This document shows, piece by piece, positions 1-9,093 of a stretch of 9,093 nucleotides of DNA. The stretch comes from a virus. Taxonomy: Duplodnaviria > Heunggongvirae > Uroviricota > Caudoviricetes. The stretch lies in the IMG/VR virus record IMGVR_UViG_2529293223_000005. One strand, written 5' to 3'. Numbering within the stretch: position 1 is the stretch's first letter; each line of letters starts with the position of its first letter. The notes below the pieces were generated by a model. It had not been told where the DNA came from. It did not search any database and saw nothing but the letters and a program-made list of their open reading frames with translations. A program made the translations under genes and the position numbers.

Positions 1-939
1 TTATTTGATTTCAATTTTGTCCCACTCCCTGCCTCTGTCATCACGATACTGTGATGCCATGGTGTCCGACTTGTGCCCGAGAAGATGTTGAGCAAACTTA
101 TCGCTTATCTGCTTCTCATAGAGTCTTGCAGACAAATTGCGCAACTCGTGAAAGGTAGGTGGATCCCCTTCGAAGGAAAGACCTGATGCTTTTCGTGCGC
201 GCATAAAATACCTTGATACTGTGCCGGATGAAAGCGGTTCACGACGAGTAGATGCAATTATGGTTTCTCCGCCAAGAATCTCTTTGCATTTATCAAGTGT
301 TTCCTTCATTGATATCCCGAGAGCATCAACATGCAATGTTGTAGGGATGGCAATTTTTACGCCTGTTTTGCTTTGCTCGACATAAAGATATCCATCTACG
401 ATATCAGACCACTTCATTTCGCATAAATCACCAACTCGTTGCCCGGTAACAACAGCCAGTTCCATTGCAAGTCTGAGCCAACATGGTGATGATTCTGCTG
501 CTTGATAAATTTTCAGGTATTCGTCAGCCGTAAGTCTTGATCTCCTTACCTCTGATTTTGCTGCGCGAGTGGCAGCGACCGGGTTTGTTGTTATATGGCC
601 TTCAGCTATTGCCTCTCGGAATGCATCGCTCAGTGTTGATCTGATTAACTTGGCTGATGCCGCCTTGCCCTCGTCTATGTATCCATTGAGCATTGCCGCA
701 ATTTCTTTTGTGGTGATGTCTTCAAGTGGAGCATCAGGCAGCCCCCTCCTTATTGCTTTAATTTTGCTCATGTAATTTATGAGTGTCTTCTGCTTGATTC
801 CTCTGCTGGCGAGGATTTTTTCGTAGCGATCAAGCCATGAATGTAACGTAACAGAATTATCACTGTTGATTCTCGCTGTCAGAGGCTTGTGTTTGTGTCC
901 TGAAAATAACTCAATGTTGGCCTGTATAGCTTCAGTGAT
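1..939 (-). pseudogene. int: Lambda-type tyrosine integrase (Int), 5'-truncated; codons for about residues 45-356 present, N-terminal ~44 codons missing at the IS911 junction
   Basis: Minus-strand translation ends ...HLLGHKSDTMASQYRDDRGREWDKIEIK, which I recognise as the lambda Int C-terminus including the catalytic Tyr region. The reading frame continues in frame upstream of the tracked Met (ITEAIQANIELFSGHKHKPLTARINSDNSVTLHSWLDRYEKILASRGIKQKTLINY) to position 939, where the IS911 terminal repeat begins. Stop codon at 1-3. Confidence 0.9.
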
Positions 940-1011
940 TGAAGTGGCACACTGAATTTGGCCACCTGAACAGAGGTGATATGCTCACCTCAGAACAACA
1001 CAGGTGTTCCA

Positions 1012-2180
<1,169 letters not shown>

Positions 2181-2255
2181 CCACTTCAGATTGAGGTAGC
2201 CTGAGTTTAACGGACACTCCTTCCTGAAATAGAATGGCATCAGAAGGAGCTAATA

Positions 2256-2558
2256 ATGAGCAGAAAAACCCAACGTTACTCTAAAGAGTTCAAAGCCGAA
2301 GCTGTCAGAACGGTTCTTGAAAATCAACTTTCGATCAGTGAAGGCGCTTCCCGATTATCCCTTCCTGAAGGCACTTTAGGACAATGGGTTACCGCCGCCA
2401 GAAAAGGGCTCGGTACTCCTGGTTCCCGCACGGTGGCTGAACTGGAATCTGAAATTCTGCAACTGCGTAAGGCGTTAAATGAAGCTCGCCTTGAGCGAGA
2501 TATATTAAAAAAAGCAACAGCGTATTTTGCACAGGAGTCGCTGAAAAATACGCGTTAA
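2256..2558 (+). CDS. IS600 OrfA (HTH transposase N-terminal protein)
   Basis: 100-aa ORF MSRKTQRYSKEFKAEAVRTVLENQLSISEGASRLSLPEGTLGQWV...ERDILKKATAYFAQESLKNTR. RBS AGGAG lies 7 nt upstream. A7G slippery run at 2507-2514. Confidence 0.85.
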   Translation: MSRKTQRYSKEFKAEAVRTVLENQLSISEGASRLSLPEGTLGQWVTAARKGLGTPGSRTVAELESEILQLRKALNEARLERDILKKATAYFAQESLKNTR

Positions 2559-2593
2559 TCGAACAATGGCGACAACAATTTCCCATTGAAGCG

Positions 2594-3412
2594 ATGTGTC
2601 AGGTATTTGGTGTATCCAGGAGCGGTTATTACAACCGGGTACAGCATGAACCCTCAGACAGAAAACAAAGTGATGAGCGGCTAAAACTGGAGATTAAGGT
2701 GGCACATATCCGCACTCGCGAAACATATGGAACCCGGCGGCTCCAGACGGAGCTGGCAGAGAATGGCATCATCGTTGGTCGTGACCGACTGGCACGTCTT
2801 CGTAAGGAGCTAAGGCTACGCTGTAAGCAGAAACGCAAGTTCAGAGCGACTACGAACCCGAACCACAATCTGCCAGTTGCGCCAAATCTGCTGAACCAGA
2901 CGTTCGCTCCTACAGCACCAAATCAGGTCTGGGTGGCGGACCTGACGTATGTTGCCACACAGGAGGGATGGTTGTACCTCGCTGGCATCAAAGATGTTTA
3001 TACGTGCGAAATTGTCGGCTACGCCATGGGAGAGCGCATGACAAAAGAGCTGACAGGTAAAGCCCTGTTTATGGCGCTCAGGAGCCAGCGCCCACCTGCC
3101 GGGCTAATCCACCACTCTGATCGAGGTTCACAGTACTGCGCATACGATTACCGGGTCATACAGGAGCAGTTTGGTCTGAAAACATCAATGTCGCGTAAAG
3201 GTAACTGTTACGACAACGCTCCGATGGAAAGCTTCTGGGGAACGCTGAAAAATGAGAGCCTGAGCCACTATCGTTTTAATAACCGGGATGAAGCCATCTC
3301 AGTAATACGGGAATACATTGAGATTTTCTACAATCGTCAGCGTCGTCACTCTCGTCTGGGGAATATCTCCCCGGCAGCCTTCAGGGAAAAATATCATCAG
3401 ATTGCTGCTTAA
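2594..3412 (+). CDS. IS600 OrfB (DDE transposase catalytic domain), expressed as OrfAB by -1 frameshift
   Basis: 272-aa ORF with IS3-family transposase motifs (..HHSDRGSQYCA.., ..RKGNCYDNAPMESFW..), in the -1 frame relative to orfA. Confidence 0.85.
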   Translation: MCQVFGVSRSGYYNRVQHEPSDRKQSDERLKLEIKVAHIRTRETYGTRRLQTELAENGIIVGRDRLARLRKELRLRCKQKRKFRATTNPNHNLPVAPNLLNQTFAPTAPNQVWVADLTYVATQEGWLYLAGIKDVYTCEIVGYAMGERMTKELTGKALFMALRSQRPPAGLIHHSDRGSQYCAYDYRVIQEQFGLKTSMSRKGNCYDNAPMESFWGTLKNESLSHYRFNNRDEAISVIREYIEIFYNRQRRHSRLGNISPAAFREKYHQIAA

Positions 3413-3455
3413 AAAAAGAACAAATGGTAGTGCCCGCTATTGCCAGTACACCTCA

Positions 3456-3516
3456 TTCAGTTAATGCCTCGCAGAAAAAGCGCTCCTGCTGCTTAACAAA
3501 TTCAACGATATCGAAC
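3456..3516 (-). pseudogene. 5' end of a gene (MFDIVEFVKQQERFFCEALTE...) truncated by the IS600 right end
   Basis: ATG at 3514-3516 (minus) opens a frame that runs straight into the IS600 terminal repeat at 3455. It sits immediately downstream of the Gam-like ORF, the position lambda gives to its recombinase. Confidence 0.3.
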
Positions 3517-3535
3517 ATTTTTTTGGTCCTGAAAA

Positions 3536-3817
3536 TCAGAAAGGACAGGGGGAGAATTTTCTCTCCCATTCTTCTTCCGCCCGAGCATAGGCGATCGCTG
3601 AGATATAATCGTTGTACGCCTCTTCAGCTTTTTCGCCAGTGAGTGCCAGTTGGGCTTCTTTGGGTAAAAAAAGGCTGCTCATAAGCAATGGTTTATCGGG
3701 GAACATGCTGATAAGCTCCTGCGCCCGATCATCAATCCATTTATCCTTTTCATCCTGAATATGCTGATTAACCCAGCGACGCTCCTCTATGCGGTCGCAG
3801 GTGAGGTATGCGTTCAT
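3536..3817 (-). CDS. Small acidic protein, candidate Gam-like host-nuclease (RecBCD) inhibitor
   Basis: 93 aa with AGGAG 7 nt upstream of the ATG. The N-terminus MNAYLTCDRIEERRW resembles the start of the short form of lambda Gam (MNAYYIQDRLEAQSW) as I recall it; size and operon position fit. Similarity fades after about 25 residues, so the call is tentative. Confidence 0.45.
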   Translation of the reverse strand: MNAYLTCDRIEERRWVNQHIQDEKDKWIDDRAQELISMFPDKPLLMSSLFLPKEAQLALTGEKAEEAYNDYISAIAYARAEEEWERKFSPCPF

Positions 3818-3837
3818 GGCGGAACTCCTGATTCCGG

Positions 3838-4119
3838 TTAATGCATTAAATTAATTTGTCGGGAAAGCTGACAGACAGGGCAGTTACATTCTTCCTCCTG
3901 CTCTTTAGCGAAGAAATATGCAGCGGCCTGTAATGCGATGTCTTCTGGATGTTCCGCGATAAACATAACATTGCCTTCCGTATCAATAACAGAAATAGCC
4001 TCATCAGGCAGGACGACAAAATAGGCGATGATTTTATCATCCATAAAAACTTCTCCCATTATCGTTTCTGCTGGCGTTATGACGTTTTTTACATTGATAT
4101 TAATTTTTTGATTGAGCAT
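3838..4119 (-). CDS. Hypothetical small protein (93 aa) with C-terminal CxCPxC motif
   Basis: ORF with AGGA 7 nt upstream of the ATG. Tightly packed with flanking genes (11-nt gap to the upstream ORF stop). No family recognised. Confidence 0.55.
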   Translation of the reverse strand: MLNQKININVKNVITPAETIMGEVFMDDKIIAYFVVLPDEAISVIDTEGNVMFIAEHPEDIALQAAAYFFAKEQEEECNCPVCQLSRQINLMH

Positions 4120-4130
4120 GATATTTCCTT

Positions 4131-4343
4131 TCAGGCTGGTGAGATTAACGGTTGGCCTTTATGGTTCAGGTAAACTTCGATTGCATCTGAAATAATGCGG
4201 ATTTTTTCAATCAGTGAATGTGCGTAAAGTGCATTATTAACGTTAGCTGACGCCATGTAATAACGCCCGTTGTAAAGAATTGCTGTACCGGGTTTAACGT
4301 CCTCGCGAGAAACTAATGCGGTTCCGTAGTGAGGTTTGAGCAT
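4131..4343 (-). CDS. Hypothetical small protein (70 aa)
   Basis: ORF with a strong RBS (GGAGGA about 7 nt upstream of the ATG). Follows a structured intergenic hairpin. No family recognised. Confidence 0.5.
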   Translation of the reverse strand: MLKPHYGTALVSREDVKPGTAILYNGRYYMASANVNNALYAHSLIEKIRIISDAIEVYLNHKGQPLISPA

Positions 4344-4382
4344 GACAAATCCTCCGGTTAATTAATCCAGATATTTAATTTA

Positions 4383-4405
4383 ATCCCCGATATGTGATCG
4401 GGGAT
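4383..4405 (-). other. Perfect 9-bp stem / 5-nt loop hairpin (ATCCCCGAT-ATGTG-ATCGGGGAT) in the intergenic region between two small ORFs, flanked by GGTTAATTAA repeats
   Basis: Seen directly. GGTTAATTAA occurs at 4356-4365 and 4408-4417 on either side. No U-tract follows, so it is not a classical terminator; more likely an RNA processing/stability element or a protein-binding site. Confidence 0.4.
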
Positions 4406-4413
4406 GGGGTTAA

Positions 4414-4701
4414 TTAAAGATTAACGTTGAAACCAAAGCGGGAAGACTTTTCCGATGTGCGGGAAATATCCAGCAATTTACGGCGCATTTCTTCCGTCAG
4501 ATGCTTGAAGGCGTTAAATTCGGCGACAGCCGCATCGACGTTATAGCCGTTACGACGTAATTCATTAAATATGCGCATTGCAGGGCTTGGCATGTCGAAT
4601 AAGACGGAGGTATCAAGCTGCAATGTATTTCTATCAACATAGTTCATCGTGGCATAGGGGTGATGCTCTGAAAACCACGATAAAGGGAAATTGATATTCA
4701 T
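4414..4701 (-). CDS. Hypothetical small protein (95 aa), start uncertain
   Basis: ORF between the Rha-like gene and the hairpin. No convincing Shine-Dalgarno before either candidate ATG (4701 or 4647). No family recognised. Confidence 0.4.
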   Translation of the reverse strand: MNINFPLSWFSEHHPYATMNYVDRNTLQLDTSVLFDMPSPAMRIFNELRRNGYNVDAAVAEFNAFKHLTEEMRRKLLDISRTSEKSSRFGFNVNL

Positions 4702-4734
4702 CGCAGGAGAAGACAGGGCCAGTTGTTTCTGTTC

Positions 4735-5052
4735 CTATAGTTGTTTTTCCATGCGATCGAATTCAGCAATGTAGGCTTCCTTGAATGCAGCTGCTTTTTT
4801 GCCGGTGAAGCCCATCACCAGAAAAACGAAGCCGTTTTTGGTGATTTGGTAGGCGTTATAGGTATTGCCTCGGTGTTCGAATTTAACCCGCGAAAAGTTG
4901 CGGGTTAAGAATTGCTCAGAGCATTCGAGGGATTCTATTTTCTGAACAACATGGTGATGCTGCTTGCCAAAAAACTCAGCAATCGAAATAGAAGTAGTGA
5001 CGGCGCGACCATTTTCGATGGTTACGTCAGGGTGAGAAAGGGTAGTAGCCAT
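4735..5052 (-). CDS. Rha-family phage regulatory protein (Phage_pRha-like domain)
   Basis: The C-terminal half (ISIAEFFGKQHHHVVQKIESL...YQITKNGFVFLVMGFTGKKAAAFKEAYIAEFDRMEKQL) fits the Rha-family pattern as I remember it (FGK.H.NVLR.I, L.MGFTG.KA..FKEAYI..F..ME). The likely start is the internal ATG at 5050-5052 (MATTLSHPD...), which has GAGGA 7 nt upstream. The ORF-track start at 5211 has no RBS and would overlap the terminator. Confidence 0.7.
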   Translation of the reverse strand: MATTLSHPDVTIENGRAVTTSISIAEFFGKQHHHVVQKIESLECSEQFLTRNFSRVKFEHRGNTYNAYQITKNGFVFLVMGFTGKKAAAFKEAYIAEFDRMEKQL

Positions 5053-5216
5053 AATGACATCCTCAAGTGATAAGTTAATTAACTCACCACCAGAGGTGCT
5101 AATCTCATGGGTGGTGAGACGCACAGGGTTAGCACTACCGGTCACTCGAGAACCCGGCCAGCCTTGCGGCTGCCCCGCACGCCTCACCATAATTTGAATG
5201 TGGCTGTGCATTACGC

Positions 5217-5241
5217 ATAAAAAAACCGCTTCAGCGCGGTT
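5217..5241 (-). terminator. Intrinsic terminator on the leftward (minus-strand) transcript
   Basis: The minus-strand RNA reads AACCGC-GCUGAA-GCGGUU followed by UUUUUUUAU (plus-strand A-run at 5219-5225). It lies about 165 nt upstream of the Rha-like start and is directly preceded on the same transcript by a second GC-rich hairpin at 5262-5281. Confidence 0.5.
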
Positions 5242-5599
5242 ATGCGCTCGAGTAACTTTCGGGGTGCTAATCCCGGCACCCGTTTTATGAGGTGTTCGCC
5301 AAATATAGCCCCGACATCACACGCAGTCAATATCGTCCTTTCTCGGAAATGCTTTGGCGGTGCCGCCTGCACCCCAAAACATTCCCTGTATTGGTCAGCG
5401 CCAACTTCCTGCCAGTGTTGCCCGTTCTCACGCCGTTCTCGCTCTCGCGCGGGGATACTCTCTCATCGACCGGATCGCACCCGATGATACAGCACGTTTA
5501 CGTGTAGGGGTCTAAACAGGTCATTGACGCTGTAAAGCTCCAGATTGTTAAAGAGCATTTTGCGGCGGGTTAAGTCGCGCCGTACGACTGATTTATGTA

Positions 5600-5614
5600 G
5601 CCCTGTGTCAGGGC
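5600..5614 (-). promoter_or_regulatory. boxB-like RNA hairpin (candidate nutL-type site) on the leftward leader
   Basis: Minus-strand RNA GCCCU-GACAC-AGGGC has the same 5-bp stem as lambda boxB (GCCCU-GAAAA/GAAGA-AGGGC) with a pentaloop. It lies 15-30 nt downstream of the candidate leftward promoter. A boxA-like GCUCUUUAA occurs about 45 nt further downstream (plus 5548-5556). Confidence 0.35.
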
Positions 5615-5637
5615 GCGATGTTTCTGGCTTGGGTAAA

Positions 5638-5666
5638 ATATAATAAGCGCAACTGACCGCAGTCAA
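5638..5666 (-). promoter_or_regulatory. Candidate leftward early promoter (pL-like) with a possible overlapping operator
   Basis: On the minus strand: TTGACT (plus 5661-5666), 17-nt spacer, TTATAT (plus 5638-5643). The adjacent AATAGCAAGGCTAATA shares the 6/7-mers AATAGC and GCTAATA with the cI-cro intergenic region (7695-7734), which would fit a shared CI operator half-site. An AT-rich tract lies upstream. Confidence 0.3.
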
Positions 5667-5895
5667 TAGCAAGGCTAATAATTTAATTTTAATCTATGTG
5701 ATTGATTTTTAGATTAATTTATTTATGTAAAAAATATAAGCGAGGATAATGCAGGTGGTGAGTTATGGAGGATGCGCAAAGAAAAACCGGCGCTGAGGCC
5801 GGTTACTCTGTGTTAGATTTGGTGTGAGGGAACCCCCTGATAACACTAAGAAAAGCAGTGAACAGTCAAAGAGAACCCAGCGGGCTTGGTGGCTT

Positions 5896-5924
5896 TTGAC
5901 AAAAACATCGCCTGTAACTATAAT
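5896..5924 (+). promoter_or_regulatory. Consensus sigma70 promoter upstream of hicA, with overlapping palindrome
   Basis: TTGACA (5896-5901), 17-bp spacer, TATAAT (5919-5924): a perfect match to consensus. The -10 sits inside the palindrome AACTA-TAAT-TAGTT (5916-5929), followed by TTGCAA, a plausible autoregulatory operator. Confidence 0.6.
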
Positions 5925-5953
5925 TAGTTGCAATGTAGCGAAGATGAGATTAT

Positions 5954-6208
5954 GTGGGTATGGGGAAAGCAGATAAGCTACTGGAAAAGTTTTTAAACAG
6001 TAAAAAAACGTTTGAATGGGATGAGTTGGTCGTTTTGTTTTCCTCTCTGGGATATGTCAAAAAGGAAATGCAGGGCTCAAGAGTGCGGTTTTTCAATGCT
6101 GAAATCAACCACACCATATTAATGCATCGCCCACATCCAGAAAGTTATATTAAAGGTGGAACGCTGAAAGCGATTAAACAGAATCTGAAAGAGGCTGGGG
6201 TATTATGA
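5954..6208 (+). CDS. hicA: HicA-family toxin (type II toxin-antitoxin, mRNA interferase-like)
   Basis: 84-aa ORF (GTG start at 5954, or ATG at 5960). The layout ...WDELVVLFSSLGY...GSRVRF...MHRPHP...GTLKAIKQNLKEAGVL fits the HicA/YcfA family pattern. The stop overlaps the next ORF's start (ATGA at 6205-6208), and toxin-first order is the usual HicAB arrangement. Confidence 0.7.
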   Translation: MGMGKADKLLEKFLNSKKTFEWDELVVLFSSLGYVKKEMQGSRVRFFNAEINHTILMHRPHPESYIKGGTLKAIKQNLKEAGVL

Positions 6209-6549
6209 ATCATCTAAAATATAAAGGATATTTAGGTACAGTAGAACCAGATTTTGAAAATAATATCCTGTACGGAAAACTGGCGTTTATTCGAGACCTG
6301 GTAACTTATGAGGCTTCTACATTAGCTGAACTGGAACAGGAGTTTAAGACATCGGTTGAGCTGTATTTACAGTCTTGTGTGGAGGATGGAAAGGAGCCTG
6401 ATACCCCGTTTAAAGGTGTGTTTAACGTCAGACTTGATCCAGAACTGCATCGTCGGGTCGCTGAAATGGCGATGGAAGAAGATTTATCACTGAACGCCTT
6501 TGTTAATAAGGCGCTGGAAAAAGAAGTCAACCATCACACAGGGGCTTAA
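6205..6549 (+). CDS. hicB: HicB-family antitoxin (RNase H-like fold N-domain plus C-terminal ribbon-helix-helix DNA-binding tail)
   Basis: 114 aa. MNHLKYKGYLGTVEPDFENNILYGKLAFIRDLVTYEASTLAELEQEFKTSVELYL...PFKGVFNVRLDPELHRRVAEMAMEEDLSLNAFVNKALEKEV matches the HicB pattern (Y.GY.G.VE.D...G.......E..T..EL...F...V..YL; NVR+.PELH...A..A.....SLN.FV...L). Translationally coupled to hicA. Confidence 0.75.
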   Translation: MNHLKYKGYLGTVEPDFENNILYGKLAFIRDLVTYEASTLAELEQEFKTSVELYLQSCVEDGKEPDTPFKGVFNVRLDPELHRRVAEMAMEEDLSLNAFVNKALEKEVNHHTGA

Positions 6550-6636
6550 TGTTCCCTTCGTCTTTGACATCCTCACCGCCGAAGAATGGGGAATTTACGG
6601 CGCACTGGTAAATGGTGGGGCGAGCAGGAGGCAAAC

Positions 6637-6665
6637 AAAACCCGGCACCAAGGCCGGGTTTTGTT
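6637..6665. terminator. Bidirectional intrinsic terminator between the convergent hicAB and cI units
   Basis: AAAA-CCCGGC-ACCAAG-GCCGGG-TTTTGTT: a perfect 6-bp GC stem flanked by an A-run and a T-run, so it reads as a terminator in both directions. About 90 nt downstream of the hicB stop. Confidence 0.7.
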
Positions 6666-6703
6666 ATTGGTGCATTTGGCAGGTTGTAATATCTGGTCCA
6701 TAA

Positions 6704-6735
6704 GCCAAAGTAAAAACAGGCTTGTTGATCAAGCC
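6704..6735 (-). terminator. Candidate intrinsic terminator for the cI transcript
   Basis: Minus-strand RNA GGCUUG-AUCAA-CAAGCC followed by UGUUUUUACUUU, about 200 nt downstream of the cI stop. Confidence 0.35.
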
Positions 6736-6936
6736 CATGTTCTTTAATGATTGAATCATTTTTCCTTGCTAAGTATTTCTTCCACTTGTTGTGTCAAGGA
6801 TTTGTCTTTGTTCATTTATGGCTCACTTGATTGCGACTGCTCCCCGCCCGCATTGGGCGAGGGTTCTCGGAGATTTTTCGCTGAAAAAGGAAATAAAATA
6901 GCCTCCCTGCAAGGTTATTGATATCATCCTGTGAGT

Positions 6937-7656
6937 TCAATCAAAAGTCTCATCATTCCACTGCGACTTTATGACCTTTCCGACAAACTGGCAGTTTTCG
7001 TTACACTCAATCATGTCGAATCGTGGGTTGAGTGGCTCCAGGTACGCTTTACCGCTCTCACGAATGAATCGTTTGAAGGTGAATTCATCGCCATTCATTC
7101 GGGCCACGCAAAAATCGCCATCCTCAATCTCCCGCTCAGGGTCAACGAGTATCAGCATCCCTTCGGGGAAACTGGGTTTACCACCCTGCGGCGCGGTCAT
7201 TGAATGCCCCTTGACCTCCAGCCAGAACGACCTGTCACTGGCTTTTGTGGTGGTGGAGATCCACTTAATCGCATCCTTTGCGGTGTACGAAAAATCATCC
7301 ATTGAGAAAGCTCCAGCCTGTACGCAGGAGAGTAACGGATATTCGTAATATTTCTCGAACAGGTTACGCCTGTTTCCCGGTGTGTGGGTACGAATACTGC
7401 GTAACAAATCACTCAGATCTGGATTAATTTCTTCCGCAGGAACCTGTAATAAAGCCGCAAACTTAAGGGTATTTTCAGTATTTAACGCAATTTTTGCGTT
7501 CAATAACTGACTAACAGCCCCCTGCGTTTTGAAGCCGAGGATATCTGCGGCTTTTTCCTGGCTTAGGGATAGCTGTTTCCGTTTTTCATCCCAGATTTTG
7601 CGCAGTCGTTCAGCGTTCTGGATGTCTTTGTCAGTAATTGTAATTTTCTTCGTCAT
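6937..7656 (-). CDS. cI: Lambda CI-like prophage repressor (N-terminal HTH domain plus C-terminal S24 LexA-like autopeptidase domain)
   Basis: The C-terminal half ([91 protein letters not shown]) is close to lambda CI as I recall it, including the Ser (GHSMTAP) and Lys (FTFKRF) catalytic dyad and an Ala-Gly cleavage site (VQAGAF). The N-terminal HTH domain is diverged. Start taken at ATG 7654-7656 (MTKKITIT...) with GGAGG 7 nt upstream; the ORF-track start at 7695 is an upstream extension. Confidence 0.9.
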
Positions 7657-7707
7657 AGTGCCTCCAATTTTATTAGCAACACAAATACTTATCAAATAGC
7701 TAGCCTG

Positions 7708-7735
7708 TTGACATTTAAATCAGGTAAGCTAATAT
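7708..7735 (+). promoter_or_regulatory. PR-like promoter for the Cro-like gene, within the cI-cro divergent control region
   Basis: TTGACA (7708-7713), 16-bp spacer, TAATAT (7730-7735), then GGAGG (7751-7755) and ATG at 7762. The region carries the palindromes TAGCTA/GCTAGC and ATTTAAAT, and AGCTAGCCTG / CAGGTAAGCT flank the -35. A weak-consensus candidate PRM (TAATAA -10) lies on the minus strand at about 7663-7700. Operators were not resolved. Confidence 0.5.
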
Positions 7736-7761
7736 CGGAAAATTGAAATGGGAGGATCTCT

Positions 7762-8001
7762 ATGACTCTTGACGAGTACTTGAGACAAAGCTCTATCAGA
7801 CAAGCCGATTTTGCGGCGATTGTTGGAGTTTCTCAGGGATTTGTCAGTGGGGGTATTACAGGGAGATACATGCCTCAGGGGCGGAAAGCCATTGAATGGG
7901 CAAAAGCTACAGACTGGAATGTAACTCCCCATGAACTAAACCCGCATGACTACCTAAACATGGAAGATGGTATTCCGCTTCATGTAAGGCAAACAGCCTG
8001 A
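7762..8001 (+). CDS. Cro-like HTH DNA-binding protein (Cro/C1-type), assigned by position and HTH motif
   Basis: 79-aa ORF divergent from cI, with a strong RBS and a helix-turn-helix signature (SIRQADFAAIVGVSQGFVSG). Confidence 0.6.
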   Translation: MTLDEYLRQSSIRQADFAAIVGVSQGFVSGGITGRYMPQGRKAIEWAKATDWNVTPHELNPHDYLNMEDGIPLHVRQTA

Positions 8002-8023
8002 TAACCCTCCATCGGAGGTGTGA

Positions 8024-8305
8024 GTGAACAGGCAAATCAAAACGGTTATGCCCGATCAGTACTGTGATGCTGATCGGGACTGGATACAGGAGCAATTGTT
8101 ACAGCTAGACCCGACCACCAGGGTAAAAATTGCAGCAGAGTACGCGAGAGTGTACCAGGAAGAGTGGGACAAGGAGCCTGTATCGTTCAGGAAGGGCAAC
8201 AGGGCAAGACGGAGCGCCAACACCCGGTTACGGGTGTATGTCCAGAAGTACGCGAGAGCCAGCCGTGGCTGGATGCTTTCGCCAGTAGCGATACGGAAGG
8301 AATAG
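8024..8305 (+). CDS. Hypothetical basic protein in the cII position (93 aa, GTG start)
   Basis: ORF starts 22 nt after the cro-like stop with GGAGG 5 nt upstream of the GTG. Arg/Lys-rich C-terminus (FRKGNRARRSANTRLRVYVQKYARASRGW). No similarity to lambda CII recognised. The RBS is half of a small inverted repeat (CCTCC-ATC-GGAGG at 8006-8018). Confidence 0.5.
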   Translation: MNRQIKTVMPDQYCDADRDWIQEQLLQLDPTTRVKIAAEYARVYQEEWDKEPVSFRKGNRARRSANTRLRVYVQKYARASRGWMLSPVAIRKE

Positions 8306-8718
8306 ATCTCATCAAGGTTATTATTTTTTTGTGAAATGATTCCGCATGAAATCATTGCGCTTGAAATTTTACTAAGAAGGGGGTAAGGGGGCAGATCTGT
8401 AACATCCGTGCCTGTAAGGGCACTACCAGAGGAAGGCAGCTCCATAGGTTAGGTAGATCACTGTATAGGGTGAGATGGTTTCTGACGAAATTGTTATTAT
8501 GCTAACCATTACGGTGGAAATAGTACCATACTCATCAAACATGTGGTTATCAGCCTGCTCGGAAACAAATTCTACACCGGAAAAGACAAGGTCACGTTTG
8601 ATTATGTGCTGGCTGCCAAATTGCGTGATGCCGGACTGGCGATCGAACGTAATTATCTGGTTGATATGGCAACGGTAAGCGCGGATTCGTCGATATCATG
8701 GTCGTTGCCCCATCTGGT

Positions 8719-9093
<375 letters not shown>

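Follow-up and report, generated by a model that had tools for sequence, protein, structure and literature searches.

Background

The closest described relatives of the locus considered here are phage TL-2011c (NC_019442), Shigella phage Ss-VASD (NC_028685) and many Stx1/Stx2-converting prophages, in which genes are found in the order (isrK, C4)-Rha/antirepressor-Kil-73/93-aa hypothetical-GamL-RecT. More distant counterparts are the early-left operons of lambda, kil-gam-bet-exo, and of phi80 (Lula), which reads kil-PHI80_41-agt (Mog)-gamL-rec (RecT)-exo. The immI loci of phages P1 and P7, arranged c4-icd-ant, carry different specificity alleles that co-vary. The isrK-orf45-anrP module of Gifsy-1 with its processed STnc1160 RNA, and a fusion of orf45 to anrP in S. 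dysenteriae, have been described (PMC4825925). GamL is one of four anti-RecBCD types in a panel that includes TL-2011c (PMC12315714), and inhibition of RecBCD (and SbcCD) by phi80 GamL is given in the phi80 annotation and, with reference to earlier work, in PMC12315714. A block of the FtsZ ring with filamentation has been shown experimentally for Rac KilR only (PMC12482147).

The window, a 9,093-nucleotide stretch of viral DNA (IMG/VR record IMGVR_UViG_2529293223_000005), contains an antirepressor module followed by a kil-orf93-gamL-recT cassette. With high confidence, this region is the immunity-proximal early-left arm of a decaying Oslovirus-like lambdoid prophage of the TL-2011c/Ss-VASD type, within the Stx-phage family, in a Shigella boydii-type genome. 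Relatives of the module were found in 609 E. coli genomes, 105 phage records and 33 IMG/VR loci at DNA identities of 91-100%, with an annotated order of Rha/antirepressor, cell division inhibitor or Kil, hypothetical, gamL, RecT, exo and ssb. The module is already known, being catalogued and annotated in STEC/Shigella genomes and in characterised phages. Within the window there is no recognisable N-like gene, and a PADLOC search of all the proteins gave no matches.

Gene content of the locus

An earlier note, made from the sequence alone, described five closely packed minus-strand open reading frames followed by a truncated gene. The five frames are present at 4735-5211 (158 aa), 4414-4701 (95 aa), 4131-4343 (70 aa), 3838-4119 (93 aa) and 3536-3817 (93 aa), and kil, orf93, gamL and recT follow one another closely, 11, 20 and 17 nt apart. 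The note had ascribed strong Shine-Dalgarno sites to most of the frames. Such motifs lie ahead of gamL, orf93, kil and ant (at ATG 5052), and recT has a weaker one, but the 95-aa frame and ATG 5211 have none. Because the 158-aa and 95-aa frames are joined across an amber codon, and because a C4 RNA gene overlaps codons 1-53 of the former, the content is better counted as four genes and one 5′ stump than as five genes and a stump. The likeness to the lambda gene order that had been proposed for the operon holds for this revised layout.

The antirepressor gene

The 158-aa and 95-aa frames correspond to a single gene, ant (4414-5052, minus strand), which in intact copies encodes 212 aa. Judged from its sequence, the window copy is inactivated by an amber codon at 4735-4737; DNA alignment shows CTA TAG GAA where the relatives have CTA TGG GAA, a G to A change at 4736 that converts Trp106 to a stop. 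The 212-aa frame is absent from the window copy, and the gene is split into a predicted N-terminal product of 105 aa and a C-terminal part (4414-4701) that would be left untranslated. Residues 1-105 carry the Phage_pRha domain (PF09669, 94.7 bits against a gathering score of 29.9; TIGR02681, 90.3 bits against a cutoff of 45.95), and the 95-aa frame resembles the C-termini of two antirepressor families, PHROG 1760 and 995. Among near-identical copies, the 212-aa frame is open in three (L009, L012 and L013), and two (L010 and L011) have another nonsense codon; the exact 158-aa product has been deposited from Shigella boydii 5216-82.

A conserved start preceded by a Shine-Dalgarno site lies at ATG 5052, and the distance from the end of the C4 RNA to this ATG is a constant 55 nt in the relatives. 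We assign the ant start to this codon because the ribosome-binding site of ant is complementary to the C4 loops, site and loops changing together from one relative to the next. The stretch from 5211 to 5053 may nevertheless be translated, since orf45 of Gifsy-1, which overlaps a C4-like RNA, is translated. In L013 a 1-nt indel puts this upstream frame out of the ant frame.

Small RNAs upstream of ant

A sigma-70-like promoter candidate, TTGACT-17-TATATT (5302-5330, minus strand), has 10 of 12 consensus matches and ends 7 nt ahead of position 5295, where the match to an isrK-like small RNA begins (5219-5295, minus strand). The latter was assigned to the isrK family on its score (Rfam RF01394, 61.6 bits against a gathering score of 50, full length 1-77), on this putative promoter, on a Rho-independent terminator at its end (stem 5241-5224 followed by a U-run) and on its place ahead of an antirepressor gene, as in PMC4825925. 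It was found in all 13 relatives that have the ant-kil-orf93-gamL cluster. No cI operator-like words or palindromes were found in common between the cI-cro intergenic DNA and the sequence ahead of isrK.

Between the isrK-like RNA and ant lies a C4-type antisense RNA of the P1/P7 immI type (5107-5194, minus strand), which matches Rfam RF01695 over its full length with 78.6 bits (gathering score 45), has a minimum free energy fold of -46.9 kcal/mol, is present in all relatives scanned and corresponds to STnc1160/orf45′ of Gifsy-1. Its assignment rests on the covariance score together with two loops that are complementary to the ribosome-binding region of ant. The ant leader (5059-5102, minus strand) contains both target sites: a′, UUAGCAC (5102-5096), has 7 nt of complementarity to C4 positions 60-66, and b′, UCACUUGAGGAU (5070-5059), has 12 nt of complementarity to C4 positions 42-53 and covers the ant Shine-Dalgarno sequence. 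Across the relatives there are four alleles of loop a and three of loop b, each with a compensating target, so that the loops co-vary with their targets as they do between P1 and P7; the window type is GUGCUAA/GUUCUCGAGUGA and that of TL-2011c is GUAGCAA/CCUUGAUUG.

By likeness to the P1/P7 immI and Gifsy-1 isrK-orf45-anrP systems, the promoter would drive an isrK-like small RNA with a leaky terminator, transcripts reading through this terminator would carry the C4-type antisense RNA, and pairing of its two loops with the ant leader and Shine-Dalgarno sequence would block ant translation. The loop and target alleles illustrate a natural switching of antisense specificity between Stx prophages, and may matter for cross-induction in polylysogens.

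A Kil-family protein

The 70-aa frame (kil; 4131-4343, minus strand) had been listed as one of the unknown proteins; it is best placed with Kil of the KilR/phi80 type. The earlier note was right to see no likeness to lambda Kil, but overlooked this other Kil family. It matches PHROG 294 'Kil' over its full length (E=2.8e-32) and the NCBIfam model NF008465 'FtsZ inhibitor protein' (E=8e-19). Identity to phi80 Kil is 39% across 64 aa, its orthologue is called 'cell division inhibitor protein' by PGAP, and the pN/pS of kil is 0.12. Since the NCBIfam score of 67.4 bits falls below the curated cutoff of 92, sequence comparison places the protein as a family relative and not as a proven equivalog. 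By homology, it would block FtsZ-dependent division.

The 95-aa, 70-aa and 93-aa frames had been viewed as separate proteins, all uncharacterised, that occupy the kil/cIII slot and serve in host takeover or anti-defence. All three are open and lie between a regulator and gam, two have good Shine-Dalgarno sites, and none has a Pfam match above threshold. We nonetheless consider this reading extremely improbable. In every relative the 95-aa frame continues directly from the Rha domain, and in the window one amber codon is all that divides the two; this, together with the missing Shine-Dalgarno site and the match to antirepressor C-terminal ends, rules it out as an independent gene, and the Kil/KilR family matches rule out the 70-aa frame as an uncharacterised protein. 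With one frame an ant remnant and another a Kil relative, orf93 alone remains.

GamL

The last intact frame (gamL; 3536-3817, minus strand) had been called Gam-like. It matches the NF033500 phi80_GamL equivalog model with 147.9 bits (cutoff 40; residues 1-88 against an 89-position model) and PHROG 1050 (E=1.7e-48), and is 74% identical to phi80 GamL over its full length. The AlphaFold2 (AF2) model is a helical hairpin (pLDDT 88.9), whose best PDB match is lambda GamS (5mbv_A; TM 0.70/0.67 over 91 columns, with a weak Foldseek E-value of 0.059); GamS chains, including 2uuz and 2uv1, make up five of the top 11 fold matches. The proposed N-terminal similarity to lambda Gam itself falls below threshold at the sequence level: the lambda Gam family PF06064 gave 13.9 bits (E=0.064; residues 1-39 only), short of its gathering score of 25, and a PDB sequence search with GamL did not return GamS. 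It is thus through membership of the GamL family and through its predicted fold that the protein is Gam-like. By homology, GamL would block RecBCD and so allow linear phage DNA to survive.

The 93-codon frame upstream of gamL

The frame at 3838-4119 on the minus strand (orf93; PHROG 1635) encodes a strongly acidic protein with the CxCPxC motif pointed out in the earlier note, as CNCPVC; the three cysteines (C78-x-C80-P-x-C83) and His93 are invariant. Its distribution is very narrow, a search of 1.84 billion representatives giving no homologues outside E. coli/Shigella, and fold comparison gave no convincing structural neighbour. An exhaustive HMMER search returned repeat proteins of 1000-1500 aa (P0012, P0013 and P0015) at what looked like sub-threshold level, and these were rejected as homologues: their scores add up weak similarities to a beta-hairpin motif, 'PDG-I-x-D-x-GN-V-F', that recurs within these NHL/propeller-like proteins.

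The narrow distribution would suit a non-functional frame carried as a passenger in a recently spread module, as would the uncertain start (M1, M21 and M26 are candidates) and the weaker constraint on the first 20 codons (pN/pS 0.32). We regard this as decidedly unlikely, given that the frame is intact in 38 of 38 copies, that codons 21-93 have a pN/pS of 0.19 with variable sites distributed 9/1/12 by codon position, and that the gene has a Shine-Dalgarno site, gaps of 11 and 20 nt to its neighbours, an AF2 core with a pLDDT of about 85, and the invariant cysteines and histidine. The overall pN/pS of 0.23 indicates purifying selection.

Most members of the orf93 cluster bear the NCBI name 'AbrB family transcriptional regulator'. 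Neither profile nor fold comparison revealed an AbrB/MazE swapped-hairpin domain in orf93, which makes a DNA-binding regulator of the AbrB family very improbable.

The slot between kil and gamL is variable among phages, and in phi80 it holds agt/Mog. The phi80 record describes agt as 'anti-toxin for Gam; Mog (modifier of Gam)' and gamL as 'toxic without Mog', and orf93 occupies the same position directly upstream of gamL, always at 20 nt in the 33 of 33 IMG/VR loci. In Klebsiella phage ST15-VIM1phi2.1 the slot holds a 323-aa gene of about the size of phi80 agt. It could be argued from these observations that orf93 is a GamL modulator or antitoxin, a functional analogue of Agt/Mog, but we consider this role unlikely. 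No sequence similarity was found between orf93 and either Agt or PHI80_41 of phi80. The linkage of orf93 to gamL carries no information, since the copies, all with 94% identity or more, represent one recent module. GamL needs no partner in general, since the GamL phages KO-TP1 and vB_Kpn_RAH1 have nothing between kil and gamL.

Our best guess is that orf93, as a small acidic protein, either binds and inhibits a host factor or assists GamL as an accessory partner, and that it does not regulate through DNA binding. A more specific proposal, which we put forward tentatively as possible though short of probable, is a small, strongly acidic phage inhibitor, perhaps with a C-terminal Cys3-His zinc knuckle, that either tempers GamL toxicity, as an unrelated analogue of Agt/Mog, or neutralises a nuclease or a defence factor of the host at an early stage of Stx-type phage infection. 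The gene sits in Stx-converting phages and would be a cheap candidate for toxicity, anti-defence or GamL-partner screens.

The recT stump and IS600

The gene start beyond gamL, MFDIVEFVKQQERFFCEALTE, runs from 3518 to 3456 on the minus strand, 17 nt downstream of gamL, and the same gamL-recT arrangement is seen in phi80, KO-TP1 and TL-2011c. The suggestion that the truncated gene is a recombinase is borne out by its 21 codons, which are identical to the RecT (single-strand annealing protein) genes of relatives down to 3456, where homology stops. Only these N-terminal codons are left, and the RecT domain is absent from the window; in the intact relatives TL-2011c and Ss-VASD, recT is full length and is followed by exo and ssb. 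The element adjoining the stump is IS600, as had been proposed: a 1264-bp copy (2192-3455, plus strand) that is 99.5% identical to annotated IS600, the reference being copies on Shigella plasmids annotated as 'IS3-like element IS600 family transposase'. Its boundaries were fixed by BLAST; an inverted-repeat search for its ends with a seed length of 9 found nothing. The terminal TGA of IS600 serves as the stop codon of the stump. An exact-match search of species-representative genomes for the recT/IS600 junction found nothing. It appears that IS600 cut recT after codon 21 and that everything up to the integrase was lost, including RecT and Exo functions that, by homology, would carry out recombination.

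Comparison with known systems

The analysis yields little new biology, the same module being annotated in hundreds of STEC/Shigella genomes, and its main product is a corrected annotation: two frames make up one antirepressor pseudogene whose N-terminal extension overlies the C4 RNA, and one 'unknown' is a Kil-family protein.

With lambda, the locus shares the functional order of division inhibitor, RecBCD inhibitor, annealing protein and exonuclease, and GamL is predicted to fold much as GamS does, but GamL is not a Pfam Gam protein, the Kil relative is of the KilR/phi80 type, and RecT stands in place of Bet. The phi80 operon is closer, with kil and gamL similar at the sequence level, recT after gamL, and the same orientation and order. 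It differs in having N and nutL, in lacking isrK, C4 and ant, and in that two larger genes, of 278 and 322 aa, take the position of orf93.

As in Gifsy-1, P1 and P7, a small RNA with a leaky terminator would precede a processed C4-type RNA, an antirepressor gene would come next, and the antisense loops are complementary to a ribosome-binding region. In contrast to those systems, the C4 RNA here would target the ant Shine-Dalgarno sequence directly, with no separate icd/orf45 cistron, and the antirepressor, which is inactivated in the window, begins with a Rha domain. The upstream frame differs from that of Gifsy-1 in being fused in-frame to ant, as for S. dysenteriae (PMC4825925).

The window departs from TL-2011c and Ss-VASD in the amber codon of ant, in the interruption of recT by IS600 with deletion of exo, ssb and everything leftward, in a HicAB pair that replaces the restriction-modification genes adjoining cI, and in its ant N-terminal and C4 specificity alleles. 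In kil, orf93 and gamL, these phages and the window are 97-99% identical at the DNA level.

Layout of the remnant and distribution of the module

The 9.1-kb window is a lambdoid prophage remnant riddled with IS elements. It begins with a truncated integrase gene (1-771, minus strand), the 5′ copy of an IS3-family element (ORFs at 976-2180) and IS600 (2192-3455), the latter 99.5% identical to the annotated element. Beyond the leftward gene cluster lie a HicA/HicB pair (5954-6549, plus strand; PF07927 and PF05534), a LexA-type cI repressor gene (6937-7695, minus strand), cro (7762-8001, plus strand), a 93-aa ORF without a family match in the cII position (8024-8305, plus strand), and another copy of the first IS, starting at about 8715. 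The two IS3-family copies, probably IS911, are in direct orientation (936-1235 and 8715-9014, plus strand) and share 99% identity in a 300-nt comparison; they flank the entire remnant in a composite-transposon-like arrangement that could lead to deletion or mobilisation of the segment. IS600 adjoins the first copy at about 2189-2192.

The HicA toxin and HicB antitoxin genes separate the isrK-C4-ant module from the cI gene, are transcribed convergently with the latter, and have a perfect consensus promoter (TTGACA-17-TATAAT, 5896-5924). The nearest relatives, in E. coli and among phages, have a BsuBI/PstI-type restriction-modification pair at this position instead. No N-like gene is visible at 5296-5950 or 7660-7790, and the cI-cro region shares no operator-like words with the stretch upstream of the leftward genes.

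Many STEC genomes carry the stretch 3456-5400 with 91-94% identity; there are matches in 609 E. coli genomes (full length in 133) and in 105 phage records, for the most part Stx-converting phages. The module is already known and is annotated in many genomes, where PGAP labels its genes Rha family regulator, cell division inhibitor, hypothetical protein, gamL and RecT family recombinase. The copy in the window is decayed, with an amber codon in ant, a cut recT, and the loss of exo and ssb. Five IMG/VR copies (L009-L013) are identical to the window from ant to gamL, nonsense codons in ant excepted, and one of them, L009, shares the IS600 junction.

An antirepressor gene broken by an amber codon

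The earlier note had read the cluster as five ORFs followed by a gene start (MFDIVEFVKQQERFFCEALTE); the coordinates hold, but the gene count does not, as DNA alignment shows that the 158-aa ORF (4735-5211, minus strand) and the 95-aa ORF are a single broken gene. The window reads CTA TAG GAA where relatives read CTA TGG GAA, a single G-to-A change at 4736, and a 212-aa read-through protein is encoded in L009, L012 and L013 from the ATG equivalent to 5052. The N-terminal 105 residues of ant form a Phage_pRha domain (PF09669, 94.7 bits; TIGR02681, 90.3 bits), and the 95-aa ORF gives matches to two antirepressor families, PHROGs 1760 and 995, at their C-terminal ends. An exact match to the 158-aa product has been deposited from Shigella boydii 5216-82, which identifies the prophage's host as of Shigella boydii type. 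In L010 and L011 (about 1567-1945) ant has a different premature stop, after residue 125 rather than 105, and the gene is therefore decaying independently in different hosts; kil, orf93 and gamL remain intact.

The 158-aa ORF overlaps regulatory RNA in its first 53 codons. A sigma-70-like promoter (5330-5302) precedes an isrK sRNA (5295-5219; Rfam 61.6 bits against a threshold of 50), whose match ends in a terminator, and a full-length C4 antisense RNA (5194-5107; 78.6 bits against 45), all on the minus strand. Both RNAs are present in 13/13 scanned relatives carrying the cluster, and the same scan finds neither in phi80 nor in KO-TP1. Two segments of C4 have complements in the leader: positions 60-66 pair with leader positions 5-11, and positions 42-53 with 37-48, where the target covers the ant Shine-Dalgarno (SD) sequence. 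Across relatives, the loop a alleles GUGCUAA, GUAGCAA, GUGAGAA and GUCCUAA are paired with the targets UUAGCAC, UUGCUAC, UUCUCAC and UUAGGAC, respectively, and loop b has three forms, each with a matching target overlapping the SD. In every relative examined an SD-preceded ATG lies 55 nt after C4, and in L013 the upstream frame and ant are no longer in register, owing to a 1-nt indel. From the C4 overlap, the co-varying targets, the constant spacing and the L013 indel, the ant start is therefore placed at 5052, with the upstream frame possibly also translated. The SD motifs described earlier are found at kil, orf93 and gamL, and also at ATG 5052; none precedes the 95-aa ORF or ATG 5211.

At least four loop a and three loop b alleles, each matched by a compensating target in the ant leader and SD, are thus seen in the window (5059-5194, minus strand) and related loci (L001, L003, L015, L018, L020, L027 and others). 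They occur among otherwise similar Stx-type prophages as natural antisense specificity switches of the P1-versus-P7 kind. L013 looks recombinant: opposite its loop a allele GUAGCAA is a target (TTAGCTAC) that matches imperfectly and carries a 1-nt insertion. The immI regions of P1 and P7 use the same C4-ant control logic, as does the Gifsy-1 isrK-orf45-anrP module. In Gifsy-1 a processed RNA of about 80 nt, STnc1160, has been described, and S. dysenteriae carries an orf45-anrP fusion (PMC4825925). In phages TL-2011c and Ss-VASD (L003/L004), the interval from the Rha-type regulator to another antirepressor gene holds Rfam sRNA-Xcc1 (RF02221, 79.6 bits; 4910-4993, plus strand), a second structured RNA ahead of an antirepressor; this RNA is absent from the window.

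The 70-nt ant-kil gap contains a 9-bp hairpin (4380-4404, minus strand; core CCCCGAT-loop-ATCGGGG, within a -19 kcal/mol fold) that is fully conserved among relatives. As it lacks a U-run, its role may be in processing or attenuation and not in termination.

A probable Kil, GamL and the recT stump

The 70-aa ORF (4131-4343, minus strand) is likely a member of the Kil family, judged by its matches to PHROG 294 'Kil' (E=3e-32) and the KilR model NF008465 'FtsZ inhibitor protein' (E=8e-19; 67.4 bits, under the curated 92), and by 39% identity of its product to phi80 Kil. Its pN/pS is 0.12. KilR is an experimentally established FtsZ/MreB inhibitor (PMC12482147), and division-inhibitor activity may be inferred for the window protein.

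The last ORF (3536-3817, minus strand), previously and rightly called Gam-like, is GamL, a family widespread in Enterobacteriaceae: NF033500 matches at 147.9 bits (cutoff 40), and the product is 74% identical to phi80 GamL, annotated 'host RecBCD/SbcCD enzymes inhibitor'. At the level of sequence, similarity to lambda Gam falls under the threshold (13.9 bits), and a sequence search of the PDB gave no match. In structure, the PDB entry closest to the AF2 model (29 sequences; pLDDT 88.9) is lambda GamS (5mbv_A, TM 0.70, with a weak E-value; also 2uuz and 2uv1), in agreement with a report that Gam and GamL are distinct sequence types with similar predicted folds, the mechanism of GamL being unknown (PMC12315714).

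The truncated gene was correctly taken for a recombinase, and the lambda-like gene order is borne out. Annotation and synteny of relatives identify it as recT (3518-3456, minus strand); position 3456 is the last with homology to relatives, and 3455 is where the IS end (TGAGGTGTACTGG...) starts. The suggested comparison with intact relatives identifies exo and ssb as the deleted genes, because in TL-2011c and Ss-VASD, both complete phages of the genus Oslovirus, the order runs on as recT-exo-ssb.

orf93

Of three small proteins once considered novel, the 95-aa ORF is the C-terminal part of ant and the 70-aa ORF probably belongs with Kil, so that the remaining novelty is limited to orf93 (3838-4119, minus strand), the only one really unknown. 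It corresponds to PHROG 1635 (unknown function) and has no match in Pfam, NCBIfam or PADLOC. When 5.8 billion proteins were searched by word index, and 1.84 billion representatives exhaustively with HMMER, the only homologues returned were E. coli/Shigella copies of at least 87% identity. Conservation as coding sequence was confirmed: 38/38 copies are intact, pN/pS is 0.23 overall and 0.19 at codons 21-93, variation is third-position-biased, and C78, C80, C83 and H93 (the first three forming the CxCPxC motif) are invariant.

The other HMMER matches were rejected as repeat-protein artefacts. Residues 14-55 show weak repeated similarity to the 'PDG-I-x-V-D-x-GN-V-F' motif of three very long NHL/propeller-like repeat proteins (P0012, P0013, P0015); since several repeats are summed to give the E-values (6e-9 to 2e-5), the similarity probably reflects a beta-hairpin motif reached by convergence. 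Many orf93 records are labelled 'AbrB family transcriptional regulator', a label made unlikely by the strong acidity of the protein (pI 4.3, net charge -10) taken with the lack of any AbrB-domain signal.

A reasonable guess, and only a guess, is that orf93 is an acidic protein-binding inhibitor or a GamL partner. It lies between kil and gamL in every copy and has no sequence similarity to Agt. In other GamL phages this slot is variable: KO-TP1 and vB_Kpn_RAH1 have no gene in it, a Klebsiella phage has a 323-aa gene of about the size of agt, and phi80 has two genes, a 278-aa ORF and agt/Mog (322 aa; 'anti-toxin for Gam').

Follow-up and report, generated by a model that had tools for sequence, protein, structure and literature searches.

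IsrK and C4 small RNAs and a conserved boxA-containing folded leader in the early-left region of a Shiga-toxin-type prophage

Many lambdoid phages carry no recognisable N gene and, to our knowledge, their passage of early terminators is unexplained. For one N-less phage, a 2025 survey ventured the guess "perhaps put-like" (PMC12315714). The same question is raised by a 9,093-nt stretch of viral DNA (the window), in which the initial annotation described one leftward leader of ~740 bp, poor in ORFs, with nut-like RNA elements and a terminator before a Rha-like gene, and with no N-like gene. This gene-poor stretch is the control region for early-left transcription in a Shiga-toxin-type prophage, a defective lambdoid one of the Oslovirus / Stx-phage type. 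The described features are present, near the positions given for them, but they are split into two separate units and the view of a single leader does not hold. One unit is already known and consists of IsrK and C4, small RNAs gating an anti-repressor gene; the other, apparently undescribed, is a widely conserved leader made of an rrn-type boxA and a ~115-nt folded RNA. We regard it as an even question whether these are two nested leftward units, the IsrK-C4-ant switch and a pL leader acting as a cis signal for elongation control. The known unit contains the following features.

5302..5330, minus strand: isrK promoter, TTGACT-17-TATATT, sigma70-like, predicted from sequence
5219..5295, minus strand: IsrK sRNA, two 5' hairpins, then terminator hairpin 5241-5224 and U7
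5107..5194, minus strand: C4-type antisense RNA (RF01695), equivalent of Gifsy-1 STnc1160 and P1 c4
5040..5106, minus strand: anti-repressor translation-initiation region, with C4 target repeats AUUAGCACC and CACUUGAGG, SD GAGGA and AUG at 5052
4735..5052, minus strand: N-terminal part of the Rha-family anti-repressor gene (PHROGs match)
4414-4701: C-terminal part of the anti-repressor, a separate ORF

The tandem hairpins and strong terminator that had been read as leader elements exist, but they are the IsrK sRNA gene. In particular, the segment matches Rfam model RF01394 over its full length (model positions 1-77; 61.6 bits, gathering score 50), and the intrinsic terminator placed at 5217-5241 is a stem (5241-5224) followed by U7. 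The ~580 nt once taken as one leader contain a second sigma70-like promoter (5330-5302), whose predicted start at ~5295 is position 1 of the Rfam match; this predicted promoter and the Rho-independent terminator frame a discrete RNA of ~77 nt. Moreover, isrK is annotated in Stx2 phage F039 and has an Rfam match in Lyz12581Vzw, and its synteny is preserved in the window, with the C4 RNA (5194-5107) downstream and then the Rha/anti-repressor ORF (5052-4735). The isrK of Gifsy-1 also has its own promoter, and partial read-through of its terminator has been published (PMC4825925). The idea of regulated read-through before the anti-repressor gene therefore stands, but the terminator is not simply part of the pL leader; it belongs to a separately promoted sRNA gene. 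The hairpins and terminator, which the initial annotation stressed most, are accordingly an already catalogued sRNA pair. Among the candidates it had offered (a put-like RNA, a trans-acting antiterminator or an sRNA), the sRNA is right for the tandem hairpins, and the put-like RNA survives only as an analogy. Plus-strand termination at 5262-5281 is poorly supported; this is the second IsrK hairpin, followed only by GTTTTATG, a weak signal, and no credible plus-strand gene was found upstream for it to terminate.

The 165 nt placed before the Rha-like start in the initial annotation hold the C4 antisense RNA (full-length match to RF01695, model positions 1-87; 78.6 bits, gathering score 45), with the start codon at 5052 rather than 5211. 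C4 is also found in two relatives, F039 (annotated) and Lyz12581Vzw (Rfam match). Its loops are complementary to both the IsrK middle and the anti-repressor RBS region: the C4:RBS duplex has an energy of -45.1 kcal/mol, compared to -34.7 +/- 4.6 in shuffles (reached by 3 of 300), and the IsrK:C4 duplex one of -58.1 kcal/mol, with one of 300 shuffles as good. Further, cognate IsrK:C4 pairs are ~10 kcal/mol more stable than cross-type pairs, and F039 carries its own versions of the target repeats in the matching region, so that antisense and targets co-vary between two phage types. The read-through RNA (5296-5040) folds with a z of -5.45, and in the predicted fold the IsrK middle pairs with the C4 loops, as in the Gifsy-1 "structure A" (PMC4825925). 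The anti-repressor itself matches phrog_995, phrog_518 (Rha-like) and anti-repressor families (best E = 6e-59), and a single 215-aa protein of F039 spans both window ORFs. The other early-left ORFs of the window fall, by PHROGs, into Kil, gam-like or unknown families. The split anti-repressor gene and IS insertions mark this prophage as decayed, and an IS element at ~3412 truncates its early-left operon.

This IsrK-C4-Rha arrangement is the Gifsy-1 IsrK / P1 c4-ant switch. By the logic of P1 c4/ant and Gifsy-1 IsrK/orf45/AnrP, the promoter at 5330-5302, constitutive or conditional, would yield IsrK (5295-5219); most of its transcripts would end at the IsrK terminator, and the remainder would run through C4 into the Rha-family anti-repressor gene. 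The anti-repressor RBS would be kept shut by C4 loops pairing with its repeats, and IsrK, bearing the same repeats, would titrate C4 or refold the long transcript. In P1 and P7, immI comprises the c4 antisense RNA, icd and ant, and its P4 counterpart is seqA-CI-seqC. The window resembles immI in having a C4-family RNA whose loops match repeats upstream (in IsrK) and at the anti-repressor RBS, and in the co-variation of antisense and targets between phage types; unlike in P1/P7, the target copy lying upstream is an sRNA with a promoter and terminator of its own. The P4 parallel has been noted for the Gifsy-1 locus, isrK-orf45(STnc1160)-anrP (Hershko-Shalev et al. 2016, PMC4825925), with which the window shares the order of promoter, ~77-nt IsrK and terminator, C4-like RNA and Rha/anti-repressor gene, as well as the long-range pairing of the IsrK middle with downstream RNA. 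Unlike Gifsy-1, the window has the pL leader rather than a Q-like antQ gene as upstream neighbour, a small upstream ORF in frame with the anti-repressor rather than a separate 45-codon ORF, and an anti-repressor gene in two parts; isrJ gave no match there.

The second unit begins at the early-left promoter and contains the following features; R1 is the covariance model of boxA plus the structured core.

5637..5666, minus strand: candidate pL, -35 TTGACT at 5666-5661, 18-nt spacer, -10 TATATT at 5642-5637, start ~5630
5600..5614, minus strand: "boxB-like" hairpin GCCCU-GACAC-AGGGC, exact pattern, on the pL transcript
5563..5582, minus strand: predicted short hairpin GGCGC...CGCCG, ending 6 nt 5' of boxA, the rrn boxB position
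5545..5556, minus strand: boxA, rrn-type, GCUCUUUAACAA, exact
5405..5557, minus strand: full R1 match (170.7 bits, E = 3e-35), the sole match in the window
5408..5520, minus strand: conserved structured RNA core, ~115 nt, with four stem regions, three of them hairpins
5520-5515 with 5413-5408, minus strand: core stem P1 (RNAalifold)
5509-5507 with 5423-5421, minus strand: core stem P1b (RNAalifold)
5504-5501 with 5496-5493, minus strand: core stem P2 (RNAalifold)
5487-5481 with 5469-5463, plus 5479-5478 with 5472-5471, minus strand: core stem P3 (RNAalifold)
5452-5450 with 5435-5433, minus strand: outer core stem P4 (by eye from the alignment)
5449-5447 with 5442-5440, minus strand: inner core stem P4, GAGA loop (RNAalifold)

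The candidate leftward promoter of the initial annotation is borne out as a sigma70-like TTGACT-18-TATATT at 5666-5637 (10/12 in a consensus scan), and its -35 and -10 align with pL inside the annotated phi80 O-L region and with the TTTACA-17-TATATT promoter of P13374. Homology to phages of other immunity types ends where the -10 hexamer lies (5643). The candidate pL region is shared with Lyz12581Vzw, whose cI is 99% identical to the window's; an operator search of O-R against the region upstream of pL gave only a weak shared motif, AATAGC(N)AG(G/C)C. The boxA-like sequence is better than claimed: GCUCUUUAACAA equals the rrn boxA at 12 of 12 positions, is the sole exact match in the window, and fits the published consensus GYTCTTTAANA (bioRxiv 10.1101/091223). 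A boxA is present in all ten BLAST-derived homologous leaders, a set not selected for it, and the consensus boxA occurs only once in 38 kb of Lyz12581Vzw and only once in the whole HK225 genome. In about half of the family (phi80 type), position 4 is U instead of C; this C is critical according to the Wade laboratory (bioRxiv 10.1101/091223). No GU-rich boxC (UGUGUGGG-like) occurs in the sequence within 40 nt after boxA. A short hairpin of different sequence occupies the place of 5563-5582 in most other leader types, including phi80 (GGCGGAC/GUCGCC), L163 (GGCGG/CCGCC), L246 (GCCAGAC/GUCAGGC) and Edno5 (GAGAC/GUCUC).

Of all the elements here, the covarying ~115-nt structure (5520-5408) is the most interesting, and it had been overlooked. 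The initial annotation had proposed looking for compensatory changes among related leaders; these are present, but in this core. In a 30-sequence MAFFT alignment, which was not fitted to the structure, 93.6% of cells pair, compared to 85.6% in shuffles and 30-41% with slid partners, and 14 pairs are compensatory, a level reached by none of 500 shuffles; covariation thus holds there too. When the 65 distinct sequences are aligned to the model, 97.1% of cells pair and compensatory changes occur at 18 of the 28 pairs, again matched by 0 of 500 shuffles, with slid controls at 30-48%. The core fold is specific to the leftward transcript, because many of its pairs are G-U. The element alone is thermodynamically ordinary (z = +0.56), a local ACAG/CUGU hairpin could compete with its closing helix P1, and its single-stranded stretches GCGAUCCGG, GCGUGAGAAC and CAACACUG are strongly conserved. 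The sequence shows no terminator or U-run after the core structure, and the region 5280-5960 has no Rfam match at E <= 10. The judgement that the leader holds no convincing ORF also stands. The sole ORF overlapping the conserved part, a possible missed small basic protein across boxA (window MLFNNLELYSVNDLFRPLHVNVLYHRVRSGR; with an Arg-rich extension in phi80), looks coding-like when just two sequences are compared (5 third-, 3 first- and 0 second-position changes), but was rejected because its frame is not conserved: across the 65 distinct sequences it ends after 10-50 codons by indels or stops, and two of its "synonymous" changes compensate each other in stem P3.

In each of 100 loci (65 distinct sequences), R1 finds exactly one full-length element, always directly after the repressor gene and the early-left promoter. 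Among the carriers are phi80, HK225 and the Stx2a phages from O104:H4 and O145, and the same placement just downstream of the repressor gene is found in HK225, KO-TP1, Edno5 and e14-like prophages; the e14-like variant is confined to few genomes, with none detected in standard K-12, and laboratory strains with phi80 fragments (DH5alpha, DH10B) carry the element. In phi80, the leader from pL to "N" (GenBank X13065) is a true homologue in the same position after O-L/pL: window 5370-5557 and phi80 893-1080, which lies between the annotated O-L region and the first early-left gene, are 94% identical over 188 nt, and the phi80 element has an R1 score of 174 bits. Unlike the window, where isrK-C4-ant is next, the phi80 leader runs into "N", and its boxA has the U at position 4. 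A search for literature on phi80 with nutL or boxA found nothing relevant. HK225 (complete genome) and Lyz12581Vzw (38 kb, both early operons) each have one R1 copy, in the early-left leader, and no second, rightward (nutR-like) copy. The majority of homologues were collected with a pattern scan in which TTTAACAA and GCGATCCGG were obligatory, so the conservation of these two segments is partly ascertainment; the pattern TTTAACAAN{55,85}GCGATCCGG was effective on viral contigs and too loose on genome contigs, where nearly all 120 loci were chance.

What surrounds the element is far from constant. The first ORF downstream belongs to more than 30 unrelated families, at distances from 5 to >800 nt. 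By contrast with the antisense strand (10 of 64), a strong sense-strand intrinsic terminator lies within 2 kb in 55 of 64 distinct downstream contexts. What this analysis establishes is the identity of IsrK and C4, the boxA, the covarying fold, its constant position and single copy, the variable neighbours and the downstream terminators; promoter use, Nus loading and antitermination itself are the parts we infer. Most likely, the leader would act in cis to recruit host Nus factors, such that only pL-initiated transcription would read through. In this mechanism, the repressor-controlled pL (5666-5637) would make a long untranslated leader which, ~75 nt in, presents the short hairpin and rrn-consensus boxA and then the ~115-nt core. 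The boxA would load host NusB/NusE, and hence the Nus complex, onto polymerase started at pL, and the folded RNA would stabilise or complete the polymerase modification. Transcripts from pL would then resist Rho across >400 nt of untranslated RNA and pass the IsrK and later terminators into kil, gam, recombination genes and int/xis, while polymerases from the isrK promoter, without the signal, would stop at the IsrK terminator. Since only pL transcripts would carry the signal, the IsrK terminator would act differently on transcripts from the two promoters.

In its strongest form, the claim is that boxA and the folded leader are a third phage signal for processive antitermination beside N/nut and put, acting in cis with host factors only, through an rrn-like Nus complex that the folded RNA would hold or extend, and making pL polymerase resistant to both Rho and intrinsic terminators; we put this forward tentatively, at somewhat less than an even chance. 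An rrn-type Nus complex is known mainly for countering Rho rather than strong intrinsic terminators, so boxA alone may not explain passage of the IsrK terminator. A conserved, covarying RNA with a perfect boxA lies at the expected position for such a signal, in ~100 loci that include medically important Stx2a phages, and the leader may explain terminator read-through without an N protein in Stx-type phages. If true, this would supply the early antitermination mechanism so far missing for lambdoid phages that lack N, among them the Stx2a phages from the O104:H4 and O145 outbreak strains, and the leader would set a promoter-specific read-through of the IsrK terminator. The element could also affect the ease of phage induction, because early-left transcription precedes and feeds induction; the inputs from this operon are the anti-repressor, Kil, recombination genes and excision.

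Known signals share parts of this design. Like the rrn and CRISPR BoxA (PMC7665894; bioRxiv 10.1101/091223), the element has a consensus boxA that comes right after a short hairpin, early in a long untranslated transcript, and protection from Rho by BoxA and Nus factors is described for such long untranslated RNAs, namely rRNA and CRISPR arrays (PMC7665894). Unlike the rrn leader, it has no GU-rich boxC and has a conserved folded RNA instead, in a phage early operon. Like HK022 put (PMC9378689), it is a folded nascent early-leader RNA of an N-less lambdoid phage, with the same proposed role in cis without a phage protein; put, however, is ~70 nt with two stems, putL starting from +3 of the transcript (PMC9378689), and has left and right copies and no boxA, whereas the window's element has a boxA and four stem regions, is single-copy, and lies ~110 nt past the start. 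Homology to put was rejected: R1 has no match in the HK022 early region (filters off, E up to 10), and the HK022 pL-nun leader, read directly, has no resemblance to the element and no boxA. Like lambda nutL and nutR, the element is a promoter-proximal RNA signal with a boxA in a terminator-containing early operon. Unlike them, it has no N and no boxB-type pentaloop hairpin 3' of boxA, is present once and in the left operon only, and is a multi-helix RNA of ~115 nt rather than a 15-nt hairpin; its boxA is the rrn consensus, of which that of lambda is a weaker version.

A phage protein could nevertheless take part. In that case the element would be a classical nut site, its boxA and folded RNA recognised by a divergent, small or elsewhere-encoded N-like antiterminator, which we consider unlikely. 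All nut sites contain boxA, and the element shares it and lies where a nutL would, between pL and the first early-left gene. Several proteins are conceivable partners: the first early-left gene of phi80 was called N by its sequencers; an Arg-rich protein (MNSRQRRAMRYRAS...) like the P22 N RNA-binding arm is encoded two genes downstream of the element in Edno5 and L174; and a small basic phrog_852 protein (window 8024-8305) follows cro in 23 element loci. With such candidates in some carriers (phi80 "N", Edno5), a protein partner may yet be involved. Each was rejected as a conserved partner, none being shared across the element loci. Homologues of the phi80 "N" occur in just 6 of 107 loci, and its PHROG has no assigned function; the P22-N-like arm is found only in Edno5 and L174, and the phrog_852 protein is missing from phi80 and HK225. 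The lambda N and Nun proteins have no match across the 107 loci, and tblastn with lambda N, P22 gp24 and Nun found none in the window or the Oslovirus loci, in agreement with the earlier description of a leftward early leader without an N-like gene. Moreover, an N-like gene is neither annotated nor detected in complete HK225 or in the ~38 kb of Lyz12581Vzw that cover both early operons, the nutR-like second copy was not found in either, and the RNA is near-constant while its neighbours change.

About equally improbable, in our estimate, is that the folded leader has a job other than antitermination, as an attenuator or riboswitch-like sensor, a suhB-like BoxA/Nus repressor, an RNase platform or a stable-RNA precursor. 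The lambda N leader is a region of translational and RNase III control. At suhB, BoxA and Nus factors repress rather than activate expression, through Rho (bioRxiv 10.1101/091223). The conserved single-stranded stretches named above resemble binding sites for something, and two other RNAs of this operon are processed or regulatory. Such roles are countered by the missing terminator or U-run after the structure and by the lack of a fixed adjacent start codon; the variable distance and differing genes downstream make direct translational control of one gene unlikely, and the frequent strong terminators downstream pose a need for read-through that a role other than antitermination leaves unexplained.

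The initial annotation had instead seen a lambda-type boxB in the hairpin GCCCU-GACAC-AGGGC, forming with boxA a nut site in rrn order that governs the terminator at 5217-5241. This is very improbable. The sequence is there at 5600-5614, on the pL transcript upstream of boxA, with a stem identical to that of lambda boxB and a pattern rare in shuffles (2 of 200), and the hairpin is predicted to form, appearing in the MFE fold of 5632-5557 (z = -1.64, not significant). As a conserved boxB it fails: it is limited to the Oslovirus-type leader, shows no covariation, is absent from phi80, HK225 and e14-like leaders, and in most relatives has the loop UACAC rather than GACAC. The GNRA-like fold of lambda boxB needs a 3' A in the loop, which is lacking here. 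Further, the stem sits 44 nt 5' of boxA, not 3' as in nut; the rrn boxB position beside boxA is occupied by the other hairpin (5582-5563); and no N or Arg-rich partner is present. The lambda-like hairpin is lineage-specific and probably not a boxB. Least credible of all, and close to negligible, is that everything apart from IsrK and C4 is non-functional spacer from mosaic recombination; the prophage is decayed and homology breakpoints flank the element, but the element is ~94% conserved across phages sharing nothing else nearby, keeps its place and orientation, and covaries in both alignments.

Terminator-like sites are frequent around this region, with 10 in 4900-7800 compared to 3.3 +/- 2.2 in shuffles. 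Upstream of pL, the features are as follows.

5776..5865, minus strand: remnant of a displaced upstream moron, comprising its 3' end and intrinsic terminator (stem 5804-5785 and U-run)
5896..5924, plus strand: rightward hicAB promoter, consensus sigma70, TTGACA-17-TATAAT, 12/12
5954-6208, plus strand: hicA, matching RefSeq annotations
6205-6549, plus strand: hicB, matching RefSeq annotations

In F039 and Lyz12581Vzw, the sequence of 5776-5865 is the end of a partner gene in a Panacea/SocA toxin-antitoxin pair, and homology to both phages stops at 5865. The hicAB promoter falls inside the ~740 bp of the initial annotation and outside the leftward system.

The gap from hicA to the anti-repressor gene, the region under study, lies in the early-left arm of a decayed lambdoid prophage with the following layout.

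1-771, minus strand: integrase
976-3412: two IS elements
3536-3817, minus strand: gam-like gene
4131-4343, minus strand: kil
4735-5052 and 4414-4701, minus strand: Rha/anti-repressor gene, in two ORFs
5954-6549, plus strand: hicAB
6937-7695, minus strand: LexA-type cI
7762-8001, plus strand: cro-like gene
From 8755 on: further IS copy

Upstream of isrK, BLAST homology falls into nested blocks. The widest, 5296-5865, is shared at ~96% identity by the Stx2a phages of the Lyz12581Vzw group; a shorter one, 5296-5643, reaches ~97% identity in many further Oslovirus Stx phages (P13374 (O104:H4), PA2, VT2phi_272, phi191 and Ss-VASD). The innermost, a core at 5370-5557, extends to phi80, HK225 and Klebsiella phage KO-TP1 at 94% identity; Edwardsiella phage Edno5 and e14-like prophages match it less well. 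In the phi80 record, the core follows the annotated O-L region and precedes the first early-left gene; in HK225 it sits directly past an annotated leftward promoter, and in six more loci a few hundred bases beyond the end of the LexA-family repressor gene. The homology break at 5643 falls on the -10 hexamer of the candidate early-left promoter (pL; 5666-5637, minus strand), consistent with a common leader to which an immunity-specific promoter and operator have been attached. Further, the -35 and -10 hexamers align with those of phi80 pL, and Lyz12581Vzw, with which the window shares the promoter region, has a cI with 99% identity to the window's. The placement of a candidate leftward early promoter at about 5638-5666 in the initial annotation is therefore well supported by homology.

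At the boxA-like sequence previously noticed on the leftward transcript, the window reads GCUCUUUAACAA, which agrees exactly with the rrn consensus and with GYTCTTTAANA; boxA is present in all 10 BLAST-derived homologues. A pattern scan of viral contigs added ~90 further loci, all selected for the two required motifs, TTTAACAA and GCGATCCGG. From 22 sequences, RNAalifold predicts a closing helix (P1) that pairs CUGUU past boxA with GGCAG ~100 nt further 3′, together with a CCC/GGG helix and hairpins P2, P3 and P4, and finds compensatory changes in 13 of 24 pairs. The outer P4 stem was added by hand, and pairs were then counted on two alignments: 30 sequences aligned by MAFFT, and 65 distinct sequences aligned to R1, a covariance model of boxA plus the structured core, to which this second alignment is fitted. 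On the MAFFT alignment, 93.6% of cells are paired (85.6% in shuffles and 30-41% with partners slid), 14 pairs are changed on both sides (7.0 in shuffles; reached in 0/500), and the covariation score is 0.299 (0.166 in shuffles); on the R1 alignment, the respective values are 97.1% (90.4% and 30-48%), 18 of 28 pairs (0/500) and 0.251 (0.133 in shuffles and ≤0.077 when slid). Comparison with related leaders, as initially proposed, thus reveals compensatory changes, and these concern the core. For example, P3 reads CAUCGG/UCGAUG in the window, CACCGG/UCGGUG in phi80, and CACCAG/UUGGUG or CGCCAA/UUGGCG elsewhere; the inner P4 stem varies among CGC-GAGA-GCG, CAC-GAGA-GUG, CAU-GAGA-AUG and CCC-GAGA-GGG; and P1 is CUGUU/GGCAG versus GUAAC/GUUAC in Edno5. 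Four pairs are mostly G-U, making the fold specific to the leftward transcript. The isolated element is thermodynamically unexceptional (z = +0.56). Altogether, the element is almost certainly a genuine structured RNA.

About half of the element family (L003, L004 and many phi80-type viral loci) carries GCUUUUUAACAA, with U at boxA position 4, where C is reported to be critical for Nus factor binding (bioRxiv 10.1101/091223), and a few members carry GCUUCUUUAACAA or GCUAUUUAACAA; these variants may reflect graded Nus affinity or a different reader of the motif. The element is also present on the phi80 fragment of the cloning strains NEB5-alpha, XL10-Gold, DH10B, DH5a and HST04. In most leader types, a short hairpin of differing sequence lies directly 5′ of boxA (5582-5563 in the window), as it does in rrn leaders. 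The GCCCU/AGGGC hairpin that had been likened to lambda boxB is present farther upstream (5600-5614), but it is limited to the Oslovirus leader and its loop is UACAC in most relatives. R1 and the consensus boxA each occur once in the entire HK225 genome and once in the 38 kb of Lyz12581Vzw that cover its two early operons, and R1 has one copy per locus.

The first ORF past the element belongs to more than 30 unrelated families, at a distance of 5 to >800 nt. Consistent with the initial statement that no N-like gene accompanies this leader, lambda N and Nun are found in none of the 107 loci, phi80 "N" (a PHROG of unknown function) is found in 6 of 107, and an Arg-rich protein resembling P22 N is confined to Edno5 and L174. 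Strong intrinsic terminators lie within 2 kb on the sense strand in 55 of 64 distinct contexts (median 496 nt), compared to 10 of 64 on the antisense strand; the window's downstream sense terminator is that of IsrK. The leader is a conserved, covarying, strand-specific RNA with a consensus boxA, at a fixed site at the head of early-left operons, with no fixed protein neighbour and with terminators downstream.

The chances that this leader is an antitermination signal appear roughly even. Following the model of boxA loading of NusB/NusE on rRNA and CRISPR leaders (PMC7665894), it would modify polymerase started at pL via NusB/NusE loading at boxA, and the folded RNA would add stability or terminator resistance. 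Over the >400 nt of untranslated RNA, transcripts from pL would then be protected from Rho, and they would get past the IsrK terminator; polymerase from the isrK promoter, lacking the signal, would mostly stop and yield short IsrK. However, complexes of the rrn type act mainly against Rho. In addition, boxA of the phi80 type carries U in place of the critical consensus C, and boxA can repress, as at suhB (bioRxiv 10.1101/091223). A phage factor could also take part in the effect. The HK022 put-like RNA suggested initially is apt only as an analogy, the element being unrelated to put: R1 has no match in the early region of HK022, whose pL leader lacks boxA and does not resemble the element. A coding role is dismissed because the small ORF over boxA is not conserved among relatives.

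IsrK and C4 are known already. The leader has a homologue in the pL leader of phi80, whose sequence dates from the 1980s, and signals of the boxA type are long established. The folded element is not described as a family in Rfam (a permissive scan of 5280-5960 was empty) or in the searchable literature, beyond whose reach lie key older papers. How N-less lambdoid phages achieve read-through is still guessed at (PMC12315714). Separately, a 93-aa protein encoded after cro (8024-8305) is rich in Arg over one stretch, RKGNRARRSANTRLRVYVQKYARASR, and is assigned to phrog_852, a family of unknown function; other element-bearing prophages with a different immunity have homologues of it (44-47% identity), and none was found in phi80 or HK225. 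In Edno5, an internal start within gp49 (L007 1581-1901) opens a sequence, MNSRQRRAMRYRAS..., that is similar to the arm with which P22 N binds RNA; it may be an unannotated N-like antiterminator in an element-bearing phage.

Only two Rfam families match the window at gathering threshold, both at full length and both on the minus strand.

5295-5219, minus strand: isrK (RF01394), 61.6 bits against a gathering score of 50
5194-5107, minus strand: C4 antisense RNA (RF01695), 78.6 bits against a gathering score of 45
5330-5302, minus strand: isrK promoter, sigma70-like TTGACT-17-TATATT, start predicted at the first nucleotide of the isrK match
5241-5224, minus strand: stem of the IsrK terminator, followed by U7

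The Rfam search recommended for the leader's minus strand thus accounts for the tandem hairpins and strong terminator: they are present, but belong to the known IsrK sRNA with its own candidate promoter. Both RNAs are annotated in Stx2 phage F039 and found in Lyz12581Vzw. In Gifsy-1, isrK has its own promoter, and a fraction of transcripts runs past the IsrK terminator to include orf45 and anrP, the anti-repressor gene; this long RNA is not translated, because the middle of IsrK is paired with downstream RNA, and short IsrK opens it in trans. The authors of that study pointed out the likeness to P4 seqA/CI (PMC4825925). The window retains this logic in its long RNA fold and its IsrK:C4 and C4:RBS pairing. 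In particular, RNA 5296-5040 folds with -106.9 kcal/mol (z = -5.45), with predicted pairing of the C4 loops to the middle of IsrK. Shuffles match or beat the IsrK:C4 duplex in 1/300 trials and the C4:RBS duplex in 3/300. Moreover, from the window (UUAGCACC and CUCGAG-type) to F039 (UUAGGACC and CAAUCGAGG-type), the repeats of IsrK, of the C4 loops and of the anti-repressor RBS change in step, and cognate pairs are ~10 kcal/mol more stable than cross pairs. The IsrK/C4 part thus adds a member to a system already described.

Directly past the IsrK terminator, a 158-aa ORF from ATG 5211 runs in frame through the entire C4 into the anti-repressor ORF, and F039 has a similar in-frame extension although its C4 sequence differs; the ORF may be a counterpart of Gifsy-1 orf45 (translational coupling) or due to chance. 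A perfect 12-nt inverted repeat (TAACTCACCACC/GGTGGTGAGTTA; 5080-5091 and 5754-5765) has one arm in the anti-repressor leader beside the C4 target and the other upstream of pL; its significance is marginal, since chance alone would give ~0.2 such pairs in the region searched. In Lyz12581Vzw, Rfam also matches STnc100 (9629-9830), just past the stx genes in their direction of transcription, and two sRNA-Xcc1 copies (32765-32853 and 33304-33389) among distal anti-repressor genes of the early-left operon.

Past the gam-like gene, two different IS3-family elements lie side by side (976-3412) and have removed the recombination genes that relatives have. A near-identical copy of the first (8755-9093) interrupts the rightward operon; direct IS copies thus flank the immunity region, and the prophage is defective. 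A single 215-aa protein in F039 spans both ORFs of the Rha/anti-repressor gene (4414-5052), and the window's split copy is thus probably a pseudogene or truncated variant. The slot from cI to pL serves as an exchange site for morons (window 5866-6665 versus L001 5550-9000 and Lyz12581Vzw 18103-21553). There, near relatives whose cI is the same have genes on the opposite strand for a methyltransferase, a restriction enzyme and a Panacea/SocA pair; in place of this moron and restriction-modification system the window has hicAB, with a perfect sigma70 promoter (5896-5924). The leftover end and terminator of the Panacea/SocA toxin-antitoxin moron remain at 5785-5865, within a relic of 90 bp (5776-5865). 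Finally, the interval from hicB to the 3′ side of cI contains a perfect 13-bp inverted repeat, AACAAAACCCGGC/GCCGGGTTTTGTT, at 6634-6665, with T-runs on both strands, which resembles a bidirectional terminator.

Follow-up and report, generated by a model that had tools for sequence, protein, structure and literature searches.

A probable autonomous HicAB toxin-antitoxin cassette downstream of cI in a decayed Stx-phage-like prophage of Shigella

A hicA-hicB gene pair lies beside the cI repressor gene in the 9,093-nucleotide stretch of viral DNA analysed here (hereafter the window). With a probability of about 0.8, we interpret the pair as an intact and autonomous type II HicAB toxin-antitoxin (TA) cassette, carried as a moron, just downstream of cI, by a Shigella prophage remnant that resembles Oslovirus/Stx phages and is dense with IS elements, its most likely effect being that of a selfish mobile TA unit favouring its own retention or competition. 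Little of this is new. Public annotation already gives these exact proteins the names HicA and HicB, the subfamily has an experimentally tested IncX4 member, and hicAB in the lambdoid rexAB position was annotated years ago. Judged by sequence, the H. influenzae-type HicB falls in this subfamily, as does the HicA^O^B pair of IncX4 plasmids. Feature coordinates are listed in Table 1.

Table 1. Features of the hicAB cassette and the adjacent immunity region. Positions are those of the window.
Feature	Position	Strand	Description
PL-like promoter	5666..5637	-	10/12 consensus match
Leftward terminator hairpin	5777..5812	-	good U-run for leftward transcripts only; kept in L002, L004 and L005
Variable cargo slot	5866..6922	strand-neutral	downstream of cI; holds hicAB and the small-ORF remnant
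hicAB promoter	5896..5924	+	TTGACA 5896-5901, 17-nt spacer, TATAAT 5919-5924; 12/12 consensus match
Palindrome	5914..5931	strand-neutral	GTAACTA-TAAT-TAGTTGC; overlaps the −10; probable HicB (RHH) operator, from sequence
hicA	5960..6208	+	82 aa; ATG 5960, stop 6206-6208; GSR-type HicA subfamily
hicB	6205..6549	+	114 aa; Pfam HicB PF05534
Bidirectional intrinsic terminator	6634..6665	both	13-nt perfect arms 6634-6646 / 6653-6665, 6-nt loop
56-aa ORF remnant	6664..6815	-	start 6815, stop 6664-6666; phrog_28875, E = 1e-30
cI-type repressor	6937..7656	-	HTH and Peptidase_S24; 239 aa from ATG

The hicAB promoter overlaps a conserved palindrome

The preliminary description of this DNA reported a translationally coupled, toxin-first gene pair behind a consensus σ70 promoter, with a palindrome over the −10 element. 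We recovered all of these features. The hicA and hicB genes overlap at an ATGA sequence (6205-6208) with the toxin gene upstream, which is the hicAB arrangement of type II TA systems. The promoter is the sole exact match to the σ70 consensus in the window, and 0.01 such matches would be expected from shuffled sequences. In our alignments, its −35 and −10 elements were kept in prophage, IncX4 and more distant copies of the cassette. An in-frame GTG is present at 5954, upstream of the hicA ATG. Antisense ORFs within hicAB (5950-6117 and 6306-6530) were without support and were set aside. An Rfam search gave no match within 5896-6665; the C4 and isrK matches are further left.

Palindromes of the GTAACTA-N4-TAGTTGC type occur at a single site in the window, at the hicAB promoter. 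Among the E. coli, IncX4, Photorhabdus and Salmonella copies, 12 of the 14 half-site positions are invariant, and the Avibacterium copy likewise has the palindrome upstream. Across genera, the spacer, flanks and 5′ UTR have diverged around a conserved palindrome and −35 element. Because of this pattern, the palindrome is probably the HicB operator and would mediate autorepression. A promoter regulated in this way is unlikely to be simply constitutive, which departs from the constitutive expression in the lysogen that had been anticipated.

Terminators flank the cassette

Downstream of hicB, the bidirectional terminator folds with −23.7 kcal/mol on the plus strand and −22.5 kcal/mol on the minus strand (z = −4.2 and −4.7), with a U-run on each strand. 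It closes hicAB on the plus strand and the transcript of the small ORF and cI on the minus strand. This element was recovered by repeat search and folding; the promoter/terminator scan missed it, probably as a result of the stem being extended into A/T tracts. It had been suggested that hicAB and cI share the terminator. The element is indeed bidirectional, but it is not shared directly with cI, since the remnant of a 56-aa ORF intervenes on the minus strand. According to the alignment, in the window this ORF has lost 19 bp between CTTGCT repeats (about 6765-6770) and is frameshifted as a result; it is intact in the E. coli relatives L001 and L002. We also considered a terminator-like site at 6738..6716 (minus strand) as the cI terminator. 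It was rejected; the site is inside the small ORF and its fold is weak (−12.4 kcal/mol). On the other side of hicAB, the leftward hairpin is likely equivalent to Timm; it would end the transcription unit of cI and the cargo, and would form the left border of the slot.

HicA belongs to a subfamily with arginine at the catalytic position

Pfam, PHROG and fold comparison all place the first protein in the HicA family, as first proposed. The Pfam HicA_toxin profile (PF07927) matched with 45.1 bits (cut-off 27) over profile positions 1-58 of 58, and the PHROG match was phrog_8887 ‘toxin’ (E = 9e-35). NCBIfam gave no model for HicA. A phmmer search of PDB sequences returned nothing at E <= 1, and a profile search against solved structures gave marginal HicA matches only (E = 0.3). 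Since sequence similarity to solved HicAs was too low, we compared folds instead. The AF2 model (pLDDT 90.4) has helices at residues 20-29 and 66-79 and strands at 32-36, 41-46 and 51-56. Its best Foldseek matches were 1whz and 6g26_E/F, both HicA (prob 1.00, target TM 0.64-0.72). The model thus points to a dsRBD-like HicA fold.

Canonical HicAB systems, namely those of E. coli K-12, B. pseudomallei (6g26/4c26), Y. pestis (HicA3B3, 4p78) and T. thermophilus (TTHA1913, 1whz), share the folds predicted here and are likewise toxin first, with a palindromic operator in the promoter where the window has its probable one. HicA from the window differs from these in three respects: it has Arg in place of the β2 His, an extra N-terminal helix (residues 3-13 of the model) and an additional invariant residue, His56. 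In the canonical RNases, the catalytic His is residue 24 in B. pseudomallei, 28 in HicA3 of Y. pestis and 23 in E. coli. Arg41 aligns to residue 24 of B. pseudomallei HicA, which is Ala in the H24A mutant structure 4c26. Hence, at the start of β2, where the canonical His is expected, HicA has Arg41, and we file the protein as a GSR-type subfamily member within PF07927 rather than as a canonical GSH HicA.

The preliminary description had remarked on GSR in place of GSH. The substitution is real and falls at the catalytic position; it is not an oddity of one copy. The GSR-type subfamily comprises 1526 representatives at E <= 0.001, among them HicAs partnered with H. influenzae-type HicBs and the copies on IncX4 and in Stx prophages. 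Among 152 subfamily cluster representatives, position 41 is Arg in 134 and His in 1, while His56 is found in 140 and His59 in 142. GSRVR and HRPHP are invariant among close HicA homologues. The GSR subfamily as a whole is without a His described in the literature as indispensable.

One explanation would be that HicA is catalytically dead through loss of this His, and that the pair is kept as a HicB regulator or as an antitoxin decoy against host HicA-type systems. The residue replaced by Arg41 is essential in every HicA that has been mutated, and antitoxins borne by phages are known to serve in counter-defence (review PMC11594946). Conversely, Arg41 is conserved across the subfamily, and hicA is under strong purifying selection. 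Compared with the IncX4 copy (L003), dN/dS was 0.06 for hicA and 0.04 for hicB, and on sequence grounds these values argue for functional constraint on both genes. Within the window, the probable HicB operator palindrome is found only at the cassette's own promoter, which also speaks against this explanation. Furthermore, toxicity, with rescue by HicB, has been published for an IncX4 HicA of this subfamily, and the L003 HicA is just 3 residues from that of the window. Because this subfamily member was published as toxic, we regard GSR as a subfamily trait, not a defect, and we consider a dead toxin very improbable.

HicB has a predicted C-terminal DNA-binding domain

The second protein was assigned to HicB by Pfam, PHROG and Foldseek, again in line with the original proposal. 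Pfam PF05534 scored 71 bits (cut-off 21) and the PHROG match was phrog_9151 ‘HicB-like antitoxin’ (E = 1.5e-50). The NCBIfam search of HicB gave an RHH match only, below threshold. H. influenzae HicB (Q9LA69) is 59-61% identical to HicB of the window. In the AF2 model (pLDDT 88), strands at 4-37 are followed by a helix at 40-60 and helices at 79-91 and 96-112. Foldseek matched the model to 6g26_A/B, 2dsy, 4p78_A, 6g1c and CopG (1ea4_B). The CopG RHH match and Arc-like PHROGs agree with a C-terminal RHH in HicB. On this model, HicB would consist of an N-terminal partial RNase-H-like fold and a C-terminal RHH DNA-binding domain. The protein belongs to Gerdes class 4, which is defined by a C-terminal RHH.

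A model for the cassette

We propose that the autonomous cassette works as follows. As read from the sequence, hicA and hicB would be transcribed from the consensus σ70 promoter as one mRNA and be translationally coupled. HicB, alone or in complex with HicA, would bind the palindrome over the −10 element and repress the promoter; this proposal draws on conservation and on characterised HicBs. HicA, a small dsRBD-fold toxin according to the models, would be neutralised by the N-terminal domain of HicB. Toxicity and neutralisation are here taken from the published p14EC007a pair. In this subfamily, Arg41 stands where canonical HicAs have their catalytic His, at the beginning of β2, and the invariant His56 and His59, within an H-R/K-P-H-P motif, probably supply the catalytic chemistry, as judged from conservation and strand pairing in the model. 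Finally, with a terminator on either side, the cassette would be shielded from the cI/PRM transcript and should be expressed independently of cI.

The cassette is predominantly a plasmid gene

The closest known system is the IncX4 HicA^O^B pair (pJIE143 / p14EC007a; Bustamante & Iredell 2019; PMC11878559), which is of the same subfamily and is also toxin first with overlapping ORFs. From the −35 element to 16 nt past the hicB stop codon, the IncX4 copy L003 and the window are 90.7% identical in nucleotide sequence. The HicA proteins differ at 3 of 82 residues (~96% identical), and the pair is about 95% identical in protein. The −35 element, −10 element and palindrome of the two copies are identical. 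The IncX4 copy differs in its surroundings: it is on a conjugative plasmid next to taxA/taxC, whereas the window copy is in a prophage, and it has a different upstream hairpin and is without the 6634-6665 terminator. That terminator is outside the plasmid homology, which stops near 6565. All of our IncX4 comparisons are with L003; the published tests used p14EC007a, which may carry another allele.

The HicA^O of p14EC007a was toxic, and its toxicity was neutralised by HicB (Lin et al. 2025, NAR, PMC11878559). The hicA and hicB mRNAs of this plasmid were similar in level, and hicA mRNA was not raised relative to purA (PMC11878559). In competition, the IncX4 advantage was just 3:1 after 80 generations (PMC11878559). 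Classical addiction appears weak for this nearest ortholog.

Among E. coli matches to the queried stretch, 568 of 756 were on plasmids. The unit from promoter to stop (window 5894-6565) is present on hundreds of conjugative plasmids, IncX4 and others; prophage-borne copies were found in about 9 of 5426 complete E. coli genomes. In the chromosomes of Photorhabdus and Avibacterium, the cassette is between housekeeping genes. Among deposited phage genomes, none carried the window hicAB at the nucleotide level, and the flanks alone gave matches. The preliminary description favoured a role in phage exclusion or abortive infection ‘rather than plasmid-style addiction’. This contrast leaves out that the same cassette is overwhelmingly a plasmid gene. 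A plasmid-type TA cassette has moved, with its promoter and operator, between IncX4 plasmids and Stx-type prophages.

The prophage in the window has decayed. An IS has truncated int, a nonsense codon falls within the gene for the Rha antirepressor, and the small ORF carries a frameshift. Despite this, hicA, hicB and cI are intact. Of five Shigella remnants that have decayed in different ways, three have a broken cI but all keep an intact hicA; this sample is biased because the look-up used the exact sequence of intact HicB.

hicAB occupies a cargo slot beside cI

Homology to phage Lyz12581Vzw ends at 5865 and restarts at 6923. Lyz12581Vzw and P13374 share both flanks but lack the cassette, and hicAB has its own promoter and terminator; these are the properties of a moron, which is also the PHROG category of HicA and HicB. 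The cI region is 97% identical in nucleotide sequence to L004 and L005. Oslovirus-type Stx phages have the same slot flanks with other cargo. In Lyz12581Vzw the slot contains a Panacea-domain TA pair and a BsuBI R-M system, in P13374 it contains R-M alone, and in related phages it can also contain an SDH Clp-fold protease gene adjoining one that encodes a small membrane-anchored protein. The position just downstream of cI is a hot spot for cargo, and in Oslovirus-type Stx phages R-M systems and TA pairs are swapped there.

The proposal of a rexAB-equivalent slot, holding a self-contained module on the strand opposite cI, was borne out: hicAB, with its own promoter and terminator, is between cI and the leftward terminator and PL-like promoter. 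These last two were the only control elements found in the early-left control region, and no cI operators were confirmed there. Phages mEp234, HK106 and mEp506 (GenBank EF120460) have annotated hicA-hicB genes in the same place, between cI and Timm/OL. The mEp234-type HicA is a long form of about 85 aa, with 34% identity to HicA of the window. It has GSG, so that the canonical His is absent here too, and it keeps HEPHP; the accompanying HicB is 152 aa. These hicAB genes are on the cI strand, are followed by a third ORF and are in an immunity region of the lambda type, not Oslovirus-like. Given their strand, they are presumably co-transcribed with cI from PRM.

Lambda rexAB is an exclusion system with a demonstrated phenotype. 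The genes are accessory genes beside cI, inside the immunity region and before the terminator preceding PL; for hicAB they are a positional analogue only, unrelated in sequence or structure. Both pairs are expected to be expressed in the lysogen. However, rexAB is co-transcribed with cI, whereas the window hicAB is antisense to cI, with its own promoter and with a bidirectional terminator between. No homology of HicA or HicB to RexA, RexB or a catalogued defence system was found with PADLOC and Pfam.

By analogy with rexAB, hicAB might be a lysogen-expressed exclusion or abortive infection system, in which a superinfecting phage frees HicA, by shutting off host transcription or in another way, RNA is degraded and the infection is aborted. 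Such a role would be compatible with a selfish TA cassette. The cargo of related phages (BsuBI-type R-M, Panacea-domain TA and SDH Clp-fold protease genes) is in keeping with it, as is the position of hicAB in mEp234 and HK106. Expression in the lysogen is plausible, since the hicAB promoter has no cI-operator-like sequence. The repeats common to OR (7657-7761) and the hicAB promoter region were weak 14-mers only, with 2 mismatches; 14-mers at 5966-5980 (inside the hicA coding sequence) and 6765-6780 were taken as chance. Furthermore, the apparently weak addiction by the IncX4 ortholog leaves room for another role, and a defence role for HicA was proposed by Gerdes from genomic contexts (PMC10865869).

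Other observations run against exclusion. PADLOC matched no family at E <= 0.01 for HicA or HicB, nor for cI or five neighbouring ORFs. Three other HicAB systems were without defence: none was seen for the P. putida prophage HicAB2 (PMC12894663), removal of hicAB from p45 (IncI2) left resistance to lytic coliphages unchanged, and no targeted phage was found for the HicAB-like pair of mycobacteriophage Adephagia. The P. putida P1 HicAB2 and Adephagia gp90/gp91 pairs are functional TA systems of temperate phages or prophages, with other sequences and hosts, for which a stabilising or defensive role had been proposed. In addition, the cassette is far commoner on plasmids than in prophages, and in other genera it is between housekeeping genes. 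We consider the phage-exclusion role envisaged at the outset unlikely. A combined proposal would be that GSR-type HicA uses a relocated active site, with His56/His59 beside Arg41/Arg43, and that in the cI-adjacent hot spot of Stx-type prophages it acts as a cI-independent, lysogen-expressed abortive infection module. Drawn from sequences and structural models, this combination seems to us quite doubtful.

We favour the selfish, mobile TA cassette. The slot downstream of cI is worth searching for defence genes that Shiga-toxin phages express in the lysogen. Its conserved left junction ends ...GCAGCGAACAG.

A self-contained hicAB cassette beside cI

All sequence features claimed for this locus in the preliminary description were found in the window. 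TTGACA-17-TATAAT is the sole 12/12 promoter match in the region; no other exact match occurs in the window, where shuffles lead us to expect 0.01. The two reading frames share ATGA at 6205-6208. An alternative in-frame GTG for hicA lies at 5954; homologues all begin MGK or MSK. The terminator has a U-run in both directions, and folding gave -23.7 kcal/mol (z = -4.2) for the + strand and -22.5 kcal/mol (z = -4.7) for the - strand.

This terminator had been described as common to hicAB and cI. It is bidirectional, as stated, but is not directly that of cI. E. coli relatives have a 56-aa ORF (phrog_28875, function unassigned) separating the terminator from cI, in the same orientation as the latter. 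Its stop overlaps a terminator arm. In the window, a 19-bp deletion between direct repeats of CTTGCT (~6765-6770) has put this ORF out of frame and inactivated it. The ORF accompanies hicAB in E. coli prophages; at one such locus (L002) it directly adjoins an SDH Clp-fold protease gene.

The hairpins bracketing hicAB (5776-5802, GCAAAGAAAAACCGGCGCTGAGGCCGG; 6631-6657, GCAAACAAAACCCGGCACCAAGGCCGG) are 81% identical over 27 nt. They may stem from duplication of a terminator, or may serve as a site where cargo is exchanged by recombination.

Features of the window
Feature	Position	Strand	Remarks
int, 256-aa ORF	1-771	-	seemingly without N-terminal part, truncated next to IS; ends ...REWDKIEIK
Two IS3-family elements adjoining int	976-2180, 2256-3412	+	family from reading ORF translations
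Gam-like nuclease inhibitor	3536-3817	-	phrog_1050, intact
Kil septation inhibitor	4131-4343	-	phrog_294, intact
Ash + Rha antirepressor gene	4414-5211	-	split by in-frame stop 4735-4737 (W-to-stop)
C4 antisense RNA	5107-5194	-	Rfam 78.6 bits, above gathering score
isrK Hfq-binding sRNA	5219-5295	-	Rfam 61.6 bits, above gathering score
PL-like promoter	5666..5637	-	
Left-edge hairpin	5777-5812		conserved; U-run for leftward transcripts only
hicAB promoter	-35 TTGACA 5896-5901; -10 TATAAT 5919-5924	+	spacer 17 nt; 12/12 match
Palindrome GTAACTA-TAAT-TAGTTGC	5914-5931		over -10 of hicAB promoter
hicA	ATG 5960, stop 6206-6208	+	82 aa
hicB	6205-6549	+	114 aa
Bidirectional terminator	6634-6646 and 6653-6665	both	perfect 13-nt arms, 6-nt loop
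56-aa ORF remnant	start 6815, stop 6664-6666	-	phrog_28875
cI	6937-7656	-	opposite to hicAB; HTH_3 + Peptidase_S24
cII-position ORF	8024-8305	+	phrog_852, intact; no Pfam family
Third IS copy	8755-9093	+	cuts right side after cII-like gene

The pair belongs to a known HicAB class

Both proteins exceed their Pfam cut-offs (HicA_toxin, 45.1 bits against 27; HicB, 71 bits against 21). PHROG places both in the 'moron' category, with the family names toxin and HicB-like antitoxin. The AlphaFold2 model of HicA (pLDDT 90) has an alpha-beta-beta-beta-alpha core with an extra N-terminal helix; its top matches among solved structures are Thermus thermophilus TTHA1913 (1whz) and Burkholderia pseudomallei HicA (6g26, 4c26). 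The HicB model (pLDDT 88) matches B. pseudomallei HicB, TTHA0281 and Yersinia pestis HicB3, and its C-terminal part resembles a CopG ribbon-helix-helix (RHH). HicB is 59-61% identical to Haemophilus influenzae HicB Q9LA69. With its RHH-bearing HicB, the pair falls into Gerdes class 4 (class per PMC10865869).

The closest ortholog is on IncX4 plasmids. From the -35 element to a point 16 nt beyond the stop of hicB (5894-6565), the window is 90.7% identical to hicAB of plasmids tied by IncX4 typing and overlapping-ORF architecture to the type that Lin et al. named HicA^O^B (PMC11878559). The HicA proteins differ at three residues, none within motifs. HicA of p14EC007a is toxic and fully neutralised by HicB; hicA and hicB mRNA levels are alike, and hicA mRNA is not raised compared with purA (PMC11878559). 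The window cassette is a near relative of a pair whose toxin and antitoxin activities have been demonstrated by experiment.

HicA is predicted to be a conserved active-site variant

GSR had been noticed where GSH is expected in HicA. This proved correct; in a profile alignment, Arg41 aligns with residue 24, the catalytic His, of B. pseudomallei HicA. That residue opens beta-2 and has proved essential in all HicAs subjected to mutation to date (reviewed in PMC11594946), gonococcal HicA among them. All 17 homologues compared, the most distant at 38% identity, share G39-S40-R41-x-R43 and H56-R-P-H59-P without change. Searching 1.84 billion cluster representatives with a HicA profile identified 1526 relatives at E <= 0.001. 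Among the best 152 of these, 134 have Arg at position 41 and one has His; 140 have His56 and 142 have His59. An Avibacterium (Pasteurellaceae) HicA also has GSRVRF and HKPHP; its partner HicB is of the same subfamily as that of the window, to which it is 63% identical. In the model, Arg41 starts strand 41-46 and His56 ends the adjacent strand 51-56; hence, the two should be spatial neighbours. Compared with the IncX4 copy, hicA has a dN/dS of 0.06 and hicB one of 0.04. Taken together, the motif conservation, the prevalence of Arg, the Avibacterium protein, the modelled strand pairing and the low dN/dS argue that Arg41 is not a lesion of the window copy, and that the toxin would be a conserved active-site variant rather than dead. 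In this His-less GSR subfamily, RNase chemistry may proceed via His56 and His59.

The hicAB promoter contains a candidate HicB operator

The -35, -10 and palindrome are identical in the prophage and IncX4 copies, whereas the spacer, upstream region and 5' UTR diverge. When Photorhabdus and Salmonella-plasmid copies, whose HicA is 62-76% identical, were added to the comparison, the sole conserved blocks upstream of hicA were TTGAC and TGTAACTA-N4-TAGTTAC. Across these four groups, 12 of the 14 half-site positions do not vary; the four bases at the centre of the palindrome do, and hence so does the -10 hexamer. The Avibacterium copy retains GTAACTATAATTAGTA. Such conservation is the pattern expected of an RHH-dimer operator. 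Characterised HicBs autorepress via palindromes within their own promoters (PMC10865869), and HicB would bind the palindrome here. The palindrome occurs just once in the window, and no cI-operator-like repeat was found at the hicAB promoter. The promoter is insulated, and we infer that it acts independently of cI yet is probably autorepressed by HicB. The hicA mRNA level of the IncX4 copy, which is unremarkable, agrees with this. The cassette would be expressed in the lysogen.

The first codons of hicA (5966-5980, AAAGCAGATAAGCTA) match the cI/cro operator region (7717-7731, AAATCAGGTAAGCTA) at 13 of 15 positions. This is probably chance, since many repeats of similar size were listed.

The position downstream of cI is a cargo hot spot

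Homology between the window and Stx2 phage Lyz12581Vzw (Oslovirus) extends up to 5865, is lost there and picks up again at 6923, at a distance of 14 bp from the stop of cI. The cargo between these junctions varies among genomes. Lyz12581Vzw has two genes that match a Panacea-domain TA pair found in E. coli JNEC-KY204, and a BsuBI-type restriction-modification system; phage P13374 (O104:H4) has a restriction-modification system only. JNEC-KY204 itself carries the Panacea-domain pair, hicAB and a small membrane-anchored protein. In E. coli 2015C-3121, hicAB is accompanied by the 56-aa ORF, the SDH Clp-fold protease and the same membrane-anchored protein. The Stx1c prophage of E. coli strain 48 is arranged as the window but with the 56-aa ORF intact. 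The slot is thus a cargo hot spot. The short repeat …AAGAA..GC.GAACAG occurs on both sides of the Panacea-domain pair (~5144-5159 and ~6052-6067 of locus L004) and at 5850-5865 of the window, coinciding with the homology break between cargo variants. It may be a boundary sequence for stacking cassettes.

The proposed equivalence with the lambda rexAB slot is positionally sound and has a direct precedent: phage mEp234 (GenBank EF120460) has an annotated hicA-hicB-orf between cI and Timm/OL1-3, as do HK106 and mEp506. The left-edge hairpin is plausibly the Timm equivalent; no OL operators were recognised around the PL-like promoter on this side. HicA of these phages is 34% identical to that of the window and also lacks the canonical His (GSG). 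Unlike hicAB of mEp234, the window pair runs antisense to cI and has a promoter of its own as well as a bidirectional terminator; hence, it is a textbook moron.

A selfish cassette is the default reading, and a role in phage exclusion is unlikely

Family, subfamily, annotation and even slot of the feature are already known. The HicAB pair is conserved and under selective constraint. By default, we read it as a selfish and mobile TA cassette. The preliminary description had suggested phage exclusion or abortive infection; its observation was confirmed, and part of its interpretation has support. Other cargo in the slot keeps the defence idea alive, as does the weak addiction phenotype of IncX4 HicA^O^B, for which the advantage in plasmid competition is just 3:1 at generation 80 (PMC11878559). 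However, no PADLOC model matched. Pseudomonas putida prophage HicAB2 gave neither a defence nor a stability phenotype, removing hicAB from IncI2 plasmid p45 left sensitivity to lytic coliphages unchanged, and no targeted phage was found for the HicAB-like pair of mycobacteriophage Adephagia. We consider a defence role improbable.

The cassette occurs in decayed prophages and on plasmids

At the nucleotide level, the cassette was found in no deposited phage genome. The 5426 complete E. coli genomes contain 756 matching places, 568 of them on plasmids; the chromosomal matches are mostly flank-only, and about nine genomes have the cassette in a prophage. Shigella boydii and S. dysenteriae have the exact window HicA and HicB sequences. 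Five chromosomal loci of Shigella that encode this same HicB are IS-ridden remnants, decayed in different ways. Two adjoin a pectinesterase gene (Pfam family), which we take to be ybhC, on the att-lambda side. All five retain an undamaged hicA, whereas three have a broken cI, in a sample biased by look-up through an intact, exact HicB. In these three (L017, L018 and L020; CP026824, CP026845 and CP026875), cI fragments of 121 aa and/or 51 aa accompany intact hicA (82 aa) and hicB.

The window prophage is itself a short remnant. Here, hicA, hicB, cI and cro are intact; int, the Rha/Ash antirepressor and the 56-aa ORF are damaged. The integrase C-terminal end resembles lambda Int, as read by eye from the ORF translation rather than by a search. 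The antirepressor gene reads EKQL*EQKQL where Shigella L018 has EKQLWEQKQL, and is a pseudogene because of this in-frame stop. The C4 and isrK matches lie just upstream of, or overlap, the start of its ORF. Together they mark a module for antirepressor control, of the P1 immI-like/Gifsy isrK type, located early-left in the lambdoid remnant.

E. coli plasmids of ~60-65 kb (e.g. H137-H143 and H145-H153) are among the carriers of the cassette or its fragments. On ~60 kb plasmids, homology begins at 5913, the base before the palindrome, and excludes the -35. Others of ~60-65 kb have only a 260-bp internal hicB fragment (6186-6446), for which PLSDB lists no feature and which RefSeq labels HicB.

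Follow-up and report, generated by a model that had tools for sequence, protein, structure and literature searches.

An IS-truncated prophage remnant carries a predicted lambda-built immunity switch keyed to a non-lambda operator word

Introduction

Is the immunity region of this defective lambdoid prophage lambda's own, or is it a lambda-type switch that answers to other operators, and why is it still there? The question is raised by positions 6937-8023 of a 9,093-nt stretch of viral DNA (IMG/VR record IMGVR_UViG_2529293223_000005, Caudoviricetes), the whole of which is called the window here. A first-pass annotation of the window had described a lambda-like repressor autopeptidase domain joined to a diverged DNA-binding domain and a non-lambda Cro, and every element it named was found where it had been placed. 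The prophage is a remnant truncated on both sides by insertion sequences (IS911/IS600), with its rightward operon cut by a second IS911, and it carries no replication, lysis, or structural genes. The integrase had been called dead, and only a 256-aa C-terminal ORF of it is left, adjoining IS911/IS600. The same arrangement was absent from 5,426 complete E. coli genomes, which together with the IS911/IS600 content suggests that the host is Shigella. The exact OR sequence had no matches in a set of bacterial contigs with one genome per species, a probable consequence of Shigella and E. coli having just a single genome in that set.

Judged by its sequence, the region is a lambda-built phage switch keyed to a DNA word that is not lambda's. 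That it is a functional heteroimmune lambdoid immunity switch, sharing a common ancestor with lambda cI-OR-cro, is in our view highly probable.

Results

Repressor

The homology, domain content, catalytic residues, mosaic joints, and operator geometry with its conservation were read directly from the sequences, and the coordinates are collected in Table 1. The cI gene was listed as an ORF spanning 6937-7695 on the minus strand, and its likely start is the ATG at 7656, since GGAGG lies 5 nt upstream. The encoded protein, which is identical to WP_000162429.1 of E. coli strain 48, scored 99.1 bits for Peptidase_S24 (PF00717) and 30.6 bits for HTH_3 against a cut-off of 23. At full length it aligned with the lambda repressor 3bdn (E=4e-74), and its DNA-binding domain alone (residues 2-82) matched 1lmb (E=6.4e-11). 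Identity with lambda CI was 50.6% overall, 36% over residues 1-93, and 64% over residues 103-239, so that the N-terminal DNA-binding domain is not lambda's, as had been claimed, while the described closeness of the C-terminal domain holds as clear homology but not as near-identity.

The cleavage site Ala114-Gly115 (VQAG/AF) and the catalytic residues Ser152 (GHSMTAP) and Lys195 (FTFKRF), which align to Ala111-Gly112, Ser149, and Lys192 of lambda, are all intact, in agreement with the earlier reading. Glu34 and Asp38, the positive-control residues of lambda, are conserved too. Of the lambda operator-contact residues, the alignment shows Gln44 unchanged, with Gly in place of Ser45 and Ile in place of Asn55. 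In crystal structures of the lambda repressor-operator complex, Ser45 and Asn55 read operator positions 4 and 6, and these are the two positions that differ between the lambda half-site TATCACC and the half-site TATTAGC of the window. The region thus has the features of the lambda-CI type (LexA/S24), namely HTH_3, S24 with Ala-Gly and Ser/Lys, and a divergent cro with dyad operators; the features of imm-lambda specificity are missing from its half-sites, from the two replaced contact residues, and from the 36% identical DNA-binding domain.

Table 1. Features of the immunity region and its surroundings (positions in the window)
Feature	Coordinates	Strand	Description
Kil-family cell-division inhibitor gene	4131-4343	-	PF27398 KilR; phrog_294, E=2.8e-32
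PL candidate	5637-5666	-	TTGACT (5666-5661), 18 nt, TATATT (5642-5637)
Weak promoter-proximal OL operator candidate	5642-5658		AATAAGCGCAACTGACC; 4.3 bits
Strong OL operator candidate	5664-5680		CAATAGCAAGGCTAATA; centre about -42 of PL, overlapping PL -35
Possible distal operator-like site	5735-5751		TATAAGCGAGGATAATG; 9.4 bits; invariant in three loci
hicA-hicB toxin-antitoxin insert	5954-6549	+	in the lambda rexAB position; own consensus promoter 5896-5924
Terminator-like hairpin	6716-6738	-	downstream of cI, before hicB
cI repressor	6937-7656	-	239 aa; HTH_3 DNA-binding domain and Peptidase_S24 autopeptidase domain
cI codons 103-239 (hinge and C-terminal domain)	6937-7348	-	left flank of the mosaic joint; 95% nucleotide identity with heteroimmune sibling Stx phages
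Exchangeable immunity cassette	7349-8008		cI DNA-binding domain, OR/PRM/PR, cro; no DNA similarity to phi346
PRM candidate	7667-7695	-	TTGATA (7695-7690), 17 nt, TAAAAT (7672-7667)
OR3 candidate	7671-7687		TATTAGCAACACAAATA; 2-bp overlap with PRM -10, as in lambda
OR2 candidate	7694-7710		AAATAGCTAGCCTGTTG; overlaps PRM -35 by 2 bp and PR -35 by 3 bp
PR candidate	7708-7735	+	TTGACA, 16 nt, TAATAT; predicted to drive cro and downstream genes
OR1 candidate	7718-7734		AATCAGGTAAGCTAATA; overlaps PR -10
cro analogue	7762-8001	+	79 aa; all-helical YdaS-type HTH protein
Gene in the cII position	8024-8305	+	93 aa; phrog_852; outside the exchangeable cassette

Operators and promoters

The first-pass annotation had not seen the repeated lambda OR operator, and our search likewise found no lambda operator sequence in the window. 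The candidate operators share a half-site of about (T/C/A)A(T/A)TAG(C/T), with TATTAGC as its best form. The three OR dyads are separated by spacers of 6 and 7 bp, the same as in lambda (17-6-17-7-17), and counted from OR3 the offsets of PRM -10, PRM -35, and PR -35 are identical to lambda, with PR -10 shifted by 1 bp. The start predicted for PRM, near 7660, would leave a leader of about 4 nt ahead of the cI ATG. In the window, OR2 matches only weakly (12.1 bits); its right half-site, CAACAGG, is weakened by a lineage-specific A>G change at 7707.

The layout was assessed by imposing the lambda geometry beforehand on the 105-bp cI-cro spacer and comparing it with dinucleotide-preserving shuffles. 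The best register scored 31/42 against 24.7 +/- 1.3 in the shuffles, none of 2000 reaching 31, and p=0.001 was obtained when the test was repeated with 1000 shuffles. The same test recovers the annotated operators of lambda, and when the spacers were left free the best solution for the window was still 6 and 7. No direct repeats were found in the cI-cro spacer.

The recurring words AATAGC and GCTAATA had been taken as a shared motif of this region and the leftward promoter. They lie at 5665 and 7695 and at 5674 and 7728, respectively, with the reverse complement TATTAGC at 7671, and the observation stands insofar as they are half-sites of the OR and OL dyads; as bare words they do not clearly exceed chance (AATAGC, both strands counted, 6 seen and 5.0 expected; GCTAATA, 4 and 1.3). 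The dyad TATTAGCN3GCTAATA with at most 3 mismatches gave 4 matches against 0.34 expected, a number reached in 0 of 200 shuffles, and all 4 fall in the two regulatory regions. These regions are AT-rich, and a naive comparison of their 7-mers with the rest of the window was dominated by AT-rich words and did not single out the half-site. It was replaced by the fixed-geometry shuffles and an out-of-sample matrix scan.

In that scan, a matrix built from the OR half-sites alone gave its highest score outside OR to the site at 5664-5680, 15.8 bits where the 99.9th percentile was 7.3. Orthologues of this site are present in the related loci L001, L003, L018, L020, and L021, and in L001 and L003 the orthologue is the best non-OR site despite different intervening cargo genes. 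The weaker OL candidate lies 22 bp from the strong one, centre to centre, and its counterpart scores much better in diverged relatives. The PL candidate is directed at the Rha/Ash, kil, and gamL genes. A boxB-like hairpin in its leader (5602-5616) was rejected, the loop being different in intact phages and no N gene being present.

Comparison with relatives whose CI DNA-binding domains are 80% (L020), 74% (L018), and 43% (Rac-SA53) identical showed that these relatives retain the half-sites but have other central triplets and spacers. Within the half-site, the positions that they conserve (A2, T4, A5, G6) extend beyond the promoter hexamers. In L018 and L020, as in the window, the repressor recognition helix reads TQGAVSQ(L/F); in Rac-SA53 it reads SQGTVSQY. 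The lambda geometry was not significant when imposed on Rac-SA53, phi346, or L020; with free spacers the same half-sites were recovered in Rac-SA53 (7/8) and in L020 (5/7, the L021 spacer being identical). The 6/7 geometry is conserved only in the closest group and L018. The earlier proposal of a different immunity specificity on a lambda-like scaffold thus appears to be borne out by the half-sites, the diverged DNA-binding domain, and the lambda geometry.

Cro analogue

The Cro protein had been described as a 79-aa protein unrelated to lambda's, and an all-helical model of YdaS type was indeed obtained (AlphaFold, pLDDT 92.9). The HTH quoted at that time, QADFAAIVGVSQGFVS, corresponds to residues 14-29 and coincides with helices 14-21 and 25-33 of the model. 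No significant alignment of lambda Cro (PF09048, alpha+beta fold) to the window protein was found. The top PDB folds were YdaS, P22 c2, 434 Cro, and Xfaso-1 Cro, the best structural match being CP-933P YdaS (8co2; TM 0.70, 34% identity), which phmmer also reached with E=3e-4; the protein further matched phrog_35 (E=6e-16). For the window protein itself, Pfam listed only a sub-threshold HTH_3 match (19.4 vs 23), and PF15943 (YdaS) was not among the matches. A single-sequence search returned 2 proteins only; the family came into reach with a small profile, and most of the homologues retrieved in this way carry PF15943. The position of the gene, first under PR and opposite the repressor, also fits the YdaS family. 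In CP-933P, footprinting and reporter assays have identified YdaS as the Cro of a CI-like repressor (PMC8630535).

The recognition helix of the window protein, QGFVSGGIT, carries the substitution V31G, which is unique to the lineage of the window. Position 31 is a conserved hydrophobic one, and Gly was found there in 0 of 67 family members. Since P65L is common to the closest relatives, V31G is the only lineage-specific change in Cro.

Mosaic structure and distribution

Comparison with the sibling Oslovirus phage phi346/PA2 by blastn gave 95% identity over 6923-7348, no relationship over 7349-8008, and 84% from 8009 onward. In the unrelated slot, this sibling has TATCACC-like operators together with a lambda-type Cro and a DNA-binding domain resembling that of lambda. 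The mosaic that had been postulated is therefore real, and the sibling Stx phages, rather than lambda, are the informative comparison. By this alignment, 7349-8008 appears as an exchangeable module joined at cI codon 103 to the C-terminal domain of heteroimmune Stx phages.

The alignment with known immunity groups that had been recommended was carried out by tblastn against 50,697 phage records. The DNA-binding domain was at least 99% identical in 23 records, all of them Stx2 phages, and below 60% in all others, including lambda (38%) and HK620/mEpX2 (about 43%). None of the classical types 434, 21, HK022, P22, and 933W was among the 40 of 89 matches listed. For Cro, only the same 23 Stx2 phages (95%) and Rac-SA53 (41%) were found. 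Going by these matches, the immunity module is not new, as GenBank already contains it in live Stx2a phages. One of them, Lys12581Vzw, whose DNA-binding domain is identical to that of the window, was obtained by induction of E. coli O145:H28 and can lysogenise strains of K-12 (PMC6986202). The reported binding of lambda CI to the VT2-Sakai and Stx2-I operators concerns other immunity types (Sedhom and Solomon 2023, PMC10742460).

The Oslovirus Stx2a phages (Lys12581Vzw, NC_049917; the O121-type LC6454xx) have the same module with operators in the same places, and their DNA-binding domain is 100%, whole CI 98.7-100%, and Cro 95-97% identical to those of the window. They are complete and inducible, with a helicase/primase replication module and stx2, whereas the window holds an IS-truncated remnant. 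They also carry restriction-modification and SocA/Panacea cargo between cI and OL, and the V31G and OR2 changes belong to the window copy.

Neighboring genes

The hicAB pair is a neighbor of the switch and not one of its components. The gene at 8024-8305 was rejected as a CII or YdaT analogue, having no Pfam or NCBIfam match and no PDB match by sequence or fold; its AlphaFold model shows three helices (pLDDT 74), and the label "CII" that it bears comes from automatic annotation only.

State of the remnant

Compared with the E. coli strain 48 copy, which is 2.6% diverged, cI differs at 19 synonymous and 0 non-synonymous codons, counts too small for a firm claim of selection, and 15 of the 19 fall within the C-terminal segment, whose history may differ from that of the rest. 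The gene is identical over 720 bp to that of the closest relatives L010, L013, and L014; in L011 and L012 one or two positions differ, including a single-base indel at 7518. Lineage-specific changes were found in OR2, the PRM spacer, and the Cro recognition helix. Downstream of PL, gamL and the kil-family gene are still present, and the presence of kil in the leftward operon is a likely reason for keeping the repressor. These data are compatible with the suggestion that the repressor may persist mainly to keep the leftover early genes silent.

Discussion

How the switch would work can be set out by analogy, which is how its binding, activation, cleavage, and present role are treated here. CI dimers would bind the three 17-bp pseudo-palindromes between cI and cro, as well as one strong and one weak operator at the leftward promoter about 2 kb away. 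Occupancy of OR1 and OR2 would block PR, and the OR2 dimer, abutting the PRM -35, would probably activate PRM, since Glu34 and Asp38 are conserved. Binding of OR3 over the PRM -10 would give negative autoregulation. The operators of the repressor should also be targets of the YdaS-type Cro; the recognition helices of the two proteins share their first residues, Q-G-x-V-S. Induction would follow when RecA stimulates the repressor to cut itself at Ala114-Gly115 through its Ser152/Lys195 dyad. In its present state, the module probably only represses the remaining PL genes (kil, gamL, Rha/Ash) and confers superinfection immunity.

The likeness to lambda covers the full-length repressor homology, the S24 autopeptidase with its Ala-Gly and Ser/Lys, the divergent cI and cro, and the three 17-bp operators with their 6- and 7-bp spacers and PRM -10/-35 and PR -35 offsets. 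It also covers a cI message from PRM that is leaderless or nearly so (by its predicted start in the window) and a second operator set at a leftward promoter about 2 kb off with cargo genes between. Unlike lambda, the window has half-sites, contact residues, and a DNA-binding domain of its own, an all-helical YdaS-type Cro in place of an alpha+beta one, and an OL with one strong operator in an OL2-like position and one weak operator at 22-bp spacing. It has no recognizable cII and no N, and hicAB replaces rexAB in the opposite orientation.

PaaR2-YdaS-YdaT of CP-933P in E. coli O157:H7 (PMC8630535) resembles the window in its CI-like repressor and divergent YdaS-type Cro, its PRM, PR, and PL analogues, the toxin-antitoxin pair beside the repressor, and its residence in a cryptic prophage. 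It differs in an operator consensus of GTTTAGTAA repeats (PMC8630535), in a toxin-antitoxin pair co-transcribed with the repressor, hicAB lying on the opposite strand behind a promoter of its own, and in YdaT being a CII analogue, to which the third gene of the window is unrelated. The nearest other pair among the phage records is RacR-YdaS of Rac-SA53 (KU052037; by tblastn, DNA-binding domain 46% and Cro 41%). It has similar half-sites and a three-operator layout, and its repressor likewise guards a kil gene in a defective prophage, but RacR lacks the S24 autopeptidase domain and the spacers are 7 and 8 bp.

This last resemblance bears on the label of the switch. It is possible, if on balance rather doubtful, that the window does not hold a distinct immunity but belongs to a broader, existing cross-immune group with L018, L020, and the Rac-SA53-type RacR/YdaS. 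Their half-sites are nearly the same (TATTAG[C/T], CAATAG[T/C]), and the recognition helix is nearly invariant (TQGAVSQ/SQGTVSQ). Against a common group stand the identities of the DNA-binding domains (74-80% for L018 and L020, 43% for Rac-SA53), the differing spacers of L020 (5/7) and Rac-SA53 (7/8), Cro proteins just 40-63% identical, and a Rac-SA53 repressor without S24 and hence without the domain that carries lambda-type cooperativity. Such membership would in any case alter the label and not the mechanism. A different challenge concerns the operators themselves, which might be by-products of promoters and AT-rich composition, the real operators being other repeats, like those put forward for CP-933P next to its dyads. 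OR1 and OR2 overlap PR -10 and -35 and OR3 overlaps PRM -10, so that conservation could be partly that of promoters; the naive k-mer enrichment was driven by composition; and CP-933P has two overlapping repeat systems (PMC8630535). This reading is nevertheless most improbable, as composition-matched shuffles of the 105 bp essentially never reach the observed score, the conserved half-site positions run past the hexamers while the central triplets vary, the OR-trained matrix picks out the PL site 2 kb away, and the cI-cro spacer holds no direct repeats.

The truncation of the remnant on both sides, the loss of its replication, lysis, and structural genes, and the lineage-specific changes in OR2, the PRM spacer, and the Cro recognition helix could also mean that cI-cro is an inert relic, decaying and unexpressed in a dead prophage, its intactness an accident of recent inactivation. 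We regard this as very unlikely. The repressor gene is full-length with all catalytic and cleavage residues, it shows solely synonymous differences from the diverged E. coli copy, and it is identical to those of L010, L013, and L014 while OR and cro changed; moreover, PRM, PR, and the three operators are still recognizable, and the potentially toxic kil and gam still lie under PL. The points that weigh against a functional heteroimmune switch are the weak OR2, an OL unlike that of lambda, the AT-rich regions, the 16-nt PR spacer, and the few substitutions available for the selection argument.

A more specific version of the functional switch is offered tentatively, as something we hold to be conceivable but short of probable. 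In the host lineage, likely Shigella, the module would have become a one-way lock, in which cI under purifying selection holds kil, gam, and Rha/Ash silent and gives incidental immunity to a clinically important class of Stx2a phages, while Cro is being disabled by V31G and OR2 has drifted. The module would at the same time be a natural specificity variant of the lambda repressor, in which operator positions 4 and 6 have changed in concert with their readers (Ser45 to Gly, Asn55 to Ile) and the operator/promoter scaffold has otherwise stayed the same.

That immunity cassettes are swapped at the repressor hinge to give mosaics, and that defective prophages keep their repressors (RacR, DicA, PaaR2), is well known; the finding has no conceptual novelty, and its significance is modest. 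What it adds is a testable, predicted operator map for the immunity type of Stx2a phages from STEC O121, O145, and other serotypes. In these phages, induction efficiency and toxin output have been connected with the repressor type (bioRxiv 10.1101/2024.03.06.583675, 10.1101/2021.11.24.469858), and operators for any CI type are not described in those two studies. The locus also offers a close natural comparison in which the specificity of a lambda repressor changes while the architecture of the switch stays fixed. Bacteria with the remnant are predicted to be immune to the matching Stx2a phages, which bears on their conversion to toxin producers.

Immunity module and its joints

The likely start of cI is the ATG at 7656, with GGAGG 5 nt upstream, giving a product of 239 aa with the Pfam domains HTH_3 (30.6 bits) and Peptidase_S24 (99.1 bits). 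In a comparison with solved structures, the full-length product aligned with the intact lambda repressor (3bdn, E=4e-74), and residues 1-82 alone matched the lambda N-terminal domain (1lmb, E=6e-11). In the global alignment, it was 50.6% identical to lambda CI overall, 36% over residues 1-93 and 64% over residues 103-239, and Ala111-Gly112, Ser149, and Lys192 of lambda corresponded to Ala114-Gly115, Ser152, and Lys195. The lambda positive-control residues Glu34 and Asp38 were conserved (SQEKAAD), which would fit activation of PRM, the cI promoter, from OR2.

The cro-like protein showed no significant similarity to lambda Cro. It matched phrog_35 “transcriptional repressor” (E=6e-16) and the solved YdaS of CP-933P, a cryptic prophage of E. 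coli O157:H7 (E=3e-4). Its model, built from a 68-sequence alignment, was all-helical and confident (pLDDT 92.9), with helices 14-21 and 25-33 being exactly the helix-turn-helix quoted in the first-pass annotation. The best structural matches were CP-933P YdaS (TM 0.70), P22 c2, 434 Cro, and Xfaso-1 Cro, and no lambda Cro chain was among the 50 matches listed. Most homologues carry Pfam YdaS (PF15943) and a few also the P22-Cro or lambda-Cro families; therefore the protein belongs to the wider Cro superfamily, outside lambda's branch.

Compared with lambda, only old divergence was seen across the immunity region. Compared with phi346, a heteroimmune sibling Stx phage of the PA2 type in the same genus, Oslovirus, the left joint fell at cI codon 103, the hinge, and the right joint just beyond the cro stop. 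The slot of phi346 contains a lambda-like DNA-binding domain, a lambda-type Cro, and TATCACC-like operators, and 7349-8008 is, judged by its sequence, a classical exchangeable immunity cassette. The mosaic reading of the first-pass annotation is thus correct, and its other statements on the two proteins also held: the C-terminal domain is nearer lambda CI than the N-terminal one, with the Ala-Gly site and Ser/Lys dyad present, and the Cro is not lambda's, its nearest structure being CP-933P YdaS.

Features of the prophage remnant and its switch
Feature	Position	Strand	Remark
Lambda-type Int ORF	1-771	-	C-terminal, 256 aa
IS911 and IS600 transposase genes	976-3412		
gamL	3536-3817	-	
Kil-family division inhibitor	4131-4343	-	
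Rha/Ash-type regulator	4735-5211	-	
C4 antisense RNA	5107-5194	-	78.6 bits
IsrK Hfq-binding RNA	5219-5295	-	61.6 bits
Predicted PL leader hairpin	5602-5616		GCCCU-GACAC-AGGGC
Leftward promoter-like element	5666-5637		TTGACT, 18 nt, TATATT
Weak matrix match	5642-5658		4.3 bits
Top matrix match outside OR	5664-5680		15.8 bits
Distal matrix match	5735-5751		9.4 bits; operator role uncertain
hicA-hicB promoter	5896-5924	+	TTGACA-17 nt-TATAAT
hicA-hicB	5954-6549	+	
cI	6937-7656	-	
Predicted OR3	7671-7687		
Predicted OR2	7694-7710		
Predicted OR1	7718-7734		
cro-like gene	7762-8001	+	
93-aa conserved protein gene, cII position	8024-8305	+	phrog_852
Second IS911	from 8755		8755-9093 in the window
phi346 comparison, left block	6923-7348		95% DNA identity
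phi346 comparison, middle block	7349-8008		no DNA similarity
phi346 comparison, right block	from 8009		84% DNA identity
Window-lineage-only substitution	7688		PRM spacer
Window-lineage-only substitution	7707		OR2 right arm, position 4; 13.7 to 12.1 bits
Window-lineage-only substitution	7853		Cro Val31Gly, recognition helix

Predicted right operator

AATAGC occurred at 5665 and 7695, and GCTAATA at 5674 and 7728 and, on the opposite strand, at 7671; each word is a predicted half-site of a 17-bp dyad operator. When at most three mismatches were allowed, the pattern TATTAGCNNNGCTAATA occurred four times versus 0.34 expected, and every occurrence fell either between cI and cro or upstream of the leftward genes. 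To avoid fitting, the lambda layout (three 17-mers with gaps of 6 and 7 bp) was imposed on the 105-bp spacer, and the register with the most self-consistent set of six half-sites was chosen. The best register scored 31/42 versus a mean of 24.7 ± 1.3 in dinucleotide-preserving shuffles, of which 0/2000 reached 31, and p was 0.001 when the test was run again with 1000 shuffles. Lambda itself, run through the same procedure, returned its annotated OR3, OR2, and OR1, and gaps of 6 and 7 bp were still best when the spacers were freed (3 to 9 bp).

The -10 and -35 of PRM (TAAAAT and TTGATA; TAGATT and TAGATA in lambda) and the -35 of PR, the cro promoter (TTGACA; TTGACT in lambda), lie at the same offset from OR3 as in lambda, and the PR -10 (TAATAT; GATAAT in lambda) is 1 bp off. 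The strong/weak arm pattern of the six half-sites (TATTAGC / TATTTGT, AAATAGC / CAACAGG, AATCAGG / TATTAGC) also follows that of lambda (TATCACC / TATCCCT, TAACACC / CAACACG, TACCTCT / TATCACC). With layout, promoter offsets, and arm pattern as in lambda, the predicted OR is thus a position-for-position homologue of lambda OR, but its consensus half-site differs from lambda's at positions 4 and 6.

Related but distinct switches were collected via the Cro family. Relative to the window, the CI DNA-binding domain and Cro were 80% and 63% identical in L020 and L021, 74% and 57% in L018, and 43% and 40% for RacR/YdaS of the Rac-type prophage Rac-SA53, which lacks the S24 domain. The cI-cro spacers of these loci have diverged with half-sites retained; the central triplets vary by locus (OR3 AAC/AAT/GAT/TTT, OR2 TAG/GCA/GTG/CTG, OR1 TAA/TGC/TGC/GAG), as do the inter-operator spacers. 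The central bases of lambda-type operators are not directly read, and conserved half-sites around varying centres would be the pattern expected of such operators.

The repressor recognition helix was nearly invariant (TQGAVSQ(L/F) in the window, L018, and L020; SQGTVSQY in Rac-SA53), and the Cro helix of the window, L018, and L020 starts with the repressor's Q-G-x-V-S, which parallels the Q-S common to lambda CI and Cro. In published structures of the lambda repressor with its operator, Gln44 reads position 2, Ser45 position 4, and Asn55 position 6. In the window's cI, Gln44 is kept, Ser45 is replaced by Gly, and Asn55 by Ile, and operator position 2 is unchanged between lambda and the window. 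With contact assignments taken from lambda, the two altered contact residues would match the two altered operator positions.

Predicted leftward operators

A weight matrix made from the OR half-sites only was scanned across the whole window, where the 99.9th percentile of all 17-mers was 7.3 bits. The top match outside OR (CAATAGCAAGGCTAATA) overlaps the -35 of the leftward promoter-like element, and its ortholog was the top non-OR site both in Lys12581Vzw, an Stx2a phage, and in a prophage of E. coli, despite different cargo between this site and cI. The recurring words are predicted half-sites of 17-bp dyads in both regions where the first-pass annotation had noticed them. The weak match lies 22 bp nearer the promoter; its counterpart in the diverged relatives scored 10.4-13.5 bits at the same spacing, and the predicted OL therefore consists of two adjacent operators, with the promoter-proximal one poor in the window's group. 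In L018 (1392-1430), L020 (575-613), and L021 (168-206), OL has a pair of good neighbouring operators with centres 22 bp apart. The cargo slot of L018 also contains a ParE-type toxin pair, and cro is followed there by a YdaT gene, an arrangement that links the switch family to the PaaR2/YdaS/YdaT type of CP-933P.

The predicted leader hairpin, given in the table as the transcribed strand, resembles lambda/P22 boxB, and its loop is UACAC in intact relatives; no N-like gene was found. The C4 and IsrK matches, both at Rfam gathering level, overlap the start of the Rha/Ash ORF and the sequence directly upstream of it, which suggests that an antirepressor-like gene of the PL operon is under RNA control of the P1-c4 / Gifsy-1 IsrK type. 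Residues 5-60 of the ORF, where Pfam finds Phage_ASH, fall on the C4 RNA, and its N-terminal portion may therefore be non-coding.

State of the switch in the remnant

The window is a piece of E. coli/Shigella-type chromosome, identical to a 20-kb stretch of assembly GCA_002968245.1 that adjoins the pectinesterase gene ybhC, a position that is the lambda attachment site. It contains a short prophage remnant with insertion sequences on both sides and about 5.3 kb of early-region genes between them; genes for replication, lysis, and structural proteins, as well as xis, are missing from the window. Int had been called dead, and indeed only the C-terminal ORF of int survives and xis is absent; the element is unable to excise or grow. 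The second IS911 copy cuts the rightward operon, and its orfA differs from that of the first copy at two residues. The early-region remnant thus lies between direct copies of IS911 and resembles a composite element.

The hicA-hicB pair occupies the lambda rexAB position but is oriented towards cI, and its promoter is a perfect sigma-70 consensus (12/12). Same-immunity phages carry a methyltransferase, a BsuBI-type endonuclease, and SocA/Panacea there, and the slot is therefore a hotspot for defence/addiction cargo. The 93-aa protein has no family annotation, and its homologues occur in Salmonella, Serratia, and Yersinia prophages; its three-helix model was of moderate confidence (pLDDT 74), a fold search of the model against the PDB gave no match, and the label “CII” comes solely from automatic annotation of one phage.

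The cI gene differed from its counterpart in E. coli strain 48 at 19 codons, all synonymous, so that the two proteins are identical; from Lys12581Vzw it differed by 13 synonymous and 3 non-synonymous changes. Among the closest-relative loci, L010, L013, and L014 showed zero differences over the 720 bp of cI, and L011 and L012 each had one or two, among them an indel of a single base at 7518. The window differed from 9/9 relatives at the three substitutions in the table. Cro residue 31 aligns with the core residue Leu50 of lambda CI; the 67 family members have W, V, M, or A at this position, and 0/67 have Gly. Leu65 of Cro is also unusual (Pro in 57/67) but is common to the closest relatives, so it is not lineage-specific. 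The repressor has thus been conserved, while Cro is probably weakened and OR2 appears slightly degraded, a contrast between cI and cro that involves small numbers, with most synonymous changes falling in the separately inherited C-terminal segment. It is plausible, as first proposed, that the repressor persists to silence the remaining genes, particularly kil and gamL under PL.

Relation to known immunity modules

The stretch 6923-8299 was 97.5% identical to many Stx2a-converting phages, and related copies occur in many STEC chromosomes. In 23 phage records, the DNA-binding domain was 100% and Cro 95% identical to the window's; one of these is Lys12581Vzw (NC_049917), a phage obtained by induction of an O145:H28 strain and able to lysogenise K-12 (PMC6986202). 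Outside these records, no DNA-binding domain at least 60% identical was found among the best 40 of 89 matches; identity was 38% to lambda and about 43% to the HK620/mEpX2 group. Therefore the module fits no classical immunity group among the matches listed, which answers the comparison of the N-terminal domain proposed in the first-pass annotation, and the non-lambda specificity claimed there agrees with the changed half-site.

Two preprints sort Stx-phage CI into clades or types, tied to induction and toxin yield, and no CI type has its operators described in either (10.1101/2021.11.24.469858; 10.1101/2024.03.06.583675). Among experimentally studied systems that have a YdaS-type Cro, PaaR2/YdaS/YdaT of CP-933P is the nearest analogue, and its operator word differs from the window's (PMC8630535). 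The module is an ordinary heteroimmune lambdoid immunity module already present in sequenced Stx2a phages. Beyond that, the present analysis gives an explicit map of its operators and promoters, shows that its architecture corresponds base for base to lambda OR with the half-site changed, places the mosaic joints exactly, and brings out the contrasting evolution of cI and cro in this remnant.
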